Shown here: positions 1-64,000 of the stretch, piece after piece
Position numbering within the stretch: the stretch's first letter is position 1
How the letters are laid out: the number at the start of each line of letters is the position of its first letter
DNA from: a virus
DNA length: 64,000 nt
IMG/VR virus record: IMGVR_UViG_3300032898_000001
Location: 31,532 to 95,531 of that record
Direction: 5' to 3' (one strand)
Translations under genes and position numbers: made by a program
Notes under the pieces: model-generated
Told to the model about the DNA's origin: nothing
The model's database searches: none
What the model saw: the letters and a program-made list of their open reading frames with translations, nothing else

Positions 1-317
1 TCGGCGCGGATGATGGCGTTGGCCTCGGCGTGCACGGCCGGGCAGCTGGAGTAGTCCGCAGATGAGGTCTCGGCCTGAGCCCGGGGGCACCAGTTCAGGC
101 ACGACCCCTCGACGCGCATGCCACTGGGCGGACCGTTGTAGCTGAAAGACGCGACCCGGTTGTCGTGGGTGACGATCACGGCTCCGACCTGGCGGCGGTC
201 GCAGAGGCTGCGAAACGCGATGGCGCTGGCGGCGGACAGCCAGGTCTGGTCCCAGGTAGGCCGGTCGTCGGCTACGTCGTCATCAGGGAGAGCTTGGTGA
301 CGCCCTGCAGGTTCCAC
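1..317 (-). CDS. dCMP deaminase (3' end outside window; start uncertain)
   Basis: Manual translation of minus strand: RPTWDQTWL..SLCDRRQVGAVIV..SYNGPPSG..CPAVHAEANAII (HAE zinc motif). Not in the ORF track because it runs off the window. Confidence 0.9.
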   Translation of the reverse strand, partial: MEPAGRHQALPDDDVADDRPTWDQTWLSAASAIAFRSLCDRRQVGAVIVTHDNRVASFSYNGPPSGMRVEGSCLNWCPRAQAETSSADYSSCPAVHAEANAIIRA

Positions 318-442
318 CGATGCCACTGGTCGTCGGTTCCCACCTGGCGAGCGCTGAGGGAGGCCAGGCAGGCCCGCTCGTGAACCCGGTTCCACACGTA
401 CGCGATCAGCAGGGCCCAGACGTAGCTCAGGAACTGTTCCAT
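272..442 (-). CDS. Small hypothetical protein (56 aa, hydrophobic N-terminus)
   Basis: ATG overlaps the stop of the upstream TS-like gene; MEQFLSYVWALLIAYVWN... Confidence 0.4.
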   Translation of the reverse strand: MEQFLSYVWALLIAYVWNRVHERACLASLSARQVGTDDQWHRWNLQGVTKLSLMTT

Positions 443-1374
443 CACTCATTCGCATCCTTACACTCGTTGCAGGGAAGAGGAACGACGTACCGGCACCTCA
501 GGCAGAGACCGTACCCCAAAGGGTGGGCCGGCAGCCGGTCGAGGACCCACTTCTGAGGCTCTTCAAAGATGGTGTCGAGATCCGCGGTCTGCCGGGTCAC
601 GACCGCCTCGGCCCACTTCTGCCGCGCGATCCACTGGTTCGGGTAGCCGTGGGTCGGCAACGGGGCCGGGATCCCGTTCGACACGAGCGGGCTGCCCCAC
701 CGCGTGGTCAGGCCCTCCTCCACGGTCCTCAGGGCGTCGGCGTACTGCGGCTCGTAGAGGTGCAGGGACCCGACGGTGTGGGTGTAGTGGCCCGGGAACA
801 CGCCGAGCGCCGCGGCCATGGTCCGGTGCAGCAACGAGAACTGCATGATGTCGATCGGGAACCCGAGCCAGGCGTCGTTGCTGCGCATCGTGACCCGGAG
901 GTGCAGGAACGAGTCCCGGAGAAAGAACTGGAACCCGGTGGTGCACGGGACGTCGTGGCTGGCCTCGTTGTGCTCACTACCGTCCCAGACGCTGACGTAG
1001 GCCTGGCGCGTGGCCGGGTCCTCCCGGAGCTTCTGGAACGCGGCGATGAACTGGCCGAAGACCCGCGGGCCGTACGCACCGCGAAGCCGGCCGCGGTCCG
1101 TGTACGGCATGAACCGGTTGCCGCTGACCTCGTTCAGCTGCCACACCGAGCTCACGCCGGCGAGCAGCTGGTACCCCTCCACGGTCGCGATCTTCAGGTT
1201 GGGATGCCGCAGCGTGTCCAGGACGTGAACGCGCTGCGGGTTCTCGATGCGGACCGTGACGTCCCGGAGCTCCCGGGTGGGCTTACCGCGAGGCGCTTCC
1301 TCGGGGGCCTGCAGGAGCTCGTCCAGCAGGTCCAGGTAGAGCTCCGAGCCGGTTTCCGCGCTCAAGTGAAGCAA
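442..1374 (-). CDS. Thymidylate synthase-family protein, probably a dCMP (hydroxy)methylase
   Basis: YGPR, TRQA, DVPCT (catalytic Cys), MRSNDAWLGFPIDI, SLHLYE; Asp at the position of ThyA Asn177. Confidence 0.9.
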   Translation of the reverse strand: MLHLSAETGSELYLDLLDELLQAPEEAPRGKPTRELRDVTVRIENPQRVHVLDTLRHPNLKIATVEGYQLLAGVSSVWQLNEVSGNRFMPYTDRGRLRGAYGPRVFGQFIAAFQKLREDPATRQAYVSVWDGSEHNEASHDVPCTTGFQFFLRDSFLHLRVTMRSNDAWLGFPIDIMQFSLLHRTMAAALGVFPGHYTHTVGSLHLYEPQYADALRTVEEGLTTRWGSPLVSNGIPAPLPTHGYPNQWIARQKWAEAVVTRQTADLDTIFEEPQKWVLDRLPAHPLGYGLCLRCRYVVPLPCNECKDANE

Positions 1375-2344
1375 GTGCTACCGCCTTCTTGATCTGGGTC
1401 ACGTACCCGTCGAAGTCGTGGTGCTTGAATCGCCTAGCGTATTGAGGATGTGAAATTTTTTCGTGAGGGATCTCGGCCGCGGTCAGGCGCCTGCTGGCCA
1501 GGTTGCCGAGAGCGATCACGGCGGGCTGGCCGAGGCCCTGGTAGAGGTGCGGCAGGTCCACGCCGGGCTCCAAGGAGTTGATGATCCCAACCTCGTTGTG
1601 CAGCCTGGCCGCGCGGATCGCTCGCAGCAGCCAGGTCGACGCGTCGTACGGGTAGACCGGGGTGAACGGCCGCCGCAGGTCGTCCCGGGGCTTCTTGCCG
1701 CCGGGGCCGCGTTCATCTCCCACGAGCAGGACGGTCGGGCTCGGTTCCCCGATGTAGGTCCGGGCCCCCGAGATCTGAAGGCGATTCGCGCGCAGGATGT
1801 CGTCGCTGCTCGAATTCATGATCCAGTCGGGGATCTCGTCGAGGACCTTCCGGCCGTCGTACACAATCAGGTCGTTGGCCTGGGCGTAGCCCGTGTACCA
1901 CGCGTGCAGGACGGGCAGGTAGTCGGCCTTGACCAGGTCGTCGCCGCGTTCCTCGTACCGTGCCTGAAGCACCTCGAGGGGCGGCAGGCAGACGACGTGG
2001 TAGGCGTTGAGCGCGGCCAGGGACAGCTCCACGTGCAGGAGGCCCTCGGTGGTGAGGCGAGAGTGGCCCCGGAGAAGGGGCCCGTAGGCCCCCTCTCCGG
2101 CGTGCCAGCGGTCCAGGATGACCAGGTTGATCGGGCTGAGGATGACGTCGAGCAGGTCGGGGTCGTCGAGCGCGGTCTCGTACTCCGTGAACGGGCACGT
2201 GTCCGGCTGCGGCGGTCCCTTGTGCAGTACCAGGACCTCGGGCTCAAAGCCGAGAGGCGCGTGGTACTCGATCCAGCGGTCACGCAGGGTCGCGGCCAGG
2301 GTCGACTTGCCGGCCAAGTCGGGGCCCTCGATGCAGAACAACAA
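1283..2344 (-). CDS. dNMP (thymidylate-like) kinase fused to a C-terminal UDG-superfamily-like domain
   Basis: N-term IEGPDLAGKST P-loop and ILDRW; C-term VLLVGDERG, VIALGNLA, SHPQY resemble UDG-fold motifs. Confidence 0.8.
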   Translation of the reverse strand: MLFCIEGPDLAGKSTLAATLRDRWIEYHAPLGFEPEVLVLHKGPPQPDTCPFTEYETALDDPDLLDVILSPINLVILDRWHAGEGAYGPLLRGHSRLTTEGLLHVELSLAALNAYHVVCLPPLEVLQARYEERGDDLVKADYLPVLHAWYTGYAQANDLIVYDGRKVLDEIPDWIMNSSSDDILRANRLQISGARTYIGEPSPTVLLVGDERGPGGKKPRDDLRRPFTPVYPYDASTWLLRAIRAARLHNEVGIINSLEPGVDLPHLYQGLGQPAVIALGNLASRRLTAAEIPHEKISHPQYARRFKHHDFDGYVTQIKKAVALASLERGNRLGALPGPAGRAPAGPRGSASR

Positions 2345-2378
2345 CTCGATTCTCCTCAGCTCTCGTTCCTTCTCGACC

Positions 2379-3125
2379 CTACAGCTGCACGAGGCGGTAA
2401 ACCACGTTCTCGTCGTTGCGAACGAGGATGTCCCCGTTCTGAGCGACGCCGATCTCCTCGTAGAGGTGAGAGCCCAGCTTGGTCGACTTCACGGCGACCT
2501 GGCCGGCCACGACGGTTGAGAGAGACGGGGCGGTGGTCACCACGGGACGCGGCGGGGCGGGCGGTGCCTGAACCGGGTGCCGCTCGTCCTCGACGTACGC
2601 GTTGACTTCCGCCTCCCGGGCCGCGATCTTGTCGGGATCGGCGAGAAGCGGTCGAAGTGAGGCCGGTACCTCCACGACGGGCGCGGCGACGCTCTCGACC
2701 TGCTCCGCGGTTGGGACGTAGATGTACACGCCCTGCAGCGGGGAGTTGATCGTGAAGCCCTTCTTCCGCATCTGGTAGACCACGGTCGAGATCTGCGGCT
2801 GGGTGAAGCCGAGCTTGCCGGTGATCTCGTCACTGGTCAGCTCCACGTACGGGTTGGAGCGGATGAAGTCCTCGAATCGCCGCTGCTGCGTGACCTGAGC
2901 GGTTCCCGCCGTGAGGGACACGCTCGGCCGGTAGACCGCGACGCCGTGGTGAGGCCGCGCGATGTCGTAACCGTTGGCCTTGAGGGTGCTGACCGACCCC
3001 GACACGGACTTGACGTCGACGTGCAGAGCGGCCGCGATGTCGTCGATGTCGACGTTCTGGTTTGGGTACTGCTTGAGGTACGCCAGGACCTGACGAGACA
3101 ACCCGCGGTTTGCTTGAGATGCCAT
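2379..3125 (-). CDS. DNA-binding protein with two tandem winged-HTH-like repeats
   Basis: Internal duplication (..YPNQNVDIDDIAAAL..LKANGYDI..GVAVYRP / ..NPYVELTSDEITGKL..MRKKGFTI..GVYIYVP). Confidence 0.6.
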   Translation of the reverse strand: MASQANRGLSRQVLAYLKQYPNQNVDIDDIAAALHVDVKSVSGSVSTLKANGYDIARPHHGVAVYRPSVSLTAGTAQVTQQRRFEDFIRSNPYVELTSDEITGKLGFTQPQISTVVYQMRKKGFTINSPLQGVYIYVPTAEQVESVAAPVVEVPASLRPLLADPDKIAAREAEVNAYVEDERHPVQAPPAPPRPVVTTAPSLSTVVAGQVAVKSTKLGSHLYEEIGVAQNGDILVRNDENVVYRLVQL

Positions 3126-3179
3126 GCGCTGATCTCTCTTTCCGTGAATTCCGAATTCCTGTTCCGGGGTGTTGCGGTC

Positions 3180-3210
3180 ACCGTATCAAATGGACGGTGA
3201 CTTGTAAACA
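3180..3210 (-). promoter_or_regulatory. Sigma70-type promoter, TGTTTACA family
   Basis: TGTTTACA-N17-TACGGT on minus strand. Confidence 0.65.
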
Positions 3211-3218
3211 ACGAGCTT

Positions 3219-3722
3219 TCAGAGCCGTTCCACGCCGCTCAGCAGGGCGTCGATGTCCCGGTCACACTGCCGAGCGGCCGCGAGCAGGCGCATCGCGGGG
3301 TTGCTGAACGGCCGGCTGGTCGCCCGGGACCCGGTCGACCGCAGCGCGACCAGGACGGCCGGGGCGTCGGCACAGACGTGGGCGCTGTGACGGTCGTCCT
3401 CGTAGTCGAAGGTCACGTCGTCGGGCAGGTCCCGACCGGGACGGCAGACCTGGCACGGCTCCGCGTCGTCGGGGATCTCCACGGCGGCGGTCGCGGTGCC
3501 CGAGTTGCACGGCCCGTCGTGCACGTGGTAGACCACGGAGCGGCCCACGACGTGAAGCACGTAGCGCCCGGTCCCGTCAGTCAGGTGGTAGAGCTCCATC
3601 TCGGTCCAGCGCGGTGAGTCCGGGACCTCGGTCGTGACGTCGGCCAGGAGCTCTCCCTCGAACTCGAGCACCTTGTCCACGTCCGGGACCCGCACCAGTC
3701 GCGCGATGTCTTGATCTTCCAT
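3219..3722 (-). CDS. Hypothetical protein
   Basis: ORF with purine-rich RBS before MEDQD; phage-like codon usage. Confidence 0.7.
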   Translation of the reverse strand: MEDQDIARLVRVPDVDKVLEFEGELLADVTTEVPDSPRWTEMELYHLTDGTGRYVLHVVGRSVVYHVHDGPCNSGTATAAVEIPDDAEPCQVCRPGRDLPDDVTFDYEDDRHSAHVCADAPAVLVALRSTGSRATSRPFSNPAMRLLAAARQCDRDIDALLSGVERL

Positions 3723-3792
3723 GTTTCCCTCTCCACTCGTTCCTGGCCGGTATCTTAACCGCCTCGTCCCACCGATTGACACAGCCGCCTCG

Positions 3793-3823
3793 TGTTTACA
3801 TCTTCACGGCGAGGTGGTAGGGT
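3793..3823 (+). promoter_or_regulatory. Sigma70-type promoter, TGTTTACA family
   Basis: TGTTTACA-N17-TAGGGT, extended -10 TG; heads the rightward operon. Confidence 0.7.
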
Positions 3824-3850
3824 CAGGTCACCGGAACGAGGGAGGAACGA

Positions 3851-4183
3851 GTGACCGAGACCCGGGTCGCCACGACGGCCGACCTGAAGACCATCTACCA
3901 CCACGAGGTGGAAAACCGCCTCAGTCGCCGGCTCAACACCTGGATGATCGAGCACCTCGATCCCGACGGCTCACACGTGCTCATCGCGCGAGAGCCGTAC
4001 GCCCGTCAGGCGGCCTTCTCGCTCGTGGAGCACTACCGGGCCGAGGTCCTGATGAAGTACGCGGGAGAGAGCGACCCGTTCATCGCCTTCATCGACGTCC
4101 CGGTCGTGGACTGGGAGGCGCTGCGGACCTTCACGGAGCTCCTGACCGTGAGGCGACGCAACGAGGACGGTGACACGGACTGA
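3851..4183 (+). CDS. Hypothetical protein
   Basis: GGAGG RBS, 110 aa ORF. Confidence 0.75.
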   Translation: MTETRVATTADLKTIYHHEVENRLSRRLNTWMIEHLDPDGSHVLIAREPYARQAAFSLVEHYRAEVLMKYAGESDPFIAFIDVPVVDWEALRTFTELLTVRRRNEDGDTD

Positions 4184-4221
4184 TCGGTTAGACCGAACCA
4201 GGAACAGGAAACGGAAGAGAC

Positions 4222-4503
4222 ATGTGGTTCACGATCAAGTTTGACATCGGCAAGAAGAGCGACATCCCCGTTGAGATCGAGGCCGACACCGAGGCCGAGG
4301 CCATCGCGGAATTCAAGGCGTTCTTGCTCAACCTCGACGAGAACGGGAACGAGCCCCGCGGCTGGGACGGCTGGATCGACGACTTCAAGATCTCGGTCGA
4401 CGGGGAGGATATGCACCCGATCGTGTTCCAGCCGAAGTGGGTCAGCAGCTTCGAGATCTTCGAGGGTCGCAGCCAGAACTACGGTTGGAAGTACGGAAGG
4501 TAG
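4222..4503 (+). CDS. Hypothetical acidic protein
   Basis: 93 aa ORF after a GGAA-repeat leader. Confidence 0.75.
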   Translation: MWFTIKFDIGKKSDIPVEIEADTEAEAIAEFKAFLLNLDENGNEPRGWDGWIDDFKISVDGEDMHPIVFQPKWVSSFEIFEGRSQNYGWKYGR

Positions 4504-4513
4504 GGACAGCGAC

Positions 4514-4696
4514 GTGGCGGACGACAAGTTTCGCGTCCGAAAGCAGGACAAGGCCGTGTTCAAGGCGGCCAAGAAGTGGGCCAAGCAGCAGCGCCGGGCC
4601 CAGAGCAAGGCGGCCGGGAAGGGCTGCGCCGTGGTCCTGATCGGGGCCGCGGGAGCCGTCGCGGCAGGGATCGCCGCGTGGAAGGGGATCGCGTAG
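4514..4696 (+). CDS. Basic micro-protein with GC motif and C-terminal TM helix, copy 1
   Basis: MADDKFRVRK...GKGCAVVLIGAAGAVAAGIAAWKGIA. Confidence 0.8.
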   Translation: MADDKFRVRKQDKAVFKAAKKWAKQQRRAQSKAAGKGCAVVLIGAAGAVAAGIAAWKGIA

Positions 4697-4932
4697 TGGC
4701 ACGAAAGGTCGGGGGACCGAACGACAAGGGCATGAAGAAGGTCATCAAGCGAGATCGCAAGCTCGCCGACGACCACTACCGGCGAGCGCGGTACAACCAC
4801 CAGAGCCCGCGCACGGGCAAGTACCGGCGAGAACCCAAGAAGCAGGGCTGCATCACCATGACCGCGTTGCTGGTTCTCGCCGCCGGTAGCGGGGTCACGG
4901 CAGTCATCTTGACAGTGAGAGGTATCGCGTGA
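4696..4932 (+). CDS. Basic micro-protein with GC motif and C-terminal TM helix, copy 2
   Basis: MARKVGG...NHQSPRTG..KKQGCITMTALLVLAAGSGVTAVILTVRGIA; start overlaps previous stop. Confidence 0.8.
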   Translation: MARKVGGPNDKGMKKVIKRDRKLADDHYRRARYNHQSPRTGKYRREPKKQGCITMTALLVLAAGSGVTAVILTVRGIA

Positions 4933-5153
4933 GCGATAAGGACCGCAAGAGCATCCGGCGCGGCACGGACAAGACGCAGAAGGCGCTGAAGGACCACTAC
5001 CGTCGCGCGAAGGTCAACCGGCAGAGCCCCCTGACCGGGCACCCGACTCGGCCGCCGAAGAAGCAGGGGTGCCTCACCATGACGGCCGTGCTGGCGATGA
5101 GTGTAGGCGGTGCCGTCACCGGGATCGTTCTCGCCGCGAAGGGACTGGCATGA
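4929..5153 (+). CDS. Basic micro-protein with GC motif and C-terminal TM helix, copy 3
   Basis: ..NRQSPLTG..KKQGCLTMTAVLAMSVGGAVTGIVLAAKGLA; GTGA overlap. Confidence 0.8.
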   Translation: MSDKDRKSIRRGTDKTQKALKDHYRRAKVNRQSPLTGHPTRPPKKQGCLTMTAVLAMSVGGAVTGIVLAAKGLA

Positions 5154-5380
5154 ACGCCAAGAAAAAGAAGCCATTCGACGTCAAGAAGGCGAACAAGGAC
5201 GCCGCGAAGGCGACCCGCCAGTTTCGACGTCGCGCCCGGCTGAACCACCAGAACCCGCTCAGCGGAAAGCCGACGCGCCCGGCCAAGAAGCAGGGCTGCC
5301 TGTCCATATCTGCGGTCCTCGTCCTGAGTGCCGGCGGGGCGGTGACCGGGATCGTCCTGGCAGCGAGGGGACTGGCGTGA
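5150..5380 (+). CDS. Basic micro-protein with GC motif and C-terminal TM helix, copy 4
   Basis: ..NHQNPLSG..KKQGCLSISAVLVLSAGGAVTGIVLAARGLA; ATGA overlap. Confidence 0.8.
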   Translation: MNAKKKKPFDVKKANKDAAKATRQFRRRARLNHQNPLSGKPTRPAKKQGCLSISAVLVLSAGGAVTGIVLAARGLA

Positions 5381-5541
5381 CCTTCGACACCGGCCCGAGG
5401 GCCGGGACCCGCATCCGCCAGCCGCGGAAGCGCAACGACAAGACCGGCAACATCCGACGGAAGGGCTGCGCGCTCACCGCTCTCGCCTTCGTGGCGGGAG
5501 CGGTGGGGGCCGCGGTCGCGATCAAGACGGGAGTGAGCTAG
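5377..5541 (+). CDS. Basic micro-protein with GC motif and C-terminal TM helix, copy 5
   Basis: ..RRKGCALTALAFVAGAVGAAVAIKTGVS; GTGA overlap. Confidence 0.8.
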   Translation: MTFDTGPRAGTRIRQPRKRNDKTGNIRRKGCALTALAFVAGAVGAAVAIKTGVS

Positions 5542-5545
5542 AGAC

Positions 5546-5776
5546 GTGGACAGCCCAGATGGTTTCCGCCGCAAGGACCCGAAGGGATACGCCCGCGGCA
5601 GGGAACTCAGTCGACAAATCAACCAGAAGCGCTCGAGTAGCTACCGGGTCACGAACATCAAGAAGGCCAAGGACAACCGCAGCGCGCCGGGCTGCGCCGT
5701 GATCGCTCTCTGCGTCGGCGTCGGCCTGCCGGGCGCGATCATCGGGACCGTGCTCGTGGCGAGGGGCCTAGCGTGA
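5546..5776 (+). CDS. Basic micro-protein with GC motif and C-terminal TM helix, copy 6
   Basis: ..APGCAVIALCVGVGLPGAIIGTVLVARGLA. Confidence 0.8.
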   Translation: MDSPDGFRRKDPKGYARGRELSRQINQKRSSSYRVTNIKKAKDNRSAPGCAVIALCVGVGLPGAIIGTVLVARGLA

Positions 5777-5997
5777 GCAACCGCTCACGGCGGCGCAAGA
5801 TCCGGAAGGCCCAGCGAGAGTTCCGGGAGACGGGCCGGCGCTACGGCGGGGAGACCGTCTATCCGGCGGGAGCCCGTGAGGCCAAGAACAGGAAGATCCA
5901 GGACGCGATGAGCGGCCGGCGAAAGGGCTGCGTCGTCTCGGCCATCTGGCTGAGCGCCGCGGTGATCGGCGCGATCGCGACCGTGAAGGGAAGCTGA
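5773..5997 (+). CDS. Basic micro-protein with GC motif and C-terminal TM helix, copy 7
   Basis: ..RRKGCVVSAIWLSAAVIGAIATVKGS; GTGA overlap. Confidence 0.8.
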   Translation: MSNRSRRRKIRKAQREFRETGRRYGGETVYPAGAREAKNRKIQDAMSGRRKGCVVSAIWLSAAVIGAIATVKGS

Positions 5998-5998
5998 C

Positions 5999-7450
5999 GT
6001 GGAGCTGAGCGCGGACCAGGACGCGGCACTGACGGCGATCCTGAACTGGTTCATCGAGGCCCCGAGCCCCGAGTTCTGCACCAAGAAGGAGTGCTGCCCG
6101 CGGGACCACTCCCACAACCTGACCTGCGCTCAGCCTCACACCCACGGCCGGGCCCGGGACTTTGAGCCGTTCGCGCTCGGGGGCCTGGCCGGCTCGGGCA
6201 AGACCACGATGGTGAGGCAGGTGGAGTGGGCCCTGGACGTGAAGGCCGCGTTTGGGACCCCCACCAACAAGGCCGCGGCCGTGCTCCGCGGGAAGCTCCA
6301 TGACGACCAGAAGGAACGCGTCCGCACCTACCACTCCCTGCTGTACAAGCCGTTCTCGCGGTTCTGGTGCGGCCAGACGGGGCGAGACGTAGTGCCCGTC
6401 GAGAACGAGGACGCGAGCGAGGACGACCTGCACGAGTTCGTGCCGTGCTGGCAGGGCACGCACCTGCCGCGCCACGACTGCTCCATCCAGGAGGAGCTCA
6501 AGTTCACGCGCCGGGAGCACCTCGAGGGCCACCGGCACCTGCTCGTGCTCGACGAGGCGTCCATGGTCGGCCAGGAGCGCGTGGAGGAGATCCGCCAGTT
6601 CGGGATCCCGCTACTCCTGGTCGGGGACCACGGCCAGCTCCCGCCCGTCAAGGCCGTCGGGGGCGCGAACCGCTGGATGCGGAAGCCGGACGTGGTCCTC
6701 ACGCAGAACCACCGCCAGGGCGAGGCCAGCGGGATCGTCACGGCCGCGCTCTCGGTCCGGGAGCGCGGGGTCCTGGACCACGGGCGGTACGGCGACGGCT
6801 CCACGGTCTGCGCGTCGGCCAGGCGGCACCCCGAGATCCTGGCCGTCATGGACCCGGAGCGGTTCGCGCCCGGTCCCGAACGCGTGATCATCTGTCACAC
6901 GAACGCGGTCCGCGCCCAGGTCAACAAGCAGTTTCACGCGTTCCTGACCGACCAGCCCGGCCCCGTAGCCGGGGACCGGGTGGTGAGCCTGGCCAACGTG
7001 GAGGGCGTGGTCGTGGACCGGGTCAACGAGAAGTGGGTGCCGCGCCGCGGCGCCCCGAAGGAGGGAGACGCCGCGCCGTTGATCGCGATCGAGAACGTGT
7101 ACAACGGCTGCACGGGCACGGTCCGAGAGGTCCTGGGCTCGTCGCGGCACACGGTGCGGCTCGTGGTGGAGCTGGACGCGGACAGCCAGGGACGGCCCGG
7201 CACTCACGTCAGCGTCGCGGCCCTGAGCGCGCAGTTCGGGCGAGAGACCCAGGTCCCGTACAACGAGCGGCCGCACGGCGCGCACCAGCTCTGGGACTTC
7301 GCCTACGCCCTGACCGCTCACAAGGCGCAGGGCAGCGAGTTCGACGACGTGATCGTGCTCGACACCCACCCGCCGGAGTACCGGGCCTGGCTGTACACGG
7401 CCATGACCCGGGCCAAGAAGCGCTTGCTCGTGATCGACTGGCGGTCGTGA
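5999..7450 (+). CDS. Dda/RecD-like SF1B DNA helicase
   Basis: GLAGSGKTT, TPTNKAA, LDEASMV, VGDHGQLPPV, AYALTAHKAQGSEF, LYTAMTRA. Confidence 0.93.
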   Translation: MELSADQDAALTAILNWFIEAPSPEFCTKKECCPRDHSHNLTCAQPHTHGRARDFEPFALGGLAGSGKTTMVRQVEWALDVKAAFGTPTNKAAAVLRGKLHDDQKERVRTYHSLLYKPFSRFWCGQTGRDVVPVENEDASEDDLHEFVPCWQGTHLPRHDCSIQEELKFTRREHLEGHRHLLVLDEASMVGQERVEEIRQFGIPLLLVGDHGQLPPVKAVGGANRWMRKPDVVLTQNHRQGEASGIVTAALSVRERGVLDHGRYGDGSTVCASARRHPEILAVMDPERFAPGPERVIICHTNAVRAQVNKQFHAFLTDQPGPVAGDRVVSLANVEGVVVDRVNEKWVPRRGAPKEGDAAPLIAIENVYNGCTGTVREVLGSSRHTVRLVVELDADSQGRPGTHVSVAALSAQFGRETQVPYNERPHGAHQLWDFAYALTAHKAQGSEFDDVIVLDTHPPEYRAWLYTAMTRAKKRLLVIDWRS

Positions 7451-7695
7451 TGGCCCCTCCTCTCGTGGTGAGGCGGTTCACGCCGGGCCGGTTCAGTGAC
7501 CCGGCTCACTTCGTGCTCGGTGACCCGCGAGAGCACGGCTGGCGCTGGGAGTGCCAGCTGTGTGGCACGACCGGTCAGTACCTCAACACGCGGTGGCGCC
7601 GGGACCCGACGCTGTGGGAGCGCTGCGTGGCCGGCGGGCTGAAACACCTGCGGAAGCACGTCCCGTTGGTGCTGTCCATTCACCTGTTTACATAG
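7450..7695 (+). CDS. Hypothetical Zn-finger-like protein
   Basis: CQLC...HLRKH; overlapping start. Confidence 0.55.
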   Translation: MAPPLVVRRFTPGRFSDPAHFVLGDPREHGWRWECQLCGTTGQYLNTRWRRDPTLWERCVAGGLKHLRKHVPLVLSIHLFT

Positions 7696-7737
7696 TATGG
7701 TCGTACCAGGAACCGAAGACGGAAGAGAGGAACGAGG

Positions 7738-8028
7738 ATGACGATCTTTCTCCTGCTGGTCGTCGCCCTGAGCTGCTGGCTCGTGGGCTATGGCATCGGC
7801 CGGCGCCGGGCGAGGAAGCAGCTCGCGGCGCGGGCGCTACAACGAGAGCCGCTGACCTGCGACTGCGGCCACCTGTACACGTCTCACAAGGTCACGAAGC
7901 CCTACCGGTGCACCGCGGCCTTAAAGACGGGAAGCTCCCTGCCCTGTGCCTGCCAGCGCTACGTGGGACCGGTCCCCGCGCCTACCCTGGCCGAGCTCAG
8001 GCCCGAGGCCCCGAAGGTCGGTGAGTGA
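7738..8028 (+). CDS. Membrane-anchored Cys/His-rich protein, paralog A
   Basis: N-term TM; CDCGH..H..C..CACQRYVGP. Confidence 0.75.
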   Translation: MTIFLLLVVALSCWLVGYGIGRRRARKQLAARALQREPLTCDCGHLYTSHKVTKPYRCTAALKTGSSLPCACQRYVGPVPAPTLAELRPEAPKVGE

Positions 8029-8347
8029 CGTGGACGTCCCTACCGTGTTCGAGACGATCAGTCTGCTGCTCGTGGGCTACGGCGTCGGGAACCTGAGCGG
8101 GCGCCGTCACCGGAAGACAGCGCGACCCGCGGGACCGAAGTACACCTGCGGTTGCACCCACGACCTCTCGGTCCACGACCCGAAGACCGGCCGGTGCCAC
8201 GCCGGGGTCAAGAGGCTCAAGTACGACTACGTCGGAGACGTGGTGGGCTACATCTATCCGCAGTGCCCCTGCAAGCAGTACGTGGGCCCGAAGCCGCCAC
8301 CCGACCTGAAGGACCTGTGGCCCGAGGCACCGGGAGTGGGAGACTGA
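8021..8347 (+). CDS. Membrane-anchored Cys/His-rich protein, paralog B
   Basis: N-term TM; CGCTH..H..C..CPCKQYVGP. Confidence 0.75.
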   Translation: MSDVDVPTVFETISLLLVGYGVGNLSGRRHRKTARPAGPKYTCGCTHDLSVHDPKTGRCHAGVKRLKYDYVGDVVGYIYPQCPCKQYVGPKPPPDLKDLWPEAPGVGD

Positions 8348-8382
8348 TCTGTTCTTATGAGAAAGCAAAAGGAGCTACAGAC

Positions 8383-8763
8383 ATGACCGACTTGAAGTTT
8401 GTGCCGTTCACCGAGGAGAACGACTGGGAGGGTGAGACCTGGCGGTTCTGGCTGCAGCTCACCGGCAACGAGGCCGAGATCGAGAAGCTCGGCAACCTGC
8501 TGATCAAGCAGGCGACCGGCGAGGACGGGGAGAAGCGCGAGATCCCGTACTCGATCGACCTCAGTGACGAGCTCACCGAGGCCGAGGTCGACCTGCTCGT
8601 GGACCACGCCCACGGCACCAGCTACATGAGCAGCGAGACCAAGGTCACGGGCACGTTCACGTGCCCCGAGGGCCCCGACGTGCACGCGGACCAGGACGAC
8701 GGGGACGACGACCCGTTCTACAAGGGCGGCATCACCGAGCTCTTCACGACGGGAGACCGATGA
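8383..8763 (+). CDS. Hypothetical acidic protein
   Basis: AGGAG RBS; MTDLKFVPFTEENDWEGETW. Confidence 0.75.
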   Translation: MTDLKFVPFTEENDWEGETWRFWLQLTGNEAEIEKLGNLLIKQATGEDGEKREIPYSIDLSDELTEAEVDLLVDHAHGTSYMSSETKVTGTFTCPEGPDVHADQDDGDDDPFYKGGITELFTTGDR

Positions 8764-9038
8764 GCCACGGCCAGCACGTCGGGATCCTCGTCGCCGCGGT
8801 GGAGCGGCGCCTGCAGGACTTCGGCGCCGCGTACGAGGGCGCGAAGCGGTGGTACGTCGACGAGAACGTCGTCGACTGCGATCTCGATCTCTTCCTGGAG
8901 GTCGTGACCGCCGCCCTGGAGGGAGCGGTCGCGGACCTGTCGAAGGTCGAGTGCCCCGCCGCGGGCTGCGCCTTCTCGTTCGTGGGACCGGCCGCGAACC
9001 GAGACGTGGTGACTCACTACCTCGAGAGCCACCCGTGA
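8760..9038 (+). CDS. Hypothetical protein
   Basis: ATGA-coupled ORF. Confidence 0.65.
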   Translation: MSHGQHVGILVAAVERRLQDFGAAYEGAKRWYVDENVVDCDLDLFLEVVTAALEGAVADLSKVECPAAGCAFSFVGPAANRDVVTHYLESHP

Positions 9039-9379
9039 AGGGCCTTCCCGCGACGTGCCGGAGCTGCGGCCAGGGTCCGCTCGTGGCGGACCGCCGGGCC
9101 GCGGCGCGGGAGGGCCTCCTGTGTCACCGCGGCCGCGGCCTGTGCCGGCCCTGCTACGACCACGAGTGCCGGTTCGGGGACGTGACCCGGTGGGGGCGCC
9201 TGAGCTTCACCCGGGAGGAGGTCCTGGCCGAGTACGCGGTCCTGAGACCGCTCGGCTTGACGCACCGCGAGATCGCGCGGCGCCTGGGCATGAGCCTCGA
9301 CGCCCTCGGGCAGGCCCTGACCCGGGCGCGGCGCGCCGAGAGACAACGAGAGCAACCGAAAGAGAGGGAGGCGGCCTGA
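9035..9379 (+). CDS. Zn-finger plus HTH DNA-binding protein
   Basis: CRSC..GRGLCRPCY; GLTHREIARRLGMSLDALGQAL. Confidence 0.75.
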   Translation: MKGLPATCRSCGQGPLVADRRAAAREGLLCHRGRGLCRPCYDHECRFGDVTRWGRLSFTREEVLAEYAVLRPLGLTHREIARRLGMSLDALGQALTRARRAERQREQPKEREAA

Positions 9380-9645
9380 TGCTGCTGTCGACCACGTACC
9401 AGATCCTCGAGAACCAGACCAAGTCGCTGAAGCGTGAGCTGAACGACCAGCTGGCCGCGGGGAGCCTGGAGGACGAGGACCGCGAGATGTTCGAGCGGGT
9501 CCTGAACGGCCTCACGGCCTTCACGCTCTGGACCGAGCGCCGAGCCCTCGAGGCCAACATCAAGGCCAGGGAGACCGCCCTGGCCGAGCTGAAGCTGCAG
9601 CTTCACGACCACCGAGAGCTCTTTGAAAGGAAGATGAACCCGTGA
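9379..9645 (+). CDS. Hypothetical coiled-coil protein
   Basis: GGAGG RBS, coupled ORF. Confidence 0.65.
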   Translation: MLLSTTYQILENQTKSLKRELNDQLAAGSLEDEDREMFERVLNGLTAFTLWTERRALEANIKARETALAELKLQLHDHRELFERKMNP

Positions 9646-10172
9646 CCGAGACGTTCAACGTCCAGCGCAGCGCCGAGGCCCGTGACCTGGTGGACGAGAT
9701 GCGCCGCCAGCTGGAACGCTGGGGGAAGCAGTCCTACCCGCCCGGCACCAGCGAGGTGTACCGGGAGGCCTGTGACCTGGCCCGCGCCGAGTGTGACCAG
9801 GCGGAACGAGACGGGCGACTGACCTGGTTCCACATCCTCAAAGAGGAGTTCTTCGAGGTCGCCAGTGAGGAGGACGACCGCCGGCTCGAGAAGGAGCTGA
9901 TCCAGGTCATGGCCGTGTGCGGGTCGTGGCTGCGGGACCTGCGCGAGAAGCGAGGCCACCGGGGTGCTCGGGTGGGAGTTCGGAGCGGGGACCGCGTGAC
10001 CGTGGACTCGGGCCTGAACCACGACGGTCCCGTGACGGGAACGGCCGAGTTCGTCGATGAGGTGACGCTGCACGTGCGGGACGAGGTGAAGAAGGGGCTG
10101 CTGCACGTCTACGCGTGGGAGGACGTGGCGAACCTGACCGTGACGCGAGGAAGGGAGCACCAGGATGAGTGA
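9642..10172 (+). CDS. MazG-like (all-alpha) nucleotide pyrophosphohydrolase
   Basis: TWFHILKEEFFEV...KELIQVMAV..W (EExxE...ELxQ pattern). Confidence 0.7.
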   Translation: MTETFNVQRSAEARDLVDEMRRQLERWGKQSYPPGTSEVYREACDLARAECDQAERDGRLTWFHILKEEFFEVASEEDDRRLEKELIQVMAVCGSWLRDLREKRGHRGARVGVRSGDRVTVDSGLNHDGPVTGTAEFVDEVTLHVRDEVKKGLLHVYAWEDVANLTVTRGREHQDE

Positions 10173-10515
10173 CGGGAAGCAGAAGCTCGTGTCGGTGTCG
10201 GTCCACGACTGCGAGCTGCAGGTGTTCCGGGCCGGCGGGAAGGGCGGCCAGCACCAGAACAAGACGAGCTCCGGCGTGCGCCTGATCCACCACCCGTCGG
10301 GGGCCCGCGGCGAGTCCCGCGAGGAACGGAGCCAGCTGCAGAACAAGAAGAACGCGTTCCTGCGGCTGATCGAGACGCCCGCGTTCCGGGTGTGGCTCGG
10401 GAAGATGCTGCTGCAGGGCCCGCCGGCCGAGGTGGTCGTGGCGGAGGAGATGCGAGAGGAGAACCTGGTCGTGGAGGGCAAGGAGAACGGGAAGTGGGTG
10501 AGGATCGATGAGTGA
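10165..10515 (+). CDS. Stand-alone peptide chain release factor (RF-1/GGQ) domain, peptidyl-tRNA hydrolase-like
   Basis: FRAGGKGGQHQNKTSSGVRLIHHPSG..SREERSQLQNK. Confidence 0.92.
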   Translation: MSDGKQKLVSVSVHDCELQVFRAGGKGGQHQNKTSSGVRLIHHPSGARGESREERSQLQNKKNAFLRLIETPAFRVWLGKMLLQGPPAEVVVAEEMREENLVVEGKENGKWVRIDE

Positions 10516-11014
10516 CGAGACACACCTCGACGCGGACGGCTGGTGCACGTGCGTCGGGCACCAGCGCCTGAAGCGAGAAGCGGCAGCGGCCGAGGACGAG
10601 CGAGAGCTCGTGGCCCGGGAGGCGCTGGGCCGCGCCCGGAGGCTGCTCGACGAGACCCGGGCGGCGCTCCGCGGTGACGTGGAGCGCCGGTTCGAGGCCC
10701 TGGCCCGAGAGATCCTGGGCGAGACGGCCGGTTCACCGGCCAGTGGGATCCGCAAGGTGCTGCTGTTCGCGCCGAGCTACTACACCGCGAGGGAGATGGC
10801 CCGGGAGGCGGGGCTGGGGCCGCACCAGGTGATGTACGTGCACACCCTCTCGCAGCTGTGGGGCCTGACCGGCCAGCGGTACCGCTACCTGGCCTGGGAG
10901 GACCGTTACCACATCCCGCCGGAGATGCTACTGCAGCTTCTGCACCACGAGATCAAGAGGGTGACGCCGGAGGAGCTGGCGGACCTCACCAACCGAAACG
11001 GAGAGACGACATGA
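10508..11014 (+). CDS. Hypothetical protein
   Basis: Coupled ORF in operon. Confidence 0.65.
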   Translation: MSDETHLDADGWCTCVGHQRLKREAAAAEDERELVAREALGRARRLLDETRAALRGDVERRFEALAREILGETAGSPASGIRKVLLFAPSYYTAREMAREAGLGPHQVMYVHTLSQLWGLTGQRYRYLAWEDRYHIPPEMLLQLLHHEIKRVTPEELADLTNRNGETT

Positions 11015-11316
11015 AGATCACGATCACGGTGGAGCGCCAGATGGGCGACCACCAGGCGGTGACGCAGGAGCTGGAGTGGGGCGACTCCAACTTCGAGTGG
11101 CACGAGATCACCACTCGCGGGGCCACGCTGCTGCACGCGGTCGCCTGCAAGTTCGGTGACGTGAACCGCCGGCCGAGCACCTGGCCCGGCGAGCGAGGGA
11201 TGGGAACCGGAGAGCGGGGCGTTCCCGTGGAGATCGGCGACGTGCAGGCGGAGCTCGAGCGGTTGCAGCGCCAGCAGCAACGGGGCGCGCGGCCGCAGGA
11301 CCGGCCGGGCCGATGA
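11011..11316 (+). CDS. Hypothetical protein
   Basis: GGAG RBS, ATGA overlap. Confidence 0.65.
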   Translation: MKITITVERQMGDHQAVTQELEWGDSNFEWHEITTRGATLLHAVACKFGDVNRRPSTWPGERGMGTGERGVPVEIGDVQAELERLQRQQQRGARPQDRPGR

Positions 11317-11561
11317 GCGGGCGGCTCCGGCCGGGGCGCGAGAAAAAGAGCTACCGCGACGTGATCGAGCTCGGGAGGCGGTACGGCTACGAGCTCGTGG
11401 GCTACACGGGCGCCGGGCACCTCCGGCTCGTGCACCCCGTGGCCGGGACGGTCTTCGCCCCGTCGACGCCGTCGGACCGCCGCGGGCTACGGAACGTGGC
11501 GCAGAAGCTGCGGCAGCGACTCCGCGAGAGCGGGGTCACGGAACCAGAAACGAGGAACTGA
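11313..11561 (+). CDS. HicA-like (dsRBD-fold) mRNA interferase homologue
   Basis: GYELVGYTGAGHLRLVHP..TVFAPSTPSDRRGLRN. Confidence 0.7.
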   Translation: MSGRLRPGREKKSYRDVIELGRRYGYELVGYTGAGHLRLVHPVAGTVFAPSTPSDRRGLRNVAQKLRQRLRESGVTEPETRN

Positions 11562-11884
11562 ACTTGGAGATCATTCACGTCGTCATCGGCGGAGCTCAGA
11601 CCCAGCTCGTGCTCCGAGAGGGCACCCAGCTGAGCGTCCTTCAGCTAGACCTCGCTGAGACGGAGGTACTGATGAACGTGCTGCGGCTGGCGCTGAACAA
11701 GATGACCAACAAGGAGTTCCCGATGCCCGCTGACCTCGACGTGCGCTGGCCGATGACGCTCGACGTGAGGTGATGGCCATTCGAAACGAGGGAGGTAGAG
11801 TATCGCTACCTGAGGTGAACCGGAACGAGGGGAAAAGATCATGAACGCTCGTTTTGGTTGCCTCGCAACAACTTCGTGATATAG

Positions 11885-11921
11885 AACGACCCGGAAGCGG
11901 GTAAGCTTCCGGGTCGTTTTT
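11885..11921 (+). terminator. Intrinsic terminator
   Basis: AACGACCCGGAAGC / GCTTCCGGGTCGTT perfect 14-bp stem followed by T run. Confidence 0.75.
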
Positions 11922-11985
11922 GTCTGTGATACCGGGTAGGAGCCGGTATGAGATCGTACTTCCATCGACGAGGTAGGACTATACC

Positions 11986-14556
11986 ATGACGGACGCCCAG
12001 ACGGACAGCTCGCCGTACCTGGAGGCCGAGACGGCCGTCGCGCACATCCCCGACGACTTCCAGTTCACGTTCGGGTGGTGGCACAACGCCGAGATCAGCC
12101 GCAAGCAGGTGATCGGCGGCCAGAAGATCGACAAGACCGCGTACCACAAGCACCTCTCTCACGGCGGGTCGTACGACCAGTTCCAGTACGGGACCGAGAA
12201 GCCGATGCCGCAGGGGTTTGGTGGGAAGTGCGCCCACGAGGGCCACGACGAGCACGGTCACCAGCGCGCCGTCATCTGCGCGCGGCAGACGCACCTGTTC
12301 GTGGTCGACGTCGACGACCCGATCAACTACGCCCTGACCCAGACCGCGGAGCTGCTCGGCAAGGACCAGGCGATGACGACCCGCGGGGTCGGGTTCCACG
12401 TCTACGTCTACGTGCCCCCCGAGCTCATGGGGCAGTGGCCGACGCAGGGCCCGATCGCGGGCGGTGACATCAAGGCGAACGGGTTCGTGCCCGCCCCGCT
12501 GACCGTGCACTACACCGGCCACAAGTACGAGCTGCGGCCCGGCGCCGCGGTCGTGGTCGCGACCTCGCAGCTCCTGGCCGCGGTGAACGCGGACCGCCAG
12601 GCCCGGCGGCTCGCGAACGGTCCCGGCGGGGAGCGCGGGGACGGCAACGACCCCGAGCTCTTCAGCTACTGCGGGGCCCTGTACGCCGCGAACCCGGCGG
12701 ACAAGGAGGGCGCCTGGGAGATGTGGCTGCGGAAGGCGATGAGCCTCCCGCTGTCGGACCCGACGTGGCCGTGGTCGGAGGCGGACCGGGACCGGTTCGA
12801 GCACCACTGGTCGTACTGCGAGCAGGCGCACGCCGTGAACCACCCGCCGGTGAGCTCGCCGTTTCTCCCGCCCGTCGTGACCGTGACGGCGCCCGTCCCG
12901 CACCTGCCGGTGCCGAGCGTCGCCGTGAAGCCGGGAGGGGGAGGGACGGCGGTGCCCGCCCCGCCGCAGCCCCCGGTGGTGAGCGCGGCGCCCGTGGCTC
13001 CCTCGCTCGCTCCCTCGCTGCCCGAGGTGGTGACGGTGGCCGACATCACGGAGGCGGCTCCCGTGACCGAGGGAGGGACTCAGGCCGCCAGGAAGGGCGA
13101 CGACGCGGCGTCGGTCGCGGAACCGGACTGGACGGCGCTGGACGCGGCCGGGACGCCGGAGGACCCGCTGACCGCGGTCCGGCGGTTTGAGCCGTGCTGG
13201 CGAGACGACGAGGAGAACTTGACGCTGCGGGCGTGGCGCGGGGCGTGGGTCGGGTGGACGGGCACGCACTGGGCGGAGGTGGAGGAGGCGGCGCTGCGGG
13301 CCTGGATCTACCCGCGAGTGGAGCACGCCCGGTGGTCGAAGAAGACCGCCAAGGGCGAGATCAAGATGCCGTGGGCGCCGACCCGGGCGAAGGTGACGAA
13401 CGTCCTGGACGCGATGGCCGCGACCTGGCACCTCGACTCGGCGGTGGAGCAGCCGGCGTGGCTGGACGGGCGGCAGGAGATGGAGCTGATCTCGCTGCGG
13501 AACGCGCTGGTGAACCCGGTCACGCGACAAGAGCACCCGCACACGGCCGCGTACTTCACGGGCTACTCGCTCCCGTTCGACCACGACCCGGGGGCGGGCT
13601 GCCCGCGGTGGGACGCGTTCCTGGCGTCGGTGTTCCCGGGGGACGCGGAGAGCGCGGCTCTTCTTCAGGAGTGGTTCGGGTACGTGATCTCGGGACGGAC
13701 GGACCTGCAGAAGATGCTCTTTCTCGTCGGCGCGAGCCGGTCGGGGAAGGGAACGGTCGCGCGGACCCTGACGTCGCTGATCGGGAAGGCGAACGTGGCG
13801 GCACCGACCATGCACAACCTGTCGACTAACTTCGGGCTGTCGTCGCTCATCGGAAAGTCACTCGCGGTAATTGGAGACGCGCGGACGTCGGCGAAGACCG
13901 ACACGCAGCTCATCATCGAGCGGCTGCTGATGATCACGGGTGAGGACAGCATCGACGTCGACCGGAAGAACCGGGCGATCTGGACGGGGAAGCTGCCGAC
14001 GCGGGTCACGATGCTCAGCAACGACCTGCCCTCGTTCCGGGACTCGAGCGGGGCGATCGTGAACCGCATGCTCGTGCTCAAGTTCACGCAGTCGTTCCTG
14101 GGCCGGGAGGATCTGGACCTGGAACCGGAGCTGCAGGGAGAGCTGTCGGGAATCTTCAACTGGGCGCTGGTGGGACTGGAACGGATCAACCGGGTACGGC
14201 GGTTCACGACGCCGGCCGCGAGCCAAGAGATCATCAAGGAGATGGAGGAGTACGCGAGCCCGATCTCGGTGTTCCTCGCGGAGAAGTGTGAGGTCGGAGA
14301 CGGGTACTGGGTGTCGCGGGATGACCTGTTCACGGCGTGGCTGCTGTGGAACGGGGACGCGGTGAAGGACGGGCAGGCGGCGAGGACGTGGTTCGGTCGC
14401 TCGTTGCACGCCGCGGTGCCCAGTCTCGGAGACACGACGGGGCGGACGAGAGGGTACAACGGGGTGCGGTTGAGGCCGGGAAACGCCACGTTCATCGCGG
14501 GGCTGAGAGGGACCGGAGAGGTCGTCAGGGAGCTGCCGAAACGAGAGGGAATCTAG
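11986..14556 (+). CDS. Bifunctional primase-polymerase / D5-like SF3 helicase
   Basis: N-term VVDVDD..GFHVY..DIKANGFV; Pro-rich linker; C-term CPRWDAFL, GASRSGKGT, SNDLP. Confidence 0.92.
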   Translation: MTDAQTDSSPYLEAETAVAHIPDDFQFTFGWWHNAEISRKQVIGGQKIDKTAYHKHLSHGGSYDQFQYGTEKPMPQGFGGKCAHEGHDEHGHQRAVICARQTHLFVVDVDDPINYALTQTAELLGKDQAMTTRGVGFHVYVYVPPELMGQWPTQGPIAGGDIKANGFVPAPLTVHYTGHKYELRPGAAVVVATSQLLAAVNADRQARRLANGPGGERGDGNDPELFSYCGALYAANPADKEGAWEMWLRKAMSLPLSDPTWPWSEADRDRFEHHWSYCEQAHAVNHPPVSSPFLPPVVTVTAPVPHLPVPSVAVKPGGGGTAVPAPPQPPVVSAAPVAPSLAPSLPEVVTVADITEAAPVTEGGTQAARKGDDAASVAEPDWTALDAAGTPEDPLTAVRRFEPCWRDDEENLTLRAWRGAWVGWTGTHWAEVEEAALRAWIYPRVEHARWSKKTAKGEIKMPWAPTRAKVTNVLDAMAATWHLDSAVEQPAWLDGRQEMELISLRNALVNPVTRQEHPHTAAYFTGYSLPFDHDPGAGCPRWDAFLASVFPGDAESAALLQEWFGYVISGRTDLQKMLFLVGASRSGKGTVARTLTSLIGKANVAAPTMHNLSTNFGLSSLIGKSLAVIGDARTSAKTDTQLIIERLLMITGEDSIDVDRKNRAIWTGKLPTRVTMLSNDLPSFRDSSGAIVNRMLVLKFTQSFLGREDLDLEPELQGELSGIFNWALVGLERINRVRRFTTPAASQEIIKEMEEYASPISVFLAEKCEVGDGYWVSRDDLFTAWLLWNGDAVKDGQAARTWFGRSLHAAVPSLGDTTGRTRGYNGVRLRPGNATFIAGLRGTGEVVRELPKREGI

Positions 14557-14873
14557 GTGCTACATCGGGGGAGTTTAGGTGTTACCTGTGGGTAGATCGA
14601 CATTGTTGAACGTTCAATCGGGTAACAGCTAAAATGTCCGATTGTAACAGCCTGTAGCAGCTAAGGTAGCAGCTAAAGTTTGATCAATACAGGCCCTGGG
14701 ACCAGGCAAAACAGACCGATGTAGCAGCTTGTAGCAGCTAAAAGTACCGTATTCGCTCTAGTTTCAAAAAAGTGGGCATGATGTCTACAGAGAGTTACGA
14801 ATAATTACAGAGAGTAGATAGAAAATCGAGAATGGCTCGTAATAGACTTTCAGGTGCTACAGGGTGCTACACC
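14554..14873. repeat. Putative replication origin with iterons (GTARCASC)
   Basis: AT-rich non-coding gap after primase-helicase; about 10 copies of GTAGCAGC/GTAACAGC and inverted GGTGCTAC/GGTGTTAC. Confidence 0.75.
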
Positions 14874-14923
14874 TGATCTTGGAGTGATCAATAAGTGACC
14901 CGAGAAAGTGGTATGATCGTCAC

Positions 14924-15229
14924 ATGAACTGGAACGAGCGATGCCGAGCCGCGGGGGTGTCGGAGGACAGCGGCCCGTACGGCGCTACCGCTCAACGAGG
15001 ACCCGGCGACGAGACATCGGCGCTGGAGCGCCTGGTCACGTGGGCCGAGAAAAACGACCTTCGCTGGGTTCCTCACGTCGGCGTGTGCCCGTGCTGGGTG
15101 CTCGGGAAGAACCCACACGCCGGCACGTGCAAGCGCCTGGGAGTCTCGGATGAGAAGGGAGCGTGGAAGGATCACGTCTCGACGTGGTGCTCACGTTCGC
15201 GAAAGGGACGCGGGGCTCGAGAGGTGTGA
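14924..15229 (+). CDS. Hypothetical protein
   Basis: ORF right after a TGGTATGAT -10 element (possibly leaderless). Confidence 0.5.
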   Translation: MNWNERCRAAGVSEDSGPYGATAQRGPGDETSALERLVTWAEKNDLRWVPHVGVCPCWVLGKNPHAGTCKRLGVSDEKGAWKDHVSTWCSRSRKGRGAREV

Positions 15230-15430
15230 ATCGCTCAGCCGTACGTCAACGAGGAGTGGGACCCGATGGCGGAGAAAGAGATCCAGCTCCTCATCGCTCG
15301 AGGGCTCAGGGTGACGGTGACGACAGGCTGGTACCTGCCGCCTCATACCCGATGCGTTGAGGTGAGGCGTGAGGCCTGATAGAGGGGTGTGTGCGTATAC
15401 GTACACGCGTGTCCATGAAATGAGGCAGAA

Positions 15431-15865
15431 GTGAGTGAGGCGCGAGACGTGCCCGGCGAGGTGACGCTGGAGGAGGTGGAGGCGAGCGTGTGGCGGCTGC
15501 TCGCGAGCGCGAGTGAGGGGCGAGATGGATCGGGCGTGAGCGCGCGATTGGACGCGGTGCTGGTGCTGGTGAGGCGGTACGGGGAGTGCGTGGCGAGGCA
15601 GCGAGAGGTCGAGATGAGGCGCCGAGAGAGCGCCGCGGGAAAGGAAAAGGAGGGCGTGAAGCGGTGCTCGACGTGCGGGCGCGAGCTGGCCATCGCGGAG
15701 TTTCACCGCAACACGAGCCGGCCCGACGGGCGCCAGAGCCGGTGCAAGGAGTGCGCGGGAGCGGCCCGGCGAGCGCGTACGCGGGTCGCGGCGAGGCAGC
15801 GAGAGGCGGTTTCGGTTACTCTCGGTGCTCGTTTTGAGGGCGCGGGGACGGCGAACGGGGCGTGA
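15431..15865 (+). CDS. Zn-finger protein (type often found N-terminal in phage HNH/EndoVII proteins)
   Basis: KRCSTCGRELAIAEFHRNTSRPDGRQSRCKEC. Confidence 0.65.
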   Translation: MSEARDVPGEVTLEEVEASVWRLLASASEGRDGSGVSARLDAVLVLVRRYGECVARQREVEMRRRESAAGKEKEGVKRCSTCGRELAIAEFHRNTSRPDGRQSRCKECAGAARRARTRVAARQREAVSVTLGARFEGAGTANGA

Positions 15866-16806
15866 GGCACCCCTGGCTGGCCGACGGGGCCTATATCACG
15901 GTCTGTCCCGTGTGCGGGCTGGCCTGCGAGGGGGCGAGCGAGGACGAGCGGGGTACCTTATATACGCACGCGCGGCGCGACTACCCGTGTCGCCTGGCCC
16001 ACCGCCTCAACGAGTCAGGCGTCGGGTTCGACCCGGAGCTCTTTCTCGAGGCGCTGCGGCTCATCGAGAAAGGACCGTACGAGTGGTGAGGTTGCCGGCC
16101 TGGCTGCGGCGCTGGCTGAGGGTCGAGTCGCCGAGCGAGGTCTTCGCTCCGCGTCGCGGCCAGCAGCGTCACCCGGCCTGCGTGGTCGCGCCGCCCTTGG
16201 CCACGACGTCGATGACGAGCGGGACGGTCGATGAGAGCGATCTCGATCTGGCCGTGGCGGTTCGCGATGAGCGCCGCTGAGGAAGTCGACCTGTGGTGCA
16301 CGACCCACGAGCGCTGGGCGATCGGCAGCGAGCGCCACGCGGCGGGTCCCGAGCACGTCTTGGAGTGGCGAGAGCGACCGCGTGAGGGCACCCAGCTGGC
16401 CTCGATTGGACAGGTCGGATAGGATCAGCGGAGAAACGAGTTCTCGTTTTCCGCTGAAATCTCGCGAAGATCAAAGAACCAGGCCATCAGCCTGGCTTTT
16501 TTGGCTCATCGGGTCCGTCGAGCCAGCTCGTCGAGGACCGCGTCCGCCGCGGCGGGGGACAGGATCGGCAGCTCCCGCTTCAGCAGGTCCTGCACCACGG
16601 TGATCACGAGCTGGGTACGGGTGCGGCGCGAGGTGAAGGCGCCCGCGTGGCGCTTGACGAGGCGCGCGGCGTCGTTGAAGAGAGCGTCGACGACCTGGCG
16701 GGCGGCCTGGTTGAGAGTCTGGTCCGACATCGGAAGCTCCTGTTCTGCGGTGGTAGGATCATTCTATGTCGTTTTTGCACAGAAGTACACAGCTCTAGCA
16801 CAGAAA

Positions 16807-16838
16807 AGAGGGCCCCTCGCTTTGCTGAGAGGCCCTCT
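16807..16838 (-). terminator. Intrinsic terminator
   Basis: AGAGGGCC..GGCCCTCT hairpin with T run on minus strand, downstream of 16871..17482. Confidence 0.6.
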
Positions 16839-19174
16839 CGTTCAGTTTGATCTTACGTGCACCTTCGCCGCTAGAGCTTCTTCGCCCAGCGCCAGACCTT
16901 CACCCACAGGCGAGTGAGAACCTCCTCGTTGAGGACCTCGTCGCTCTCGAGGAACGCGACGAGCTCCTGGCGGGTCGTGTCCTTCCCGATCACGAGCTTG
17001 GGCTTGTCCTGGCCGGCCAGGTGCCGGGCCTGGTCCTCGGTGAGCTTGACCGTGAGGGCCAGCCGACCGTCGAACGTGCGCCCCGCCTCGAGGTTGCCGG
17101 CGTTCACGTAGTGGTGGGGGAACGAGGCACTCGACACCGGGCCCTCCACGAGCACCTCCACGCTCTCGCGCGTGGGCTTGACGGGAGCCTGGCGAGGCAG
17201 CTTCTCCAGGTCGCGGTCCGCGAGCTCGACGTGCGCGTCCTCCGTAAGCGACGGGCCGCGGAACGTGCCCGTGAGGTGCGTCTCGACGACGGGATTGTGC
17301 CGGACGATGACGGGCAGGGCCTGGCCCTCCCGCAGGCACGTGATCGTCGCGTCGTCGAGCAGCTCCTCGACGAGGTGAGCGGCGTGGCTGGCGCGAGCCC
17401 GCGGGTCGTGGTGACTCGGCACGTACGCGTCGAACTCGTTGTGGAGGAGCAGCTCGAGGCGCTGTTTCAGCTGGTCGTCCATCAGGAGAAGTCCCCCGCC
17501 TCGGCCTCGTCGCCGTAGCTGGGGTTGTCGTCGATCGCGGCGTCCTGCCAGGCGGCCGGTGCGGCGCTGAGGTACGCGGGAACGGGCTCGTCGGCGTCAT
17601 GGTTCTTCTCGCGCCAGGTCTCCACGACCACGCTCACGACGTGGCGCGAGTTGAAGGCGCTGAAGTCGCCGTTCGGGAGCTCGAGGTTGATCCCCTGCAC
17701 GCCCTCGTTGAGGATCTCGGCCATCCGCTGGGCCGTCTCGGCGGTCACCCCGTCGACCTCCTTCCAGGCGCTCTTCACGGCGTGGCCGGTGACGAGGTGC
17801 ACGACGCTGCGCTGCTTGATCATCTGGTTCCTTCTTCCGGTTCGGTCTGTCTTCCTGGCCTGGCTGAGCCAGTCTATCACAGAACTGTGCAAATGTACAC
17901 AAAATCAGGCGGTGAAGTCGGCGCTCTCGTCCTCGAGGGTCGCGAGGATCTCCCAGCCCCGTGGCCAACACCGCCGGCACCGCTGAGCGCGCACGCGCCG
18001 CGTGTGGTCCGCCAGCAGGCGGCGAGCGAGCACCTGCGAGAAACCGCCGTAGGTGACGTAGTCGTTGCCGGCGCGCCGCTCCAGGCGAGAGGCGCGGCGG
18101 TCCAGGCGGATCAGCTTCTTCTCGTGGCCGCGGTTCTTGCGTCCCATGATCAATTTCCCGTCAGGGTCGAGAGCGAGGGCGTGGTCAAGACCAGGGACAG
18201 GATCACGATGGCCATGGCCACGCCGATGACGGCCAGGCGCGGGCCCGGCTTCTTCGGTGGGAGGGGCTCACGCTCAACGTGGAGCTCCTCCCACCAGTGC
18301 GGGTAGGCGTTGTGGCGGTTGCGTGGGAGCACCCGTTGATCATATCGGGTGTGACGAGTGACACGATGGCCGGCCATCAGTCGTCTCCCAACACCGTGAT
18401 CGAGATGGCCTCCTGCTCGAGCACCGTCGCGGTGCAGATCCGGTCCTGCGCCTCGGTCGACAGCTCACGCCACTCCTTCCGCGGGATGCCCGTGTCGAGC
18501 TCCACGCGGAACCGGACGGCGTGGAAGCTCGTCACGCGGAGCTTGATCGTCTCGTTCTCGTACGCCTCGTCCTGCTCGGCCTCCTCTTGCAGGGCGGCGT
18601 GCAGGGACGCGTTGAGCTCCGCGGCGGTGGGGCGGTTGACCTCGCGGATCGCCGCCCGCACCGCGGGGTCGCTGTACGTGTTCTCGTCGCTCATGCCGTC
18701 TCCACCACGTCGAGCTCGGTCACGGTCCCGCTCTCATCGACGCTCGCGGCACCCATCACGAAGGCGTAGAGCACCGTCCCCATCACGTTCTTGATGGTCA
18801 CCTGGCCTTCCCCGTACACCTCGACCACGAGGCCCACGTCGGCCAGGTGCACGTCCGTGCTCTCGTTCTCGCGGAGCTCGTTGCTGTAGCTCATGATCAG
18901 TCCTCGTCTCGGGTCGGCTCGGTCGTGTAGAACTCGTCGGTGAGGGAGTCGAAGGGCTCGCTCTCGGTCTCGTCCTGGCTGGCCCACAGGGCCCGGCGGT
19001 ACGCGGCGGCGCGGTCCACGGCTCAGCGCTCCTTCGCGTTGTGGATGAGGCCGATGACGATCAGAATCGCGATGAGGCTGGCGCCTACGATGAGCGCGAC
19101 CGGCGAGAAGTAGAGGGTCTCGAGCAAGTGGATCATCGTGGGCCTCTTCCTGGTTCCGTGTTCCTGATAGCTTA

Positions 19175-19205
19175 ATTCTATGCCGAGCGCGGCAAAATGT
19201 AAACA
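19175..19205 (-). promoter_or_regulatory. Sigma70-type promoter, TGTTTACA family
   Basis: TGTTTACA-N17-TAGAAT. Confidence 0.7.
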
Positions 19206-19578
19206 CCCACGGCCGACTTCTCCACCACCTCGCTCGCCGCGACGGGCGGGTTCCCCAGTTCGCACGGCCGCCCGCCCCGCGCGTGCCACACCAGGCGCGC
19301 GTCCCGGTACACCTCCAGGCGCACGGCCTCCTGGCCGCACGCCGCGCACGGGCCCGCGAGAGGGACGTGCCAGACCTTCTCACTCACGTCACGCCTCCTG
19401 CAGGCAAAAGAGCAGGTATCTCTCCGACTCGGTCAAGATCAGGATGTTGCGCTCGTAGAGACTGAGCACCCGCGAGGCGACGTCCTGCAGGTCCCCGAAC
19501 TCGTTCGGGCTGAAGGTCAGGGTCACGTCCTGGTTGATCTTCACGGTGCCTCCTGGCTGGTTTTGTGTTGATACCTCA

Positions 19579-19609
19579 ATTCTATGTCGAACTCTCTCGT
19601 TTGTAAACA
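19579..19609 (-). promoter_or_regulatory. Sigma70-type promoter, TGTTTACA family
   Basis: TGTTTACA-N17-TAGAAT. Confidence 0.7.
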
Positions 19610-22600
19610 CCTGGCGGGCACTCCCGGTGAAACCCCGCGCCCAGCACCGCCTGCACCACGTCCCCCAGCGCGTCGTCCACGACCCCGTTGTACGTCATCG
19701 GCGCCAGGGCCGCCACGAGCGCTGCCTCATCCCGTTCCCGGGGCGTCAGCTTCTGGGCCGCGAAGTATACCTCCAAGTCCGCCCGCAGCTCGTCCCATTT
19801 CCCGTCCACCATCAGCTGCAGCCGCGGCGGGCGCTCGTCGGCCGCGTACGGGAAGGAGTCCTGGCAGTCCGCGCACCAGTACTCCTGGCCGCCGCTCATC
19901 AGCTGATAGGTCGTGTTCTCGCCGCCGCAGCTCTCACACGTCACGTCGTCTCCTCGGGTTCGTACTTCGCCTTCAGCTCCGCGAGCTTCTCTCGCTCCCA
20001 TTTTTCGCGCCGCGGCCGCGACTCCTCTTCCCGGGCCGCCACCCACGCCTTGTGCTCGTCGATCTCCGCCTGGCTGGCCACCTCGTCCCAACGCAGCGTC
20101 GCGAAGTTCACCTCCACGTCGAGCGGGTCACCCGCCCGCGGGTGCTCCGTCTCGAGCCACGCGATCAGGTCCCGCAGCGGGATCGTCCCGTCCATCGACG
20201 CGTAGACGTGGAACCGCCACGGCTCGTCCACGGGGGTTCGTGTGAAGCTGGCGGTGCACTTTCTTGATCTTCCAGCCCGTCACTCGCTTTCGCCCTCCTT
20301 CTCCTTGTCCCAGCCCGCCGGCGCTCGCCAGTCACACGCTCGGGCCAGCGCCGCGTACTCCTTCGGCCACCACGTCCACACCCGGCTCTTCACGCCCGCC
20401 GCGGTCACGGTCTCATCCAGCAGTGCCCTGGCCGCGGCCACGAGTTCCTCGTACGGGGCGACCCGCGATCGGCCCAGACTCTTCCGCTCGGCGCGGCGCC
20501 GCGCCATCTCTTCCGGCGCCGCGTACGGGTCCTCCTCCACCTCAAAGTGCAGCGGGTGCTCGTGATCGAACGGCGGCAGGCACCGCGCGTGGTTGCGAAC
20601 GTCCTCCGGCGGGTCGCACTCGTAGAAGCCGACCATCCCCGCGCCCGGCGGGACGTAATGCGGTTCGGTGCGCTGGCACACCTGGCCGGCCTTGTTCTGG
20701 TGGCTCACTGGCCCTCTCCTTCTCTCCTGGCGCTCACGACGCAGTCGTCGCGAGATCACTGCGGTCCCCAGTACACCGTGTCGACCGCTCTCTCGCACCC
20801 CTGGCACCACAGCGCCGAGTGTGAACCGCAGTCCTCGCAGCCGACCTCGGTCTCCTCGCGCGTCGTGTTGAGGTACTCGCAGTACGGGCAGTCCCAGGGC
20901 GCCACGGGAGGGAACAGGTCCGGGTCCTCACTCACGTCGTTCCCTGGCCTTTCTTCTCCTCGTGCCACGCGAGCACCTTCTCCACGAGCCAGTCGTCGTC
21001 CCCGGCGCTCTGCTCGATCAGCCAGCGCAGCTCGTCCGCGGGGGTCTTCTCGCACCGGTGGTCCCGGGCGAGCGTCGTGATGTCGTCCAGCGTGGCCGCG
21101 GCGCTCAGGCGGCTCACCACGCAGTTCTCTCGGCCGGCGCGGACGTGCTCGAGGCGGTTCCCGTTCTCTCGGCGAGCGACCACGAACTGGCCCGCGTGCG
21201 CGGCGTGGATCCAGGTCACGTCGTCACCTCAATCTCGTCAGCCAGCTCGACGGGAAACAGGGGGTCGTCGGTCTTGATCAAAACACCGAGAAGGTGATGT
21301 CGTCGCACGAGTGCGTAACCCTCATCATCCAGCACGCGAAGTGCGGCGGCGAGACCGGCTGCCTGCGCGGGACGGTCGCTCTCTTCGAGGTCAACGCCCC
21401 AGTAACCGGCGACCCCGTCCACGCTCGCCGCGATCAGCTTCTCGGTCAGGTCACTCACGTCAGCCTCCCGAGCTCGGTCAGGACTCGCAGCACGTCGTCC
21501 ACGAGCGTGAACCCGATCTGGCCGGCCAGGTCGTCGCGGCGGTAGAACTTGCAGCTGGCCGGGTACGCGTCGCAGGCGCAGAGGTGCTGGTGCGTCTCGT
21601 CGGCGAGCTGGTACGCGATCCGCTCGCTCAGGTCCTCGCGGTCCAGGACGTCCTCGCTCGCCGGGCCCGGGAGGTCACTCCGGGTCAGGCGCAGCCGCGC
21701 GAACCCGTCCTCGTCGGTCAGCCACTGGCCGGCCGTCACGCTTCTCCCGTCGCGCTCCAGCTCCACGAACACGGCCTCGTTTCCGGGGCCGGGCGGCGCC
21801 GTGAACACGACGTCGAGGTGCTCGCTCACGTCTTCTCCTCTCGTTCCTTCTCCAACAGGTCACTCAGCTCGCAGAGCAGGCACGCCCGCAGCGCCGGGTT
21901 GTGCGGTCCCGGGTGCAGGTGCTGGGTGTGGCCGCAGTTCGGGCAGGCCACGTCGATCAGCTGGCCGGCGATGACTCTCATCCGGCAAGCCTTGACCCAG
22001 CTCACGTCTCCTCGTCTCGCACGAACAGCTGAGCCGGGTGCGGCACCGGGTAGTACGCGTCGTCCTCGCCCTCGTACTCGTCGAGCAACCACCAGGTCAC
22101 GCTCGACGCGTCCCCTGGCTGTCGGATGGTCAGGTCGTGCACCTCCACGACCCGGGGCAGCACCCCGTCGCGCCGCGACACGTACCGCTCCACGTCCCGG
22201 TCCTCGTACCGGAACGTCATCGGCACGAGCTCGACGACCTCTTCTTTCTTCGTCACTCGTCCGTCTCCCACTCCACGGTCACCTTCGGTCGCCTGACCTT
22301 CCCGTTCTCGTCCCAGACGAGCCACGACGGGAGCGTGAGCAGGAGGCAGCGGTCGTCCTCGAGCAGCGCCGCGGCGCGGTCGTACGCCTCCGCCTCTCGT
22401 TCGAGCTCCTCCCACCCGTTCGAGCCCTTTGTCCAGTTGTCGCGGTACGCCCGTCGTCCCGCCGCGGCCAGGCGCAGCCGGGCCACCGGGTCGGCGGGTA
22501 GCCTCGGCTCGCTCATCTCGTCCACCTTTCCACGGCCCACAGGCCCACGCCCGTCGCAGCCCCGCACAGCACCGCGACGTACCCGAGCGGCGCCAGCACG

Positions 22601-23096
22601 AGGACGTTCCCGAGGGACAGAGCCGTTCTCAGCGTCACGCTCATCTCGTTCCTTCTCTCTTCTCTCTTCTCTCTTCCGAGGTGAGGCCCGAGCTCCGGGG
22701 AAGGGGAGCTCGGGCCTCGGTCTCAGCGCGGGCCGACCGACGGGCTGGCCTGGCGCGTGGGGTTGCTCGTCGATGGGCGGTCCGTGACCCGGAAGTCCGC
22801 CATCTTCGCGAACCGCGCGTACGCGAAGGTGTCGTGCAGGTCGGCCGCGACGGTCTTCTCCAGGCCGAGGTAGTGCATGGCCAGGTACTCGACGAGCAGG
22901 TGGACGGGACCGCTCACGCGGTAGGTGGGCCAGCCGTTGGCCTCTCCCGTCTGCAGGACGAGGATGCCGTTGACGGCCGGGGGAAGGCCGTCCTTGTCGC
23001 TCGCCCAGTCGAGCTCGACGGTGATCACGGGAACGCTGGTGTCGTCTGCCATGAGGGCTCCTTCTGGTTGCTGGTCGGTTTTTCCGACCTGAGGCA

Positions 23097-23127
23097 ACCA
23101 TATCACCTGCCACGCCATTTGTAAACA
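23097..23127 (-). promoter_or_regulatory. Sigma70-type promoter, TGTTTACA family
   Basis: TGTTTACA-N17-TATGGT. Confidence 0.7.
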
Positions 23128-23136
23128 CCCTCACGT

Positions 23137-23176
23137 AAAAAGTGGGGCCGCCCTCCCCGAAGAAGAGCGGCCCCAC
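23137..23176 (-). terminator. Intrinsic terminator closing the tRNA/ncRNA operon
   Basis: GTGGGGCCGC..GCGGCCCCAC then TTTTT on minus strand. Confidence 0.8.
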
Positions 23177-23351
23177 GCCGGCGTGCCCTTTCTAGTCGCG
23201 GTGACACGCCGTTTATCCCGGCTAACCGCTAAGGACGGCGTCGCCATCGGGCTCACCCCGGCGATGGCCACCTCGCGTGACCGGGGGTCTTGCCTAAACG
23301 AGACGGGCGGGCTCAAACACCCGCGGCACCCCGTCGGGTCCGTCTCGTTTT

Positions 23352-23424
23352 GTGCGCTGGCCCGACTCGAACGGGCCGGCAACCTTCTCGGTCCGGTGCA
23401 CCGGCCGATCTCGCGCAGCGCTCC
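23352..23424 (-). ncRNA. tRNA-like element (acceptor-like stem and T arm, no canonical D or anticodon arm)
   Basis: GCGCTG..GCCCG-TTCGAGT-CGGGC-CAGCGC-A. Confidence 0.55.
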
Positions 23425-23494
23425 ATCTTTCTAGGACGGTGCTCGATTCAAGCCGTGCCCTGATTATCGACACGGCTAACCGAGTAGAGCGTCG

Positions 23495-23565
23495 CACCTG
23501 GTCGAGGGATCGAACCTCGTTCTGCGCTTTTGGAGAGCGCCGTGCTGCCACTGCACCAACCAGGC
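23495..23565 (-). tRNA. tRNA-Trp(CCA)
   Basis: Cloverleaf; GCGCT-CTCCAAA-AGCGC; TTCGATC T loop. Confidence 0.9.
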
Positions 23566-23684
23566 CCGACCGATCGCTCCCACGTAAACCGGGACGCCGT
23601 GTACCAGGGGCCAGGCCCCCGGCATCGCGCTCGCCTCCCGGACCATCTTCTCCATACCCCATCCCGGCGGTGGTCCGAGCGCGA

Positions 23685-23822
23685 TCAGTCGTCTGTCTCT
23701 CGAGGCTCATCGCAGTCGACGCAAGAGTCGAACCGCTCGCTGTCGATGTTGAACCGGTGCCCGTGCACCTCACACGCGGTCCACTCCGAGAAGTCGATCT
23801 CGTCTCGTTCCTGGGTCTCCAC
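23685..23822 (-). CDS. Small acidic Cys/His protein inside the tRNA cluster
   Basis: GGAGG RBS; METQERDEIDFSEWTACEVHGH..CVDC. Confidence 0.55.
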   Translation of the reverse strand: METQERDEIDFSEWTACEVHGHRFNIDSERFDSCVDCDEPRETDD

Positions 23823-23978
23823 GTTTTGCCTCCTCTCTACGAACCGCGACGAGCCCGAACCAAACCACGTCTCGTCTCGAGGCACCCTGCAACGAATGTC
23901 GCGTTGGGCCGTCCCACCAGGAGGCCGTTCCTCGTCCTCCACGGCATGAGACTGGTCTCGCCGTGCCTCTTCCCTACG

Positions 23979-24049
23979 AGCCGTACCGGGGAATCGAACC
24001 CCGTCCCGCTGGTTGGAAGCCAGATATGCAGCCACTACACCAGTACGGC
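23979..24049 (-). tRNA. tRNA-Gly(TCC)
   Basis: GCCGTAC/GTACGGC acceptor, CTGG-CTTCCAA-CCAG, U discriminator. Confidence 0.88.
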
Positions 24050-24154
24050 ACACGGGACGGTTTCTACCTCCGACGCCTCGGCGTGCATACCCCCATCGAG
24101 CTCGTTACCGATCCCGAACGGTCTAGCTCCGACGTACGTCCCTCGGACCTCACG

Positions 24155-24225
24155 TGCCCCACGCCGGGATCGAACCGGCGACCACTGGATGAAAGCCAGC
24201 GATGTTGCCACTACACCAGTGGGGC
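24155..24225 (-). tRNA. tRNA-Glu(TTC)
   Basis: GCCCCAC/GTGGGGC acceptor; GCTGG-CTTTCAT-CCAGT. Confidence 0.85.
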
Positions 24226-24227
24226 GA

Positions 24228-24338
24228 GAAGAGGGTGACGGGAGTCGAACCCGCCCAGCGGACCGTCGTCCTTTTGGCGTACGCCGTCAGCCCTGACGCT
24301 CCGGGAGTCGAACCCGGATACTGCCGGTTACCCTCTTC
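24228..24338 (-). ncRNA. Double-T-loop structured RNA
   Basis: Closing stem GAAGAGGGT/ACCCTCTTC enclosing two TTCGACT hairpins and three small hairpins. Confidence 0.6.
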
Positions 24339-24340
24339 AG

Positions 24341-24412
24341 CTGACCCGGGAGGACTCGAACCTCCAACCACCTGGTTAACAGCCAGGAGCTCTGCCGTTG
24401 AGCTACGGATCA
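24341..24412 (-). tRNA. tRNA-Asn(GTT)
   Basis: Canonical cloverleaf; CCTGG-CTGTTAA-CCAGG. Confidence 0.93.
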
Positions 24413-24416
24413 TTGC

Positions 24417-24548
24417 GTGGGCCTCTGCCGCTGAGGTACCGATCGTGATCGTTCTCACCGTACCCGGTCTTCCGCCACGCGGTCCTTCGGGTCGTGCTCG
24501 AGCGACCTGCCAAACGATCGAGAGGGACTCGAACCCTCGTCTTCCCAC
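24417..24548 (-). ncRNA. Circularly permuted tRNA-like RNA with a large insertion in the acceptor stem
   Basis: Order GTGGG, T arm (GAGGG-TTCGAGT-CCCTC), TCGATCGT..insert..ACGATCGG, TA, D arm (CCTC-AGCGGCA-GAGG), CCCAC. Confidence 0.6.
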
Positions 24549-24550
24549 CG

Positions 24551-24622
24551 CGCCATCGACGGGAGTCGAACCCGCTGCCACCTGGCTGACAACCAGGCAC
24601 TCTACCGTTGAGTTACGACGGC
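24551..24622 (-). tRNA. tRNA-Asp(GTC)
   Basis: Canonical cloverleaf; CCTGG-TTGTCAG-CCAGG; G discriminator. Confidence 0.92.
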
Positions 24623-24627
24623 CTAGC

Positions 24628-24695
24628 ACGGTAGGGCTGCAACCCGCTGGGGAATCGAACCCCACCCTACCGCTGACGACCGTGGCCACGGTCGT
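24628..24695 (-). ncRNA. Small T-loop-containing structured element
   Basis: GCGGTAGGG/CCCTACCGT stem enclosing TGGGG-TTCGATT-CCCCA; preceded by perfect hairpin CGACCGT/ACGGTCG. Confidence 0.5.
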
Positions 24696-24698
24696 TTG

Positions 24699-24770
24699 TA
24701 CCCCACGCGGGGATCGAACCCGCGTCTCCTGGCTGAGAACCAGGTGTGACTGCCACTGCACCAGTGGGGC
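24699..24770 (-). tRNA. tRNA-Glu(CTC)
   Basis: CCTGG-TTCTCAG-CCAGG; body paralogous to tRNA-Glu(TTC). Confidence 0.85.
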
Positions 24771-24774
24771 TTTC

Positions 24775-24865
24775 CCGAGGGCCTAGCACCTGCGAGGGCT
24801 CGAACCTCCCACCGGTTACCAGCCGGTCGCTCCTGCGCCGGGTGTCGAACCCGGTAGGTCCTCGG
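24775..24865 (-). ncRNA. Double-T-loop structured RNA with an anticodon-like arm
   Basis: Closing CCGAGG-A-CCTA/TAGG-CCTCGG; CCGGG-TTCGACA-CCCGG; ACCGG-CTGGTAA-CCGGT; GAGG-TTCGAGC-CCTC. Confidence 0.6.
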
Positions 24866-24908
24866 TTCGGCGGTAAGGTTTGGTTTTCCTGACCGCCTGG
24901 TAGTACCT

Positions 24909-24939
24909 ACTATACCAGCCGCGGGGCAGCTTGTAAACA
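24909..24939 (-). promoter_or_regulatory. Promoter of the tRNA/ncRNA operon, TGTTTACA family
   Basis: TGTTTACA-N17-TATAGT with extended -10 TG. Confidence 0.75.
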
Positions 24940-24956
24940 GCTTTTGCCCCTCGTTT

Positions 24957-25481
24957 TCATGATTCTTTGCACAGTTCCTCGAGCCGCTGGCGGGTCCCGG
25001 GGTCGATCTTGTCGCGGATCAGCAGGTACGCGCCCCACCCGTCCCCCGGCCGACGATCCCGTTCTCGCCGGCCCCGTTCGCCTCTCAGCTCGTGGTTCAC
25101 GTGCCGAACGTGCCAGTACCGGGCCAGCGTGAGCGGGTACCGGGGACACACCTGGCAGCGGTACGGCTCCAGGTCCCCGGCGCGGGTGTTCCGCTCCACC
25201 AGGCGAGCGAACGCCTCCGCGTCCCGGCGGTTGTACAGCCGCACCTTGACGCAGGGCTGGCCGGGAACCGTCGGTTCCAGGAGCCAGTCGACGGCGCTCA
25301 GCCGGTCCGCGGCCAGGGTCTCCGCGGCCTCGCGCTTCTCCCGGCAGTACGTCAGGTCCTCGTACGCGGCGGTGAGCTCGCGGTTGAGGTCGGCCACTCG
25401 AAGCTCCTTGACCTCGAGGGCCGACCTCAGCTCGCTCAGCTCCCGGCTCTCACCGAGCCGGTGCCGCAGCCACGCCAGCAT
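24957..25481 (-). CDS. Hypothetical protein (coiled coil plus YRCxxC..WH zinc-finger-like motif)
   Basis: ORF track; PYRCQVC..YWHV. Confidence 0.65.
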   Translation of the reverse strand: MLAWLRHRLGESRELSELRSALEVKELRVADLNRELTAAYEDLTYCREKREAAETLAADRLSAVDWLLEPTVPGQPCVKVRLYNRRDAEAFARLVERNTRAGDLEPYRCQVCPRYPLTLARYWHVRHVNHELRGERGRRERDRRPGDGWGAYLLIRDKIDPGTRQRLEELCKES

Positions 25482-25869
25482 CGCCGCGTCGCTCTCGGAT
25501 CAGGGTCACCCACGCCTCGGTCAAGGCCTCCCATCGCGCGGTCCCCAGCTCGAAGAAGTCGAGGCTGAAACCGTGGTTGATCTCGAACCGGCTGGCCAGG
25601 TAGCGTGAGACCTCGGACACGTCCAGGAGCCGTTTCACGAGCTCGTCGTACTGGTCGACGACGTAGAGCTTCTCGGAGTGGATCTCGGCCAGCTGGCCGA
25701 CCACGCACCGGTCGAACTCCCGGAGGTCCAGCCGCTCGAGGTCAACCTCGTTCACCCAGGACGGGCCGAAGTGTCGGTCCAGAGCGGCCGCGCCCCGGGC
25801 CACCCGACCGGGCAGCTTGACCAGGACCTCATCCACGGTCTCGGTCACGTCGAGGCTCTCTTCATACAT
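25450..25869 (-). CDS. Hypothetical protein, paralog of 28105..28416
   Basis: VARGAAALD..W...VDLERLDL....CVVGQL. Confidence 0.75.
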   Translation of the reverse strand: MYEESLDVTETVDEVLVKLPGRVARGAAALDRHFGPSWVNEVDLERLDLREFDRCVVGQLAEIHSEKLYVVDQYDELVKRLLDVSEVSRYLASRFEINHGFSLDFFELGTARWEALTEAWVTLIRERRGDAGVAAAPAR

Positions 25870-25881
25870 CGTGATCTCCTC

Positions 25882-26391
25882 TCAGTCACACTGCTTCGGG
25901 TCGAGCGTCGGTGGCAGGTCGGCGCCTCGCCAATCCTCGGTGAGGAACGACTGCGCTGCCGTGTCGTAGTCCTGGATGTGGTTCAGGCAGTCGCGCTGGT
26001 CGCCCTGCAGGGTCACCTGCAGGTTCCCGTACTGCTGTGCGTCCGGGTCGTACGGGGTGCCGTTCCCGGACCAGTCCGGGTGGGCCTGCTGGAACTGGGC
26101 CAGGTTCGCCTTGTCGGTCGCGATCTTCTGCACGTCAAGAGTGACCGCGTTCTGGTCGAGGTGGAACTCCTGCTGTGCGGCGAGGAAGTTCTGCGTCGAG
26201 TTCTTCTGCTGGACCGCGTTCCCCTGGCCCCACCAGTACGAGAACCCGGTGGTGATCCCGAACACGAGCGCGATAAGCACGAGAACGGTCAGGATCACGG
26301 CCACGACGGCCTTCGTCACCGTCCAGAACGGGCGGCGTTCCAGGTCCTTCTCCCAGCCCGCCGCGGACCGCCGCCACGGGTCCCGGGCCAT
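25882..26391 (-). CDS. Single-pass membrane protein
   Basis: TM AVVAVILTVLVLIALVFGI; coupled to the upstream lipoprotein gene. Confidence 0.75.
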   Translation of the reverse strand: MARDPWRRSAAGWEKDLERRPFWTVTKAVVAVILTVLVLIALVFGITTGFSYWWGQGNAVQQKNSTQNFLAAQQEFHLDQNAVTLDVQKIATDKANLAQFQQAHPDWSGNGTPYDPDAQQYGNLQVTLQGDQRDCLNHIQDYDTAAQSFLTEDWRGADLPPTLDPKQCD

Positions 26392-27005
26392 CACTTGCCG
26401 CCGACCTTGGCCAGCCCGCCGTAGTTGATCGCCGGGGCCTGGCCGACGTTGTAGGTGACGATCGGCTGCTGGGTGATGTTCTGCGGCACGTCCGACTCGG
26501 AGATGATCACGCCGGCGAAGATGTGCTCCGCGCCCGACGTGTCGAAGAAGTCGGCGGTGCCGAACTCGGGGCCGTAGGTGCCGTTGTCGGTCGGGGAGTT
26601 GACCGTGCCGCAGGCGTAGCCGCCGTTCCCGCCGTCGTTGCAGACCACGTCCGTGGTCTCGGTCATCGACGAGTTCGGGTCGAACACGAGCCCCTTGATC
26701 GACCCGTTCCACAGCACCTGGCCGTACGGGGTCATGACCGTGACGTAGCGGGTCTCGTTCGGGTCGTTCTCGCGGAGCTGGTGCTCCTTGATCTCCTGCT
26801 CCTCGGTGAAGCCGCCGTTGAGCACCTGGCTCTTCGGGAACGGCACCTTGGCGTTCGCGGCGGCCTCGATCTGGCCGGTCAAGTTCTCGTTGTTGGTCTC
26901 GGCGGTCGACGCCGAGGTGTTGCCGTCGTTGCAGCCCACCAGGATCAACCCGACGCCCGCCAGGCCGGCCACGGCCAGGGCGACGCGCTTGGTCTTCGCT
27001 CTCAT
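26391..27005 (-). CDS. Lipoprotein
   Basis: Basic N-term, hydrophobic core, lipobox LVGC. Confidence 0.8.
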   Translation of the reverse strand: MRAKTKRVALAVAGLAGVGLILVGCNDGNTSASTAETNNENLTGQIEAAANAKVPFPKSQVLNGGFTEEQEIKEHQLRENDPNETRYVTVMTPYGQVLWNGSIKGLVFDPNSSMTETTDVVCNDGGNGGYACGTVNSPTDNGTYGPEFGTADFFDTSGAEHIFAGVIISESDVPQNITQQPIVTYNVGQAPAINYGGLAKVGGK

Positions 27006-27040
27006 TCGCTTCCTCGTTCTCTTCTCGTTGGTTGGGTTGG

Positions 27041-27487
27041 CTACAGGCTGGGGTCGGCGGCGATGACGTCACCGATCTGCGGGAGGGTCCGGTGCAGCTC
27101 GTCGTTCAGAAAAGACAAGCTCCTCACGGCGTTCGGGACATCCACGTTCGAGACATCCACGTGTGTGAGGCGCACGTCGGGGTTCGCCATCCTGAGTCCC
27201 GCCCACTCCTGGACGTCCCGTGGCAGGAACGACCCGTATATGGGGACCGCCGTGACGCCCGGTCCGACCCGGTAACGCTCGTTGTCGCTGCCGTACCACG
27301 CCCGGTTTTCCGGGTCCTCGCGGACCCACAGGTCCGTCAGCACGCCGAGGCAGCAGAAGGTCCCGCGAGGCACGCCCGGCGCCGGGTCCTTCACGAGCGT
27401 GCCGCAGAGCTGCCCGCGGGCCTGCTGGTACTCGGGGGAGCGGCAGGCGTCGGCCCAGCGCTGCTTGATCTCGGGGTTCATGCTCAC
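27041..27487 (-). CDS. Hypothetical phage protein (W..S..YQQ..CCLGV..LND type), paralog A
   Basis: Aligns by eye with the adjacent gene. Confidence 0.75.
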   Translation of the reverse strand: MSMNPEIKQRWADACRSPEYQQARGQLCGTLVKDPAPGVPRGTFCCLGVLTDLWVREDPENRAWYGSDNERYRVGPGVTAVPIYGSFLPRDVQEWAGLRMANPDVRLTHVDVSNVDVPNAVRSLSFLNDELHRTLPQIGDVIAADPSL

Positions 27488-27906
27488 AGGGACTCCCGGA
27501 CGCACGCCGCGATCTGAGGGAAGGGGAACTTGAGGTCGTCGTTCAGACGAGTGAGCGGCGCCTCGCAGGGGTAGCCGTTGCTCTCGTACAGCACGTACGG
27601 GTCGGTGACGACCTGGGTCACGGCGCTCTCGTCGATCACGACCAGGCCCGCCCAGCGGGCGACTTCCACGGGAAGGATCGAGCGCTCGTGCTTGGTCGCG
27701 TCCTGCCAGGTCGTGCCCGTGGCGCGGCAGTACAGCTCGGTGAGCACGCCGAGGCAGCAGTGCAACACGCGAGGCATCTCGAGCTGCCTGTCGTAGGTCA
27801 CGCGCAGCGCGCCGGTGCCCTGCTGGAACTCGTCGCTCTCGAGGGCCGAGGCCCAGAGTTCCTTGATCTCGGGGTCCATCGTGACCGGGGGAAATGGGTT
27901 GGTCAC
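27484..27906 (-). CDS. Hypothetical phage protein (CCLGV type), paralog B
   Basis: MDPEIKELWASALES..FQQG..HCCLGVLTEL..LNDD. Confidence 0.75.
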   Translation of the reverse strand: MTNPFPPVTMDPEIKELWASALESDEFQQGTGALRVTYDRQLEMPRVLHCCLGVLTELYCRATGTTWQDATKHERSILPVEVARWAGLVVIDESAVTQVVTDPYVLYESNGYPCEAPLTRLNDDLKFPFPQIAACVRESL

Positions 27907-28104
27907 GTCACAGCTCCAGTCCCGTGTCGATGCCGCCGATGACCAGGTCACCGTCGGTCACGTCGATCGCGAGGCCGTTGCCGAGGCCGACGTCGAGGTG
28001 TCCCGACATGTCGATCCCGACCTGGCCGACGTCGTCGATCGGGTCGCACGAATAGCAACTGAGGCCGTAGTAGTTGTGCCGGTGAGTGGCGCACCAGGGC
28101 ATGG

Positions 28105-28416
28105 TCAGTCCTTCCGGGTGGTAGGGGTGACGCGTTTCTCGATCTCGGCGACCCAGGCCGCTTTCAGGGCGGCCCAGTTCTCGTTGTTGGCGCCGTCCCT
28201 CAGGGCGAGACCGTGCGCGACCTCGTTATAGGAGTCACTGTTGAACAGCTTCGTGAACAGGCCGTGGTAGTGAGTGCCCTCGGCCTGAGCGACCTGGCCG
28301 AGCACGCACCGGCTGGCCGACGCCATGTTGAGCTGGGCCACGTCGACCTTCTCGGCCCACCCCGGCCGCTTCTCGTCGAGCAGCCGGGCACCTCGTCGGA
28401 CGTCGGTCTCAAGCAC
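28105..28416 (-). CDS. Hypothetical protein, paralog of 25450..25869
   Basis: VRRGARLLD..W...VDVAQLNM....CVLGQV. Confidence 0.75.
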   Translation of the reverse strand: MLETDVRRGARLLDEKRPGWAEKVDVAQLNMASASRCVLGQVAQAEGTHYHGLFTKLFNSDSYNEVAHGLALRDGANNENWAALKAAWVAEIEKRVTPTTRKD

Positions 28417-28616
28417 GCTGCTTCCTCTCGTAGTCGACCTCGGCGAGCAGCCCTACCGCGATCGCGGTCGCGAGCACGGCGACGAGGAACCCCGCCTCGG
28501 TAGCGGCGGTCAGCGCCAGGGCAGCGAGGCCCAGGCACGCGAACGCCCCGGCCCGCGTGATCTTGGTGAAGACGCTCATCTCGGTTCCTTCCTGTTCCTG
28601 CTTCCGTGATGGTGCA

Positions 28617-28647
28617 ACCATATCATGACCACGGGATTTTGTAAACA
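28617..28647 (-). promoter_or_regulatory. Sigma70-type promoter, TGTTTACA family
   Basis: TGTTTACA-N17-TATGGT. Confidence 0.7.
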
Positions 28648-28648
28648 G

Positions 28649-29146
28649 CTACGGCAGCTCTTTCAGCTCGTTCTTCACGTCCCGCTCCAGGCGCCGCAGG
28701 GTCGCCTCTCGATCCACGGGCCGCCGCGCCAGGCGGTGCACCGGTTGGAAGACCGTCACCGCTCCCAGGACGAGCAGGGCCGCGAGTCCCACCGGCGTCA
28801 GCAGAGGCCAGACCAGGCACAGCAGCGCCGAGTACCAGGTCGCCTTGAGCGTGGCCGAGTGATCGCGCTCCTTCTCCTGGTAGGCCGACCAGTCGGGGTG
28901 GTCCTCGACGCGGCCGTAGTCGTACTTGCCCCGGAAGCCAGGCCGCGTCGTGTCGGGCTCGAAGTGGCGCCCGTAGACGCAGTCGCAGTTCGGGGCCACG
29001 TCTCCGCGACAGTCCCGTCGCAGGTGACGGCGGTACTGGTACCGGTACACCCGCGACCAGAGGAGCAGGTACGCCCCGCTGGCCGCGGTCAGGTAGGCGC
29101 TCGGTACCACGAGCGCGAGCACCAGGGTAGGGATCACGGCCGCCAC
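28649..29146 (-). CDS. Membrane protein, paralog of 29435..29980
   Basis: TM-Cys/His loop-TM (WP..T) ..PVHRLA. Confidence 0.7.
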   Translation of the reverse strand: MAAVIPTLVLALVVPSAYLTAASGAYLLLWSRVYRYQYRRHLRRDCRGDVAPNCDCVYGRHFEPDTTRPGFRGKYDYGRVEDHPDWSAYQEKERDHSATLKATWYSALLCLVWPLLTPVGLAALLVLGAVTVFQPVHRLARRPVDREATLRRLERDVKNELKELP

Positions 29147-29457
29147 TCCGTCCGGTAGCCCGGGTGGTCCTCGTACTCACTGGCCAGCTGTCGCAAGGTC
29201 TGCTGGGCCAGGAAGTACGGGTTGAAGTCGTCCCCGGTGTAGCCGTCCAGCCAGGAGGACCACGCCTCCACTATGCGACGGCGACCGAGCAGGGAACGGA
29301 TCTTGCGCCGGGTCGTCGCCTTCCCGTTCCGGCGTGACGCCTGAGTGAGCTGTCGACGAAGCTCGATCAGCTCCTCGTCGTACCGGTTGAGCAGGAACGC
29401 GGCCAGGGCCGGGTACGGGTCGACCGCGACGTTCTCAGTCATCGAGATCAGCTGCAT
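29134..29457 (-). CDS. Hypothetical protein ending LRQLASEYEDHPGYRTEWRP (common actinophage type)
   Basis: C-terminal LA..Y.DHPGY..EW.P motif. Confidence 0.7.
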   Translation of the reverse strand: MQLISMTENVAVDPYPALAAFLLNRYDEELIELRRQLTQASRRNGKATTRRKIRSLLGRRRIVEAWSSWLDGYTGDDFNPYFLAQQTLRQLASEYEDHPGYRTEWRP

Positions 29458-29980
29458 CGACCACGCCTCCCGCCTTCAGCGCGGGAAGCCGCGGCACCAC
29501 GGTCACGACCTTCTCCTGGGAGCGGCTCCGCTCCTCCGCGGCGATCTCCTGGGCGCGGTCCACCCGGACGGTAGCCAGGCGGTGCACCGGGCGCAGCAGG
29601 CCGAGCCAGGTCAGCTTGCCGAGAGCCGTGGCCAGCCAGGCGATCCCGACCGCGGTCAGCGTGACCAGCAGCAGCGTCACGGTCACGGGCCAGATCCCGG
29701 CCAGCCACAGCGAGGACTCGATCGCCTCGTGACGGGCCAGGCCGGGGCGCAGCTCGGGCTTCTCGTTGCCCTTCTTGTGTCGCCACACCCTCGTTTGGCC
29801 GTAGCCGATGTCGACCCAGTCGTTGCACTTGCAGTACCTCGTGCAGCGCATCTCCTCGTGCTTCTTCAGCCGCACCCGGTAGCGGTGCGGCACGAGCAGG
29901 ACGTACGCCGTGGCCCCGGTCAGCACGTACCCGGTGCTCAGGAACGCCCACTCCAGCCCGTCCATCACGTCTCCTTTCAA
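29435..29980 (-). CDS. Membrane protein, paralog of 28649..29146
   Basis: TM-Cys loop-TM (WPVT) ..PVHRLA. Confidence 0.7.
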   Translation of the reverse strand: MKGDVMDGLEWAFLSTGYVLTGATAYVLLVPHRYRVRLKKHEEMRCTRYCKCNDWVDIGYGQTRVWRHKKGNEKPELRPGLARHEAIESSLWLAGIWPVTVTLLLVTLTAVGIAWLATALGKLTWLGLLRPVHRLATVRVDRAQEIAAEERSRSQEKVVTVVPRLPALKAGGVVDAADLDD

Positions 29981-30318
29981 TTGTTACGGTCATACCACGC
30001 GAGGTAGGTCTCGTACAGCCACTCTCTCAGTACGGTGACCAGGAAGATACCGATCATCACGGCGGCCTCCTCATCCCAGAGGTGCTCCGCGACGATCGCG
30101 AGATAGACGCTTCCCGCGATCGCCACGGTGTCGATCATCAGCTCGGTCTCGGCGTCCACGTCAGTCTCCCAGCGAGTAGATGAGAGCGGCCAGGACCAGC
30201 CCGACGATGCCGCCGATGACCTGGCCGATGAGGATGCCCCACTCTCCGAGAAGCAGGGCCCCTCCCACCAGGCCGGCCTCCATGAAGACGATCACGATGA
30301 GCCACGCGGCAACGGCCC

Positions 30319-31242
30319 TCACGACCGCTCCCGCAGCTCGGTCAAGGTGCGGGCCAGGTTCGCGATCTCGACCTGGGTCTCGAGCTTCCCGACCCAGCGC
30401 CACGGCCAGGCGCTGGCGCCCCAGCGGACCCCGAGCAGGCCGCCCGCGATCGCGCCGGTGGTGTCGGCGTCGTGGCCGCGGTTGACGAGCTGGACGAGGG
30501 TGTCCTCGGCGGGCTGGTCCTGCTGCAGGGCCCAGATCGCGCACTTCAGGGAGTCGATCACGTAGCCGTGGGTGTTGAGCTTCGTGATCTTCAGGTCGGG
30601 AGAGACCTGCAGGGCCTCCCGCACCTCGGGGTGCAGGTTCAGCGGGTCGTGCAGGACCCGGTTCAGTGCCGCCTTCACGGTCAGGCCCTCGATCAGCCAG
30701 GCCGCGACCTCGTTGTAGGCGAGGCAGGCGGTGGTGCAGCGCGAGTCGTAGTGGGTGACCGCGCTGATGTCGAGGGACTGGGCCTCCCGGTTCCAGCGGT
30801 CTCGCACCGCCAGGGCGGTGGGCAGGCAGCGCATCAGGGAGCCGTTGCCCGCGGAGCCCGGATCCTTCAGACTGGCGTTGCGGCCGCTCGTGACCGGGTC
30901 CCCGGTCCGCGCGAGCTCGGTCAGGGCCCGCTTCGTGAGGCCGCCCACGTCGTGCGGGTTGCCGGCGGCCCAGCGCAGGAAGTTGTTGGCTACCCGGTCG
31001 AGGGAGTATCCCGCGGCGTAGGCCCGGGCGACGGCCAGGGTCAGGTCGGTGTCGTCGGTCGGCTCCCCGCGCCGCCACTTCAGGATGCCGCCGCCGACGA
31101 TCTCGCGGTGCACGCCGTACCGGGCCTGGATGGAGATGGGATTCAGGAACTCGGTGGTGGCTCCCAGGGCGTCGCCGACGGCGACCCCCAGGAGCCCGCC
31201 GAGAACGCGGTCGTGGGTGGTGAGAGTGGTGATGGTGCGCAC
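30319..31242 (-). CDS. ADP-ribosylglycohydrolase (DraG/ARH family)
   Basis: [41 protein letters not shown]. Confidence 0.95.
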
Positions 31243-31704
31243 GGTGCTTCCTTCCTGTTCCGGGTCAGATCGTCTCAACGCCCGTGATGATCACGGAGCT
31301 GTGAGTGAACGTGGGCTGGGCGGGAGCCGGGTTCGCGGCACCGGAGATCAAGGCCAGGGCGAGTCCCGCCGCGACGAGGCCGAGGGCGCTCACGCCGAGG
31401 CCCCACCTCGCGTCGCCGCGGTAGTAGGTGACGGGGCCCGCGACCATCGCGATCGCGCCCACGATCAGGTCGAACCAGAGGGCCTGGCTCATCGGGTCGC
31501 CTCCGCCCACGCGACGTCGAAGGCGTGGTTGGCCAGGCTCTCGGCCTCGGTCTCGCTCCGGCGAGTGACGGCGACGGTGACCTCGATGCCGCTGGGCGTG
31601 GTGGCGGAGACCGTGACCCGGTAGTGGCGGTTGATGATGCCGATCGGCTGGGTCTCGATGCGAGCCTGCATGGTAACTCCCTGGTCCGTTTTGCTGTTAG
31701 GACA

Positions 31705-31735
31705 ATCATAACACAAAAACAGCAACATGTAAACA
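31705..31735 (-). promoter_or_regulatory. Sigma70-type promoter heading the ARH operon, TGTTTACA family
   Basis: TGTTTACA-N17-TATGAT. Confidence 0.7.
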
Positions 31736-31765
31736 GCCAGCGGGACCTCGAGGTAGGATCCTCTC

Positions 31766-32707
31766 ATGGGATTCCTGCTCGACGCCTCCCACTACCAGGG
31801 GACCATCAACTGGCCCCGGGTGAGGGCGGACAACTGCCTCGGAGCCTATATCAAGGTCTCCGACGGTAGCACGGGCGTGGACCCCACCTGGCAGACCAAC
31901 CACGCCGGGGCGCGAGGCGTCGGCCTGCCGGTCGGCCCCTACCACTTCGCCGAGGGCGGCAACTCCGGCACCGAGGCGGCTCACTTCAGCGGCGCCTGGC
32001 CGGCCGGCTGGGACCTCGACCCCGTTCTCGACTACGAGATCGCCGGGGCCAACGCCGGCTGGCTGAGCTCGTTTCGCCTCAACTTCCGCACGATCACGGG
32101 CTTCCAGCCCTTCCGGGTCTACAGCGGCCTGTCCCTGCTCGAGGGGGCCCTCAACCCGGCCAACTGGATCGACGCCGAGACCACGATCTGGGCGGCGCGG
32201 TACGCCGCCTCGCTCGGGTGGAACCACCCGGCGCTCGTGCTCTGGCAGAACACCAGCACCGCCACGCTCCCGGGAGTCCTCGGGGACGTCGACGAGGACC
32301 AGTTCATGAACGGCTGGACCCCAGCCACCGACCAGGGAGGCTCCGTGGCCCTCACTCAGACCGACGCTCAGCTTGTCGTCGACACCTTGCTGAACACGCT
32401 CCTGGACCAGTGGTTCACTCCCGCCCCGACCCCATCGGTTCACGTCGCCGACGCCCTCGCGGCGCAGTACGCGGCCCTGAACATCTCCACCAACGACCCG
32501 ACCCTGTTCGACCGGTTCACCTCGGTCGACTCGCAGCTCGCGGCCGTCAACGGCGCGATCACCGCCGAACAGGGAGCGGTCCTGGCCGCCGTCGCTGGGA
32601 TCCAGGCCGGGGCCGCGCCGACCGACGCGCAGATGGCGACCCTGACCGCGGCTCTCGAGGCGGCGCTGCCGTCGTACACGGTCAGCATCGCCCCGAAGAC
32701 CTCTTGA
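31766..32707 (+). CDS. Endolysin, GH25 muramidase
   Basis: LDASHYQG.INW, AYIKVSDG, GPYHF, PVLDYE, WAARY, LWQ, GDVD. Confidence 0.9.
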   Translation: MGFLLDASHYQGTINWPRVRADNCLGAYIKVSDGSTGVDPTWQTNHAGARGVGLPVGPYHFAEGGNSGTEAAHFSGAWPAGWDLDPVLDYEIAGANAGWLSSFRLNFRTITGFQPFRVYSGLSLLEGALNPANWIDAETTIWAARYAASLGWNHPALVLWQNTSTATLPGVLGDVDEDQFMNGWTPATDQGGSVALTQTDAQLVVDTLLNTLLDQWFTPAPTPSVHVADALAAQYAALNISTNDPTLFDRFTSVDSQLAAVNGAITAEQGAVLAAVAGIQAGAAPTDAQMATLTAALEAALPSYTVSIAPKTS

Positions 32708-33195
32708 TCACTCGTCACCAGGTCTCGACGACGAGCTGGCCGTCCTCGTAGACCCGGCACGGCCACGGGTAGAGCCGCGAGTCGTGGGCGCCGAAGATCG
32801 CCTCAACCGGGTCGTCCGTTTCGAGGACGTCGTCCCACTCCTCCGTTTCCAGGTTCGCCATCTCAACGACGTATCTCATCAGCTCTCCCACTCGACGTCG
32901 TGGCTGTCGACGCTCTCCTTGGCCGCGATCAGGCGGGCCTCATCGACGTCCTGAAGGACGGGATCGGTGAAGGCCCCGTGCTCCCTCAGGAGGTCCACGA
33001 GCTGCCGCGCGGCGGCCGCGGTCAGGTCGTCGGTGACGAAGTGCTTGGCCGGGTTGTCCCGCTCAAAGATCTTCCAGGTTCCCATGTCGATCCCTCCTTT
33101 CTCTTGATATTATCATACCAGTTTACATAGATCTTTGACAGCGAATGACTCAAGATTTTTAGTCAAAACCCCCGATCAGGTGGTATGATCTCACC

Positions 33196-33855
33196 ATGAC
33201 TGCTGACGATGAGACCCCGGTGCCGGGGGTCAAGGTGGCCGTGTACCCCCGGGACCTCGCCCAGGTCCGCTGGTGCGTGGTCGACTACGAGCCTCACCTG
33301 GTCGCGGTCGACGTGGCCGCGGCTCTCGGCCTCAGCGGGGCGTGGACGACCCACGCCGAGAACCTGGTCAACGTCCACCTCGGCAACCAGACGGTGTCGA
33401 CCCTGAACCTGACGGGCCTGCGAGGTTTCGTGACCCAGCTGGCCCCGAGCCCCGACCGGGACCGCTTCCTGGCCTGGGCCGAGACCACGTTCGGGCCCAA
33501 GAAGAGGCGCGAGCCCAAGGGACCCGACGCCAGTCGCTGGGGCTGGCAACCGCTGCGGACCTGGGTCAAGAAGGCCAACCTGTCCGGCCGGGAGTTCGTG
33601 GAGAAGGCCAACGCCCTCGACCTGCCCGGCGTCGACACGTTCACGGCCGGGAACTACGCCGCCTGGTCCTACGGGGGCTGCCTGCCTCAGGAGTCCCTGG
33701 TCAAGCGGGCCGAGATGCTGCTGTCCATGGACCGCAAGGACCTCTTCACCGCCGAGGTCCTCGAGAACATGCCACACCGCGGTCGTGGCAGGCGGCACCC
33801 GAAGCGGGAGGTGACCGGTGGTGAGGACGTACCTGCAGAGCCTCAGGGAGACTGA
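33196..33855 (+). CDS. BRO-N-like / HTH-like DNA-binding protein
   Basis: VVDYEPHLVAVDVAAALGL..DRFLAW; C-term Xre-like segment. Confidence 0.55.
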   Translation: MTADDETPVPGVKVAVYPRDLAQVRWCVVDYEPHLVAVDVAAALGLSGAWTTHAENLVNVHLGNQTVSTLNLTGLRGFVTQLAPSPDRDRFLAWAETTFGPKKRREPKGPDASRWGWQPLRTWVKKANLSGREFVEKANALDLPGVDTFTAGNYAAWSYGGCLPQESLVKRAEMLLSMDRKDLFTAEVLENMPHRGRGRRHPKREVTGGEDVPAEPQGD

Positions 33856-36157
33856 GCAGCAGTACCTGGCGGCCCTGGCCAGCCCGCACCTGAACCCTCA
33901 CGCGCGAGCCGAGATCGAGACCGGTCTCACGGCTCTTCGAGACACGATCGAGCGAGAGACGCACGCCCTGAAGGTCGCGGCCAAGGCGGCCGCGGACGAC
34001 GTGATCGCCGCCGGTGAGCGCGCCGAGATTTTCGTTGAGGAACACGAACCGAAAGAGGAACCGAGTGAGTGAGCTGGAGCTTCCCGGGATCGCGACCGAG
34101 GACGTCGAGGACCTCACGGTCCCCGAGAACGGGGCGGTGGTCCTGATCGCCTCGCACCTGAACGGCGAGCACATCGAGTTTCATCGGTCCTTCCCGACCC
34201 TGACCGAAGCCTCGGCGGGACTGTTGGAGATGGCGGCAGCCCTGGGTACTCTGGCCAAGGCCGACGAGATCGAGGATGACGACCGCGAGGACGAGGGCTT
34301 CTTCGACGTGGGAGACGGGGACGCGTGACCGAGAACGTGGACTGGATCAGCAACACGCCGCACAACAAGCTCATCGCGGCCGCGGTCGCCATGCACGAGA
34401 TGTTCTCGAGCCTGACCGCGGCCGGCTTCACCGAGCAGCAGGCCCTGTACCTCACCGCGCAGATGGTGACCCACCGGCCCAAGGGAGGGGAGACGTGACC
34501 GACATCCTCGACCAAATCGACGCCGCGATCGGGTGCCAGCAGTGCGGTCGTTCCCTGGCCGCGTCCGTGTCCGACGACTTCTGCTCCGAGGACTGCCAGT
34601 ACGCCTGGTACCAGAGCCGGGTGGCGGTCTCTCAGGAGTTCAGCCCGATCGAGTACCGTGATCCCGACCTAGAACGAGCGCGCGCCGCGAACCGGCGACA
34701 CCTGAGTGACCGCGCTGACTCACTCCTGTACGCCTGGGGCGGCATAAACGAGCTGCGTCAGCGGATGGGACTGTCTCCCCTGTATGAGAACCAGTTGCTC
34801 GAATCGAGATACCACACCGAGGTACCGGAGGTGACGCAGCTTGATGGCTACCGGATGGCACGGTGCACTCGATGCGGTCAACGTCAGTACCGGGTCGACG
34901 TCGATTCCGACCCGGTGTCGTCGATGCACCACTGCATCGATGAAAACTGGCGACCGCGAACGATCGTGTGGTTGGGATGGTGACCGTCTGTCGGGTCAAG
35001 GCCCCGTCCAAGTCCCTGCTGATCGGGGACTGCGAGGAGTGCGGTCACCCCTTGGCCTTGCACTCCTTCCCCGGGGAGAAGCGCATGAGAGGGTGCCTGA
35101 GCTGTCGGATCGAGGCCGCGATCGAGGCACACCGCCGGGTCCTGATCGCGGACTGGCGGTGCCGCTGTGGTAGGAAGGTGCTCGAGGACGGAGAGGGCTG
35201 CCTGTGGCACGCCTCGGTCCGCGAGAAGTGCCTGGACGGGACGATCACGAGAGAAGAGGACGCCCGGTGAGCGACGTGTACGTCTACCTGGCCGAGGGGC
35301 TGAACCTGACAGCGAGTCAGACTCAGAAGGAGGTCGCCAACGGTGTCATCCTGGACTACGACGCGGCCGGTCGCCTTCTTGGCGTGGAGGTCATCGGCGC
35401 CGCGCGGGTCACGATCGACGGGAAGTTCACCGATGAGTGACGTTAGTGCCGTCGACGACGCGACCAAGCTGCGCCAGGTCGCGCAGCTGCTCGACGCCCT
35501 GGACGCGCGCCGCGGCGGGGACCAGTCCGACGAGATGCAGGTGGACCTGCGCCGCATCGCCCTGAACATCGAGTTAGGAAGGTACCCCACCACGTGAAGA
35601 CCGGCGAGTTCTACGAGGAAGACGAGCCCATCGAGGACCTGATGAGGGCCTTCGAGGAGGGGATCCCGGCCCTGTCCGGCCAGGTCCAGCTCGTCCTGGA
35701 GGGGATCGCGTACCACCACGACGGTGACTACGCTATGATCGGGGCCACGACCTGGGAGATCCCGGAGCGGGTCTACGTCTCGGGGGACCGCTTCCGCAAC
35801 GGGACACCGCTCGGGATCGCGACCGTGAAGCGCCTCAACAACGGGAACCTACACACCCGGGTGGAGGTCGTGGACCCGCGGCAGCTCGTTGGTCGGCCAT
35901 TCCTGGCCGTCTCGGTACGGCTCCCTCACCTGACCGCGGACAAACCGGAGGACCCGATGAGCGACGGGGTCCTCGAGGAGATCATCGCGTTTGACACCGA
36001 GACCACGGGCTACGTGACCCGGTATCGCATCCTGGACCCCACCGTGATCGTGGACTGCCCCGACCTGTTCCGGGACTACAATCGGGTGTGGAACCGGGAG
36101 CTCGGTCGTCACGAGTGGCGCCACAACCAGGAGACGGTCGTCGCCGGTTGCGTGTGA
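33818..36157 (+). other. Operon of small hypothetical genes (33818-34072, 34065-34328, 34325-34498, 34495-34983, 34977-35270, 35433-35597, 35594-36157)
   Basis: Coupled ORFs with RBS; no family recognised. Confidence 0.6.
35267..35440 (+). CDS. DUF2283-like small protein
   Basis: DVYVYL..VANGVILDYDAAGRLLGVEVIGA. Confidence 0.7.
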   Translation: MSDVYVYLAEGLNLTASQTQKEVANGVILDYDAAGRLLGVEVIGAARVTIDGKFTDE

Positions 36158-36204
36158 TAGGCTGGTCGCCGAGTGTAGATCACACCTCGACCGAGAGGGC
36201 CGCG

Positions 36205-36525
36205 ATGGAAGAGCTCGGCATCGAGCGGCGGCTCGAGATGCTCGAAAACCTCATCAACCTCCGCTTCTACCAGTTGAAGGAGATCGCCGTGGCGACTCAG
36301 GGCGACATCGACGCCATCACCCAGGCCCTCACCGACCTGCAGGCCGAGCTGGCCAACGACGTCACCAACATCCAGAACGAGATCAACACCCTGGAGAGCG
36401 ACGGCGTCAACGTCACCGCGCTGCAGGCCGCGGTCTCGAACCTCACCAACACGGTCAACACCGTGAACACGATCGCCCCGGCTCCCGGAGGCGGCTCGTC
36501 CTCCAGCTCGTCCGCTTCCGTCTGA
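36205..36525 (+). CDS. Coiled-coil protein
   Basis: Heptad-like DIDAITQALTDLQAELANDVTNIQNEINTL. Confidence 0.6.
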   Translation: MEELGIERRLEMLENLINLRFYQLKEIAVATQGDIDAITQALTDLQAELANDVTNIQNEINTLESDGVNVTALQAAVSNLTNTVNTVNTIAPAPGGGSSSSSSASV

Positions 36526-37206
36526 GACGGGACCACCGCGGGCCCCGGTCTCCTCAGAACCGGGGCTCGTGACGTGCCTGCCACTCGGCGTGCGCGGTCC
36601 GGACCAGGGGCGGCAGGTCAACGACGGCCCAGCGGCAGAGCCGACCGAACCCGATGAGAGCCCAGGCCAGCGCCCAGAGCTCGAGGATGGCCAGGCCCAC
36701 ACTGGCCTTCAGGACCCAGAAGAACAGGCCGAAGATCCCGGTGATCAGGCCGCCGCGGTGACGGACCGGGTGAAACCAGTAGCCGATCCGTAGCGGGCCG
36801 AACCCCGTGCCGATCCCGATGCTGAGTCCCATGTCAGTCGTCCAGCTGGCGGTCGAGAGCGGTGAGGTACGCCTTCGAGACGGTGACGACGTCCCAGCGG
36901 ACGCTGTTCCCGTCGACGCAGCAGTGGCTCGCCGGGCTGAAGTCCGGGTCACCGCCCGGACGAACGTAGCTTGCCTGAGTGAAGTCGCAGCCTCGGGTCG
37001 GGCAAGAGCGGACGTGAAGGTCCTGGCTGCCACCGAGGTAGCGGGCCTTGACGAACGAGATCGGGTCGGCGTAGGTGATCATCTCTGGCTCCTGTTCCGG
37101 TTCCGTGCTGTTATGTCTATTCTACATAATTCTCTGACGAGATGCCATAGCCGACCGGTCATTTTACGTGATACGATGATCTCAGCTTCGGCGCTCGAGG
37201 AGGCGT

Positions 37207-39795
37207 GTGGCCCTTCCCTCACTCACCCTGACCGGGACCATCACGGACGCCAGCGGCACGCCGCTGCGCGGCACCCTGACCTTTCAGCCGAACGCTCAGC
37301 TCTCGTACACGGGCAGCCCCGAGACCGACGTCCCGCAGGAACCCGTTCCCGTCACCCTCAGCAACACCGGCACGTTCACCGTCGCCCTGCTACCGTGTGA
37401 CGCCGCCAACGTCTCGCCGGCCGGTTGGTCCTACGTCGTCAACCAGACCACGGGCTACCCCAACGGCAGCCGCGTCTCGGTCCCGGCCTACCAGGTCCAG
37501 CCCACCGGCACCGGCACGATCCAGTTCTCGAGCCTGACCAAGAACCCGCTTCCGGTCCCGTCCAGCCAGACGTACGTGCCGCTCAACGGCGGCACGATGA
37601 CCGGCCCCCTGGTTCTCAGCGGCGACCCGACGACCGCGCTGGGCGCCGTTACCAAGGAATATGTGGACGACCACGTCCCGACCGGGATCGTCACTTCCGT
37701 CAACGAGATCACCCCGGTCCTCGGTAACGTCACGCTCACCGCGTCGACCGTCGGGGCTCTCAGTATAACCGGCAACCAGGATCTCATAGGTCAATACCTC
37801 GTCGTTGGTCCTACCAGCACGACGTTTACGCCTCACGACTCTCACTCCGCTTACTACGTCCTCAACAAGAACAACACGTCCAGTGACGCCAGCTGGATCG
37901 CGCAGGACCAGGGAGCCGTTCGTCTCGAGCACGGTCTCGTTGGTGACAACAACTATCACGTCAAGCTCGTCACCGGCACGGCCGGCAACGAGCAGTATCA
38001 CGACGCGTTCGTTGTCTTCACGTCCAGCCTCAGCGCCAAGTTCTTCGGTTCCGTCGGCGTTGGTACCGTTCCCGTAGCGCCCCTGCACGTCGCTGGCTCG
38101 AGTACCACGGCTCGAGTCACCGCGAAGCTCGAGAACACCAACCTCGCGGGAGGCGGCACCGCCGTCGGCGTTCAGTTCAACCTGGTCGGCAACAGCGTCA
38201 ACTTCGCGTTTGGCACGGACGTCGGTCTCAACGGCGGCAACAACCTCTTCTTCGTCAACGCCAACGCCGCGTACATGACCGGTTTTCTGGTCAACGCGGC
38301 CGGTCAGCTGGGAATCCTTACCGACTCCCCGCAAAGCGCGCTCGACGTCAACGGCGCGGCCACGGTTCGCGGGGACAACGGCCTGACCGCGTCTCGGTTT
38401 CGTGGCCGTGAGACGGTTTCGGGGCCCCCAACCAGCGGCACCTGGGTCACCAACGACCTCGTGCTCGACAGCCAACAAAGTCTCTGGCTGTGCACCAACG
38501 GCGGCACCCCGGGAACCTGGGTCTCGGGAGCGTCTCAGCGTCGCATCCAGGCCCCGACCCCGGTGCTCAACCGCGGCCGCGCCACGGTCATCACCACCTA
38601 CGCGGCCGGCCACGGCTGGACCGCCAACGGGTTCGCCAGCAGCAACGTCAACGACACTTCCGGCGGTCGCCTGTCCGGCCAGATGCTCACCGGCACCACC
38701 ACCGGCAACATCGGCGCGTTCCCTACCTTCACCAAGACCGGCGCCTCGGCCGTCAACCTCACCGGCAACTGCCTTCGCGTCTGGATCATGGTCGACGTCC
38801 CGACCAATGTGGACGCGATCACGTTGCGCGTGGCCGGCACCGGTGGCATCGCGGGCAATAACTACCTGTCCTGGACCGCCCTGGCCGCCTCCGGGGGCAC
38901 GTACCGCACTAACGGTGTGATGATCCCGCCCAACACGTGGACCGAGCTCTCGTTCTCGCTCGGCAGCGCGTTCACGGTCGGCAGCCCGGCCACCACGGCG
39001 ATCACCGAGTACCGGTGGATCTGCCAGGACCTCGGCACGGCGTTCACCGCTCACTTCGGTGGCATCGAGATGTTCCCGGCCACGACCAGCCGGTTCCCCA
39101 ACGGCGTCGTGTGCATCGGCTTCGACGACTGCTACGCCGGCCAGTACAACCTGGCCATGAACCTCATGTCGAGCTTCGGCTACCCGGCCACGATCTTCCC
39201 GATCATCGACCAGATCGGCGCCGGCGGCAGCTTTACCCTGACCCAGCTCCAGCAGATGGTCAATATCGGGTGGGAGGTCGCGCCTCACGCGTCCACCCTG
39301 GCCAACCACACGAGCTGGAACACCCTCACCCAGGCTCAGATCGCGGCCGACGTCAACGCCTCCCAGCAATGGATCGCTAGCCAAGGGTTCGGTCTCAGCG
39401 GGGCGTTCGCCTACCCGCTCGGCGGGTTCAACGGCGGCATCTCGGCCACGGTCGCACCCCTGTGCTCGATCGCGCGCACCATCGACTCCACCATGTACAC
39501 CGAATCCTCCCCGGTGGGCAACGTCCTGCAGGTGAGGTCGGCCGCTGGCGTGGGAGGTACCGGTGGCATCGGCATCTCGACATACACGACCGCCGGCACC
39601 GGCGTGTTCGCCCTGGCCAAGGCCGCCGGCGCGCTCGTGTTCATCACGATCCACGACGTCTCGTCAGGAACGTCCGGGAACATCAACCAGATCAGCATCG
39701 CGGACCTGACGACCCTCGTCACGGCGATCAACACCCAGGGCCTGGCCTGTACCACGTTCGGTGAGGTGCTCAAGTACGCCGCGCTCGGGACGTGA
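37207..39795 (+). CDS. Fibre-like virion protein with a C-terminal polysaccharide deacetylase (NodB/CE4) domain
   Basis: Thr/Gly-rich; YVPLNGGTMTGPL..AVTKEYVD and VGVGT..P.APLHV fibre motifs; C-term IGFDD, GWEVAPH..H, FAYPLG, IH. Confidence 0.8.
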   Translation: MALPSLTLTGTITDASGTPLRGTLTFQPNAQLSYTGSPETDVPQEPVPVTLSNTGTFTVALLPCDAANVSPAGWSYVVNQTTGYPNGSRVSVPAYQVQPTGTGTIQFSSLTKNPLPVPSSQTYVPLNGGTMTGPLVLSGDPTTALGAVTKEYVDDHVPTGIVTSVNEITPVLGNVTLTASTVGALSITGNQDLIGQYLVVGPTSTTFTPHDSHSAYYVLNKNNTSSDASWIAQDQGAVRLEHGLVGDNNYHVKLVTGTAGNEQYHDAFVVFTSSLSAKFFGSVGVGTVPVAPLHVAGSSTTARVTAKLENTNLAGGGTAVGVQFNLVGNSVNFAFGTDVGLNGGNNLFFVNANAAYMTGFLVNAAGQLGILTDSPQSALDVNGAATVRGDNGLTASRFRGRETVSGPPTSGTWVTNDLVLDSQQSLWLCTNGGTPGTWVSGASQRRIQAPTPVLNRGRATVITTYAAGHGWTANGFASSNVNDTSGGRLSGQMLTGTTTGNIGAFPTFTKTGASAVNLTGNCLRVWIMVDVPTNVDAITLRVAGTGGIAGNNYLSWTALAASGGTYRTNGVMIPPNTWTELSFSLGSAFTVGSPATTAITEYRWICQDLGTAFTAHFGGIEMFPATTSRFPNGVVCIGFDDCYAGQYNLAMNLMSSFGYPATIFPIIDQIGAGGSFTLTQLQQMVNIGWEVAPHASTLANHTSWNTLTQAQIAADVNASQQWIASQGFGLSGAFAYPLGGFNGGISATVAPLCSIARTIDSTMYTESSPVGNVLQVRSAAGVGGTGGIGISTYTTAGTGVFALAKAAGALVFITIHDVSSGTSGNINQISIADLTTLVTAINTQGLACTTFGEVLKYAALGT

Positions 39796-39797
39796 GC

Positions 39798-39828
39798 TGT
39801 TTACATCTATGTCGTGATGTGATATGGT
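39798..39828 (+). promoter_or_regulatory. Sigma70-type promoter, TGTTTACA family
   Basis: TGTTTACA-N17-TATGGT. Confidence 0.7.
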
Positions 39829-39864
39829 TGCCTCTCCTGGAAGACGGAACCGGAAGAGAGTGAC

Positions 39865-40949
39865 ATGACCGACAACGCTCACGACCTCAACGTCACGCTG
39901 AACCTCGACAACGAGGAGATCGCGCAGCTCATCTGCGACAACGTCCACGACCAAAACGACCTCATCGCGATCATCATGAGGATCGACCAGCTCGTGGAGG
40001 ACTGGGACTTCACCCTGACCCTGGCCGCCAACTTCGAGAAGCTGCGACTCGAGTTCCTCGAGGAGTTCCCGGAGAGCGACGAGGACGAGGCTACGGTACG
40101 GGGCCTGGTGGATGAGGCCGTGAGTGATGCGTGACGCGCTACCGTTCCTCGCCGTCATCGGCTCGTTTCTCGTCGTCGGCGCGCTCGTGATCGTCCTGGT
40201 CGCACACCCGGGATCCCTGGGACCCGTTGGCCCCCACGGTGGGATCGGTCCCGAAGTCGTCGTCACCTCTCCCTGATCGAAAGGCAGTAGTGGGCAAGCA
40301 CTTCTGGAACAGTCGTGAGTCGGACGCGAACAAGAAGCGCGCCGAGCAGCTCAAGAAGAACAAGGAGGCCAACGGGAAAAGCGTCCCGGAGCATCCCCGG
40401 AAAAAGTTCCACTGGTTCAAGAAATCTCATTGATCAACTGTGGTATGATCCATACGTGAACCCGAACCAGGAACCGGAAGAAGAGACCGTGAACCACAAC
40501 TACGACGAGGATCCCTGGTACAACGGCGACCTGCTCGAGGAACCGCTCGCCACACCGTCTCGTTTCGATAACGAGCCCCTCTACAAGACGTTGACGGGCT
40601 GGTTCGTCGCGATCGGTACCGGGATCCTCGTGGTCGTCGTCCTGCTGATGGCGATCGCGGTAGGAAGGGACCTGCTGTGATCGCGCTTACGAAAGTCGAG
40701 AACCGCTTGAGTTCTCTCGTGTCCTGGTGGTTCCTGAAGGCCTACCTGAGAGTGATCAGCGGCAAGACGCGCGGCTGGGACCGCCTGATCTACCGGCTCG
40801 ACCGCGACGAGAAGAGGCAGTATCGGGTCTGGCTGCAAGTGATCCGCGGGCAGTCAATGGTGAAGCACCTGGCCGCGACGAGCCGGTCTCCTGGCCAGCT
40901 GCTCACCGTCATCAACGCCGTGCTCACGACACACCTGCCGTCCAGCTGA
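39865..40949 (+). other. Small hypothetical genes (39865-40134 very acidic; 40290-40433 basic; 40489-40680 membrane; 40677-40949)
   Basis: Short ORFs with RBS or GGAA leaders. Confidence 0.6.
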
Positions 40950-40961
40950 GCCACGAACGAC

Positions 40962-40990
40962 AGAGCCCCGACCTCACGGTCGGGGCTCTT
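40962..40990. terminator. Terminator-like hairpin between convergent units
   Basis: AGAGCCCCGACC-TCAC-GGTCGGGGCTCT. Confidence 0.65.
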
Positions 40991-41526
40991 CGTGCACCCG
41001 GTATTAAGTTGATGACTTTCGGACGGTCATACCATACCGACCGCGGTACCGGCTCGTCCTCAGGTTTTCAGCAGCCTCTTCATCCGTCGGGTCGCGTCCC
41101 AGCGAGTCAGGTGGTAGCTCAGCGGTCGCCACGGGAGGTACCCGGCGTTGTCGGTCTTGGCCAGCTCCCAGCGGAACAGCCGACCCCGGACCCGGAAGAC
41201 GCCGTACGTCGGTTGCGGTTCCATCACTCAACGACCGGAACGGCGATGTAGCTGACGTACGTCCCGTCGTCGGTCCGGACCGTGGCGTGACGGGTCCCGT
41301 GGCTCGACCACGCTAGCTTCTCCGCCTCCGGTCGCAGCTTGAAGTGGTCTTGGATGGCCTGCTTCTCGGCCTCCCAGCGAAACGCGGTCGCTTGACCGAT
41401 GACGGTCAGGTCGGACGGGAGATCGTCTCCCACGGTGGTCACCCTCAGGGTCACCCACGCCTTGGCTCCCTTACCGATGGGCACGGTTGGCTCCTTTCCT
41501 ACGCGCGAGCGCACGCAATGAGATGA

Positions 41527-41588
41527 CCATACCAGTTCAACCGGGTGACGTAAACGACTGTACACGGCGTCTCCCGGCGTGGTATTGT
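41527..41588. promoter_or_regulatory. Divergent promoters; the rightward one drives the Y-RNA/Ro operon
   Basis: +: TGTACA-N18-TATTGT; -: TTTACG-N17-TATGGT. Confidence 0.55.
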
Positions 41589-41655
41589 TCATACCATCAG
41601 GTCGCACGGAGACAGTTCCTCCGGGGGATCCTGGGATCGGGAACCAAGAGCGGTC

Positions 41656-41733
41656 CCCGTCCGGTGCGAGGCACCGCCGCTACTTCTTCACAAAAAGTCT
41701 ACGCGGCTACCGCCACCTTTGACCTCGGACGGG
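41656..41733 (+). ncRNA. Y-RNA-like 1 (short, no tRNA-like domain)
   Basis: CCCGTCCG-GTGCG ... GACCT-CGGACGGG closing stem; TACTTC loop. Confidence 0.7.
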
Positions 41734-41761
41734 TTCGCTGGTACCTTGATAACTACAGACT

Positions 41762-41864
41762 TCTCTCCGGTGCGACGTCGGTCGTTCCTTCTCTTGCCAG
41801 CGGGGTCACTCCCGCAACGGGGACCTAAGAGACCCCACCGACCGGCAGCGAGACCTCGGAGAGA
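41762..41864 (+). ncRNA. Y-RNA-like 2
   Basis: TCTCTCCG-GTGCG ... GACCT-CGGAGAGA; two internal hairpins. Confidence 0.7.
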
Positions 41865-41872
41865 GCACTACT

Positions 41873-42003
41873 TCTCTCTGGTGCGCTGCTCGGCCGTTAC
41901 TTCTGCAAAGAAATCTGAGTTCGAATCTCAGTGACCGGCTAGCCCCGGTCATTAGCCCAAACTGGTATGGGCATCTCGGCTGACAACCCTGATCTCAGAG
42001 AGA
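41873..42003 (+). ncRNA. Y-RNA-like 3 (YrlA type, permuted tRNA domain)
   Basis: TCTCTCTG-GTGCG..GATCT-CAGAGAGA; T arm CTGAG-TTCGAAT-CTCAG, closed acceptor TGACCGG/CCGGTCA, D arm GCCC..GGGC. Confidence 0.85.
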
Positions 42004-42010
42004 CAGATCT

Positions 42011-42137
42011 TCTCTTCGGTGCGACGTGATCACATACTTCGCTGACCAAAAGATCTACCCCAGCGGGAGAGGTTCGACTCCTCTTCAGATCCACAGGCGG
42101 ACGGCCGCCGCGTGATTGCAGCGAGACCTCGAAGAGA
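42011..42137 (+). ncRNA. Y-RNA-like 4 (T arm only)
   Basis: TCTCTTCG-GTGCG..GACCT-CGAAGAGA; AGAGG-TTCGACT-CCTCT. Confidence 0.75.
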
Positions 42138-42144
42138 TCTAAGC

Positions 42145-42292
42145 GTTCTTCTCGGTGCGTAGCTACGAGATACTTCATGAGGAACTGAGGGTTACGGGTT
42201 CGAGTCCCGGACTCCCGATCTAACGGGAGGTAGCTCAATTGGTAGAGCATCAGTATAGCAAGCCTCGTTGCGACCCTGATCTCGAGAAGAAC
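42145..42292 (+). ncRNA. Y-RNA-like 5 (YrlA type)
   Basis: GTTCTTCTCG-GTGCG..GATCT-CGAGAAGAAC; T arm, CTCCCG/CGGGAG, TAGCTCAATTGGTAGAGC D arm. Confidence 0.88.
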
Positions 42293-42296
42293 ACCC

Positions 42297-42368
42297 GCCC
42301 CTGTAGCTCAGCGGGAGAGCGGCTGTCTTACAAGCAGCTGGTCGGTGGTTCGAATCCATCTGGGGGCA
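42297..42368 (+). tRNA. tRNA-Val(TAC)
   Basis: Cloverleaf; GCTGT-CTTACAA-GCAGC; A discriminator. Confidence 0.9.
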
Positions 42369-42369
42369 C

Positions 42370-42515
42370 GGATGCCTCGGTGCGCAGTTGAGACGTTCTT
42401 CGTCTGATAAACGAGTGGTCGTGGGTTCGAATCCCATCGTGGTCCGGGTACCGGATCGCGTAGCTCAACGGTAGAGCACTATGTCCGTCTTGACGACCTC
42501 GATCTCGAGGCATCC
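42370..42515 (+). ncRNA. Y-RNA-like 6 (YrlA type, retains an Ile(GAT)-like anticodon arm)
   Basis: GGATGCCTCG-GTGCG..GATCT-CGAGGCATCC; TCGT-CTGATAA-ACGA, T arm, closed acceptor, D arm. Confidence 0.88.
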
Positions 42516-42529
42516 TCGGTAAGAGCGCC

Positions 42530-42605
42530 AACCCGGTGCGACGACCACGGCCGTTACTTCCTTGTGGTGGATTCCAACACGGTCAGGTCACTTAGATCTC
42601 GGGTT
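42530..42605 (+). ncRNA. Y-RNA-like 7 (short)
   Basis: AACCCG-GTGCG..GATCT-CGGGTT; TACTTC loop. Confidence 0.7.
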
Positions 42606-42621
42606 CTGCGCTCTTACGTGA

Positions 42622-42694
42622 CGCGGGGTGTTGTAATCGGTAACCTGCCGGCCTCATAAGCCGGGCGTTCCGGGTTCGAATCCCGGCCCCGCTA
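42622..42694 (+). tRNA. tRNA-Met(CAT), initiator-like
   Basis: CGCGGGG/CCCCGCT with unpaired C1; CCGGC-CTCATAA-GCCGG. Confidence 0.88.
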
Positions 42695-42738
42695 CCGCGT
42701 AAGAGCACGGAACTCGGAAGACGGAAGAGAGGAACGAG

Positions 42739-44409
42739 ATGGCGGGATTCAACCGCGGCACGGTCAAGGCGACGGGGCGCGGGCCCCTCGCGACCGCGCC
42801 GACCCCGACGGGAACCACCCACGAGGGCGGCCCGGGCTACCAGCGCGACGCGAAGAGCGAGCTCTTTCTGCGTGCGACCACAATGTTCGTGGGCGAGAAG
42901 GCCTTCTACGAGTCCGCGAACGAGGGGGCGAACCGGCTGCGGGTCCTCGTGGCCGAGATCGTGAAGACCGACGAGGGCTGGGAGTGGCTGAAGGGCTTCC
43001 TGCCCTGGCTGCGGTCCGAGGCCAACATCCGCACCGCGGGCATCCTGCTCTCGGTGGAGGCGGTGCACGCCCGGCTGGCCTACGGCCTGCACGGGAACGG
43101 TAACCGGGAGCTCATCTCGCGGGTCCTGCAGCGCGCCGATGAGCCGGGTGAGGTCCTGGCTTACTGGACGTCCCGGTACGGCAAGGCGATCCCGAAGCCG
43201 ATCAAGCGAGGCGTCGCCGACGCAGCCACGCGGCTCTACTCGGAGCGCGGTTTCCTGCGATACGACAGCGACGCCAAGTCCTTCCGGTTCGGGGACGTTC
43301 TGGAACTGACCCACCCGGAGACCGACAAGGTGTGGCAGAAGGACCTGTTCAGCTGGGCGATCACGTCCCGGCAGGAGCGAGAGGGTGCCGAGCCGGCCGA
43401 GACGCTCGAGGCCGTTCGCCTGCGACGTGAACTGTCCCGACTTCCCGCCGAGCGCCGGCACGAGATCGCTCGCGGGGCCCTGGCTGGGGAAGGAACCGCT
43501 CGGAACGACATCGAGCGCGCCGCGGCCGGCCAGTGGGAGTGGGTCATCAGCTGGCTGGGGGACAAGCCCACTAGCGGCAAGGGCCTCACCAAGGCCGAGC
43601 AGTGGCAGCTCATCCTGCCGTCCCTCGGCTACATGGCCCTGATCCGCAACCTGCGGAACCTGGACCAGGCCGAGCTGGACGACGTGACCGCGGGCGGCCT
43701 CGCGACCCGGATCGCGAACCCGGAGCACGTCGCCACGTCGCGGCAGCTTCCGTTCCGGTTCTACTCGGCGTACAAGGAAGCCCCGTCCCTGCGGTGGAGC
43801 CACGCCCTGGACCGGGCCATGAGCCTGTCCCTGCAGAACGTGCCCGAGCTCACGGGCCGGTCCCTGATCCTCATCGACACCTCGGGATCCATGGAGATAC
43901 CGATGTCGAACCGGAGCGACCGGACCCGGGTGGAGGCCGCGGCGATCTTCGGCCTGGCATTGGCCCTGAAGAACCCGGAGAGCGTGGACGTATACGGCTT
44001 CGCGTCCGGAGAGTTCAAGGTCACCGGCGTGGACCGCGGCCTGAGCCTGCTCAAGGCCGTGGAGGCGTTCATCAGCCAGGTGGGCCGAGTCGGTCACGGC
44101 ACGGACATCCACGGGGCGGTGCAGCGTCAGTTCGTGGCAGGTCGCCACGACCGCGTGTTCATCTTCACGGACATGCAGACCGTGGGGACTTCGGGGTACG
44201 GTTACCGGAACAACACCATCGCCGAGCTCGTCCCGGCGAGCGTCCCGGTGTACGGTTTCAATCTGGCCGGCTACCAGCACTCGGCGATGCCGGTCGGGGA
44301 GGGCAACCGCCACGAGCTCGGTGGTCTCGGTGACGGCACGTTCTCGTTGATCCCGCAGCTCGAGGCCGGGACCACCGCGCGGTGGCCGTGGGAGACCACC
44401 GACGAGTGA
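42739..44409 (+). CDS. Ro60-like TROVE + vWA RNA-binding protein (Rsr homologue)
   Basis: THEGGPGY..KSELF, LQRADEPGE, KPIKRGVADA, DVLELTHP, MALIRNLRNL, SRQLPFRF, vWA MIDAS IDTSGSM, FTDMQ. Confidence 0.95.
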   Translation: MAGFNRGTVKATGRGPLATAPTPTGTTHEGGPGYQRDAKSELFLRATTMFVGEKAFYESANEGANRLRVLVAEIVKTDEGWEWLKGFLPWLRSEANIRTAGILLSVEAVHARLAYGLHGNGNRELISRVLQRADEPGEVLAYWTSRYGKAIPKPIKRGVADAATRLYSERGFLRYDSDAKSFRFGDVLELTHPETDKVWQKDLFSWAITSRQEREGAEPAETLEAVRLRRELSRLPAERRHEIARGALAGEGTARNDIERAAAGQWEWVISWLGDKPTSGKGLTKAEQWQLILPSLGYMALIRNLRNLDQAELDDVTAGGLATRIANPEHVATSRQLPFRFYSAYKEAPSLRWSHALDRAMSLSLQNVPELTGRSLILIDTSGSMEIPMSNRSDRTRVEAAAIFGLALALKNPESVDVYGFASGEFKVTGVDRGLSLLKAVEAFISQVGRVGHGTDIHGAVQRQFVAGRHDRVFIFTDMQTVGTSGYGYRNNTIAELVPASVPVYGFNLAGYQHSAMPVGEGNRHELGGLGDGTFSLIPQLEAGTTARWPWETTDE

Positions 44410-44446
44410 TAGTGCCACTCGATGATCTGGCTGTTATAATCTCACC

Positions 44447-45100
44447 ATGATGCCTGGTCAGCGGGTTCTTCGTGATCGCCTCAAGGTCGCCATCGACACC
44501 ACGATGGTGATCTACGGGCGCCTCAACACGATCAAGGCGGAGAAGAGCACCGTCATCGGAGACGGGGCCAGCCACGGCAAGATCGATCACTCACAGCCGC
44601 CGTGGAACGCCCCCGTCGTCAACCTGATGTTCGACCTGCACGCGTGGTCTCGGGACACCGAGGCCACGCTGCGGCGTGTCCTGAACCTGTCCGACCTGCA
44701 CCGGGGCGGCAGCGACGAGAACACGACCTGGGCGGTCAAGAGCCTCAGCAACCTGGCCGAGAGCGTGGAGGACCCGCGGGTCGCGGAGCTCGTGTCCTGG
44801 CTGGAGGGCTGGTCGAACCGGGCTCAGATCATTCTCGGAGAACGAGACAGCCCGCGGCGCCTGCCGCGCCAGCCCGCCGAGCCCGAGCCGTTCTGCCCCT
44901 ACTGCACGTGTCACACGCTCCGGTTCTGGGCGAGCCGGGGCGTGGTGCGCTGCGTCAACCCGACGTGTCGAGACGGGGAGGGACTCCGGCCGGCCGCGAT
45001 CATGGAGTACTCGGTGGTGGCCCTGGACTGGGTCCTCGCCTGGAAAGACGGCACGGTGGGACTTCCGACCGCGTCGGTGCTGAAACGAGAGGTTGCCTGA
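44447..45100 (+). CDS. Hypothetical protein with C-terminal zinc ribbon (possible late regulator)
   Basis: CPYC..L...VRCVNPTC. Confidence 0.65.
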   Translation: MMPGQRVLRDRLKVAIDTTMVIYGRLNTIKAEKSTVIGDGASHGKIDHSQPPWNAPVVNLMFDLHAWSRDTEATLRRVLNLSDLHRGGSDENTTWAVKSLSNLAESVEDPRVAELVSWLEGWSNRAQIILGERDSPRRLPRQPAEPEPFCPYCTCHTLRFWASRGVVRCVNPTCRDGEGLRPAAIMEYSVVALDWVLAWKDGTVGLPTASVLKREVA

Positions 45101-45101
45101 G

Positions 45102-45410
45102 ATGAGCGATGCCCCCGTCGGCTCCGAGTCACCCGCACGCGGCGTCACCGCCCCTCGCCGTGGCTGGTCATCCGGGAACCTTCCCGTCATCTCTACGGAC
45201 GACCCCAACTACTGGTCGGTCGCGGACGCCAGCAGCCTGCTCGGGCCTCCCGACCTGAACGAGAACCAGGTTCGCCAGCTCGTGCGCCTGGCCGGTCTCG
45301 AGCCGGTGGGGAAGCGGTACGCCGGTAGCCGGCGTCGTCACGTGCGCGTGTACCCCGCGACGGCGTTCATCCAGGCGTTCGAGAAGATCGCGACGATCAT
45401 CGCGACCTGA
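45102..45410 (+). CDS. HTH DNA-binding protein (MerR/Xis-like)
   Basis: WSVADASSLL..NQVRQLVRLAGLEPVG..RVY. Confidence 0.6.
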   Translation: MSDAPVGSESPARGVTAPRRGWSSGNLPVISTDDPNYWSVADASSLLGPPDLNENQVRQLVRLAGLEPVGKRYAGSRRRHVRVYPATAFIQAFEKIATIIAT

Positions 45411-45730
45411 CCGTGATATGAACCTGTTACTTTTTTCGCTCTAGGGGTTTACAAGTGCCGGGCGCCTGGTTAGGTTCAGAGCATGCGCTCAACCGGGTGT
45501 TGGCAGACCTCATTGGGACGAGATATACTATGTCCTAGGGAGCTCGTGTCTTCAGACCCTGGTTGGGCGCCATCAGCGCCCGTGCCGGTACGCTCCTTTA
45601 CCCCGATCAACGGCCCCTTCCTGGCCCACGCGACCGGCACCGTCACCTCGATCCTCGCGCCAACCGGCGCGGTCGGTGACACGGCGGACCTAGCCCATCA
45701 CCGGGCGCGAAACCAGGAGCGTGTGAGACC

Positions 45731-46456
45731 ATGCGATCTTCCCTTGGGAAGACCCTCGTCGGAACCGCGGTTGCAGTTACCCTCTCGATCGGCGTCGTCT
45801 CGGCTGGCAGCCTGACGACCGCTCTCGCCTCACCCAGCAGCACCCCCACCCCGATCACCGTCGCCGACGTCGCGACCGTTTACCCCGGCAGCGGGGAGAC
45901 CATCAGCCAGGACATCGGCTGGCACCCCGAGATCCGCGTCAAGCCCACCGTTGTCACCGTCACCGGCGGAGACACGCTGACGAGGCTCGCCGTGACCTGG
46001 TGTGGGACCCCGAGCGACTGGCCGGGCCTGTTTGTCAAGAACCAGGGCACCATCGGAAGTGACCCGGACTCCCTGAAGATCGGGCAGAGCCTGACGATCA
46101 GCTGCGATCCCTCGATCGCGCCGCCGGCTCCAGCTCCCAAGCCGCGGCCGAAGCCGCAGGTCACTACCGTGGCGGCCGTCAAGCCGACTCACCACAGCGC
46201 GGGAACGACCCACGTCTCCACCGGGGGCAGCGGTTTCGAGGCGTGCGTCATCCGACGCGAATCCGGGGGCAACCCGCGAGCGGTCAACCCGTCCTCGGGA
46301 GCGGGAGGCCTCTACCAGTTCCTGCCGTCGACCTGGCACAGTCTCGGCTACTCGGGACTGCCGGAAGACGCCCCGGTCAGTGAGCAGCAGGCCGCCTTCG
46401 CCAAGGAGTACGCCAAGTCCGGAAGCTCGGCCTGGGGTCCCTACGACGGTTGCTGA
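45731..46456 (+). CDS. Secreted LysM + Rpf-like lytic transglycosylase
   Basis: Signal peptide; VTVTGGDTLTRLA..NQ..I..PDSLKIGQSL (LysM); CVIRRESGGN..GLYQF..STW..A...EQ..G..AW..C. Confidence 0.88.
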   Translation: MRSSLGKTLVGTAVAVTLSIGVVSAGSLTTALASPSSTPTPITVADVATVYPGSGETISQDIGWHPEIRVKPTVVTVTGGDTLTRLAVTWCGTPSDWPGLFVKNQGTIGSDPDSLKIGQSLTISCDPSIAPPAPAPKPRPKPQVTTVAAVKPTHHSAGTTHVSTGGSGFEACVIRRESGGNPRAVNPSSGAGGLYQFLPSTWHSLGYSGLPEDAPVSEQQAAFAKEYAKSGSSAWGPYDGC

Positions 46457-46582
46457 AGTACTCGGAACGGAACCCGGTTGCCAGCCCACACGCCGGGTTC
46501 CGTCCCGTCCACCGAACCTGGACCCACCGTATGATAGAGGGGTACCGCACCGCTCTGACCGCTAAACCTCGTGGAGGTCACC

Positions 46583-47116
46583 GTGCCCGCGTATGACGAC
46601 GACGCCACGTTCCTGATCCCCCTGCCCAACTCGCGGTCCGTCACGCGGAAGGGCCGGAGCCGGGACGCCGAGGCCGCTCGCCTCAAGGCCCTGGGCTGGA
46701 CCCTCGACGAGATCTGCGATCACCTGGAGCTCGGTCCGGACACGACCCGCGCCGCGGCCGCCATCAAGCGCGGCCTGGCCTCCATCGTGCGGTTCGCGAC
46801 CGACGAGCACCGGGAGATGGAGCTTCAGTCCTACGACGAGCTCGAGGCCGAGTGCTGGCGGTTGCTCCGGGTCAACCACGTCCTGGTCGATCGCGGCCAG
46901 GTCGTGCGGTCGGACACCGGGGAGCCCATCACCGATGACCGGTTCGTGCTCGAGACCGTCGACCGCATCCTGAAGATCAAGGAACGGCGGGCGCGGCTCC
47001 TCGGGATCGACGCCCCGTCCCGGTCCGAGGTCCTCAACATCGACTCGATCGACGCCGAGATCGCGAAGCTCGAGGCCGAGATCGAGAGCACTCGCGTCCC
47101 GCTGGCGGAGCAGTGA
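46583..47116 (+). CDS. Putative terminase small subunit
   Basis: AARLKALGWTLDEIC (HTH), DRILKIKERRARLLGIDAP; upstream of TerL. Confidence 0.75.
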   Translation: MPAYDDDATFLIPLPNSRSVTRKGRSRDAEAARLKALGWTLDEICDHLELGPDTTRAAAAIKRGLASIVRFATDEHREMELQSYDELEAECWRLLRVNHVLVDRGQVVRSDTGEPITDDRFVLETVDRILKIKERRARLLGIDAPSRSEVLNIDSIDAEIAKLEAEIESTRVPLAEQ

Positions 47117-47793
47117 CGACCGTCGAGAAGGCGATCCCGGCCGGGTTCCAGTACCGGCCCATCGACAAGTTCGTGGTCGAGGAGGTCTTCGTCGGCCGCG
47201 TCTACAAGCGGCTCACGCCCCGTGAGACCGACACGGTCCTTGACCTCGGCGCGCACGTCGGGGCCTTCACGACCTGGATCGCGCCGTACGTGGAGCGCGT
47301 CGTGGCCGTGGAGATGATCCCGGAGACCGCGCGGTACCTGCACCTCAACGTCGACGGGATCGCTCACGTCGAGGTTCTCGAGGGAGCGGTCACCGGAGAG
47401 CTGGGAACGGCCGTCACGGCGTACACCCGAGGCCACGGCAACCCGATGAGCGCGTTCTCGGGCCTGTCGGAGCGTCAGCCCCGCGCGGGAGACCACGCCT
47501 TCACGGTCCAGGCCCGGCCGCTGCCCTGGCTGCTGAACCAGTACAAGCCAGACATCATCAAGTTCGACATCGAGACCGCCGAGTACTCGGTGATCACCCC
47601 GAACGCGTTTCAGCTCGCGAACTGGGAGGTCCGGGAGCTCATCGGGGAGCTGCACGCCAGCACCGACCACACCGTCCGCCTGGCCCAGGAGCTGCACCAC
47701 TCCCTCCAGGCCGTCGGCTACCGGCCGTCCGGCCCCGCCCCGCAGAAGCCCTCCGGGTGGGGCAAGGTCGTTCACTACCACCTGGACCTGTAG
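47113..47793 (+). CDS. FkbM-family SAM-dependent methyltransferase
   Basis: VLDLGAHVGAF, VVAVE, DIIKFDIETAE. Confidence 0.85.
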   Translation: MTTVEKAIPAGFQYRPIDKFVVEEVFVGRVYKRLTPRETDTVLDLGAHVGAFTTWIAPYVERVVAVEMIPETARYLHLNVDGIAHVEVLEGAVTGELGTAVTAYTRGHGNPMSAFSGLSERQPRAGDHAFTVQARPLPWLLNQYKPDIIKFDIETAEYSVITPNAFQLANWEVRELIGELHASTDHTVRLAQELHHSLQAVGYRPSGPAPQKPSGWGKVVHYHLDL

Positions 47794-47802
47794 CCAGGGG
47801 CG

Positions 47803-49296
47803 ATGGCCGAGTCGCTCTCGGAGATCAAGCTCGAGCGGCTCAAGCACCTCAGGGACCTGCGTGCCGAGCGTCACCGGATCGAGTCCGGTGACGCTCTCAA
47901 GCGTGACTGGCGCGACATCGCTCGGCCCGACCAGCTCCCGCCCGACGGAAACTGGTTCGTCTGGTTGATCCTGGCCGGCCGAGGCTGGGGCAAGTCCCGG
48001 ACCGCGGCCGAGTTCGTCGCCGCCCGCGCCCGGAAATACCCCGGCTCCCGTCAGGCCCTCATCGGCAAGACCATCGGTGACACTCGTGACGTCATGGTCG
48101 AGGGCGAGTCCGGTCTGCTCAGCTGCATCAAGGCCAGTGAGCTCCGCGGCGGTAGCGTCGACTCGGGCTGGAACCGGTCACTGGGGGAGCTGTACCTGGC
48201 CAACGGCAGCCGGTTCGACACCTACGCCAGTGAGAAGCCCTGGCGGCTTCGTGGCCCCCAGTTCCACGGGGCCTGGGCGGACGAGTCCTGCTTCTGGGTG
48301 GACGCCCACAAGGGGACCATGGCGGACACGACCTGGTCCAACCTCACCATCGCCTGCCGCCTCCCGCGGCGCCCGAACTGGCCGGACGACTTCAAGGTCC
48401 AGGTGGTCGTCGCCACCACCCCGCGCCCGGTCGCGCTCCTGCGCGTCAGTGACCCGAACATGATGGCCCCCGGCCTGATGCAGCGTGAGAGCACCATCAT
48501 CACCCGGGGTCGCACGGTCGACAACCTCGCGAACCTCAGCGAGTCTTACAAGGCCAACGTCGTCGCCCCGCTTCTCGGCACCCAGCTCGGTCGACAAGAG
48601 CTTGACGCCGAGATCCTCGAGAACCGGGAAGGCGCGCTGTGGAAGCGCGACTGGATCGACGAGACCCGGCAGGAACCCGTGCCCGCCCCCGACTTCGTTC
48701 GCGTCGTCGTTGGCGTCGATCCGGCCGTCACGTCCGGGGAGGCCAGTGACCTCACCGGCATCGTCGTCGCCGGTGCCGACCGCAACGGCCAGGGCTACAT
48801 CCTCGCCGACTACACCATGCGCGGCACCCCGATGGAGTGCATGAACAAGGTCGTCTGGGCGTTCAACGAGCACAAGGCCGACCGTGTCGTCGCCGAGGTC
48901 AACAACGGCGGTGACTACATCGGCACCCTGCTCCACACCGTCGACCCCGACATCCCGTACCGGCCGGTCCACGCCAGCCGCGGCAAGGCCATCCGCGCCG
49001 AGCCGATCTCGTCCATGTATGAGCAGAAGCGGTTCCACCACCTCGGGTTCTTCCCACAGCTCGAGGACGAGCTCGTGACCTGGGCCCCGATCGACCCGGA
49101 GTCACCGAACCGTCTCGACGCCCTGGTCTGGGCGTGCACCGACCTCAAGGACCTCATCTCGGGCTCCTGGCTGGACGCCTACGGCATCATCAAGTGCGGC
49201 CACTGCCACAAGCCGTTCATGAACAAGAACAACGGGGTCCTCCGGGACCGCTGCCCGCACTGCAGCCACCCCATCCCCCAGCAGGAGGTCGCGTGA
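47803..49296 (+). CDS. Terminase large subunit
   Basis: AGRGWGKSR, LRGPQF..AWADE, VATTP, GRQEL, VGVDPA, AEVNNGG, SPNRLDA. Confidence 0.95.
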   Translation: MAESLSEIKLERLKHLRDLRAERHRIESGDALKRDWRDIARPDQLPPDGNWFVWLILAGRGWGKSRTAAEFVAARARKYPGSRQALIGKTIGDTRDVMVEGESGLLSCIKASELRGGSVDSGWNRSLGELYLANGSRFDTYASEKPWRLRGPQFHGAWADESCFWVDAHKGTMADTTWSNLTIACRLPRRPNWPDDFKVQVVVATTPRPVALLRVSDPNMMAPGLMQRESTIITRGRTVDNLANLSESYKANVVAPLLGTQLGRQELDAEILENREGALWKRDWIDETRQEPVPAPDFVRVVVGVDPAVTSGEASDLTGIVVAGADRNGQGYILADYTMRGTPMECMNKVVWAFNEHKADRVVAEVNNGGDYIGTLLHTVDPDIPYRPVHASRGKAIRAEPISSMYEQKRFHHLGFFPQLEDELVTWAPIDPESPNRLDALVWACTDLKDLISGSWLDAYGIIKCGHCHKPFMNKNNGVLRDRCPHCSHPIPQQEVA

Positions 49297-49676
49297 CCGG
49301 ACCGAGCTTCCACGCCGGTGGGCCGGTCAACCCGCTCGACTCCGTGGCCCGCAACGTCGCTCACGGCGCGCAGCACCTCATCCAAGGGCTGCAGCCCAAG
49401 CCCCCGGTCCCGGCTCTTCCCCTGACCGCGGAGGAGAAGAAAGAGGCTGAGGACGCGATCCGGGCCGGCGCGGTCTGCCTGTTCTGCGCCAGCATCCACC
49501 CGGGGGCCAGCAGCCCGGCCTGCCCTCGCCTGGCCTCCGGCAAGCTCAACGGGGACGGCACGGTCGTCGAGTTCACGTTCTGGAAGGACGGGGAGTGGGA
49601 CACCAGTCGCCTCGTCCCGATTGAGGACCTCGACGAGACCGCGGCCGACGAGCTCGACCCGAGAGAGAACCCGTGA
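49293..49676 (+). CDS. Hypothetical protein
   Basis: CLFC..H....CPR; GTGA overlap. Confidence 0.65.
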   Translation: MTGPSFHAGGPVNPLDSVARNVAHGAQHLIQGLQPKPPVPALPLTAEEKKEAEDAIRAGAVCLFCASIHPGASSPACPRLASGKLNGDGTVVEFTFWKDGEWDTSRLVPIEDLDETAADELDPRENP

Positions 49677-49867
49677 CCGAACGCGAGCAGGACCTCATTC
49701 GCCTGCGCCTCATCGACTCGGCCCTGCAACGCGGGATCACCTGGCACGAGATCGCCAAGAGCACCGGCTACCCCGACGGTAAGACCGCCAAGAACGCGAC
49801 CAAGAAGCTCGCCCGGAAGTACGAGAGAATCCTGCGCCGCGAGGCCGAGACCGTAGAGGGGACGTGA
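49673..49867 (+). CDS. Small HTH-like protein
   Basis: GITWHEIAKSTGY. Confidence 0.55.
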   Translation: MTEREQDLIRLRLIDSALQRGITWHEIAKSTGYPDGKTAKNATKKLARKYERILRREAETVEGT

Positions 49868-49870
49868 GGC

Positions 49871-52800
49871 GTGGCCAGTCGCAGGGCAATCATCCGGGCC
49901 GCCAAGGCCTCGGCCCCGTCCGGGCGTCCCACCCTGGGACCGCAGGGAGCGCAGCCGTACTTCGGTGCGGTTTCCCCGGTCGCCATGCAGAACCAGGTCG
50001 ACAACGGCTACGCCTACACGTACGGCAGCTTTCTTCCCCGGCCTCCCGAGACCTTCACTCAGGGCGCGTTCGGCCCGTTCAGCCCGATCCTGCCGGTCCC
50101 GGTCGACACCCCGACCGAGTCCGGTCGCGCCGAGCCGCGTCGCGAGCAGTACGAGGTCGGCTGGGACCTTCCGGTCGGGGAGCCCGGCACCGAGGGCATC
50201 AAGCTGGCCACGTTCCCGACCTTGCGGACCCTGGCCGACCTGTACTCGGTCGCTCGGGCCTGCATTCAGACCCGTAAATCGGAGGTCCGCGGCCTCGAGT
50301 GGGACATCATGCCCACCGCCGACGCCGCGAAGGCCAACAAGGGCAACGAGAAGTGGTTCCGGGACTTCGGCCAGCGCCGCGCCCAGGCCATGAAGTTCTT
50401 CCGCCGCCCCGACCCCGACTACTTCTCGTGGAACACGTTCATCGACGCGTTCCTCGAGGAGATCTTCGTCTTCGACGCGCTCTCTCTGTACCTACGCCCC
50501 AAGCGCGGCAAGGGGATGCGGAAGGGTCTCCTGGGCAGTGACCTGGACTCCCTGGAGCTGCTCAGTGGCCCGACCATCCGACCGCTGTACGGCATTCACG
50601 GTGAGTTCCCGCGGCCCCCGGCTCCGGCCTACCAGCAGTACCTGTACGGTGTGCCCCGGTCCGACTTCATGCGCATGGTCACCCAGGCCGACATCGAGGA
50701 CGCCGGCCTGGCCGGCAGTGCCTGGGGCCAGTTCCGCGGGGACCAGCTCCTGTACCTGCCGATGAACCCGCGCCGGTGGACCCCGTACGGTTTCCCGCCC
50801 ATCGAGCGCGCCCTGATCCCGGTCATGTCCGGCCTGCAGAAGCAGGGATACGCCCTGGACTTCTTCCGGGAGGGCACGGTCCCGGCCGTGTATGTCTCGC
50901 CCGGGGACCAGTCCATGACCCCGAACCAGATCCGGGAGCTCCAGGACGCCCTGAACGCGTTCGCCGGGGACCCGGCGTTCCACCACAAGATCATCGTGTT
51001 GCCCGCCGGCTCCAAGACCATGCCGCAGCGCGACGCGCAGCTCGCCGACCAGTTCGACGAGGTCGTCATGAACCAGGTGTGCATGGCGTTCGACGTCATG
51101 CCCATGGAGCTCGGCATCTCGCCCAAGGTCAGCACCACGATGTCCCCGGGCGCGTCGAACCAGATGGCCAAGATGACCGCGAGCACCGCGGAACGGAAGA
51201 GCACCAAGCCTCTCCTGGCCTACATCTGCGACATCATGAACCAGATCCTGCAGAACGTGGCCGGTCAGGACGACATGGAGTTCGTCTTCGAGGGCCTCGA
51301 GGAGGAAGAGGACCAGGAGCAGCTCACCCAACTTCTCACCCAGCAGATCACCAACGGCATCCGCAGCATCGACGAGGCCCGGGACGAGCTCAACCTGCAG
51401 CCCTGGGGCCTGCCCGAGACCAGCGGCCCCGTCTACCTCAGCCCGACCGGCCCGATCCCGTTCGGGTCCGTTCCGCTCACGCAGGCCCCGGCTCCCGGCG
51501 AGCCGGGGTCACCCGGCAACCCGGCACCCGCCGCCCCGAAGCCCGGAGAGGCCCCGGTCGCCGGCGGTTCCGGAGAGGACGGGGAGGGACCGGCCGCGCC
51601 TCCCGGCAAGCCGAAGCCTCAGCCCACCCCGAGCGGCGGGGACGGCAAGAACTCGCCCGGTCACGCCGCGGCCGAGGCCGCCGACAGCCAGGAGGGTCGT
51701 CAGGCCAGCCGGGCGGGCATGGCCAGCGGCGTCAAACGAGGTGAGGCCTCCGAGAAACCGAGCGAGAAGCCCGCCAACGCCCCCGACAAGAAGTCCACCA
51801 CCTCGTCGACCAAGTTCGTCGTCCCGGCCGGGCTCGAGAAGGCCGTCGACAATGAGCTCGAGGCGCTCAGCCGGCACCTGCGCAAGGGCCGTCAAATCAG
51901 CACGTGGGCCCCAAAGAACGTGCCTCAGGTGACCCTGGCCTGCATCAGTCAGCACCTGGCCAAGGGCCTTGGGGTTGACGCGGCCGTCGCGATCGCCAAG
52001 ACCACGACCCTGGCGCCGCCGGCCGCTCCCCCGCAGCCGGCTCAGGCCCAGACCGTGCCGCCTCCCCCGCCGACCACCGGCGCGAACTGGGCGGGCTGGG
52101 TCAAGGACGCCGCCCTGGCCGACCTCTACGCGCACCTCATCACCGGCGCGTTCCACAAGAGCTTCCACGACGTGGCCGCCCTCGGGGCCGGGGTCCTGAA
52201 CGGCAGCGTGGCGGTCACTCACCAGGTCCTCAAGGGCCTCCTTCACTCCTCGATCGGCAAGCACGTCGGGCCGGTCCTGCAGGACCTGTGGCACGAGGCG
52301 TGGTACCTCGGTGACCGTGCCGGCCAGGCCGCGGTCACCAAGTCCCCGGTCGACTGGGGCCACTGGCAGCTCGGCAAGCCCGGCACGGCCCCGCTCGGGG
52401 AGACCGCTCACGTCTTCGAGAAGACCGTGCTCGGTCCGGGCCTCGAGGTCGCCAACGGGATCGCCGACACGCGACTCGAGCAGGTCGCGCAGGCCATGCG
52501 AGACAGCGACACGCCCGAGGCCCTCAGCCAGAAGCTCAGTGACCTGCTCGACGTTACCAACCGCGCCCTGATGATCGCGCAGACCGAGACCACGCGCCTC
52601 TCCTCGTTCGCGGCCATGAACCGGTACGGCATCGCCGGGGTCATGAAGATCGAGTGGAACGTGGAGCCCGGTGCCTGCGCGGTCTGCCGTGGCAACGCTG
52701 CCCAGGACCCGATCCCGGTCGGGGACGTGTTCAAGTCCGGGGCCGCGGCTCCCCCTCAGCATCCTCGTTGTAGATGTTCCATAGAACCCATGGCCTTCGC

Positions 52801-55090
52801 CGGCGACCTCACCAAGAGCACCGCCCTGGCCGAGCGCCGCGTCGCGATCAACGGCCAGGAGGGCTGGTACGACCCGTACAACGCGGCCGGCGGCGGTGGG
52901 CAGTCCCCGGTTCGGCACTGGGGTGACGGCACCCAGGCCCCCGACGGGGTCCCGGTCACCGGCGGCGTCCCGGGCAACAGCGCCGGCGGGGACTACCCGC
53001 GCTGGGACACCCCGGTCGCGAACGGCTACCAGGGCGGGCTCAACGACCTCAGCGACCCGCGAAACCCGGCCCAGGGGCACGTCAGCGGCAACGACGCCAG
53101 CCAGCCCTACGGGGTCTCTCACCAGACCGACGTGAACGCCCGATCCGCCGTCGGGGTCAACGCCCCGGCCGCGGACCGCTGGCCGTCCGGCCAAACCCAG
53201 ACCGACCAGCCGCCCGGGGTCGTCAACGCACGCCCCGGAGAGGACCCGATCCGCGGGTCGTGGGGCACCACGCAGAAGGCCACCGGGATCGTCGCCGCCG
53301 GGATCGCGGTCCTCGCCGAGAACACCGGCCGGGTCCTCATGCTGCAGCGAGCGATGGGAGACGACGACCCGGCAGCTGGTTACTGGGAGTTCCCGGGAGG
53401 CTGCCTCGAGCCCGGTGAGAACGCGCTGCAGGCGGCCAAGCGCGAGTGGCAGGAGGAAGTCGGGGTCCACCTCCCGGCCGGTACCGTCACCAACCGCTGG
53501 GACGCGTCCAACGGCAAGTACGTGGGATTCGTCTACACGGTCCCGGACGAGAACGGGATCCCGCTGTTCGAGGGCCGGCGGGACGTGCCGAACCCGGACG
53601 ACCCGGACCGGGACGCCGTGGAGGCCGTTGCCTGGTGGGACCCGAGCCACCTGGCCGGGAACCCGGCCATCCGGCCCGAGCTGAAGAGCGACCTCGACGA
53701 CGTGCTCGACGCGCTCGGTCAGGTCACGAAGGCCGCCACAGGCTACCTCGACGGCCCGACCGCGACCCCGGCCGAGGTCCGGGAGGTCATGGCCAAGAAC
53801 TTCCCGCCGGAGGCCCTCACCTGGCTGGCCGACGCGACGTGGCACGGCCCGATGCCGGTCCCCCTGGCCGACATCGACTTCAGCAACGAGAAGACCTGGG
53901 CGGCCCACCACCAGGTCGCGCACGACGATGAGTTCGTGCAGCGGCTCCGGGATGGGGAGAAGCTCAACCCGATCATCCTCATCGACACGCCCAAGCAGCA
54001 CGACTTCATGATCGTGGACGGCCACCACCGGGCCCTGGCCTACCGCAAGCTCGGTGAGAGCCCGATCGCGTACGTCGGCACGACCACCTCCCCGACCGGG
54101 CCGTGGGACGAGACCCACTCGTACCAGCTCAGCCAGGGAGCCAAGGAAGCCAACAAGGCCGCGACCGCCGACACGGTGAAGATCGGTCCCGAGGGCTACG
54201 TCCACGGGTGGATCAAGGTGGGAGTGGGAGTCGACTCAACTCACCTCTCCGTGAAGAAGAATGGCGACGTCGTTCACAAGCCCACCGGCGAGGTCTTGGG
54301 TCACGTCGAGAGGCACGAAGACAGCCCTCGCAAGGGAACCACCACCTTCATCACGCACCACGCCGACGGGACCAAGACGTACGACGGGATCTATAAGCGA
54401 GAGGCCCTGGCCTCGGTCGCGCAGCACCACAACCAGACGGTCCACGCCACGGCCTTGCCGAAGACCGAGGTGGAGCCGCACCCGGCCGTAGACCTGACGC
54501 CTCAGCCCCTGAGTGAGGTCACGTCATCGTCCCCGGTGGGAAGCGCTCAGTGGCGAGCTGACCAGTTGATGACTCAGATCATCAAGGAGGGACCAGCTCA
54601 CCCTCAGACACCACTCAAGGCCATCACGGCCATGCCGCAGGTGGGCAACGACGACAAGGTCCGCGCTGGCTACAAGCTCGCTGAGCACACGATCAAGGTC
54701 CGTAACGACGTCATCCACGGCAAGAACAAGCGCACCAACCTGCCCGGGTGGAACACGCCGACGGGAACCGCGTCCTCGGAGCACGCGACCCTGACCCACG
54801 AGTACGGTCACCACCTGATGTACGCGATGAGCGAGGACCAGTACCAGGACATGCTGAAAGACCTGAACCAGACGATGGGAACGCACCTCAGCGGTACCCG
54901 GTTCGGGTCGGTGCCGATCTCACCTCAGGACAAGGCCCGGATCGTGAACCGCGTTGGCACGTACGCGTCCGCCAACAACAAGGAGCTTATCGCCGAGCTC
55001 TACGCGGAACACCAGCTCTCCCCGAACCCGCGTCCCGCGGCGCAGGTCGTCGGCAAGCACCTCTTCGCGGCTCACGGAGGCGCTCAGTGA
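49871..55090 (+). CDS. Portal protein fused to MuF, Nudix, ParB-like and zincin metallopeptidase domains
   Basis: Portal (YGFPPIE, FFREGTVP, AFDVMPMELG, IDEARDELNLQP); MuF (IAQTETTR..CAVC..PPQHPRCRC); Nudix (WEFPGG..EPGE..AAKREWQEEVG); ParB (IVDGHHRALA); THEYGH..YA...KELIAE. Confidence 0.9.
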   Translation: MASRRAIIRAAKASAPSGRPTLGPQGAQPYFGAVSPVAMQNQVDNGYAYTYGSFLPRPPETFTQGAFGPFSPILPVPVDTPTESGRAEPRREQYEVGWDLPVGEPGTEGIKLATFPTLRTLADLYSVARACIQTRKSEVRGLEWDIMPTADAAKANKGNEKWFRDFGQRRAQAMKFFRRPDPDYFSWNTFIDAFLEEIFVFDALSLYLRPKRGKGMRKGLLGSDLDSLELLSGPTIRPLYGIHGEFPRPPAPAYQQYLYGVPRSDFMRMVTQADIEDAGLAGSAWGQFRGDQLLYLPMNPRRWTPYGFPPIERALIPVMSGLQKQGYALDFFREGTVPAVYVSPGDQSMTPNQIRELQDALNAFAGDPAFHHKIIVLPAGSKTMPQRDAQLADQFDEVVMNQVCMAFDVMPMELGISPKVSTTMSPGASNQMAKMTASTAERKSTKPLLAYICDIMNQILQNVAGQDDMEFVFEGLEEEEDQEQLTQLLTQQITNGIRSIDEARDELNLQPWGLPETSGPVYLSPTGPIPFGSVPLTQAPAPGEPGSPGNPAPAAPKPGEAPVAGGSGEDGEGPAAPPGKPKPQPTPSGGDGKNSPGHAAAEAADSQEGRQASRAGMASGVKRGEASEKPSEKPANAPDKKSTTSSTKFVVPAGLEKAVDNELEALSRHLRKGRQISTWAPKNVPQVTLACISQHLAKGLGVDAAVAIAKTTTLAPPAAPPQPAQAQTVPPPPPTTGANWAGWVKDAALADLYAHLITGAFHKSFHDVAALGAGVLNGSVAVTHQVLKGLLHSSIGKHVGPVLQDLWHEAWYLGDRAGQAAVTKSPVDWGHWQLGKPGTAPLGETAHVFEKTVLGPGLEVANGIADTRLEQVAQAMRDSDTPEALSQKLSDLLDVTNRALMIAQTETTRLSSFAAMNRYGIAGVMKIEWNVEPGACAVCRGNAAQDPIPVGDVFKSGAAAPPQHPRCRCSIEPMAFAGDLTKSTALAERRVAINGQEGWYDPYNAAGGGGQSPVRHWGDGTQAPDGVPVTGGVPGNSAGGDYPRWDTPVANGYQGGLNDLSDPRNPAQGHVSGNDASQPYGVSHQTDVNARSAVGVNAPAADRWPSGQTQTDQPPGVVNARPGEDPIRGSWGTTQKATGIVAAGIAVLAENTGRVLMLQRAMGDDDPAAGYWEFPGGCLEPGENALQAAKREWQEEVGVHLPAGTVTNRWDASNGKYVGFVYTVPDENGIPLFEGRRDVPNPDDPDRDAVEAVAWWDPSHLAGNPAIRPELKSDLDDVLDALGQVTKAATGYLDGPTATPAEVREVMAKNFPPEALTWLADATWHGPMPVPLADIDFSNEKTWAAHHQVAHDDEFVQRLRDGEKLNPIILIDTPKQHDFMIVDGHHRALAYRKLGESPIAYVGTTTSPTGPWDETHSYQLSQGAKEANKAATADTVKIGPEGYVHGWIKVGVGVDSTHLSVKKNGDVVHKPTGEVLGHVERHEDSPRKGTTTFITHHADGTKTYDGIYKREALASVAQHHNQTVHATALPKTEVEPHPAVDLTPQPLSEVTSSSPVGSAQWRADQLMTQIIKEGPAHPQTPLKAITAMPQVGNDDKVRAGYKLAEHTIKVRNDVIHGKNKRTNLPGWNTPTGTASSEHATLTHEYGHHLMYAMSEDQYQDMLKDLNQTMGTHLSGTRFGSVPISPQDKARIVNRVGTYASANNKELIAELYAEHQLSPNPRPAAQVVGKHLFAAHGGAQ

Positions 55091-56178
55091 CGACGAAGCA
55101 GGCCACGGCGAACCACCTCTCCAAGCTGATCGTTGAGCTGCGAGGTGAACCTCAGACGAACGAGGTCCGCTCAGCTCTCGACAAGCTGAAGAGCCAGTTC
55201 TCCCAGCTGAAGAACCTGCCGGTGACCAAGTCCGCCGAGACCCCTGAGCTCGCTAGCACCCACCGCCCGCTCGGCACCCACGGTCTCTGGGGCGACCGGG
55301 ACGCGCAGCTCCCGGCCTACATCCAGAACATCGCCCACGCGATGATCAAGGACGGGCACGACGAGTCGTCCGCGATCGCCCTGGCGATCGGGGCCGTGAA
55401 GCGCTGGGCCGCCGGTGAGGGCAAGGTCACTCCCGAGGTGCAGGCCGCGGCGACCGCCGCCCTGGCCGAGTGGGAGAAGCTCAAGGCAGAGCACAACAAG
55501 ACGAAGGCCGTCGACACGGACTTCATCAAAGTAGGACCTCACGGTTACGTTCACGGCTGGGTCAAGGTCGGTACCACGGAGCCAACCATCCCGCACGATA
55601 CGGCGGTTGAGGTATCACGTGCTCTCAACGGCCAGGGATCCATGCCTCGCAGCAAGATGGCTACGAGTGTCAAGCTAGGCGTGAAGGAATGGACTCGAGG
55701 AGGCACATCACAGAAGTCTCTATTTCCACAAGATCTCGCTAACTTTCACGCAGTTGTCAGTCACGCTTCCGCTAATGCACCAAAACTGTATCGTGGTGTT
55801 CACGCGTTTGAAGGAAATAAGAACTGGCCAGCGAGTGATCCAGCGAAGCTTGAGAAGGTGAGGCATCTCGCAGCCTCTAAACCTGGTGACATTATTACAA
55901 ACAACAGGCCTTCTTCTTGGTCTGAAGATGAGAAGGTAGCGCACGATTTCTCGGCTGTTGATCGTCAAATCAGCAGCGTTTCTCCAAACAATGTCGCAGT
56001 TCAGCTAGAACTCGATTCTGGTGCACGAGCGGTGAATATCCAAAAGCATGCACGCTCTGACATGAAATACCAAAAGGAATGGGTCTCGCCACCTTCAAGT
56101 TACCAGGTCACCGCTGTAGAGCCTCATCCCACCATAACCGGTCTTACCGTACTTCACGTTAGGGAGGTGAATGAGTGA
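55087..56178 (+). CDS. Head-module protein with a C-terminal R-S-E ADP-ribosyltransferase-like domain
   Basis: GTGA-coupled start; LPAYIQNIAHAM..KRWAAG module; KVGPHGYVHGWVKVG; LYRG..SSWS..QKEW. Confidence 0.75.
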   Translation: MTTKQATANHLSKLIVELRGEPQTNEVRSALDKLKSQFSQLKNLPVTKSAETPELASTHRPLGTHGLWGDRDAQLPAYIQNIAHAMIKDGHDESSAIALAIGAVKRWAAGEGKVTPEVQAAATAALAEWEKLKAEHNKTKAVDTDFIKVGPHGYVHGWVKVGTTEPTIPHDTAVEVSRALNGQGSMPRSKMATSVKLGVKEWTRGGTSQKSLFPQDLANFHAVVSHASANAPKLYRGVHAFEGNKNWPASDPAKLEKVRHLAASKPGDIITNNRPSSWSEDEKVAHDFSAVDRQISSVSPNNVAVQLELDSGARAVNIQKHARSDMKYQKEWVSPPSSYQVTAVEPHPTITGLTVLHVREVNE

Positions 56179-59100
56179 TCGCGGTAATTGATCTTAGTGA
56201 TCTGCTAGGAAACTGGAATGAGCATCTCGATGAGCCTGGCTTCGACGTCGGTTCGCTAGGTGAGTTGACGATCAAATTCGAGGTACCTGACGTCGTCAAG
56301 GACTCTTTCGAGGGTCACCACATCGCCGGCACCCCGGACACGTACAAGCACGGCTGGATCAAGATCGGCGTCGGCGTCGACTCCTCGCACCTGAGCCTCA
56401 AGAAGAACGGCGACGTGGTTCATAAGCCGACCGGGACCGTGATCGGGCACGTCGACAAGAAGACCGACTTCCCGACCAAGGGCACGAGCACCTTCGTCAC
56501 GTCCCACGCCAACGGCAAGCAGGTCTACAACGGCGTCTACAAGAAGGACGCCATGGCGGCCGTGGCCCGGTACCACAACCACGCCGCGTCGACCGACGCT
56601 CACGCTGCCGAGATCGCACCGACGACTACCGGTCACACGACCCCCGAAGCCGGTATGAACGGGTCGTACTTGCACACAACGAGTGCAGCTAATGCCACGA
56701 AAATCCAGTCCGAGGGATTCAGTCACGGCGAGGGCTACGGGGGTAGCATCGCACACGGCACATACCTATCTGTTGATAAGCCAACCGCGGAGTACTACCA
56801 CGCGCAGATGGGTCCCAACGCGCAGACGCTTTCGGTGACGGTCTCCGGCCTGAAGAACACCGCACATGTATCGTTCGACACGGACAAGTTCCAGATCCCG
56901 ACGGTGTCGGCCGTCGCCCACCAACTCAACCTGCACGACTCATTTGAGAAGAACAAACTTACTTTGAAAGGAACGGTACCGAATACGTCTCTAAACGCTC
57001 ATGCGTTGACTAAGACGTTGCAGGATGCCGGATACGACAGCCTACATATTCATAACCACAACGCTTCCGGAAAGGTGACAAGCGTTGGTGGTAATGAGTT
57101 GGTGGTTTTTGACCCACATCATCTTTCTGTGTCTAAGGCTCCCGGTCACAAGCCCACGCTGAATGATCTTCCCGAGGGGAGTGTCCCGATCATGTCCGGG
57201 ACCCACGTGACCGGCTACAAGGACCCGGCCGGGAACTGGTACGACGACAAGGGCAACCTCACGGTTACGGCACCGAAGAAGCCCGGGGCCCCGAACACGA
57301 CCACACCGAGCTCCAACCCCATCTCGGGAACCACCGTCCCGAAGGCTCTCGCCGGGGAAGACGCGTACCAGCACGCCAAGGCGAGTCAGGGCTACCTGAA
57401 CCCGACGCAGATGAATGCCCTGGCCAAATACGGCCAGCCCGAGGGCTACAAGACCGTGAACCCGTTCCTGAACAAGGACGGCATGGTCTACAACTCCAAC
57501 ATTCAGAAGTATCTGCCGGCGACCGAGGCTCAGACCAAGAGCGCCCAGACGATGATCAAGCATCTCGACGCGGCGTTCGCGACCAGCAAACCCACCACGC
57601 AAGACATGATCGTGCATCGTCGGATCGGGGACGGCGATCTTCTTCTCGGTCCTCCCGGTTCCCACGTGGGCAAGGTCTTCCACAACAAGGCCTACGTCTC
57701 CACGACGACCGCGACCGGCGGGATCCCTGGCAACGGCTACGGGTATGAGAACAAGAAGACCCTGCTGGACATTCAGGTCCCGACGGGAAGCAAGGTTCTC
57801 ATGGGCCAGGCAGCCGAGAAAGAGGTCATCCTCCCCCGGGGCGCCAAGTTCACGGTCGTGCACGACGAGGTGGAGCCCGACGGGACCCGCCACGTCAAGC
57901 TGCTCTACCATCCGGAAGACACCCCGTCGGCCGCGGTCCCGAAGACCAAGCCGGTCGCGAAGCCCGAGGTGACCCCGGCTCACGTTCCCGCGGCCGTGGC
58001 CCCGGTTCCCGGAGGCGGTGGCAAACCCGAGGGCACCATGAGCCTCAAGAAGAACGGGGAGCTCAAGGGGTACTACCACCTCGAGAACCACACGGTCTAC
58101 GACGTCAACGGCAACCCCATCGGCACGAGCCTCAGCAAGATCGGGGCCTTGCACCTCGCGAGCGGAAAGCACGAGACGGCCGCGGAGCTCGGTGCTCACG
58201 CCACCGTCACCGCCCCGGACGTCCCGGTACCGGCCGCATCCAGCGAGGACAACGAGGCCCTGGCCAAGCAGCTCAGTGACCACGCCATCGCCATGGAAGA
58301 CACCATGGAGGAGTCACCGGATCTCAACAGCGCGGTGCATCACATGGTTCAGGCCGCGGGATCGATCAGCAGCGGGAAGAAGAACCAGGCTCTCTCCTAC
58401 CTGTCGGCGGCCAAGAAAGATCTTTACTACCACGGCCAGGCGGAACCGGGTGACGCCGACTCGGTCAGCAGCTACCAGCATCACATCAGTCAGATCGAGA
58501 ACAAGCTTAACAACACTGAAGTCCCGTCACCGGCCGTACCTGACGTGGACCACGAACTAGTCAAGAAGATCGAAGACCATGCTGAGGCCATGGACGGCAA
58601 CCTGCATGACTCTACGTACCTTCCCCTGGCCGTCTTGAACACCAAGAAGGCCGCGGATCATTTGAAGAAGGGTAACAAGAAGGGCGCCGTCAATCATCTC
58701 GACCTAGCGTCCGTTCAGCTCAGCTCTCACGCGAAGGTTGAGCCAGACGACGCCGAGGGAGTAGCTCAGTTCCAGCAGCACTTTGAGCAGTTCAAAAACA
58801 AGATCAACGGTGATAGCTCCCCGTTGATTCCCGCTTCGGTGCACATCCCGGCCGGATCGATGATCGACTCCACCGACCTGTCGATGAAGACCAACGGCTA
58901 CATCGTTCACAAGCAGTCCAAGAAGGTCATCGGGCACGTCGAGAAGCAGAAAGACTTCCCCTCCAAGGGAACGACCACGTTCACGGTCACCCACAACGAC
59001 GGCACCAAGGTCTACACCGGCCCGTACAAGGGGAAGTCCCTGGCCGCTCTGGCTCAGCACCACAACACGCAGGGCAGCACGGCCTTCGACCCGTCCAACA

Positions 59101-60053
59101 TGATCACGTACCACGACGTCGACACGAAGAAGCCAATCGGTCACTGGGACAACGCGACCAACGACGTCTACGACACGTCAGGCAACAAGATCGGGAACAC
59201 CTCAATTCCTAAGAAGGCCAAGGAGTTGATGGAGGCGAGCGTCAACAAGCCGGCCGGTCCACCGGCCGGGGCTGAGCCCGTCCTGGACAAGTACGGGACG
59301 GGTGACGTCATCGGGTACCACCACCCCCAGACGGGTCAGGTCACGAACCCGCAGGGCTACGTCGTGGGGTACGCGGGTGACAAGAAGACCGCGGCTAAGC
59401 AGCTTCTCAACGCTCAAGCCAAGGCCAAGGCTCCCAGCGTCAAGCCCGCCTCTAGTTCCGATACCGGGTACCACGGCAACATCAAGCTGCAGCCCGAGGA
59501 AGCCGCGGGAGTCAAGGGAGTCCGAGCCTCAATCGCTCACCCGGTCATCAGCTCGGCGGAAAAGAACGCGGCTCTCCTGTACAGCGGCTCCGACTACAAG
59601 GCGATGAACTGGTACGTCTCCAACGGGTACCAGTTCGGCAGCAAGTTCGACTACCACACGCAGCGTGAGAAAGACCTGATCAAGGATGCGGTTGACGACC
59701 TCGTACCGGCCATCAACCGGTCCGTCGTCAAGAAACCGTTCGCGGTCAACCGTCGCATTCCCGCTCACGCCGCGGTGGAGACGTTTGGCCAGGTCGGTTC
59801 TCGTGTTGGCAAGAGCTACAAGGAAAACCGGTTCGTGTCGACGACCGTTTCCGCACATGGTATCGGCTCATTCGGTGAGGCCGAGATCCACTACCACATG
59901 AAACCCGGTGCCAAGGCACTGGACCTGAACAACTACGACGCGAGCAAGCACCCCAACGAAAAAGAGATCTTGCTCGGTCCCGGACAGTCATTCAAGGTCA
60001 TCAGCGACAAGATGCTCGGTAAAACTCGCGTCATCGAAGTGGAGTCTCAATGA
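56175..60053 (+). CDS. Polyvalent protein with three ADP-ribosyltransferase domains (one H-Y-E type, two VIP2-like)
   Basis: YLHTT..GTYLS..AEYY..GYDSL..NELVVFDP; Y..YK.VN..VHRR..YVSTT..AEKEVILPRG; YSGSDYKAMN..VNRR..FVSTT..NEKEILL. Confidence 0.85.
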   Translation: MIAVIDLSDLLGNWNEHLDEPGFDVGSLGELTIKFEVPDVVKDSFEGHHIAGTPDTYKHGWIKIGVGVDSSHLSLKKNGDVVHKPTGTVIGHVDKKTDFPTKGTSTFVTSHANGKQVYNGVYKKDAMAAVARYHNHAASTDAHAAEIAPTTTGHTTPEAGMNGSYLHTTSAANATKIQSEGFSHGEGYGGSIAHGTYLSVDKPTAEYYHAQMGPNAQTLSVTVSGLKNTAHVSFDTDKFQIPTVSAVAHQLNLHDSFEKNKLTLKGTVPNTSLNAHALTKTLQDAGYDSLHIHNHNASGKVTSVGGNELVVFDPHHLSVSKAPGHKPTLNDLPEGSVPIMSGTHVTGYKDPAGNWYDDKGNLTVTAPKKPGAPNTTTPSSNPISGTTVPKALAGEDAYQHAKASQGYLNPTQMNALAKYGQPEGYKTVNPFLNKDGMVYNSNIQKYLPATEAQTKSAQTMIKHLDAAFATSKPTTQDMIVHRRIGDGDLLLGPPGSHVGKVFHNKAYVSTTTATGGIPGNGYGYENKKTLLDIQVPTGSKVLMGQAAEKEVILPRGAKFTVVHDEVEPDGTRHVKLLYHPEDTPSAAVPKTKPVAKPEVTPAHVPAAVAPVPGGGGKPEGTMSLKKNGELKGYYHLENHTVYDVNGNPIGTSLSKIGALHLASGKHETAAELGAHATVTAPDVPVPAASSEDNEALAKQLSDHAIAMEDTMEESPDLNSAVHHMVQAAGSISSGKKNQALSYLSAAKKDLYYHGQAEPGDADSVSSYQHHISQIENKLNNTEVPSPAVPDVDHELVKKIEDHAEAMDGNLHDSTYLPLAVLNTKKAADHLKKGNKKGAVNHLDLASVQLSSHAKVEPDDAEGVAQFQQHFEQFKNKINGDSSPLIPASVHIPAGSMIDSTDLSMKTNGYIVHKQSKKVIGHVEKQKDFPSKGTTTFTVTHNDGTKVYTGPYKGKSLAALAQHHNTQGSTAFDPSNMITYHDVDTKKPIGHWDNATNDVYDTSGNKIGNTSIPKKAKELMEASVNKPAGPPAGAEPVLDKYGTGDVIGYHHPQTGQVTNPQGYVVGYAGDKKTAAKQLLNAQAKAKAPSVKPASSSDTGYHGNIKLQPEEAAGVKGVRASIAHPVISSAEKNAALLYSGSDYKAMNWYVSNGYQFGSKFDYHTQREKDLIKDAVDDLVPAINRSVVKKPFAVNRRIPAHAAVETFGQVGSRVGKSYKENRFVSTTVSAHGIGSFGEAEIHYHMKPGAKALDLNNYDASKHPNEKEILLGPGQSFKVISDKMLGKTRVIEVESQ

Positions 60054-60169
60054 GTCAACCAACTTCAGCCGCCGATCAGTCTCAGCGCGGTGAGAGCACT
60101 CTCGAGGACCGCATGGACCTCGATCCGGACGCCATCGAGTGGCTCGACGACGACGACGACGACGAGTGA
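60050..60169 (+). CDS. 39-aa acidic peptide
   Basis: ATGA overlap with the ART gene stop; MSQPTSAADQSQRGESTLEDRMDLDPDAIEWLDDDDDDE. Confidence 0.6.
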   Translation: MSQPTSAADQSQRGESTLEDRMDLDPDAIEWLDDDDDDE

Positions 60170-60366
60170 GTCCCGAAGAAATTCAGGGAGCGGCCGTCTA
60201 CCTGCTCGACCAGCTCGCCACGACCCTGACCGTGCTCGAGAGCTATGGGGTGCATCCCCGGCTCAAGCACAACACCGTATATACCGACGTGGGCTACGTC
60301 CTCCCAGCGGGAAACGAGGGGTACGTCGTCCGGAGCTTGACCTATCTTCCGTTCGACCAGGACTGA
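60166..60366 (+). CDS. Hypothetical protein
   Basis: GTGA overlap; MSPEEIQGAAVYLLDQL. Confidence 0.6.
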   Translation: MSPEEIQGAAVYLLDQLATTLTVLESYGVHPRLKHNTVYTDVGYVLPAGNEGYVVRSLTYLPFDQD

Positions 60367-60381
60367 CCGAAAGGACACCGT

Positions 60382-63195
60382 GTGGCTGCGACCCTCACCG
60401 CCGACGGCGAGCTGACGTTCTTCTCGTTTCCCATCGAGAAGAGCGAGGAAACGGCCGACGGCGACGTCATCGTCTACGGGAAGGCGACGGACGGTTCCGT
60501 CGACTCCGACCTGCAGATCGTCGACCCGGACTGGTCGGCCAAGGCCATCGAGGACTGGCTGGACACCGGCGGCAACCTGCGGGTTCAGCACCAGGCTCGC
60601 CGGGACCCGGCCGGGAAGGGCCTCTCCCTCGAGCACGACCCGTCCGGTGGCACCTGGGTCAAGGCCCTGGTCGTGGAGCCGGTGGCCAAGGAGCTCGTCA
60701 AGAAGGGCGTCCTCACCTGCTACTCGGTGGGGATCAGCCACCCGGACATCGTCCCGGACCCGACCGGTAAGGCCATGAACGGCATCATCCGCGGTCGCCG
60801 TGACGGGCTCACCAAGATCTCGGAGCTCTCCCTGGTCGACCGCGGCTCCAACTTCAACAGCAAGTTCCAGCTGGTGAAGGCCGCGGCCGACGACGGTCAC
60901 GCCGAGTTCGTCGGCAAGATGATGGGCGAGACCGACCTCGACGCGTACGCCATGGTCAACTCGCCGAAGGAAACCAAGATCAAGACCACGATCTCGATCA
61001 AGCCCAGTGACCTGGCCAAGCTGCTCGACCAGAAGCACGGCGTCGAGAAGCGGAATTTCGACGCCGGCGTGGGTGGCGGCGTGGACCGCGACAAGCTCCC
61101 GGCGGAGGACTTCGCTGGCCCCAACCGGACCTACCCGATCGTCACCCCCAAGGACGTGCACGACGCCGGCACGCTTATCGGCCACGCCGCCGACCAGGAC
61201 GCCGTCAAGAACAAGATCAAGGCGATCGCTCGGCGGAAAGGTCCCGAGTTCGAGGCCCGGATCCCGGCCTCGTGGAAGACCGAAGACGAGCCCGCGGTCG
61301 TGAAGATCGAGGAGAAGCCGGCCGACAACGCGAAGCCCCTCGAGAAGAAGGCCAAGGTCATCTGCCAGGGCTGCGGCGCCAACCACGACAAGAAGCACTC
61401 CTTCTGCCCGGAGTGCGGCAAGAAGGTCGCGGGTGGCGACCCCGAGGTGAAGAAAAACCACAAGTTCACCTGCCTGGGCTGCAACAGCGACCTCGACAAG
61501 GGCGAGAAGTTCTGCCCGGGATGTGGCAAGAAGAACCCCGGCTTCAACGAGCTCAAGAAGGCCGTACGCGCGGCGCTCAAGGGAGATGACATGGACGACG
61601 AGAAGGACGACGACACCAAGCCGGACAGCGCCGCGGGCGACGACGGCAACGAGGGCGCCTCGGCCACGGACCCGGACGACGAGAGCTCGGACGACGACAA
61701 CGACGCCGACTCCGGTAAGCCGAACCCGGCGGACAAAGTCGTCGACAAGCCCGTCGTGAAGAAGAGCAAGAAGGCGAAGAAGGTCACCAAGGCGACCAAC
61801 GGGGACACGGTCACCGAGGCCGCTCACGCCGAGCACGTCCCGCCGGCCGACGACCTGCCGCCTCACCGCGAGCCCGACGGGACCGTCGTCGCCATCTTCG
61901 AGCGCGACGCCGACATGCCCAGTGACACCACCGGTGACAAGGCCGCCGGCCTGCCGCCGGAGATGGCCGTGCTCAACCGGTTCAAGTCCGTGGGAGTCTC
62001 GACCGACCTCGGTGCGATCCACGACCTCACCTGCCCGGCCTACCACCCGGCCGAAACGAACAAGTGCTTTCCGTACTTCGACCTCACTCAGCTCGACGAC
62101 TCCGCCTGGCAGCAGAAGGCCTTCGACCTGGCCGCATCCGCTCCCCTGGCGCAGGCTCAGCAGGCCACTCGCCTCTGGCAGCACGCCGTCACTCTCAAGA
62201 ACGCGTCCCCCGAGGACGTGCTCGAGATCCGGAACGACCTGCACAAGGCGTTCGCGGACGCCAACCCGGGACCAGGCATGGCCCCGAGTCCCACCCAGCT
62301 GAACCCGAAGAAGTTCAACCGGCCGTACCTCAGCGCCGGGCACGCCGCGGCCTCGCCGGGTCAGGGAGCCCCGAACAAGGCCCCGATGATCGGCTCGGAC
62401 ATCTCGGCCGAGGACTACACGCGGCAGTTCCTGTCGGCCGGTCACGCCGCCGACTCGCCGGCCAACAAGGGCACGGGCGTCCCGACCAACGTCAGCTACG
62501 GCAACCTCAACCGAGAGAACGCGCGGCAGGCCCTGGTCGCCATGCACGACCACATCTCTCAGTCCTTCCCGGCCCTGTGCCCGATGAGTGACGCGGCCTC
62601 CCCGGCCCCGAAGTCGGTGCCGCCAACCGTCGCGGTCAAGGAGGAAGCCGAGCCCGAGGCGAAGAAGGCCCGGCGGAAGAAGCTCGAGAAGGCCGTGCTC
62701 AAGGGGTTCCTCAGCCTCGACGACGCCAAGACGCTCATGGGCTTCGACATCGCGCCCATCCCCGGAGTGCCGCTCGCGGCTGATAGGCCCGCCGAGGTCG
62801 GCAAGGCGGAGGAGCCGGAGGTCACCAAGGCCGCCGTGCTCGACGCCGCGGCCGTGCAGGACATCGTGACCAAGGCCGTGGCCGCCGCCGTCGCGGAACG
62901 CGACGAGGCTCACCTGGCCGCCGTCACGGAGCTGCAGAAGACGCTCAAGAAGCAGGGCAAGATGCTCGACTCGATCGCGGCACAGCCCGACCCGGTCGCC
63001 CCGTACCGCGGGGTGGCCCTCATGAACTCCCCTCAGCCGGGTGCTGAGGTGGTGAAGAGCAGCGCGGAGCGCTCTCGAGAGAACCTGGCAGCCCTGCTCT
63101 ACGAGCAGGCTCGCAAGGACCCGAACCCAGCGCAGCGGGAAGTTGCGTGGGCGGAACTGAACAAGATGGCCTTCGAAAACACCACGTACAAGTAG
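60382..63195 (+). CDS. Prohead (capsid maturation) protease fused to accessory, zinc-ribbon and scaffold regions
   Basis: VYGKATDGSVDSDLQIVD, LRVQH, YSVG, ISELSLVDR (HK97-type protease); RDKLPAEDFAGP..YPI module; four CxxC pairs; coiled-coil C-terminus. Confidence 0.88.
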   Translation: MAATLTADGELTFFSFPIEKSEETADGDVIVYGKATDGSVDSDLQIVDPDWSAKAIEDWLDTGGNLRVQHQARRDPAGKGLSLEHDPSGGTWVKALVVEPVAKELVKKGVLTCYSVGISHPDIVPDPTGKAMNGIIRGRRDGLTKISELSLVDRGSNFNSKFQLVKAAADDGHAEFVGKMMGETDLDAYAMVNSPKETKIKTTISIKPSDLAKLLDQKHGVEKRNFDAGVGGGVDRDKLPAEDFAGPNRTYPIVTPKDVHDAGTLIGHAADQDAVKNKIKAIARRKGPEFEARIPASWKTEDEPAVVKIEEKPADNAKPLEKKAKVICQGCGANHDKKHSFCPECGKKVAGGDPEVKKNHKFTCLGCNSDLDKGEKFCPGCGKKNPGFNELKKAVRAALKGDDMDDEKDDDTKPDSAAGDDGNEGASATDPDDESSDDDNDADSGKPNPADKVVDKPVVKKSKKAKKVTKATNGDTVTEAAHAEHVPPADDLPPHREPDGTVVAIFERDADMPSDTTGDKAAGLPPEMAVLNRFKSVGVSTDLGAIHDLTCPAYHPAETNKCFPYFDLTQLDDSAWQQKAFDLAASAPLAQAQQATRLWQHAVTLKNASPEDVLEIRNDLHKAFADANPGPGMAPSPTQLNPKKFNRPYLSAGHAAASPGQGAPNKAPMIGSDISAEDYTRQFLSAGHAADSPANKGTGVPTNVSYGNLNRENARQALVAMHDHISQSFPALCPMSDAASPAPKSVPPTVAVKEEAEPEAKKARRKKLEKAVLKGFLSLDDAKTLMGFDIAPIPGVPLAADRPAEVGKAEEPEVTKAAVLDAAAVQDIVTKAVAAAVAERDEAHLAAVTELQKTLKKQGKMLDSIAAQPDPVAPYRGVALMNSPQPGAEVVKSSAERSRENLAALLYEQARKDPNPAQREVAWAELNKMAFENTTYK

Positions 63196-63237
63196 CACCT
63201 TCCGTTCACGTTAGCCACGAAAGAAAGGACAAGGATC

Positions 63238-63721
63238 GTGGCCGCACTTCTCGAGGCGATGGAGCAGGCCGCTCCCGCCGCCAACCCGGACGCGGCTCAG
63301 GCCGACCTGGTCGGCGTGGCCCAGCGCTACTCCACCACCGGTGACGCCATCAAGGCGTCCATGGCGACCCTGGTCAAGGGCGCCGGCATGGCCAAGATCG
63401 GCGGCAACACGCCGCTGAGCAACGAGCGCGACATCACCGTTCGCGCCCACCAGGCCACGCTCGACCTCCGTACCTCCACCTACCAGGGCATCAACGACCG
63501 CCAGTCGGTCGTCAAGTCCATGAACTCCGGCTTCCTGAACCAGTTCGGGAACCTCAAGACCGCCCTCACCACCCCGTCCCTGGGAGAGCAGCTCTCCCAG
63601 CTCGTCGGGATGCTTCCCGGTGGTACCGAGGCCCTGAAGTCGTTCACCGCCGGCAACCTGGGAATTGGCTCGGTCTACGGCCTGGTGCCGTTCGACCTGC
63701 TCGCACCTTCTCGTCTGATCT
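63238..63721 (+). CDS. Major capsid protein, exon 1
   Basis: Follows protease/scaffold with AAGGA RBS; GLVPFDLLAPSRLI, then the frame is broken exactly where intron motifs start. Confidence 0.8.
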
Positions 63722-64000
63722 GAATTTGGGGACGGATCCTCGTTCGGTAACGAACGTGTAAAACTCCGAGAATTGCTGGAACGTCCTGCTAGACCTCAGC
63801 ACCACAACGTGGGGTGAAAACCCGAGCGTGATGGTTTGAAAAGATTGAGGGTAGGGAAAATCAGCAGCCGAGCCCGCCTGATTCGTTCGACGGGAAGGTT
63901 CAGAGACTATGTACGGAGCTCCTCAAATGAGGATGAAGATATAGTCCGATCTGCATGGAAATATGCAGAACTGAGCAGAAATGTCTCAGTCCATCGTATT
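63722..64000 (+). mobile_element. Group I intron (3' end outside window)
   Basis: P AATTGCTGGAA, Q AATCAGCAG, R GTTCAGAGACTA, S AAGATATAGTCC; P1 GATCT/GGATC with U.G; P3 CTCCG/CGGAG; P7 GACTA/TAGTC; P8 and P9 hairpins. Confidence 0.95.

Follow-up and report, generated by a model that had tools for sequence, protein, structure and literature searches.

Arginine-free tether beside predicted arginine-specific ADP-ribosyltransferase domains in a phage head-module protein

DraT/DraG and Tre1/Tri1 are examples of an ADP-ribosyltransferase (ART) combined with eraser or inhibitor immunity. In the Listeria ART-ARH pair (PDB 8za7), as in other ART toxins accompanied by an eraser or inhibitor, the producer has to cope with its own ExE ART, and the same applies to the phage described here. 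The immunity proposed below differs in kind from that of ART-ARH-type systems, ie it is neither enzymatic nor based on binding, but would consist of a tether without acceptor residues.

The Alt protein of T4 is packaged in the virion and is a promiscuous ART specific for arginine (Laing et al. 2010, PMC3102197). Alt is an ExE ART that travels in the head, enters with the DNA and targets arginine in host proteins; the protein analysed here resembles it, although its delivery and target are predicted. Alt differs in having a single ART and no long repeat tether, and it does not avoid Arg (32 R and 51 K, a ratio of 0.39 compared to 0.31 in its neighbours). It was not among the similarity matches to the ART domains of the window.

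Polyvalent, MuF- or portal-fused phage effectors (Iyer et al. 2017, PMC5512222; Zhang et al. 2012, PMC3482391) are likewise multi-effector head-module polypeptides encoded beside portal or MuF, with packaging and injection predicted for them. Typical polyvalent-protein ARTs are placed outside the R-S-E Alt/VIP2 clade (PMC5512222), whereas the domains studied here are R-S-ExE and VIP2-like. Compositional bias and arginine avoidance did not come up in a term search of PMC5512222.

The A chains of ER-translocating toxins show a paucity of lysine, which evades host ubiquitination (reviewed in PMC4030972). There too the absence of an acceptor residue evades modification and results in a strong Arg/Lys skew, but the residue is the opposite one; in the phage protein the modifier would be its own catalytic domain, and only the tether is purged. 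Searches of the literature for ARTs poor in or free of arginine, and for Lys-rich MuF linkers, brought up nothing relevant and no earlier description. Packaged ART effectors are already known, and a long tether purged of the presumed acceptor residue appears to be new in the literature searched.

Layout and composition of the 1292-aa protein

The window, ie the whole stretch of DNA analysed, is 64,000 nucleotides (positions 31,532 to 95,531 of IMG/VR record IMGVR_UViG_3300032898_000001) of a phage of 95.5 kb and 66% GC. Terminase is followed by the portal-MuF-NUDIX fusion, ORF363, the 1292-aa gene and the gene of a Lys-rich zinc-ribbon protein, and the related contig L002 is syntenic.

49871..55090, + strand: portal-MuF-NUDIX fusion, 1739 aa, non-ART comparator
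54230-54433, + strand: beta-module copy of the portal fusion (aa 1454-1521), which keeps 3 R
55087..56178, + strand: ORF363, Lys/His-rich head-module protein of 363 aa, comparator; the real start is GTG at 55087, with GGAGG upstream
56175..60053, + strand: head-module polyvalent protein with two VIP2-like ART domains, 1292 aa; 13 R, 0 C, 113 K, 72 H
60382..63195, + strand: Lys-rich zinc-ribbon protein, 937 aa, comparator; R 3.4%, K 9.5%

Judged by its gene position, the 1292-aa protein is probably head-module cargo packaged in the virion. It has the polyvalent arrangement, with two ART domains, and possibly a third domain, in one head-module polypeptide. ORF363 has ordinary Arg (about 4%), and its C-terminus gave a probability below 1% against the ART profile in hhalign; a reading of ORF363 as a QxE ART, by which it would be an internal control, is accordingly not relied on. 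In L002 the counterpart of the 937-aa protein matches the S78 prohead protease in Pfam, but weakly and below the cut-off. The parts of the 1292-aa protein are as follows.

56334..56585, + strand: HGW tag and beta-module copy 1 (aa 54-137), 55% identical to portal-fusion aa 1440-1545
56622..57164, + strand: insertion (aa 150-330) found in the 1292-aa protein alone; zero Arg
57342..57926, + strand: ART domain 1 (aa 390-584), with R482/R483 (VHRRIG), STT and ExE (EKE 548-550); 4 R, 17 K
57891..59522, + strand: Arg-free stretch (aa 573-1116), 544 aa; 53 K, 32 H, 0 R, 0 C
58863..59072, + strand: beta-module copy 2 (aa 897-966); 0 R, 10 K
59463..60050, + strand: ART domain 2 (aa 1097-1292), with R1193/R1194 (VNRRIP), STT and ExE (EKE 1262-1264); 8 R, 18 K

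Translation of ORF 56175-60053 gave 13 Arg (1.01%), no Cys, 113 Lys (8.75%) and 72 His (5.57%), in agreement with the manual count of about 13 Arg and no Cys in an earlier note on this DNA. The Arg residues are at aa 132, 482, 483, 555, 572, 1117, 1164, 1182, 1193, 1194, 1210, 1219 and 1285. Twelve of them, which the note had put in or beside the VIP2 domains, lie within the two ART envelopes (aa 390-584 and 1097-1292), and the non-ART part of 928 aa has 1 R against 80 K. The sole non-ART Arg, R132 in beta-module copy 1, is invariant among orthologues. The Arg-free stretch that was said to use Lys and His over about 540 aa is the 544-aa segment listed above; it is predicted to comprise a disordered linker, two four-helix bundles, the beta-module and beta-hairpin repeats, and the tether is assembled from internal repeats. 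The gene contains 97 AAG codons, each one transition away from AGG, in a genome of 66% GC.

The insertion at aa 150-330 is possibly an H-Y-E (ART-PolyVal-like) domain, a candidate to be taken as a lead only. Its ESM Atlas score is 0.92 to clusters in which 22-24% of members carry PF18760. A Pfam scan of this segment gave no match, and hhalign against the R-S-E ART profile was negative (probability <1%).

Background composition was determined from 82 ORFs of at least 100 aa. The medians were 7.5% R, 2.9% K and 2.4% H, confirming that this high-GC genome is otherwise Arg-rich. When Arg/Lys ratios were computed for all ORFs, a check the earlier note had proposed, the 1292-aa protein had the lowest R/(R+K) of the sizeable ORFs, 0.10 compared to a pooled value of 0.66 that rests on a crude GC3-based gene call. 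By the binomial distribution, finding no more than 13 R in 126 basic residues has a probability of 4e-39 under the genome background, and of 7e-8 under the ratio of the Lys-rich head-module neighbours (0.30).

The ART domains and the ADP-ribosylglycohydrolase

The protein matches PF03496 (ADPrib_exo_Tox) in two stretches with 80.2 bits (curated cut-off 23.4), and the domains scanned one by one scored 49.6 and 41.7 bits. In the ART domain alignment the R, S-T and E-x-E columns do not vary, and both domains are in register. No match to the PDB was obtained by phmmer with single ART domains; a four-sequence profile did find matches. Profile and fold matches of the window domains comprise Vip2, iota Ia, CDTa, C2I, BECa and Certhrax. 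For ART2 alone, an AF2 model (domain pLDDT about 75-90) matched CDTa, C3bot, Vip2, iota Ia, Certhrax and 8za7_B in Foldseek. E values were about 1e-8 to 1e-9, and the TM reached 0.70, the value against the ART of the Listeria pair.

Laing et al. 2010 (PMC3102197) link the R-S-ExE signature to arginine specificity. Both domains have EKE, ie the residue two ahead of the catalytic Glu is Glu and the motif is ExE, not QxE. Certhrax, the best profile match, has Q-x-E at this place, so the ExE motif is not fixed by sequence kinship alone. Both window ART domains are predicted to be arginine-specific.

A candidate ADP-ribosylation eraser is also encoded in the window.

30319..31278, - strand: ADP-ribosylglycohydrolase (ARH; PF03747, 213 bits)

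An ARH gene is also present in a relative of the window phage and in Intolerant, and a phage-encoded ARH suggests that ADP-ribosylation is something the phage manages. In the window the ARH gene is neither adjacent to nor co-transcribed with the ART gene, lying 25 kb off on the opposite strand; the gene of the short relative P0006 is adjacent, 23 bp downstream of an ARH gene, in the arrangement of an ART-ARH pair. An inverse relation between the ARH eraser and the Arg-free tether was considered and rejected, ARH being found in three of six positive and none of five negative phages.

Conservation and recurrence of Arg-free tethers

Arg-free runs of 353-811 aa are present in every one of the orthologues P0002-4 and the more distant homologues P0005, P0007, P0008, P0009 and P0013. 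These adjoin an ART domain and are almost always immediately upstream of the C-terminal one. Of the Lys replacements in the ART families, 4.3% (23/532) and 1.1% (1/87) are K-R exchanges, compared to 20% in portal and 27% in terminase. Because the Arg-free runs persist at 23-59% identity and K-to-R exchange is suppressed, the Arg depletion in the tether is selected, and not a product of drift or foreign import. Tblastn and megablast with the whole protein or the region against the phage collection gave no match, nor did IMG/VR scans with the single protein and with the orthologue alignment.

A module of about 68 aa provided the comparison of ART and non-ART homologues that had been suggested. 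Seventeen modules in long ART proteins contain 5 R and 131 K (0.3 R per copy), while five in non-ART proteins contain 17 R and 29 K (3.4 R per copy), at conserved positions. The repeat of the portal fusion has GHVERH, SPRKG and YKRE where one copy in the 1292-aa protein has GHVDKK, FPTKG and YKKD and the other GHVEKQ, FPSKG and YKGK; the described replacement of R by K or T was thus borne out, in both copies. The short relatives P0006, P0015 and P0016 have the module with three Arg together with an ExE ART of the ART2 type, and P0017 has 4.6% R. LigT, NUDIX and portal domains fused within relatives' polypeptides have normal Arg. The purge covers the tether/repeat region beside the ART, not the whole polypeptide.

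Arg-free spacers are found upstream of an ExE ART in Intolerant gp9 (Streptomyces; 591 aa, GC3 0.94), Xp12 (Xanthomonas; 430 + 204 aa, GC3 0.96), Rasovi gp5 (Microbacterium; 289 + 132 aa), P0018 (525 aa) and L028 (438 aa), and that of L015 is 208 aa. In L018 the spacer is 771 aa with 83 K, as against 15 R and 1 K in the ART domain. Besides Intolerant, Xp12 and Rasovi, the positives include several metagenomic phage contigs. Spacers of different phages have no detectable mutual similarity, and on these sequences Arg-free tethers would have arisen repeatedly, in non-homologous spacers of phage ART fusions. All are net-neutral or acidic, and a histone-H1-like polycation reading was rejected on this ground. 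All are also without Cys, an absence for which escape from self-modification gives no reason.

Word-index searches with ART1 and with the MuF domain gave a handful of proteins each, and the larger survey of ART fusions was therefore drawn from IMG/VR loci. A threshold-free comparison of the 200 aa upstream of the ART gave a median R/(R+K) of 0.195 compared to a background of 0.575 (Wilcoxon p = 6e-4); the 16 lineages are few, the background ratios come from crude ORF calls, and the deep nodes of the ART tree are unsupported. In the control, 10 non-ART C-terminal extensions of MuF proteins, the values were 0.45 and 0.48 (not significant). The Arg-free-tether pattern is absent among 78 non-ART MuF/portal proteins, in which the longest Arg-free run is 147 aa. 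MuF relatives of Xp12 and Rasovi are mostly MuF-only proteins without a tether, and are uninformative as controls. The exception is Jera gp5, whose N-terminal domain is 70% identical to that of Rasovi gp5, and which has non-ART cargo and an Arg-rich linker.

About half of the sampled phage ART fusions are without the pattern. L019/20/22/23, L024/25, L026, L027 and VPv64 are not depleted, RP180 has a short Lys-rich segment only, and Soondubu, IAmGroot and L021 are partially depleted. ExE ARTs do not require an Arg-free tether, since T4 Alt, about half of the ART fusions and the three short relatives are without one.

Explanations for the loss of arginine

Escape from self-ADP-ribosylation is in our judgement the best explanation for the Arg loss of the tether, with about an even chance of being correct. 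Small folded modules and disordered linkers would tether the two VIP2-like R-S-ExE mono-ADP-ribosyltransferase domains, and exposed Arg, locally concentrated next to a promiscuous arginine-specific ART, would become ADP-ribosylated, whether in cis or in trans, and either in the NAD-containing producer cell or after ejection. An ADP-ribosylated tether Arg would bring added bulk and two negative charges, by which packaging, ejection or activity may be disturbed. Selection would replace tether Arg by Lys, His or neutral residues, and the leftover Arg would be catalytic or structural in the ART folds, apart from the one invariant module residue. Both the automodification and its cost are presumed.

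The earlier note had proposed such an escape, and the proposal is partly supported. The depletion is extreme, is selected, and tracks ART cargo in homologues and in unrelated phages; R-S-ExE in both domains and the phage ARH also speak for it. Against it are the restriction of the purge to the tether and repeats beside the ART, the Arg-rich ART domain of L018, and the lack of a purge in T4 Alt, in roughly half of the sampled fusions and in three short relatives.

Alternatively, Arg might be excluded irrespective of the ART, by physical demands on long cargo tethers and on proteins of the tail lumen, which we consider rather unlikely. Against packaged DNA, or unfolded in the acidic portal/tail channel, Lys contacts, being weaker and more mobile, would be preferable to bidentate Arg, and the ART would simply be the commonest long-tether cargo. 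The tape measure protein of the window phage, encoded outside the window, has 1.4% R, an R/(R+K) of 0.24 and one run of 366 aa that is without Arg and contains 27 K, and those of Soondubu, Rasovi, IAmGroot and ART-less Jera are Arg-poor too. Low Arg is therefore possible without an ART, as the Jera and window-phage proteins indicate, and the counter-evidence named in the earlier note, equally low Arg as a general trait of non-ART ejected proteins in related phages, is in part present. However, the Arg-free runs of tape measure proteins are mostly charge-poor and not Lys-for-Arg (4 K in 304 aa in Jera). Other head-module proteins of the window phage are Lys-rich, with ratios of 0.26-0.37, and since the MuF-only relatives are tetherless, long non-ART tethers are few as controls. 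Nevertheless, Arg is kept in the non-ART proteins Jera gp5, P0010, P0011, P0012, P0014, L052 and L079, as well as in the portal-fusion C-terminus, ORF363 and L002_743, and the Arg content of identical modules differs by ART linkage only.

It is improbable that selection acted for Lys/His, and not against Arg, with the tether lysines serving, for example, as a non-modifiable pseudosubstrate in the ART cleft until release, or offering prohead-protease sites or acceptors for another modification. All spacers have 6-15% K, and H is about double the background in the family of the window phage, but the P0018 spacer is strongly acidic, has 5.9% K and is still Arg-free over 525 aa. Lys enrichment alone predicts neither zero Arg nor suppressed K-R exchange, and non-ART neighbours that are equally Lys/His-rich have 3-5% Arg.

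A neutral legacy, ie import from a lower-GC, Lys-rich donor or an amplified Arg-free unit, not yet equilibrated, is very improbable: the local GC of 0.59-0.62 over 54-60 kb, the GC3 of 0.80 compared to about 0.9 elsewhere, the adjacent ORF363 C-terminus (GC3 0.44-0.54, suggesting recent acquisition in the region) and the internal repeats of the tether would fit it, but the Arg-free state is kept in diverged homologues with K-R exchange specifically missing, codon usage is native in other positives such as Intolerant and Xp12, the depletion holds even against the ratio of 0.30, 5.6% His is no low-GC trait, and the mutually dissimilar spacers of the positive lineages argue against one recently transferred spacer. 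Low-GC import as the main cause was rejected on the diverged homologues and the native-codon genes.

We suggest tentatively, at somewhat short of an even chance, that acceptor-residue purging is a general and repeatedly evolved self-immunity of tethered promiscuous protein-modifying enzymes, giving, in head-delivered arginine ARTs of phages, Arg-free tethers of 200-800 aa even at 65-70% GC, and that such a compositional hole beside an uncharacterised modifying domain could predict its target residue. If escape from self-ADP-ribosylation is the correct explanation, it would be a third route to tolerating one's own ART, beside eraser enzymes and inhibitor proteins. It would also provide a cheap sequence signature for the acceptor-residue specificity and promiscuity of uncharacterised ARTs, and would flag those ART fusions that probably act as promiscuous host-takeover enzymes and not as toxins with a single target.

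Arginine content of the 1292-aa protein

The phage genome is a single contig of 95,531 bp (65.8% GC) that has direct terminal repeats, the window being its final 64 kb. The head module and a distant ADP-ribosylglycohydrolase (ARH), a candidate eraser of ADP-ribosylation, are laid out as follows, with the head-module genes in the order given.

30319-31278, minus strand: ARH, 319 aa (PF03747, 213 bits), non-structural region, 25 kb from the ADP-ribosyltransferase (ART) genes
47803-49296: terminase
49871-55090: portal-MuF-NUDIX fusion, 1739 aa
55087-56178, plus strand: 363-aa protein, start corrected
56175-60053: 1292-aa two-ART ORF (Pfam ADPrib_exo_Tox)
60382-63195: Lys-rich zinc-ribbon protein, 937 aa

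The 363-aa ORF was listed as 476 aa (54748-56178, plus strand), running into the portal fusion. Its true start is likely the GTG at 55087, which follows GGAGG and overlaps the portal stop (GTGA). GC3 is merely 0.44-0.54 in its final ~220 codons (55500-56175), which suggests that this C-terminal segment was acquired recently. The motifs LYRG, SSWSED and QKEWV are suggestive of a QxE ART, a reading unsupported by Pfam or hhalign.

The earlier note had counted about 13 Arg and no Cys in the 1292-aa protein, with the Arg mainly in the ART domains and a stretch of ~540 aa lacking it. The exact composition is 13 R, 0 C, 113 K and 72 H, in agreement with that count. Arg occurs at positions 132; 482, 483, 555 and 572; and 1117, 1164, 1182, 1193, 1194, 1210, 1219 and 1285, leaving none in aa 573-1116. 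The two ADPrib_exo_Tox domains found with Pfam have envelopes of aa 390-584 and 1097-1292 by our own HMM, and the 928 residues beyond the ART domains contain one Arg against 80 Lys and 58 His. In the 82 ORFs 100 aa or longer, median content is 7.5% for R, 2.9% for K and 2.4% for H; their pooled R/(R+K) is 0.66. The value for the 1292-aa protein, 0.10, is the lowest among sizeable ORFs (P = 4e-39), and the depletion holds even when the Lys-rich proteins around it in the head module serve as the reference (0.30, P = 7e-8). The gene has a GC3 of 0.80, and 97 Lys codons out of 113 are AAG, so it is the protein that is skewed, and this is not a simple AT-rich import.

An AF2 model of aa 573-1292 (10-row alignment, mean pLDDT 65.5) places in order ~117 disordered residues, two four-helix bundles, a ~68-aa repeat (the beta-module) with a helix, small hairpin repeats and ART2. 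The Arg-free region beside the ART domains, the tether, would thus resemble beads on a string. Modelled ART2 matches CDTa, C3, Vip2, iota Ia, Certhrax and the ART of the Listeria ART-ARH pair, the same set being matched by the ART-domain sequence profile, and R, STT and ExE are present in both ART1 and ART2. A ~180-aa insertion without Arg (56622-57164, plus strand) is missing from orthologues. Its ESM Atlas features (0.92) resemble viral clusters partly carrying ART-PolyVal (PF18760), and LHTTS, GTYLS and NELVVF fit an H-Y-E triad, which is a lead only.

Homologues and unrelated phages

The homologue family in public protein collections is small, and an Arg-free hole was found in every large ART-bearing member. 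The runs are 473, 517 and 811 aa in the orthologues P0002, P0003 and P0004, and 353, 744, 713, 482 and 649 aa in the more distant P0005, P0007, P0008, P0009 and P0013. All have 6-9% Lys, about 5-6% His and zero or almost zero Cys. The P0007 gene lies on a 91-kb phage contig syntenic with the window phage. In pairwise alignment columns, K-R exchanges account for 4.3% (23/532) and 1.1% (1/87) of Lys replacements in the ART families, compared with 20% in the portal and 27% in the terminase of the same phage pair. The cleanest test of selection is the beta-module. Counted over its 17 copies in long ART proteins, there are 5 R and 131 K. Five copies occur in non-ART proteins (the portal fusion, MuF proteins P0010 and P0011, P0012, and P0014, a hydrolase fusion); these together contain 17 R and 29 K, which occupy conserved positions. 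Such counts bear out the difference that the earlier note saw at GHVERH, SPRKG and YKRE of the portal fusion, and extend it. Judged from such comparisons, the Arg-poor composition is kept by selection. In P0004, FMVQGNITQ replaces the catalytic Arg pair of the second ART (VxRR elsewhere), with STT-like and ENE motifs retained, and this domain may be inactive.

In the short relatives P0006, P0015 and P0016 the Arg-containing beta-module is joined directly to an ART2-type ExE domain. P0006 (390 aa, beta-module plus ExE ART) shares its module and its ART2-type domain with the 1292-aa protein, has normal Arg, and starts 23 bp downstream of an ARH gene. At this metagenomic locus (L001:693-4956, plus strand; RtcB, small ORF, ARH, P0006) the ART is paired with an eraser and is not part of a head module.

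Head-module fusions in cultured phages were reached through distant tblastn matches of the ART domains.

Arg-free spacers outside the family (the first three upstream of a C-terminal ExE ART)
Streptomyces phage Intolerant gp9: 1187 aa, GC3 0.94; 591 aa
Xanthomonas phage Xp12 MuF-ART protein: 1192 aa, GC3 0.96; 430 + 204 aa, one R between
Microbacterium phage Rasovi gp5: 976 aa, GC3 0.87; 289 + 132 aa
P0018, metagenomic: 525 aa, acidic
L018, metagenomic: 771 aa with 83 K; its ART domain has 15 R, 1 K
L028, metagenomic: 438 aa
L015, metagenomic: 208 aa

No similarity was detectable among these spacers or between them and the 1292-aa family. All are net-neutral or acidic. In a threshold-free comparison of 16 lineages, the 200 aa upstream of the ART had a median R/(R+K) of 0.195, against 0.575 for the local background (Wilcoxon p = 6e-4). 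Arg-depleted lineages are mixed among non-depleted ones in the ART-domain tree, the deep nodes of which are unsupported. ARH is also encoded by the 91-kb contig and by Intolerant; no ARH gene was found in Rasovi, Xp12, L018 or five phages negative for Arg depletion. Xp12 carries a COG3236-annotated gene (L006:9725-10213, minus strand) ~1.2 kb downstream of its MuF-ART gene, on the opposite strand. We take COG3236 to be the NADAR family of ADP-ribose-processing enzymes, in which case this gene is a possible eraser.

Controls and counter-examples

Low Arg in ejected proteins lacking an ART would weigh against the proposal that Arg is avoided to escape self-ADP-ribosylation, and here the results were divided. 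Eighty MuF loci from IMG/VR yielded 78 non-ART MuF or portal-MuF proteins, none with an Arg-free run above 147 aa, and ten non-ART C-terminal extensions did not differ significantly from background (0.45 vs 0.48). Jera gp5 shares its N-terminal minor-capsid domain with Rasovi gp5 (70% identity) but has a different, non-ART C-terminus, and its linker is rich in Arg. The LigT, NUDIX and portal parts of long polypeptides retain 5-10% Arg. Tape measure proteins, on the other hand, are Arg-poor. In the window phage it is a 1038-aa protein encoded outside the window (G000:C1:10234-13350, plus strand), with 1.4% R, 4.6% K and an Arg-free run of 366 aa that holds 27 Lys; those of Jera, which is without an ART, are Arg-poor also. 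A low Arg content is thus not diagnostic by itself; the specific signature is replacement of Arg by Lys in a long tether adjoining an ART. Further virion proteins of the window phage are Arg-poor (1.2-2.8%) but Lys-poor too.

Nor does an ExE ART by itself entail the purge. R/(R+K) is normal in T4 Alt, depletion was not found in L019/20/22/23, L024/25, L026, L027 or VPv64, RP180 is Lys-rich over just 50 aa (1 R, 10 K), and depletion is only partial in Soondubu, IAmGroot and L021. The short relatives P0006, P0015 and P0016 are counter-examples as well.

Interpretation

According to Laing et al. 2010 (PMC3102197), specificity for arginine is set by ExE, and the Alt and Mod enzymes of T phages are among those listed as promiscuous. 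An exposed tether arginine beside a promiscuous, arginine-specific ART would be open to self-ADP-ribosylation, which exclusion of Arg would avoid. That Arg is kept out of exposed tethers adjoining such predicted enzymes in order to escape this modification is the best-supported reading, and we rate its chances as even. It does not explain the absence of Cys from all 16 Arg-free spacers of 208-811 aa (window 57891-59522; L003, L005, L006, L015, L018 and L028; P0002-P0018). The Arg-poor tape measures bear on a constraint of transit or DNA contact acting on tethers and tail-lumen proteins alike, which we consider unlikely. Positive selection for Lys or His seems less probable again, and a neutral legacy, set beside the scarcity of K-R exchanges, is very improbable.

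The 1292-aa protein is of known kinds, VIP2-like ARTs and the head-module polyvalent effectors (PMC5512222). No earlier description of an Arg-purged tether was found in the literature searched; conceptually it comes closest to the scarcity of lysine in ER-translocating toxin A chains (PMC4030972). Escape from self-ADP-ribosylation, as put forward in the earlier note, finds partial support and is strengthened in one respect, because the pattern is convergent. It does not extend to all ExE ARTs, and its scope needs to narrow from "the polyprotein" to "the tether".

Follow-up and report, generated by a model that had tools for sequence, protein, structure and literature searches.

Introns 2 and 3 of Orf142 in Staphylococcus phage Twort are related group I introns around an exon of 23 nt (Landthaler & Shub 1999, as described in PMC10136302), and in the 23S rRNA gene of Coxiella burnetii two group I introns flank a 34-nt exon, for which exon skipping is reported (Hicks et al. 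2011, as described in PMC10136302). The capsid gene of mycobacteriophage LittleE contains an intron, most likely of group I, with an endonuclease gene (Pope et al. 2013, PMC3706429); splicing of this gene was shown by RT-PCR and N-terminal sequencing (PMC3706429). I-Bth0305I, from recA of Bacillus phage 0305phi8-36, is an intron-encoded homing endonuclease of the 'EDxHD'/Vsr-like type (PMC3239194), and DUF559, Vsr, and 3r3p have been placed in one PD-(D/E)XK group (Steczkiewicz et al. 2012, PMC3424549). Jug jumbo phages have ~18 group I introns per genome (PMC12880540).

Here we describe a gene at the end of a 64,000-nt stretch of viral DNA (the window; positions 31,532 to 95,531 of IMG/VR record IMGVR_UViG_3300032898_000001), from a soil phage that probably infects an actinomycete (actinobacterial host). 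It is very likely an HK97-fold major capsid gene split by a tandem of two related group I introns with a 16-nt micro-exon between them. Each ingredient of this arrangement is already known; the locus stands out for how closely its introns are packed, and does not represent a new kind of element. As in Twort Orf142, related group I introns are adjacent in one phage protein-coding gene with a very short exon between them, and this likeness raises the question of exon inclusion versus skipping. In contrast to Twort, the exon here has 16 nt and the gene is a major capsid gene, in a phage with a probably high-GC actinomycete host; only the J8/7-P7′-P9 segment is near-identical between the introns (~53% identity elsewhere), one intron carries an ORF for a Vsr-like nuclease, and skipping would shift the frame. 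Exon retention has so far been studied mainly in engineered Tetrahymena constructs and in Twort; the locus offers a compact natural test case for how adjacent, partly identical ribozymes could keep a 16-nt exon whose skipping would be lethal.

With LittleE the locus shares a major capsid gene, a high-GC Gram-positive host, and the need to splice the message for the most abundant virion protein. The original prediction had stressed this capsid setting in a high-GC phage; splicing is indeed required, but the setting had already been published, with splicing shown, for LittleE (PMC3706429). The one intron of LittleE bears its LAGLIDADG-like ORF in reverse orientation, whereas here there are two introns and a same-strand nuclease of another family; the capsid proteins have no detectable sequence relationship by tblastn. 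I-Bth0305I is likewise encoded in a phage group I intron and likewise combines an N-terminal DNA-binding half of the HTH/NUMOD type with a C-terminal Vsr-like nuclease. It differs in host gene and phage lineage, and here both ORF ends overlap the ribozyme core; the match of our nuclease profile to 3r3p is co-linear but marginal (E 0.29; the DUF559 structure 3hrl is matched at 2.9e-08). The Coxiella gene also has two close group I introns with a short exon between them, but it is a bacterial rRNA gene in which the introns are of different subgroups and there is no reading frame to preserve. In Jug phages, too, group I introns and endonuclease genes repeatedly split essential genes; those introns occur in many different genes (terL, nrdD, polymerase), the ones described here in a single capsid-gene family.

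Layout of the gene and its predicted spliced reading frame

The phage record is a complete circular genome of 95.5 kb (a circularly permuted assembly). As the end of the window is the junction of this circular record, the remaining parts of the gene are read from G000:C1:1 onward, and the sequence beyond the window resumes at G000:C1:128 (positions abbreviated C1 in the text). A caret marks a splice site.

63238..63721 (+): capsid gene, exon 1; begins with GTG and holds 161 codons and the initial base of a Tyr codon (ORF list)
63721..63723 (+): in-frame TGA across the 5′ splice site (T^GA), which stops ribosomes at the first intron codon (sequence)
63722..64000 (+): intron 1, first 279 of 299 nt; group I, without an ORF, 'site 1' (Rfam, homologs, covariation, L079)
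63874..64000 (+): assembly overlap, identical to G000:C1:1-127 (127 bp, perfect identity)
G000:C1:128-147: tail of intron 1, ending ...GUAACAAAAUG^
G000:C1:148-163: micro-exon of 16 nt (ACCCCGUGUACACCGU), encoding (Y)PVYT(V)
G000:C1:164-1305: intron 2, 1142 nt; related group I intron with a nuclease ORF in P8
G000:C1:261-1196: nuclease ORF, 311 codons; GTG start, TAG inside P7′, same strand as the capsid gene
G000:C1:1306-2632: exon 3, the C-terminal exon of the capsid gene, beginning 1.3 kb further on

The micro-exon sits between the 299-nt intron 1 and the 1142-nt intron 2, so that one gene contains two group I introns, each complete. The product of exon 1 comprises a helical N-terminal region and the beginning of a conserved N-arm segment, ...GLVPFDLLAPSRLI; it shares 63% identity with P0004, an uninterrupted homolog, over residues 1-157 of the latter, and the GC fraction of the exon is 0.67 compared with 0.48 for intron 1. 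Exon 3 is 86% identical to P0004 and free of stops. More than 100 uninterrupted homologs of ~600 aa read ...APSRLI-YPVYTV-[YF]RNKF, and this reading is restored by ATC T^...G^AC CCC GTG TAC ACC GT alone. Joining the three exons yields one 608-aa ORF with the motif SRLIYPVYTVYRNKF, as in the uninterrupted homologs, and the spliced capsid protein is predicted to span SRLIYPVYTVYR. Both introns have a U at -1 and a G at the 3′ end, with junctions that were set independently by the homologous proteins, and both have an in-frame stop at the 5′ end: TGA at once in intron 1, and TAG after three codons in intron 2. Skipping of the micro-exon, read from the sequence, joins ...AUCU to CUACCGC... and shifts the frame.

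The original prediction, made from the window, placed a group I intron at 63700-64000. It is there, but the window holds only 279 of its 299 nt, the remainder lying at C1:128-147. The 5′ splice site proposed after T63721 agrees with the one fixed independently by the homologs, and the unspliced frame does stop immediately (TGA at 63721-63723): the ORF at 63238-63723 terminates ...CTG ATC TGA and would have a product of 161 aa. From the guide, a next exon starting with Tyr-Pro had been foreseen; TGGGG at 63727-63731 pairs with CCCC(G), and the next exon does start in this way. The terminal G expected downstream is found at C1:147, where intron 1 ends ...AAAAUG^. A homing endonuclease ORF was also anticipated and a probable one exists downstream, but it belongs to a second, tandem intron; the in-frame exon 2 exists as well, but as a 16-nt micro-exon, with the C-terminal exon 1.3 kb further on. 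For the proposed gating of late expression we found nothing supportive beyond the trivial need for splicing.

Two candidate joins that assume a single intron (U63716 to the G at C1:1305, and U63721 to the G at C1:1301) were rejected because comparison with the homologs revealed six missing residues. No splice joint was found in two soil metatranscriptome runs (contigs only, which are short and mostly from relatives and cover the locus poorly); these runs contain only ~5% of the sampled words, and they speak neither for nor against splicing and are no basis for assigning a habitat.

Structure of the two introns

The claim that intron 1 belongs to group I is borne out by Rfam and by covariation. 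The family RF00028 (Intron_gpI) matches 63707-63968 (+) over the full model (1-253) with 69.2 bits and E 1.8e-15 in a search of the whole window; the score lies above the curated gathering score of 50 bits and is far beyond chance. The main elements of intron 1 are as follows.

63717..63721 (+): 5′ strand of P1, exon GAUCU; pairs with GGAUC at 63734-63738, with a U63721.G63734 wobble at the splice site
63727..63738 (+): internal guide; UGGGG at 63727-63731 (P10, with micro-exon CCCCG) and GGAUC at 63734-63738 (P1)
63741..63756 (+): P2 hairpin CGUUCG-GUAA-CGAACG (sequence; compensatory variants in relatives)
63764..63768 (+): 5′ strand of P3, CUCCG; pairs with CGGAG at 63914-63918 (helix 1)
63905..63909 (+): 5′ strand of P7, GACUA; its partner strand is UAGUC at 63942-63946, and P7 and P3 together make a pseudoknot (helix 10)
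63920..63933 (+): P8, a short hairpin without an ORF (helix 11)
63932..63959 (+): 28-nt J8/7-P7′-P9 segment, recurring in intron 2 at C1:1184-1211 with one mismatch
63951-63968 (+): P9 (helix 12/13 set, within 63951..63989)
63971-63989 (+): P9.1 (helix 12/13 set, within 63951..63989)

Ten ORF-less members of the intron-1 type, at no fewer than five different insertion sites, share 70 pairs in 13 helices. In this set 95.3% of cells pair, compared with 78% for shuffled and 27-39% for slid alignments; 45 of the 70 pairs change on both sides, a level that 0 of 500 shuffles match. Within the core, three of the five P3 pairs change on both sides across relatives, with 100% of cells paired; P7 is 96% paired, with variants GACCA/UGGUC and GACUC/GAGUC. 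Six of seven P8 pairs and 13 of the 15 pairs in P9 and P9.1 (helices 12 and 13) also change on both sides. The P8 loop is where ORF-bearing relatives carry their ORF. Inspection by eye shows that P7.1/P7.2 are absent and that P2, P5 extensions, P9.1, and P9.2 are present. The guides of the intron-1 type differ from site to site and always provide a P1 with U.G at the predicted junction together with a P10. The same-site intron of L079 has the same P1 pairing, and P10 covaries between the two (CCCC/GGGG here, UCCG/CGGA in L079). The P1 register of the Rfam alignment, UCGUCU/GGACGG, was replaced by GAUCU/GGAUC on the basis of the L079 comparison and the protein-defined junction. At 5 bp, the P1 helix of intron 1 is short.

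Intron 2 is flanked by ...ACCGU^ and ...GAUCG^, and its elements were placed as listed.

G000:C1:171-177: guide UAG^GCGG (P10 CUA/UAG; P1 CCGU/GCGG)
G000:C1:179-198: P2
G000:C1:205-210/319-324: P3
G000:C1:215-220/275-280: P4
G000:C1:311-315/1194-1198: P7
G000:C1:325-331/1181-1187: P8
G000:C1:1203-1229: P9
G000:C1:1231-1251: P9.1
G000:C1:1252-1294: P9.2

Among five members of the intron-2 type, 33 of 73 alifold consensus pairs are compensatory. P1 is CCGU/GCGG here and CCCU/GGGG in L074, and P10 is CUA/UAG here and AUU/AAU in L071; the P8 helix that encloses the ORF comes in four versions, which differ but are complementary, and P7 includes A-U, G.U, and G-C forms across members. A cmscan of L004 with E values allowed up to 1 gave no RF00028 match for intron 2; the likely reason is that the model is interrupted by the 849-nt ORF in P8. 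The ORF-less intron of L071, at the same site, gives a full-length match (34.2 bits, E 2.7e-07), which is below the 50-bit threshold. The P1 helix of intron 2 is also short (4 bp). Outside the shared 28-nt segment the two introns diverge as noted above; the segment itself could in principle cause mis-pairing, micro-exon skipping, and a frame shift.

The ORF of intron 2 overlaps the ribozyme core at both ends, its first ~25 codons with P5-P8 and its stop codon with P7′. Its product has an HTH-type N-terminal half and a DUF559/Vsr-like PD-(D/E)XK C-terminal half; it matches PF04480 (E 1.5e-11), and its profile matches the DUF559 structure 3hrl in the PDB. Ten intron-borne homologs all have residues E164, D192, E203, D205, H209, and D218. 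The predicted nuclease is most likely the homing endonuclease that spreads intron 2, and it adds intron-borne examples to the little-studied Vsr-like/DUF559 group.

Capsid fold and genomic setting

Judged by its modeled fold, the interrupted gene is that of an HK97-fold major capsid protein, as the original prediction had it. The fold was modeled on the uninterrupted homolog P0004 (86% identical over exon 3 and 63% over exon 1), in place of the phage's own spliced protein. With a deeper alignment the AF2 model reaches pLDDT 82.9 and pTM 0.71; an initial model from a shallow alignment (mean pLDDT 51.7) was set aside in its favor. Foldseek with the P0004 model returns 92 PDB chains at E <= 0.001, and every hit among those listed is an HK97-fold capsid or encapsulin shell protein; the best is the Pa223 capsid (1.9e-12), and SPO1, SU10, HK97, and T5 are among the other capsid matches. 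The gene lies in the head-morphogenesis module, in the order TerL (47803-49296), portal-MuF fusion (49871-55090), an ADP-ribosyltransferase protein, a 937-aa protein, and the capsid gene. No second capsid gene was found in the complete 95.5 kb genome.

Pfam gave no match for the capsid exons or protein, and a PDB sequence search with the capsid profile gave none. The protein matches phrog_13692 ('unknown function') at 5.6e-43, and PF17236 (SU10_MCP) matches just three of 72 capsid relatives (best E ~1e-3). A tblastn search of 50,697 phage records with the capsid protein found a single match, in one distant Thermoanaerobacterium phage.

Distribution of the introns and alternative readings

Each of the two sites is found occupied on its own in other phages: site 1 alone in L079/L149, and site 2 alone in L019, L071, and L074. 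A second tandem pair, around a 29-nt exon, lies in the interior of contig L150. When viral and metagenome contigs, from which records close to this phage may be missing, were searched with a degenerate pattern of the whole arrangement (intron tail, 16-nt exon, next guide), no further case was found. About a quarter of related capsid genes have such introns, between one and four each; at least 11 sites are used, and seven of these fall within ~26 codons just past the helical N-terminal region; the same intron type occurs at two sites 9 nt apart, both CCGU^CUAC. This wider family provides material on intron movement, with at least 11 sites and guides retuned at each. L079/L149 also contain a 54-nt intron-like remnant, which may be unspliceable.

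The 28-nt repeat first suggested a duplication, and the locus might be read as one long intron from T63721 to ~C1:1301-1305, with the nuclease in a 3′ extension, the 3′ core duplicated, and the YPVYTV stretch non-exonic. We regard this as very unlikely. A join of T63721 to the G at C1:1301 is also in frame (...SRLI-Y-RYRNKF), but it deletes five residues of a segment in which all 53 aligned homologs have Y158, P159, Y161, and T162; precisely these lost residues are encoded by the 16 nt, which lie between G^ and U^ and have matching P10 and P1 pairings. Moreover, a full P1-P9 core, supported by covariation, is present in the downstream part by itself, and each half exists as a complete intron alone, at the same site, in other phages. 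It is likewise very unlikely that the pair is a chimeric join produced in assembly by repeated intron sequence. The intron spans the contig ends, exactly at the end-to-start junction, and the two introns have sequence in common; however, a perfect 127-bp end overlap is the usual signature of a circular path, and the common intron segment is just 28 nt. The join also rebuilds a complete intron 1, with P9.2 and a tail like those of relatives, and the correct reading frame, and the independent contig L150 has its analogous tandem pair internally.

It is also improbable that the gene is a decaying pseudogene, or that the phage is defective or a dead-end variant, in which at least one intron goes unspliced or the micro-exon is mostly skipped and no functional capsid protein is made. 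Splicing was unobserved in the two soil metatranscriptome runs, the P1 helices are short (5 and 4 bp), the 28-nt common segment could promote mis-folding, and the L079/L149 remnant is perhaps unspliceable. Against this, the three exons are intact and obviously constrained (exon 3 being stop-free and 86% identical to P0004), all core helices of both introns are intact here, and the circular 95.5 kb genome is complete, with no second capsid gene found. The guides of the two introns differ, and engineering work indicates that differing guides favor exon inclusion (PMC10136302).

On the favored reading, two introns around a retained micro-exon, each intron would set its own splice sites through its own guide: intron 1 through P1 GAUCU/GGAUC and P10 CCCC(G)/(U)GGGG, and intron 2 through P1 CCGU/GCGG and P10 CUA/UAG. 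Two self-splicing reactions would both be needed, and with the micro-exon kept they would give the 608-aa capsid protein with its invariant SRLIYPVYTVYRNKF. Intron 2 would have spread by its own P8-borne nuclease, and intron 1, which has no ORF and lies 16 nt from it, could be carried along by co-conversion. An extension that we think unlikely is that the pair works as a unit, in which co-conversion of intron 1 is combined with incomplete splicing or skipping exploited by the phage. Micro-exon skipping could then be favored by the near-identical 28-nt segment, the unspliced message could give a free 161-aa protein corresponding essentially to the helical N-terminal region of the capsid protein, a region with a likeness to scaffolding (delta-type) domains, and splicing efficiency could set the ratio of this scaffold-like protein to capsid protein. 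The clustering of the seven insertion sites fits either such a use of splicing or a simple preference for the DNA that is most conserved.

This phage and its relatives can be annotated correctly only with the three-exon structure in view. Instead of one 608-aa capsid protein, gene callers report a 161-aa 'protein', the nuclease, and a 'hypothetical protein' of 426 aa that lacks its N-terminal part (P0001), and the same error affects roughly one in four of the related capsid genes in IMG/VR and JGI metagenomes. The closest relatives with short ORFs are P0002 (95%), P0003 (90%), and P0008 (88%).

Exon and intron layout of the capsid gene

The original prediction placed a group I intron in the major capsid protein gene at window positions 63700-64000. 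Rfam model RF00028 (group I intron) aligns over its full length to plus-strand positions 63707-63968 of the window at 69.2 bits (gathering score 50; E = 1.8e-15, computed for the whole 64 kb window), which confirms the intron far beyond chance. The window covers G000:C1:31532-95531 of the full virus record (C1; 95,531 bp), and the last 127 bases of this record are identical to its first 127. Because the ends overlap as in a circular assembly, the intron resumes at C1:128. Exon 1 has a GC content of 0.67, against 0.48 for intron 1.

Features of the interrupted capsid gene (residue and site numbering from P0004, an uninterrupted homolog)
Window 63238-63723, plus strand: ORF ending ...CTG ATC TGA (from the sequence and ORF list)
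Window 63238-63721, plus strand: exon 1, aligning to P0004 residues 1-157
Window 63722 to C1:147, plus strand: intron 1 (site 157), 299 nt, without an ORF, 3' end ...GUAACAAAAUG; homolog-defined junctions
C1:148-163, plus strand: micro-exon, 16 nt, T|AC CCC GTG TAC ACC GT|C TAC CGC
C1:164-1305, plus strand: intron 2 (site 163), 1142 nt, 3' end ...GUAACAGAUCG; homolog-defined junctions
C1:261-1196, plus strand: nuclease ORF, 311 aa, in the P8 loop of intron 2
C1:1306-2632, plus strand: exon 3, in a long ORF of high GC content with its end at C1:2632, aligned from P0004 residue 164

A homolog search found more than 1,000 relatives of the downstream ORF, mostly of ~600 aa and uninterrupted; P0004 is 86% identical. 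All uninterrupted homologs share the motif ...FDLLAPSRLI-YPVYTV-[YF]RNKFPRP, within which Y158, P159, Y161, T162, R165, and N166 are invariant. Six of its codons are absent from both exon 1 and the downstream ORF and are found at C1:148-163, immediately after the first ribozyme; as the missing codons are encoded between the ribozymes, there are two introns, not one. Joining exon 1, the micro-exon, and exon 3 yields one ORF of 608 aa that reproduces the conserved motif exactly, and U precedes and G ends both introns. Comparison with homologous sequences thus supports a tandem intron pair around a micro-exon, extending the one-intron picture. The 5' splice site proposed after T63721 is exact, the three-exon join restoring the motif, and the micro-exon begins with the Tyr-Pro anticipated for the next exon. 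The terminal G sought downstream lies at C1:147, and the in-frame continuation is present as the micro-exon followed by exon 3. A homing endonuclease ORF was also to be looked for; a putative one of 311 codons is present, in the second intron rather than in intron 1. Two soil metatranscriptomes, which gave only short contigs of relatives, contained no splice joints. A single composite element is rejected since each site is singly occupied in other phages (site 157 in related loci L079 and L149; site 163 in L019, L071, and L074).

Ribozyme cores and the putative intron-borne nuclease

The Rfam gathering score is also passed by short, ORF-less introns of the related loci L019, L034, L062, L078, L079, L152, and L154. 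We aligned ten ORF-less introns related to intron 1 (the intron-1 type), from at least five different insertion sites and with cores ~75-83% identical, and tested a structure of 70 pairs (P3, P4, P5 with extensions, P6, the P7 pseudoknot, P8, P9, and P9.1). Pairing is found in 95.3% of cells, and both sides change in 45 of the 70 pairs, a level reached by 0 of 500 shuffles; with partners slid by 1-3 columns as a control, only 27-39% pair. The guide varies by site, yet P1 with U.G at the protein-defined junction and P10 with the next exon always form (site 271, GCCCAGC/GCUGGGU with AUUCUUU/GAAGAAU; site 142, GCUGAAC/GUUCGGU with GUAG/CUAC; site 157, GGAUC/GAUCU). P10 covaries between introns at the same site (UCCG/CGGA in L079 versus CCCC/GGGG in intron 1). 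The core of intron 1 is nearer to those of the site-232 introns (83% identical; L071 and L140) than to that of the same-site L079 intron (76%).

Intron 2 of this phage was not detected directly by Rfam, presumably because P8 holds an 849-nt insertion; an ORF-less member of its type (L071, 239 nt) gives a full-length match of 34.2 bits (E = 2.7e-07), under the gathering score. Five intron-2-type members were compared: those at site 163 in this phage, L019, L074, and L071, and that of L018, inserted nine nt farther upstream. Once the P8 loop is masked, the consensus has 73 pairs, 33 of which are compensatory. P1 is CCGU/GCGG, but CCCU/GGGG in L074; P10 is CUA/UAG, but AUU/AAU in L071; and the fifth P7 pair is A-U in this phage, G.U in L018, and G-C in the other members. 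A helix closes P8 around the ORF in this phage (CAUCUGC/GCAGAUG), L018 (CAUCUACUG/CAGUAGAUG), L074 (CAUCUGGCG/CGCCAGAUG), and L019 (AGUCUGUC/GACAGAUU).

The C-terminal half of the nuclease matches DUF559 (PF04480, E = 1.5e-11); REase_MTES_1575 and HTH-type matches are weaker. Across ten homologs borne by introns at different sites, residues E164, D192, E203, D205, H209, and D218 do not vary, and the profile of these ten matches the DUF559 structure 3hrl (E = 2.9e-08); the match to 3r3p, the I-Bth0305I catalytic domain, is co-linear, but only at E = 0.29. Vsr, DUF559, and 3r3p form one PD-(D/E)XK group (Steczkiewicz et al. 2012, PMC3424549), and I-Bth0305I has an HTH/NUMOD half and a Vsr-like half (PMC3239194), a layout that the C1:261-1196 ORF shares. 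Based on these matches, the common group, and the shared layout, we name the product a Vsr-like/DUF559 putative homing endonuclease, a name that stops short of the 'EDxHD' family proper. Its ORF starts within the P5 region, at GTG in this phage and at ATG in the equivalent place in L018, L019, L074, and L150, so the first ~25 codons double as ribozyme core (P4'-P6-P7-P3'-P8); the three bases that open P7' are its UAG stop. Where relatives have CAG instead, the ORF continues through P9 and P9.1. This phage genome has no second nuclease copy and no further Rfam-detectable intron.

A 28-nt J8/7-P7'-P9 core segment (window 63932-63959) recurs with one mismatch at C1:1184-1211, the two introns being otherwise ~53% identical. 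The P9 of intron 1 (CUGCAUGG...) is like that of intron 2 and unlike that of other intron-1-type members (CUCACG...). In intron 2 itself, the fifth P7 pair is A-U, and the position that is CAG in its relatives is a UAG stop. These features together may reflect sequence exchange between the neighboring introns.

Capsid identity and proposed splicing

Pfam and PDB sequence searches with the capsid protein gave no match, and phrog_13692, which it does match, is a family without annotated function. AF2 gave a poor model when the alignment was shallow; 1.8 billion representatives were then searched with a profile, and modeling on a deeper alignment, of the close homolog P0004 rather than the joined exons of this phage, reached pLDDT 82.9 and pTM 0.71. 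Foldseek matched this model to 92 PDB chains at E ≤ 0.001, all listed matches being HK97-fold shell proteins (best, Pa223 at 1.9e-12, followed by SPO1, SU10, HK97, T5, lambda, and encapsulins); faint matches to Pfam SU10_MCP are in line with this result and with the Atlas lead. The gene order (large terminase, portal-MuF-NUDIX fusion, ADP-ribosyltransferase protein, 937-aa protein, capsid gene) fits a head module. The modeled fold and this order support the original assignment of the interrupted gene as that of the major capsid protein. Prophage and MAG copies of the gene all come from Actinomycetota (Streptomyces, Streptosporangiaceae, and uncultured bins), which points to a high-GC Gram-positive host. 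Such copies include L168 (Streptomyces sp.) and L169 and L170 (uncultured Actinomycetota MAGs); the L170 copy takes 2454 nt to encode 372 residues, implying an insertion of ~1.3 kb there as well.

The 937-aa protein directly upstream (window 60382-63195) has double zinc-ribbon matches mid-protein (residues 328-382, PF12773), and its C-terminal part is rich in Lys, Ala, and Glu; its PHROG matches are all uncharacterized, and no protease family was matched. Judging from its position, it may be a fusion of protease and scaffold.

We propose that the late capsid transcript folds as two independent ribozymes, each with splice sites set by its own guide. The micro-exon would serve both, bases 2-6 as P10 of intron 1 and bases 13-16 as P1 of intron 2, segments that do not overlap. 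The guides are unlike (GGAUC and UGGGG in intron 1; GCGG and UAG in intron 2), and that of intron 1 cannot pair with exon 3, nor that of intron 2 with exon 1. Skipping of the micro-exon would change the reading frame by linking ...AUCU to CUACCGC...; in engineered tandem Tetrahymena introns, differentiated splice-site recognition elements nearly abolish exon skipping (PMC10136302). In-frame stops lie at or near both intron 5' ends (TGA at once in intron 1; TAG after three codons in intron 2). Such a stop at the 5' end of a phage intron would bar ribosomes from the folding ribozyme. The unspliced message, if translated, would free the exon 1 product (ORF at window 63238-63723) as a 161-aa protein, nearly coextensive with the capsid model's all-helical, delta-domain-like N-terminal ~130 residues and about 30 more. 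Homing of intron 2 is probably driven by its nuclease; we speculate that intron 1, 16 nt away, lies well inside typical co-conversion tracts of such homing.

Intron hot spot across related capsid genes

In 80 IMG/VR and 80 metagenome loci (partly overlapping sets, within L005-L164), the capsid gene is split in 19 and 21, respectively, with one to four insertions each. Every insertion has U at -1 and G at its 3' end, and a 3' tail, GUAACAA(N3-4)G, is common to them. The sites (138, 142, about 147, 153, 157, 160, 163, 232, about 252, 262, 271, and 559) comprise at least 11 distinct positions, seven within about 26 codons; by these counts, the capsid-gene family is a hot spot for introns. Residues 1-130 of the P0004 model are helical, and the introns cluster just downstream, in the protein's most conserved segment. 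Cores remain 75-83% identical across sites while guides are retuned site by site.

Capsid-gene introns, tandem introns around a short exon, and intron-rich phage genomes are each already published. Splicing was demonstrated for the capsid-gene intron of mycobacteriophage LittleE (PMC3706429, where Tuc2009 is cited as another case); tandem group I introns with exon skipping are described in PMC10136302 for Twort Orf142 and Coxiella 23S rRNA, around exons of 23 and 34 nt versus 16 nt here; and Jug phages have intron-rich genomes (PMC12880540). Particular to this case are the 16-nt tightness of the pair and its host gene, the Vsr-like nuclease overlapping the ribozyme core at both ORF ends, and the family-wide spread over at least 11 sites (seven fall in a stretch of about 26 codons), a single gene carrying as many as four introns (L150). 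A degenerate-pattern search of viral and metagenome contigs found no other instance of the exact 16-nt arrangement.

The L150 gene includes a second, independent tandem pair, of intron-1 and intron-2 type, around a 29-nt exon, TCACGGCTGATCTACCCCGTTTACACCGT (L150:186-1530; Ga0335081_10039360). Its first intron (255 nt, site 153/154) has a divergent P7, GGCCA/UGGUC, and no GUAACAA tail; the second, at site 163, carries the nuclease ORF. Two more interruptions lie near residues 252 and 560.

Intron-2-type introns use one guide, UAG|GCGG, at both site 160 (L018) and site 163 (elsewhere), which lie 9 nt apart and have CCGU|CUAC in common; an intron-1-type intron at site 142 is inserted at CGGU|CUAC.

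Locations of the (C)NGU|CUAC sites
L034:4059-4075: site 142
L018:3563-3580: site 160
G000:C1:156-170: site 163

The shared CUAC sites and common guide are the pattern expected of reverse splicing, short of proof, and suggest ectopic insertion into short guide-complementary sites. The (C)NGU|CUAC sequence common to sites 142, 160, and 163 derives from repeated Val-Tyr codons.

In L079, 22 nt separate the site-157 intron from a 54-nt element on its upstream side, CAAUGGGGUCC...GAAGAAAAUG (L079:2844-2920; the same in L149). The element stands between ...PFDL and a short piece of exon, 22-23 nt long, that encodes LAPSRLI. Either it is the remnant of a dead intron and the gene is broken, or it is spliced with outside help; degenerate group I introns as small as 56-81 nt are treated in PMC3160393. 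Its boundaries (U| and G|) resemble those of group I introns, its guide, GGGGU, is the complement of ACCU in its 5' exon, and its P2-like hairpin shares homology with the 5' end of introns of the intron-1 type; a catalytic core is absent.
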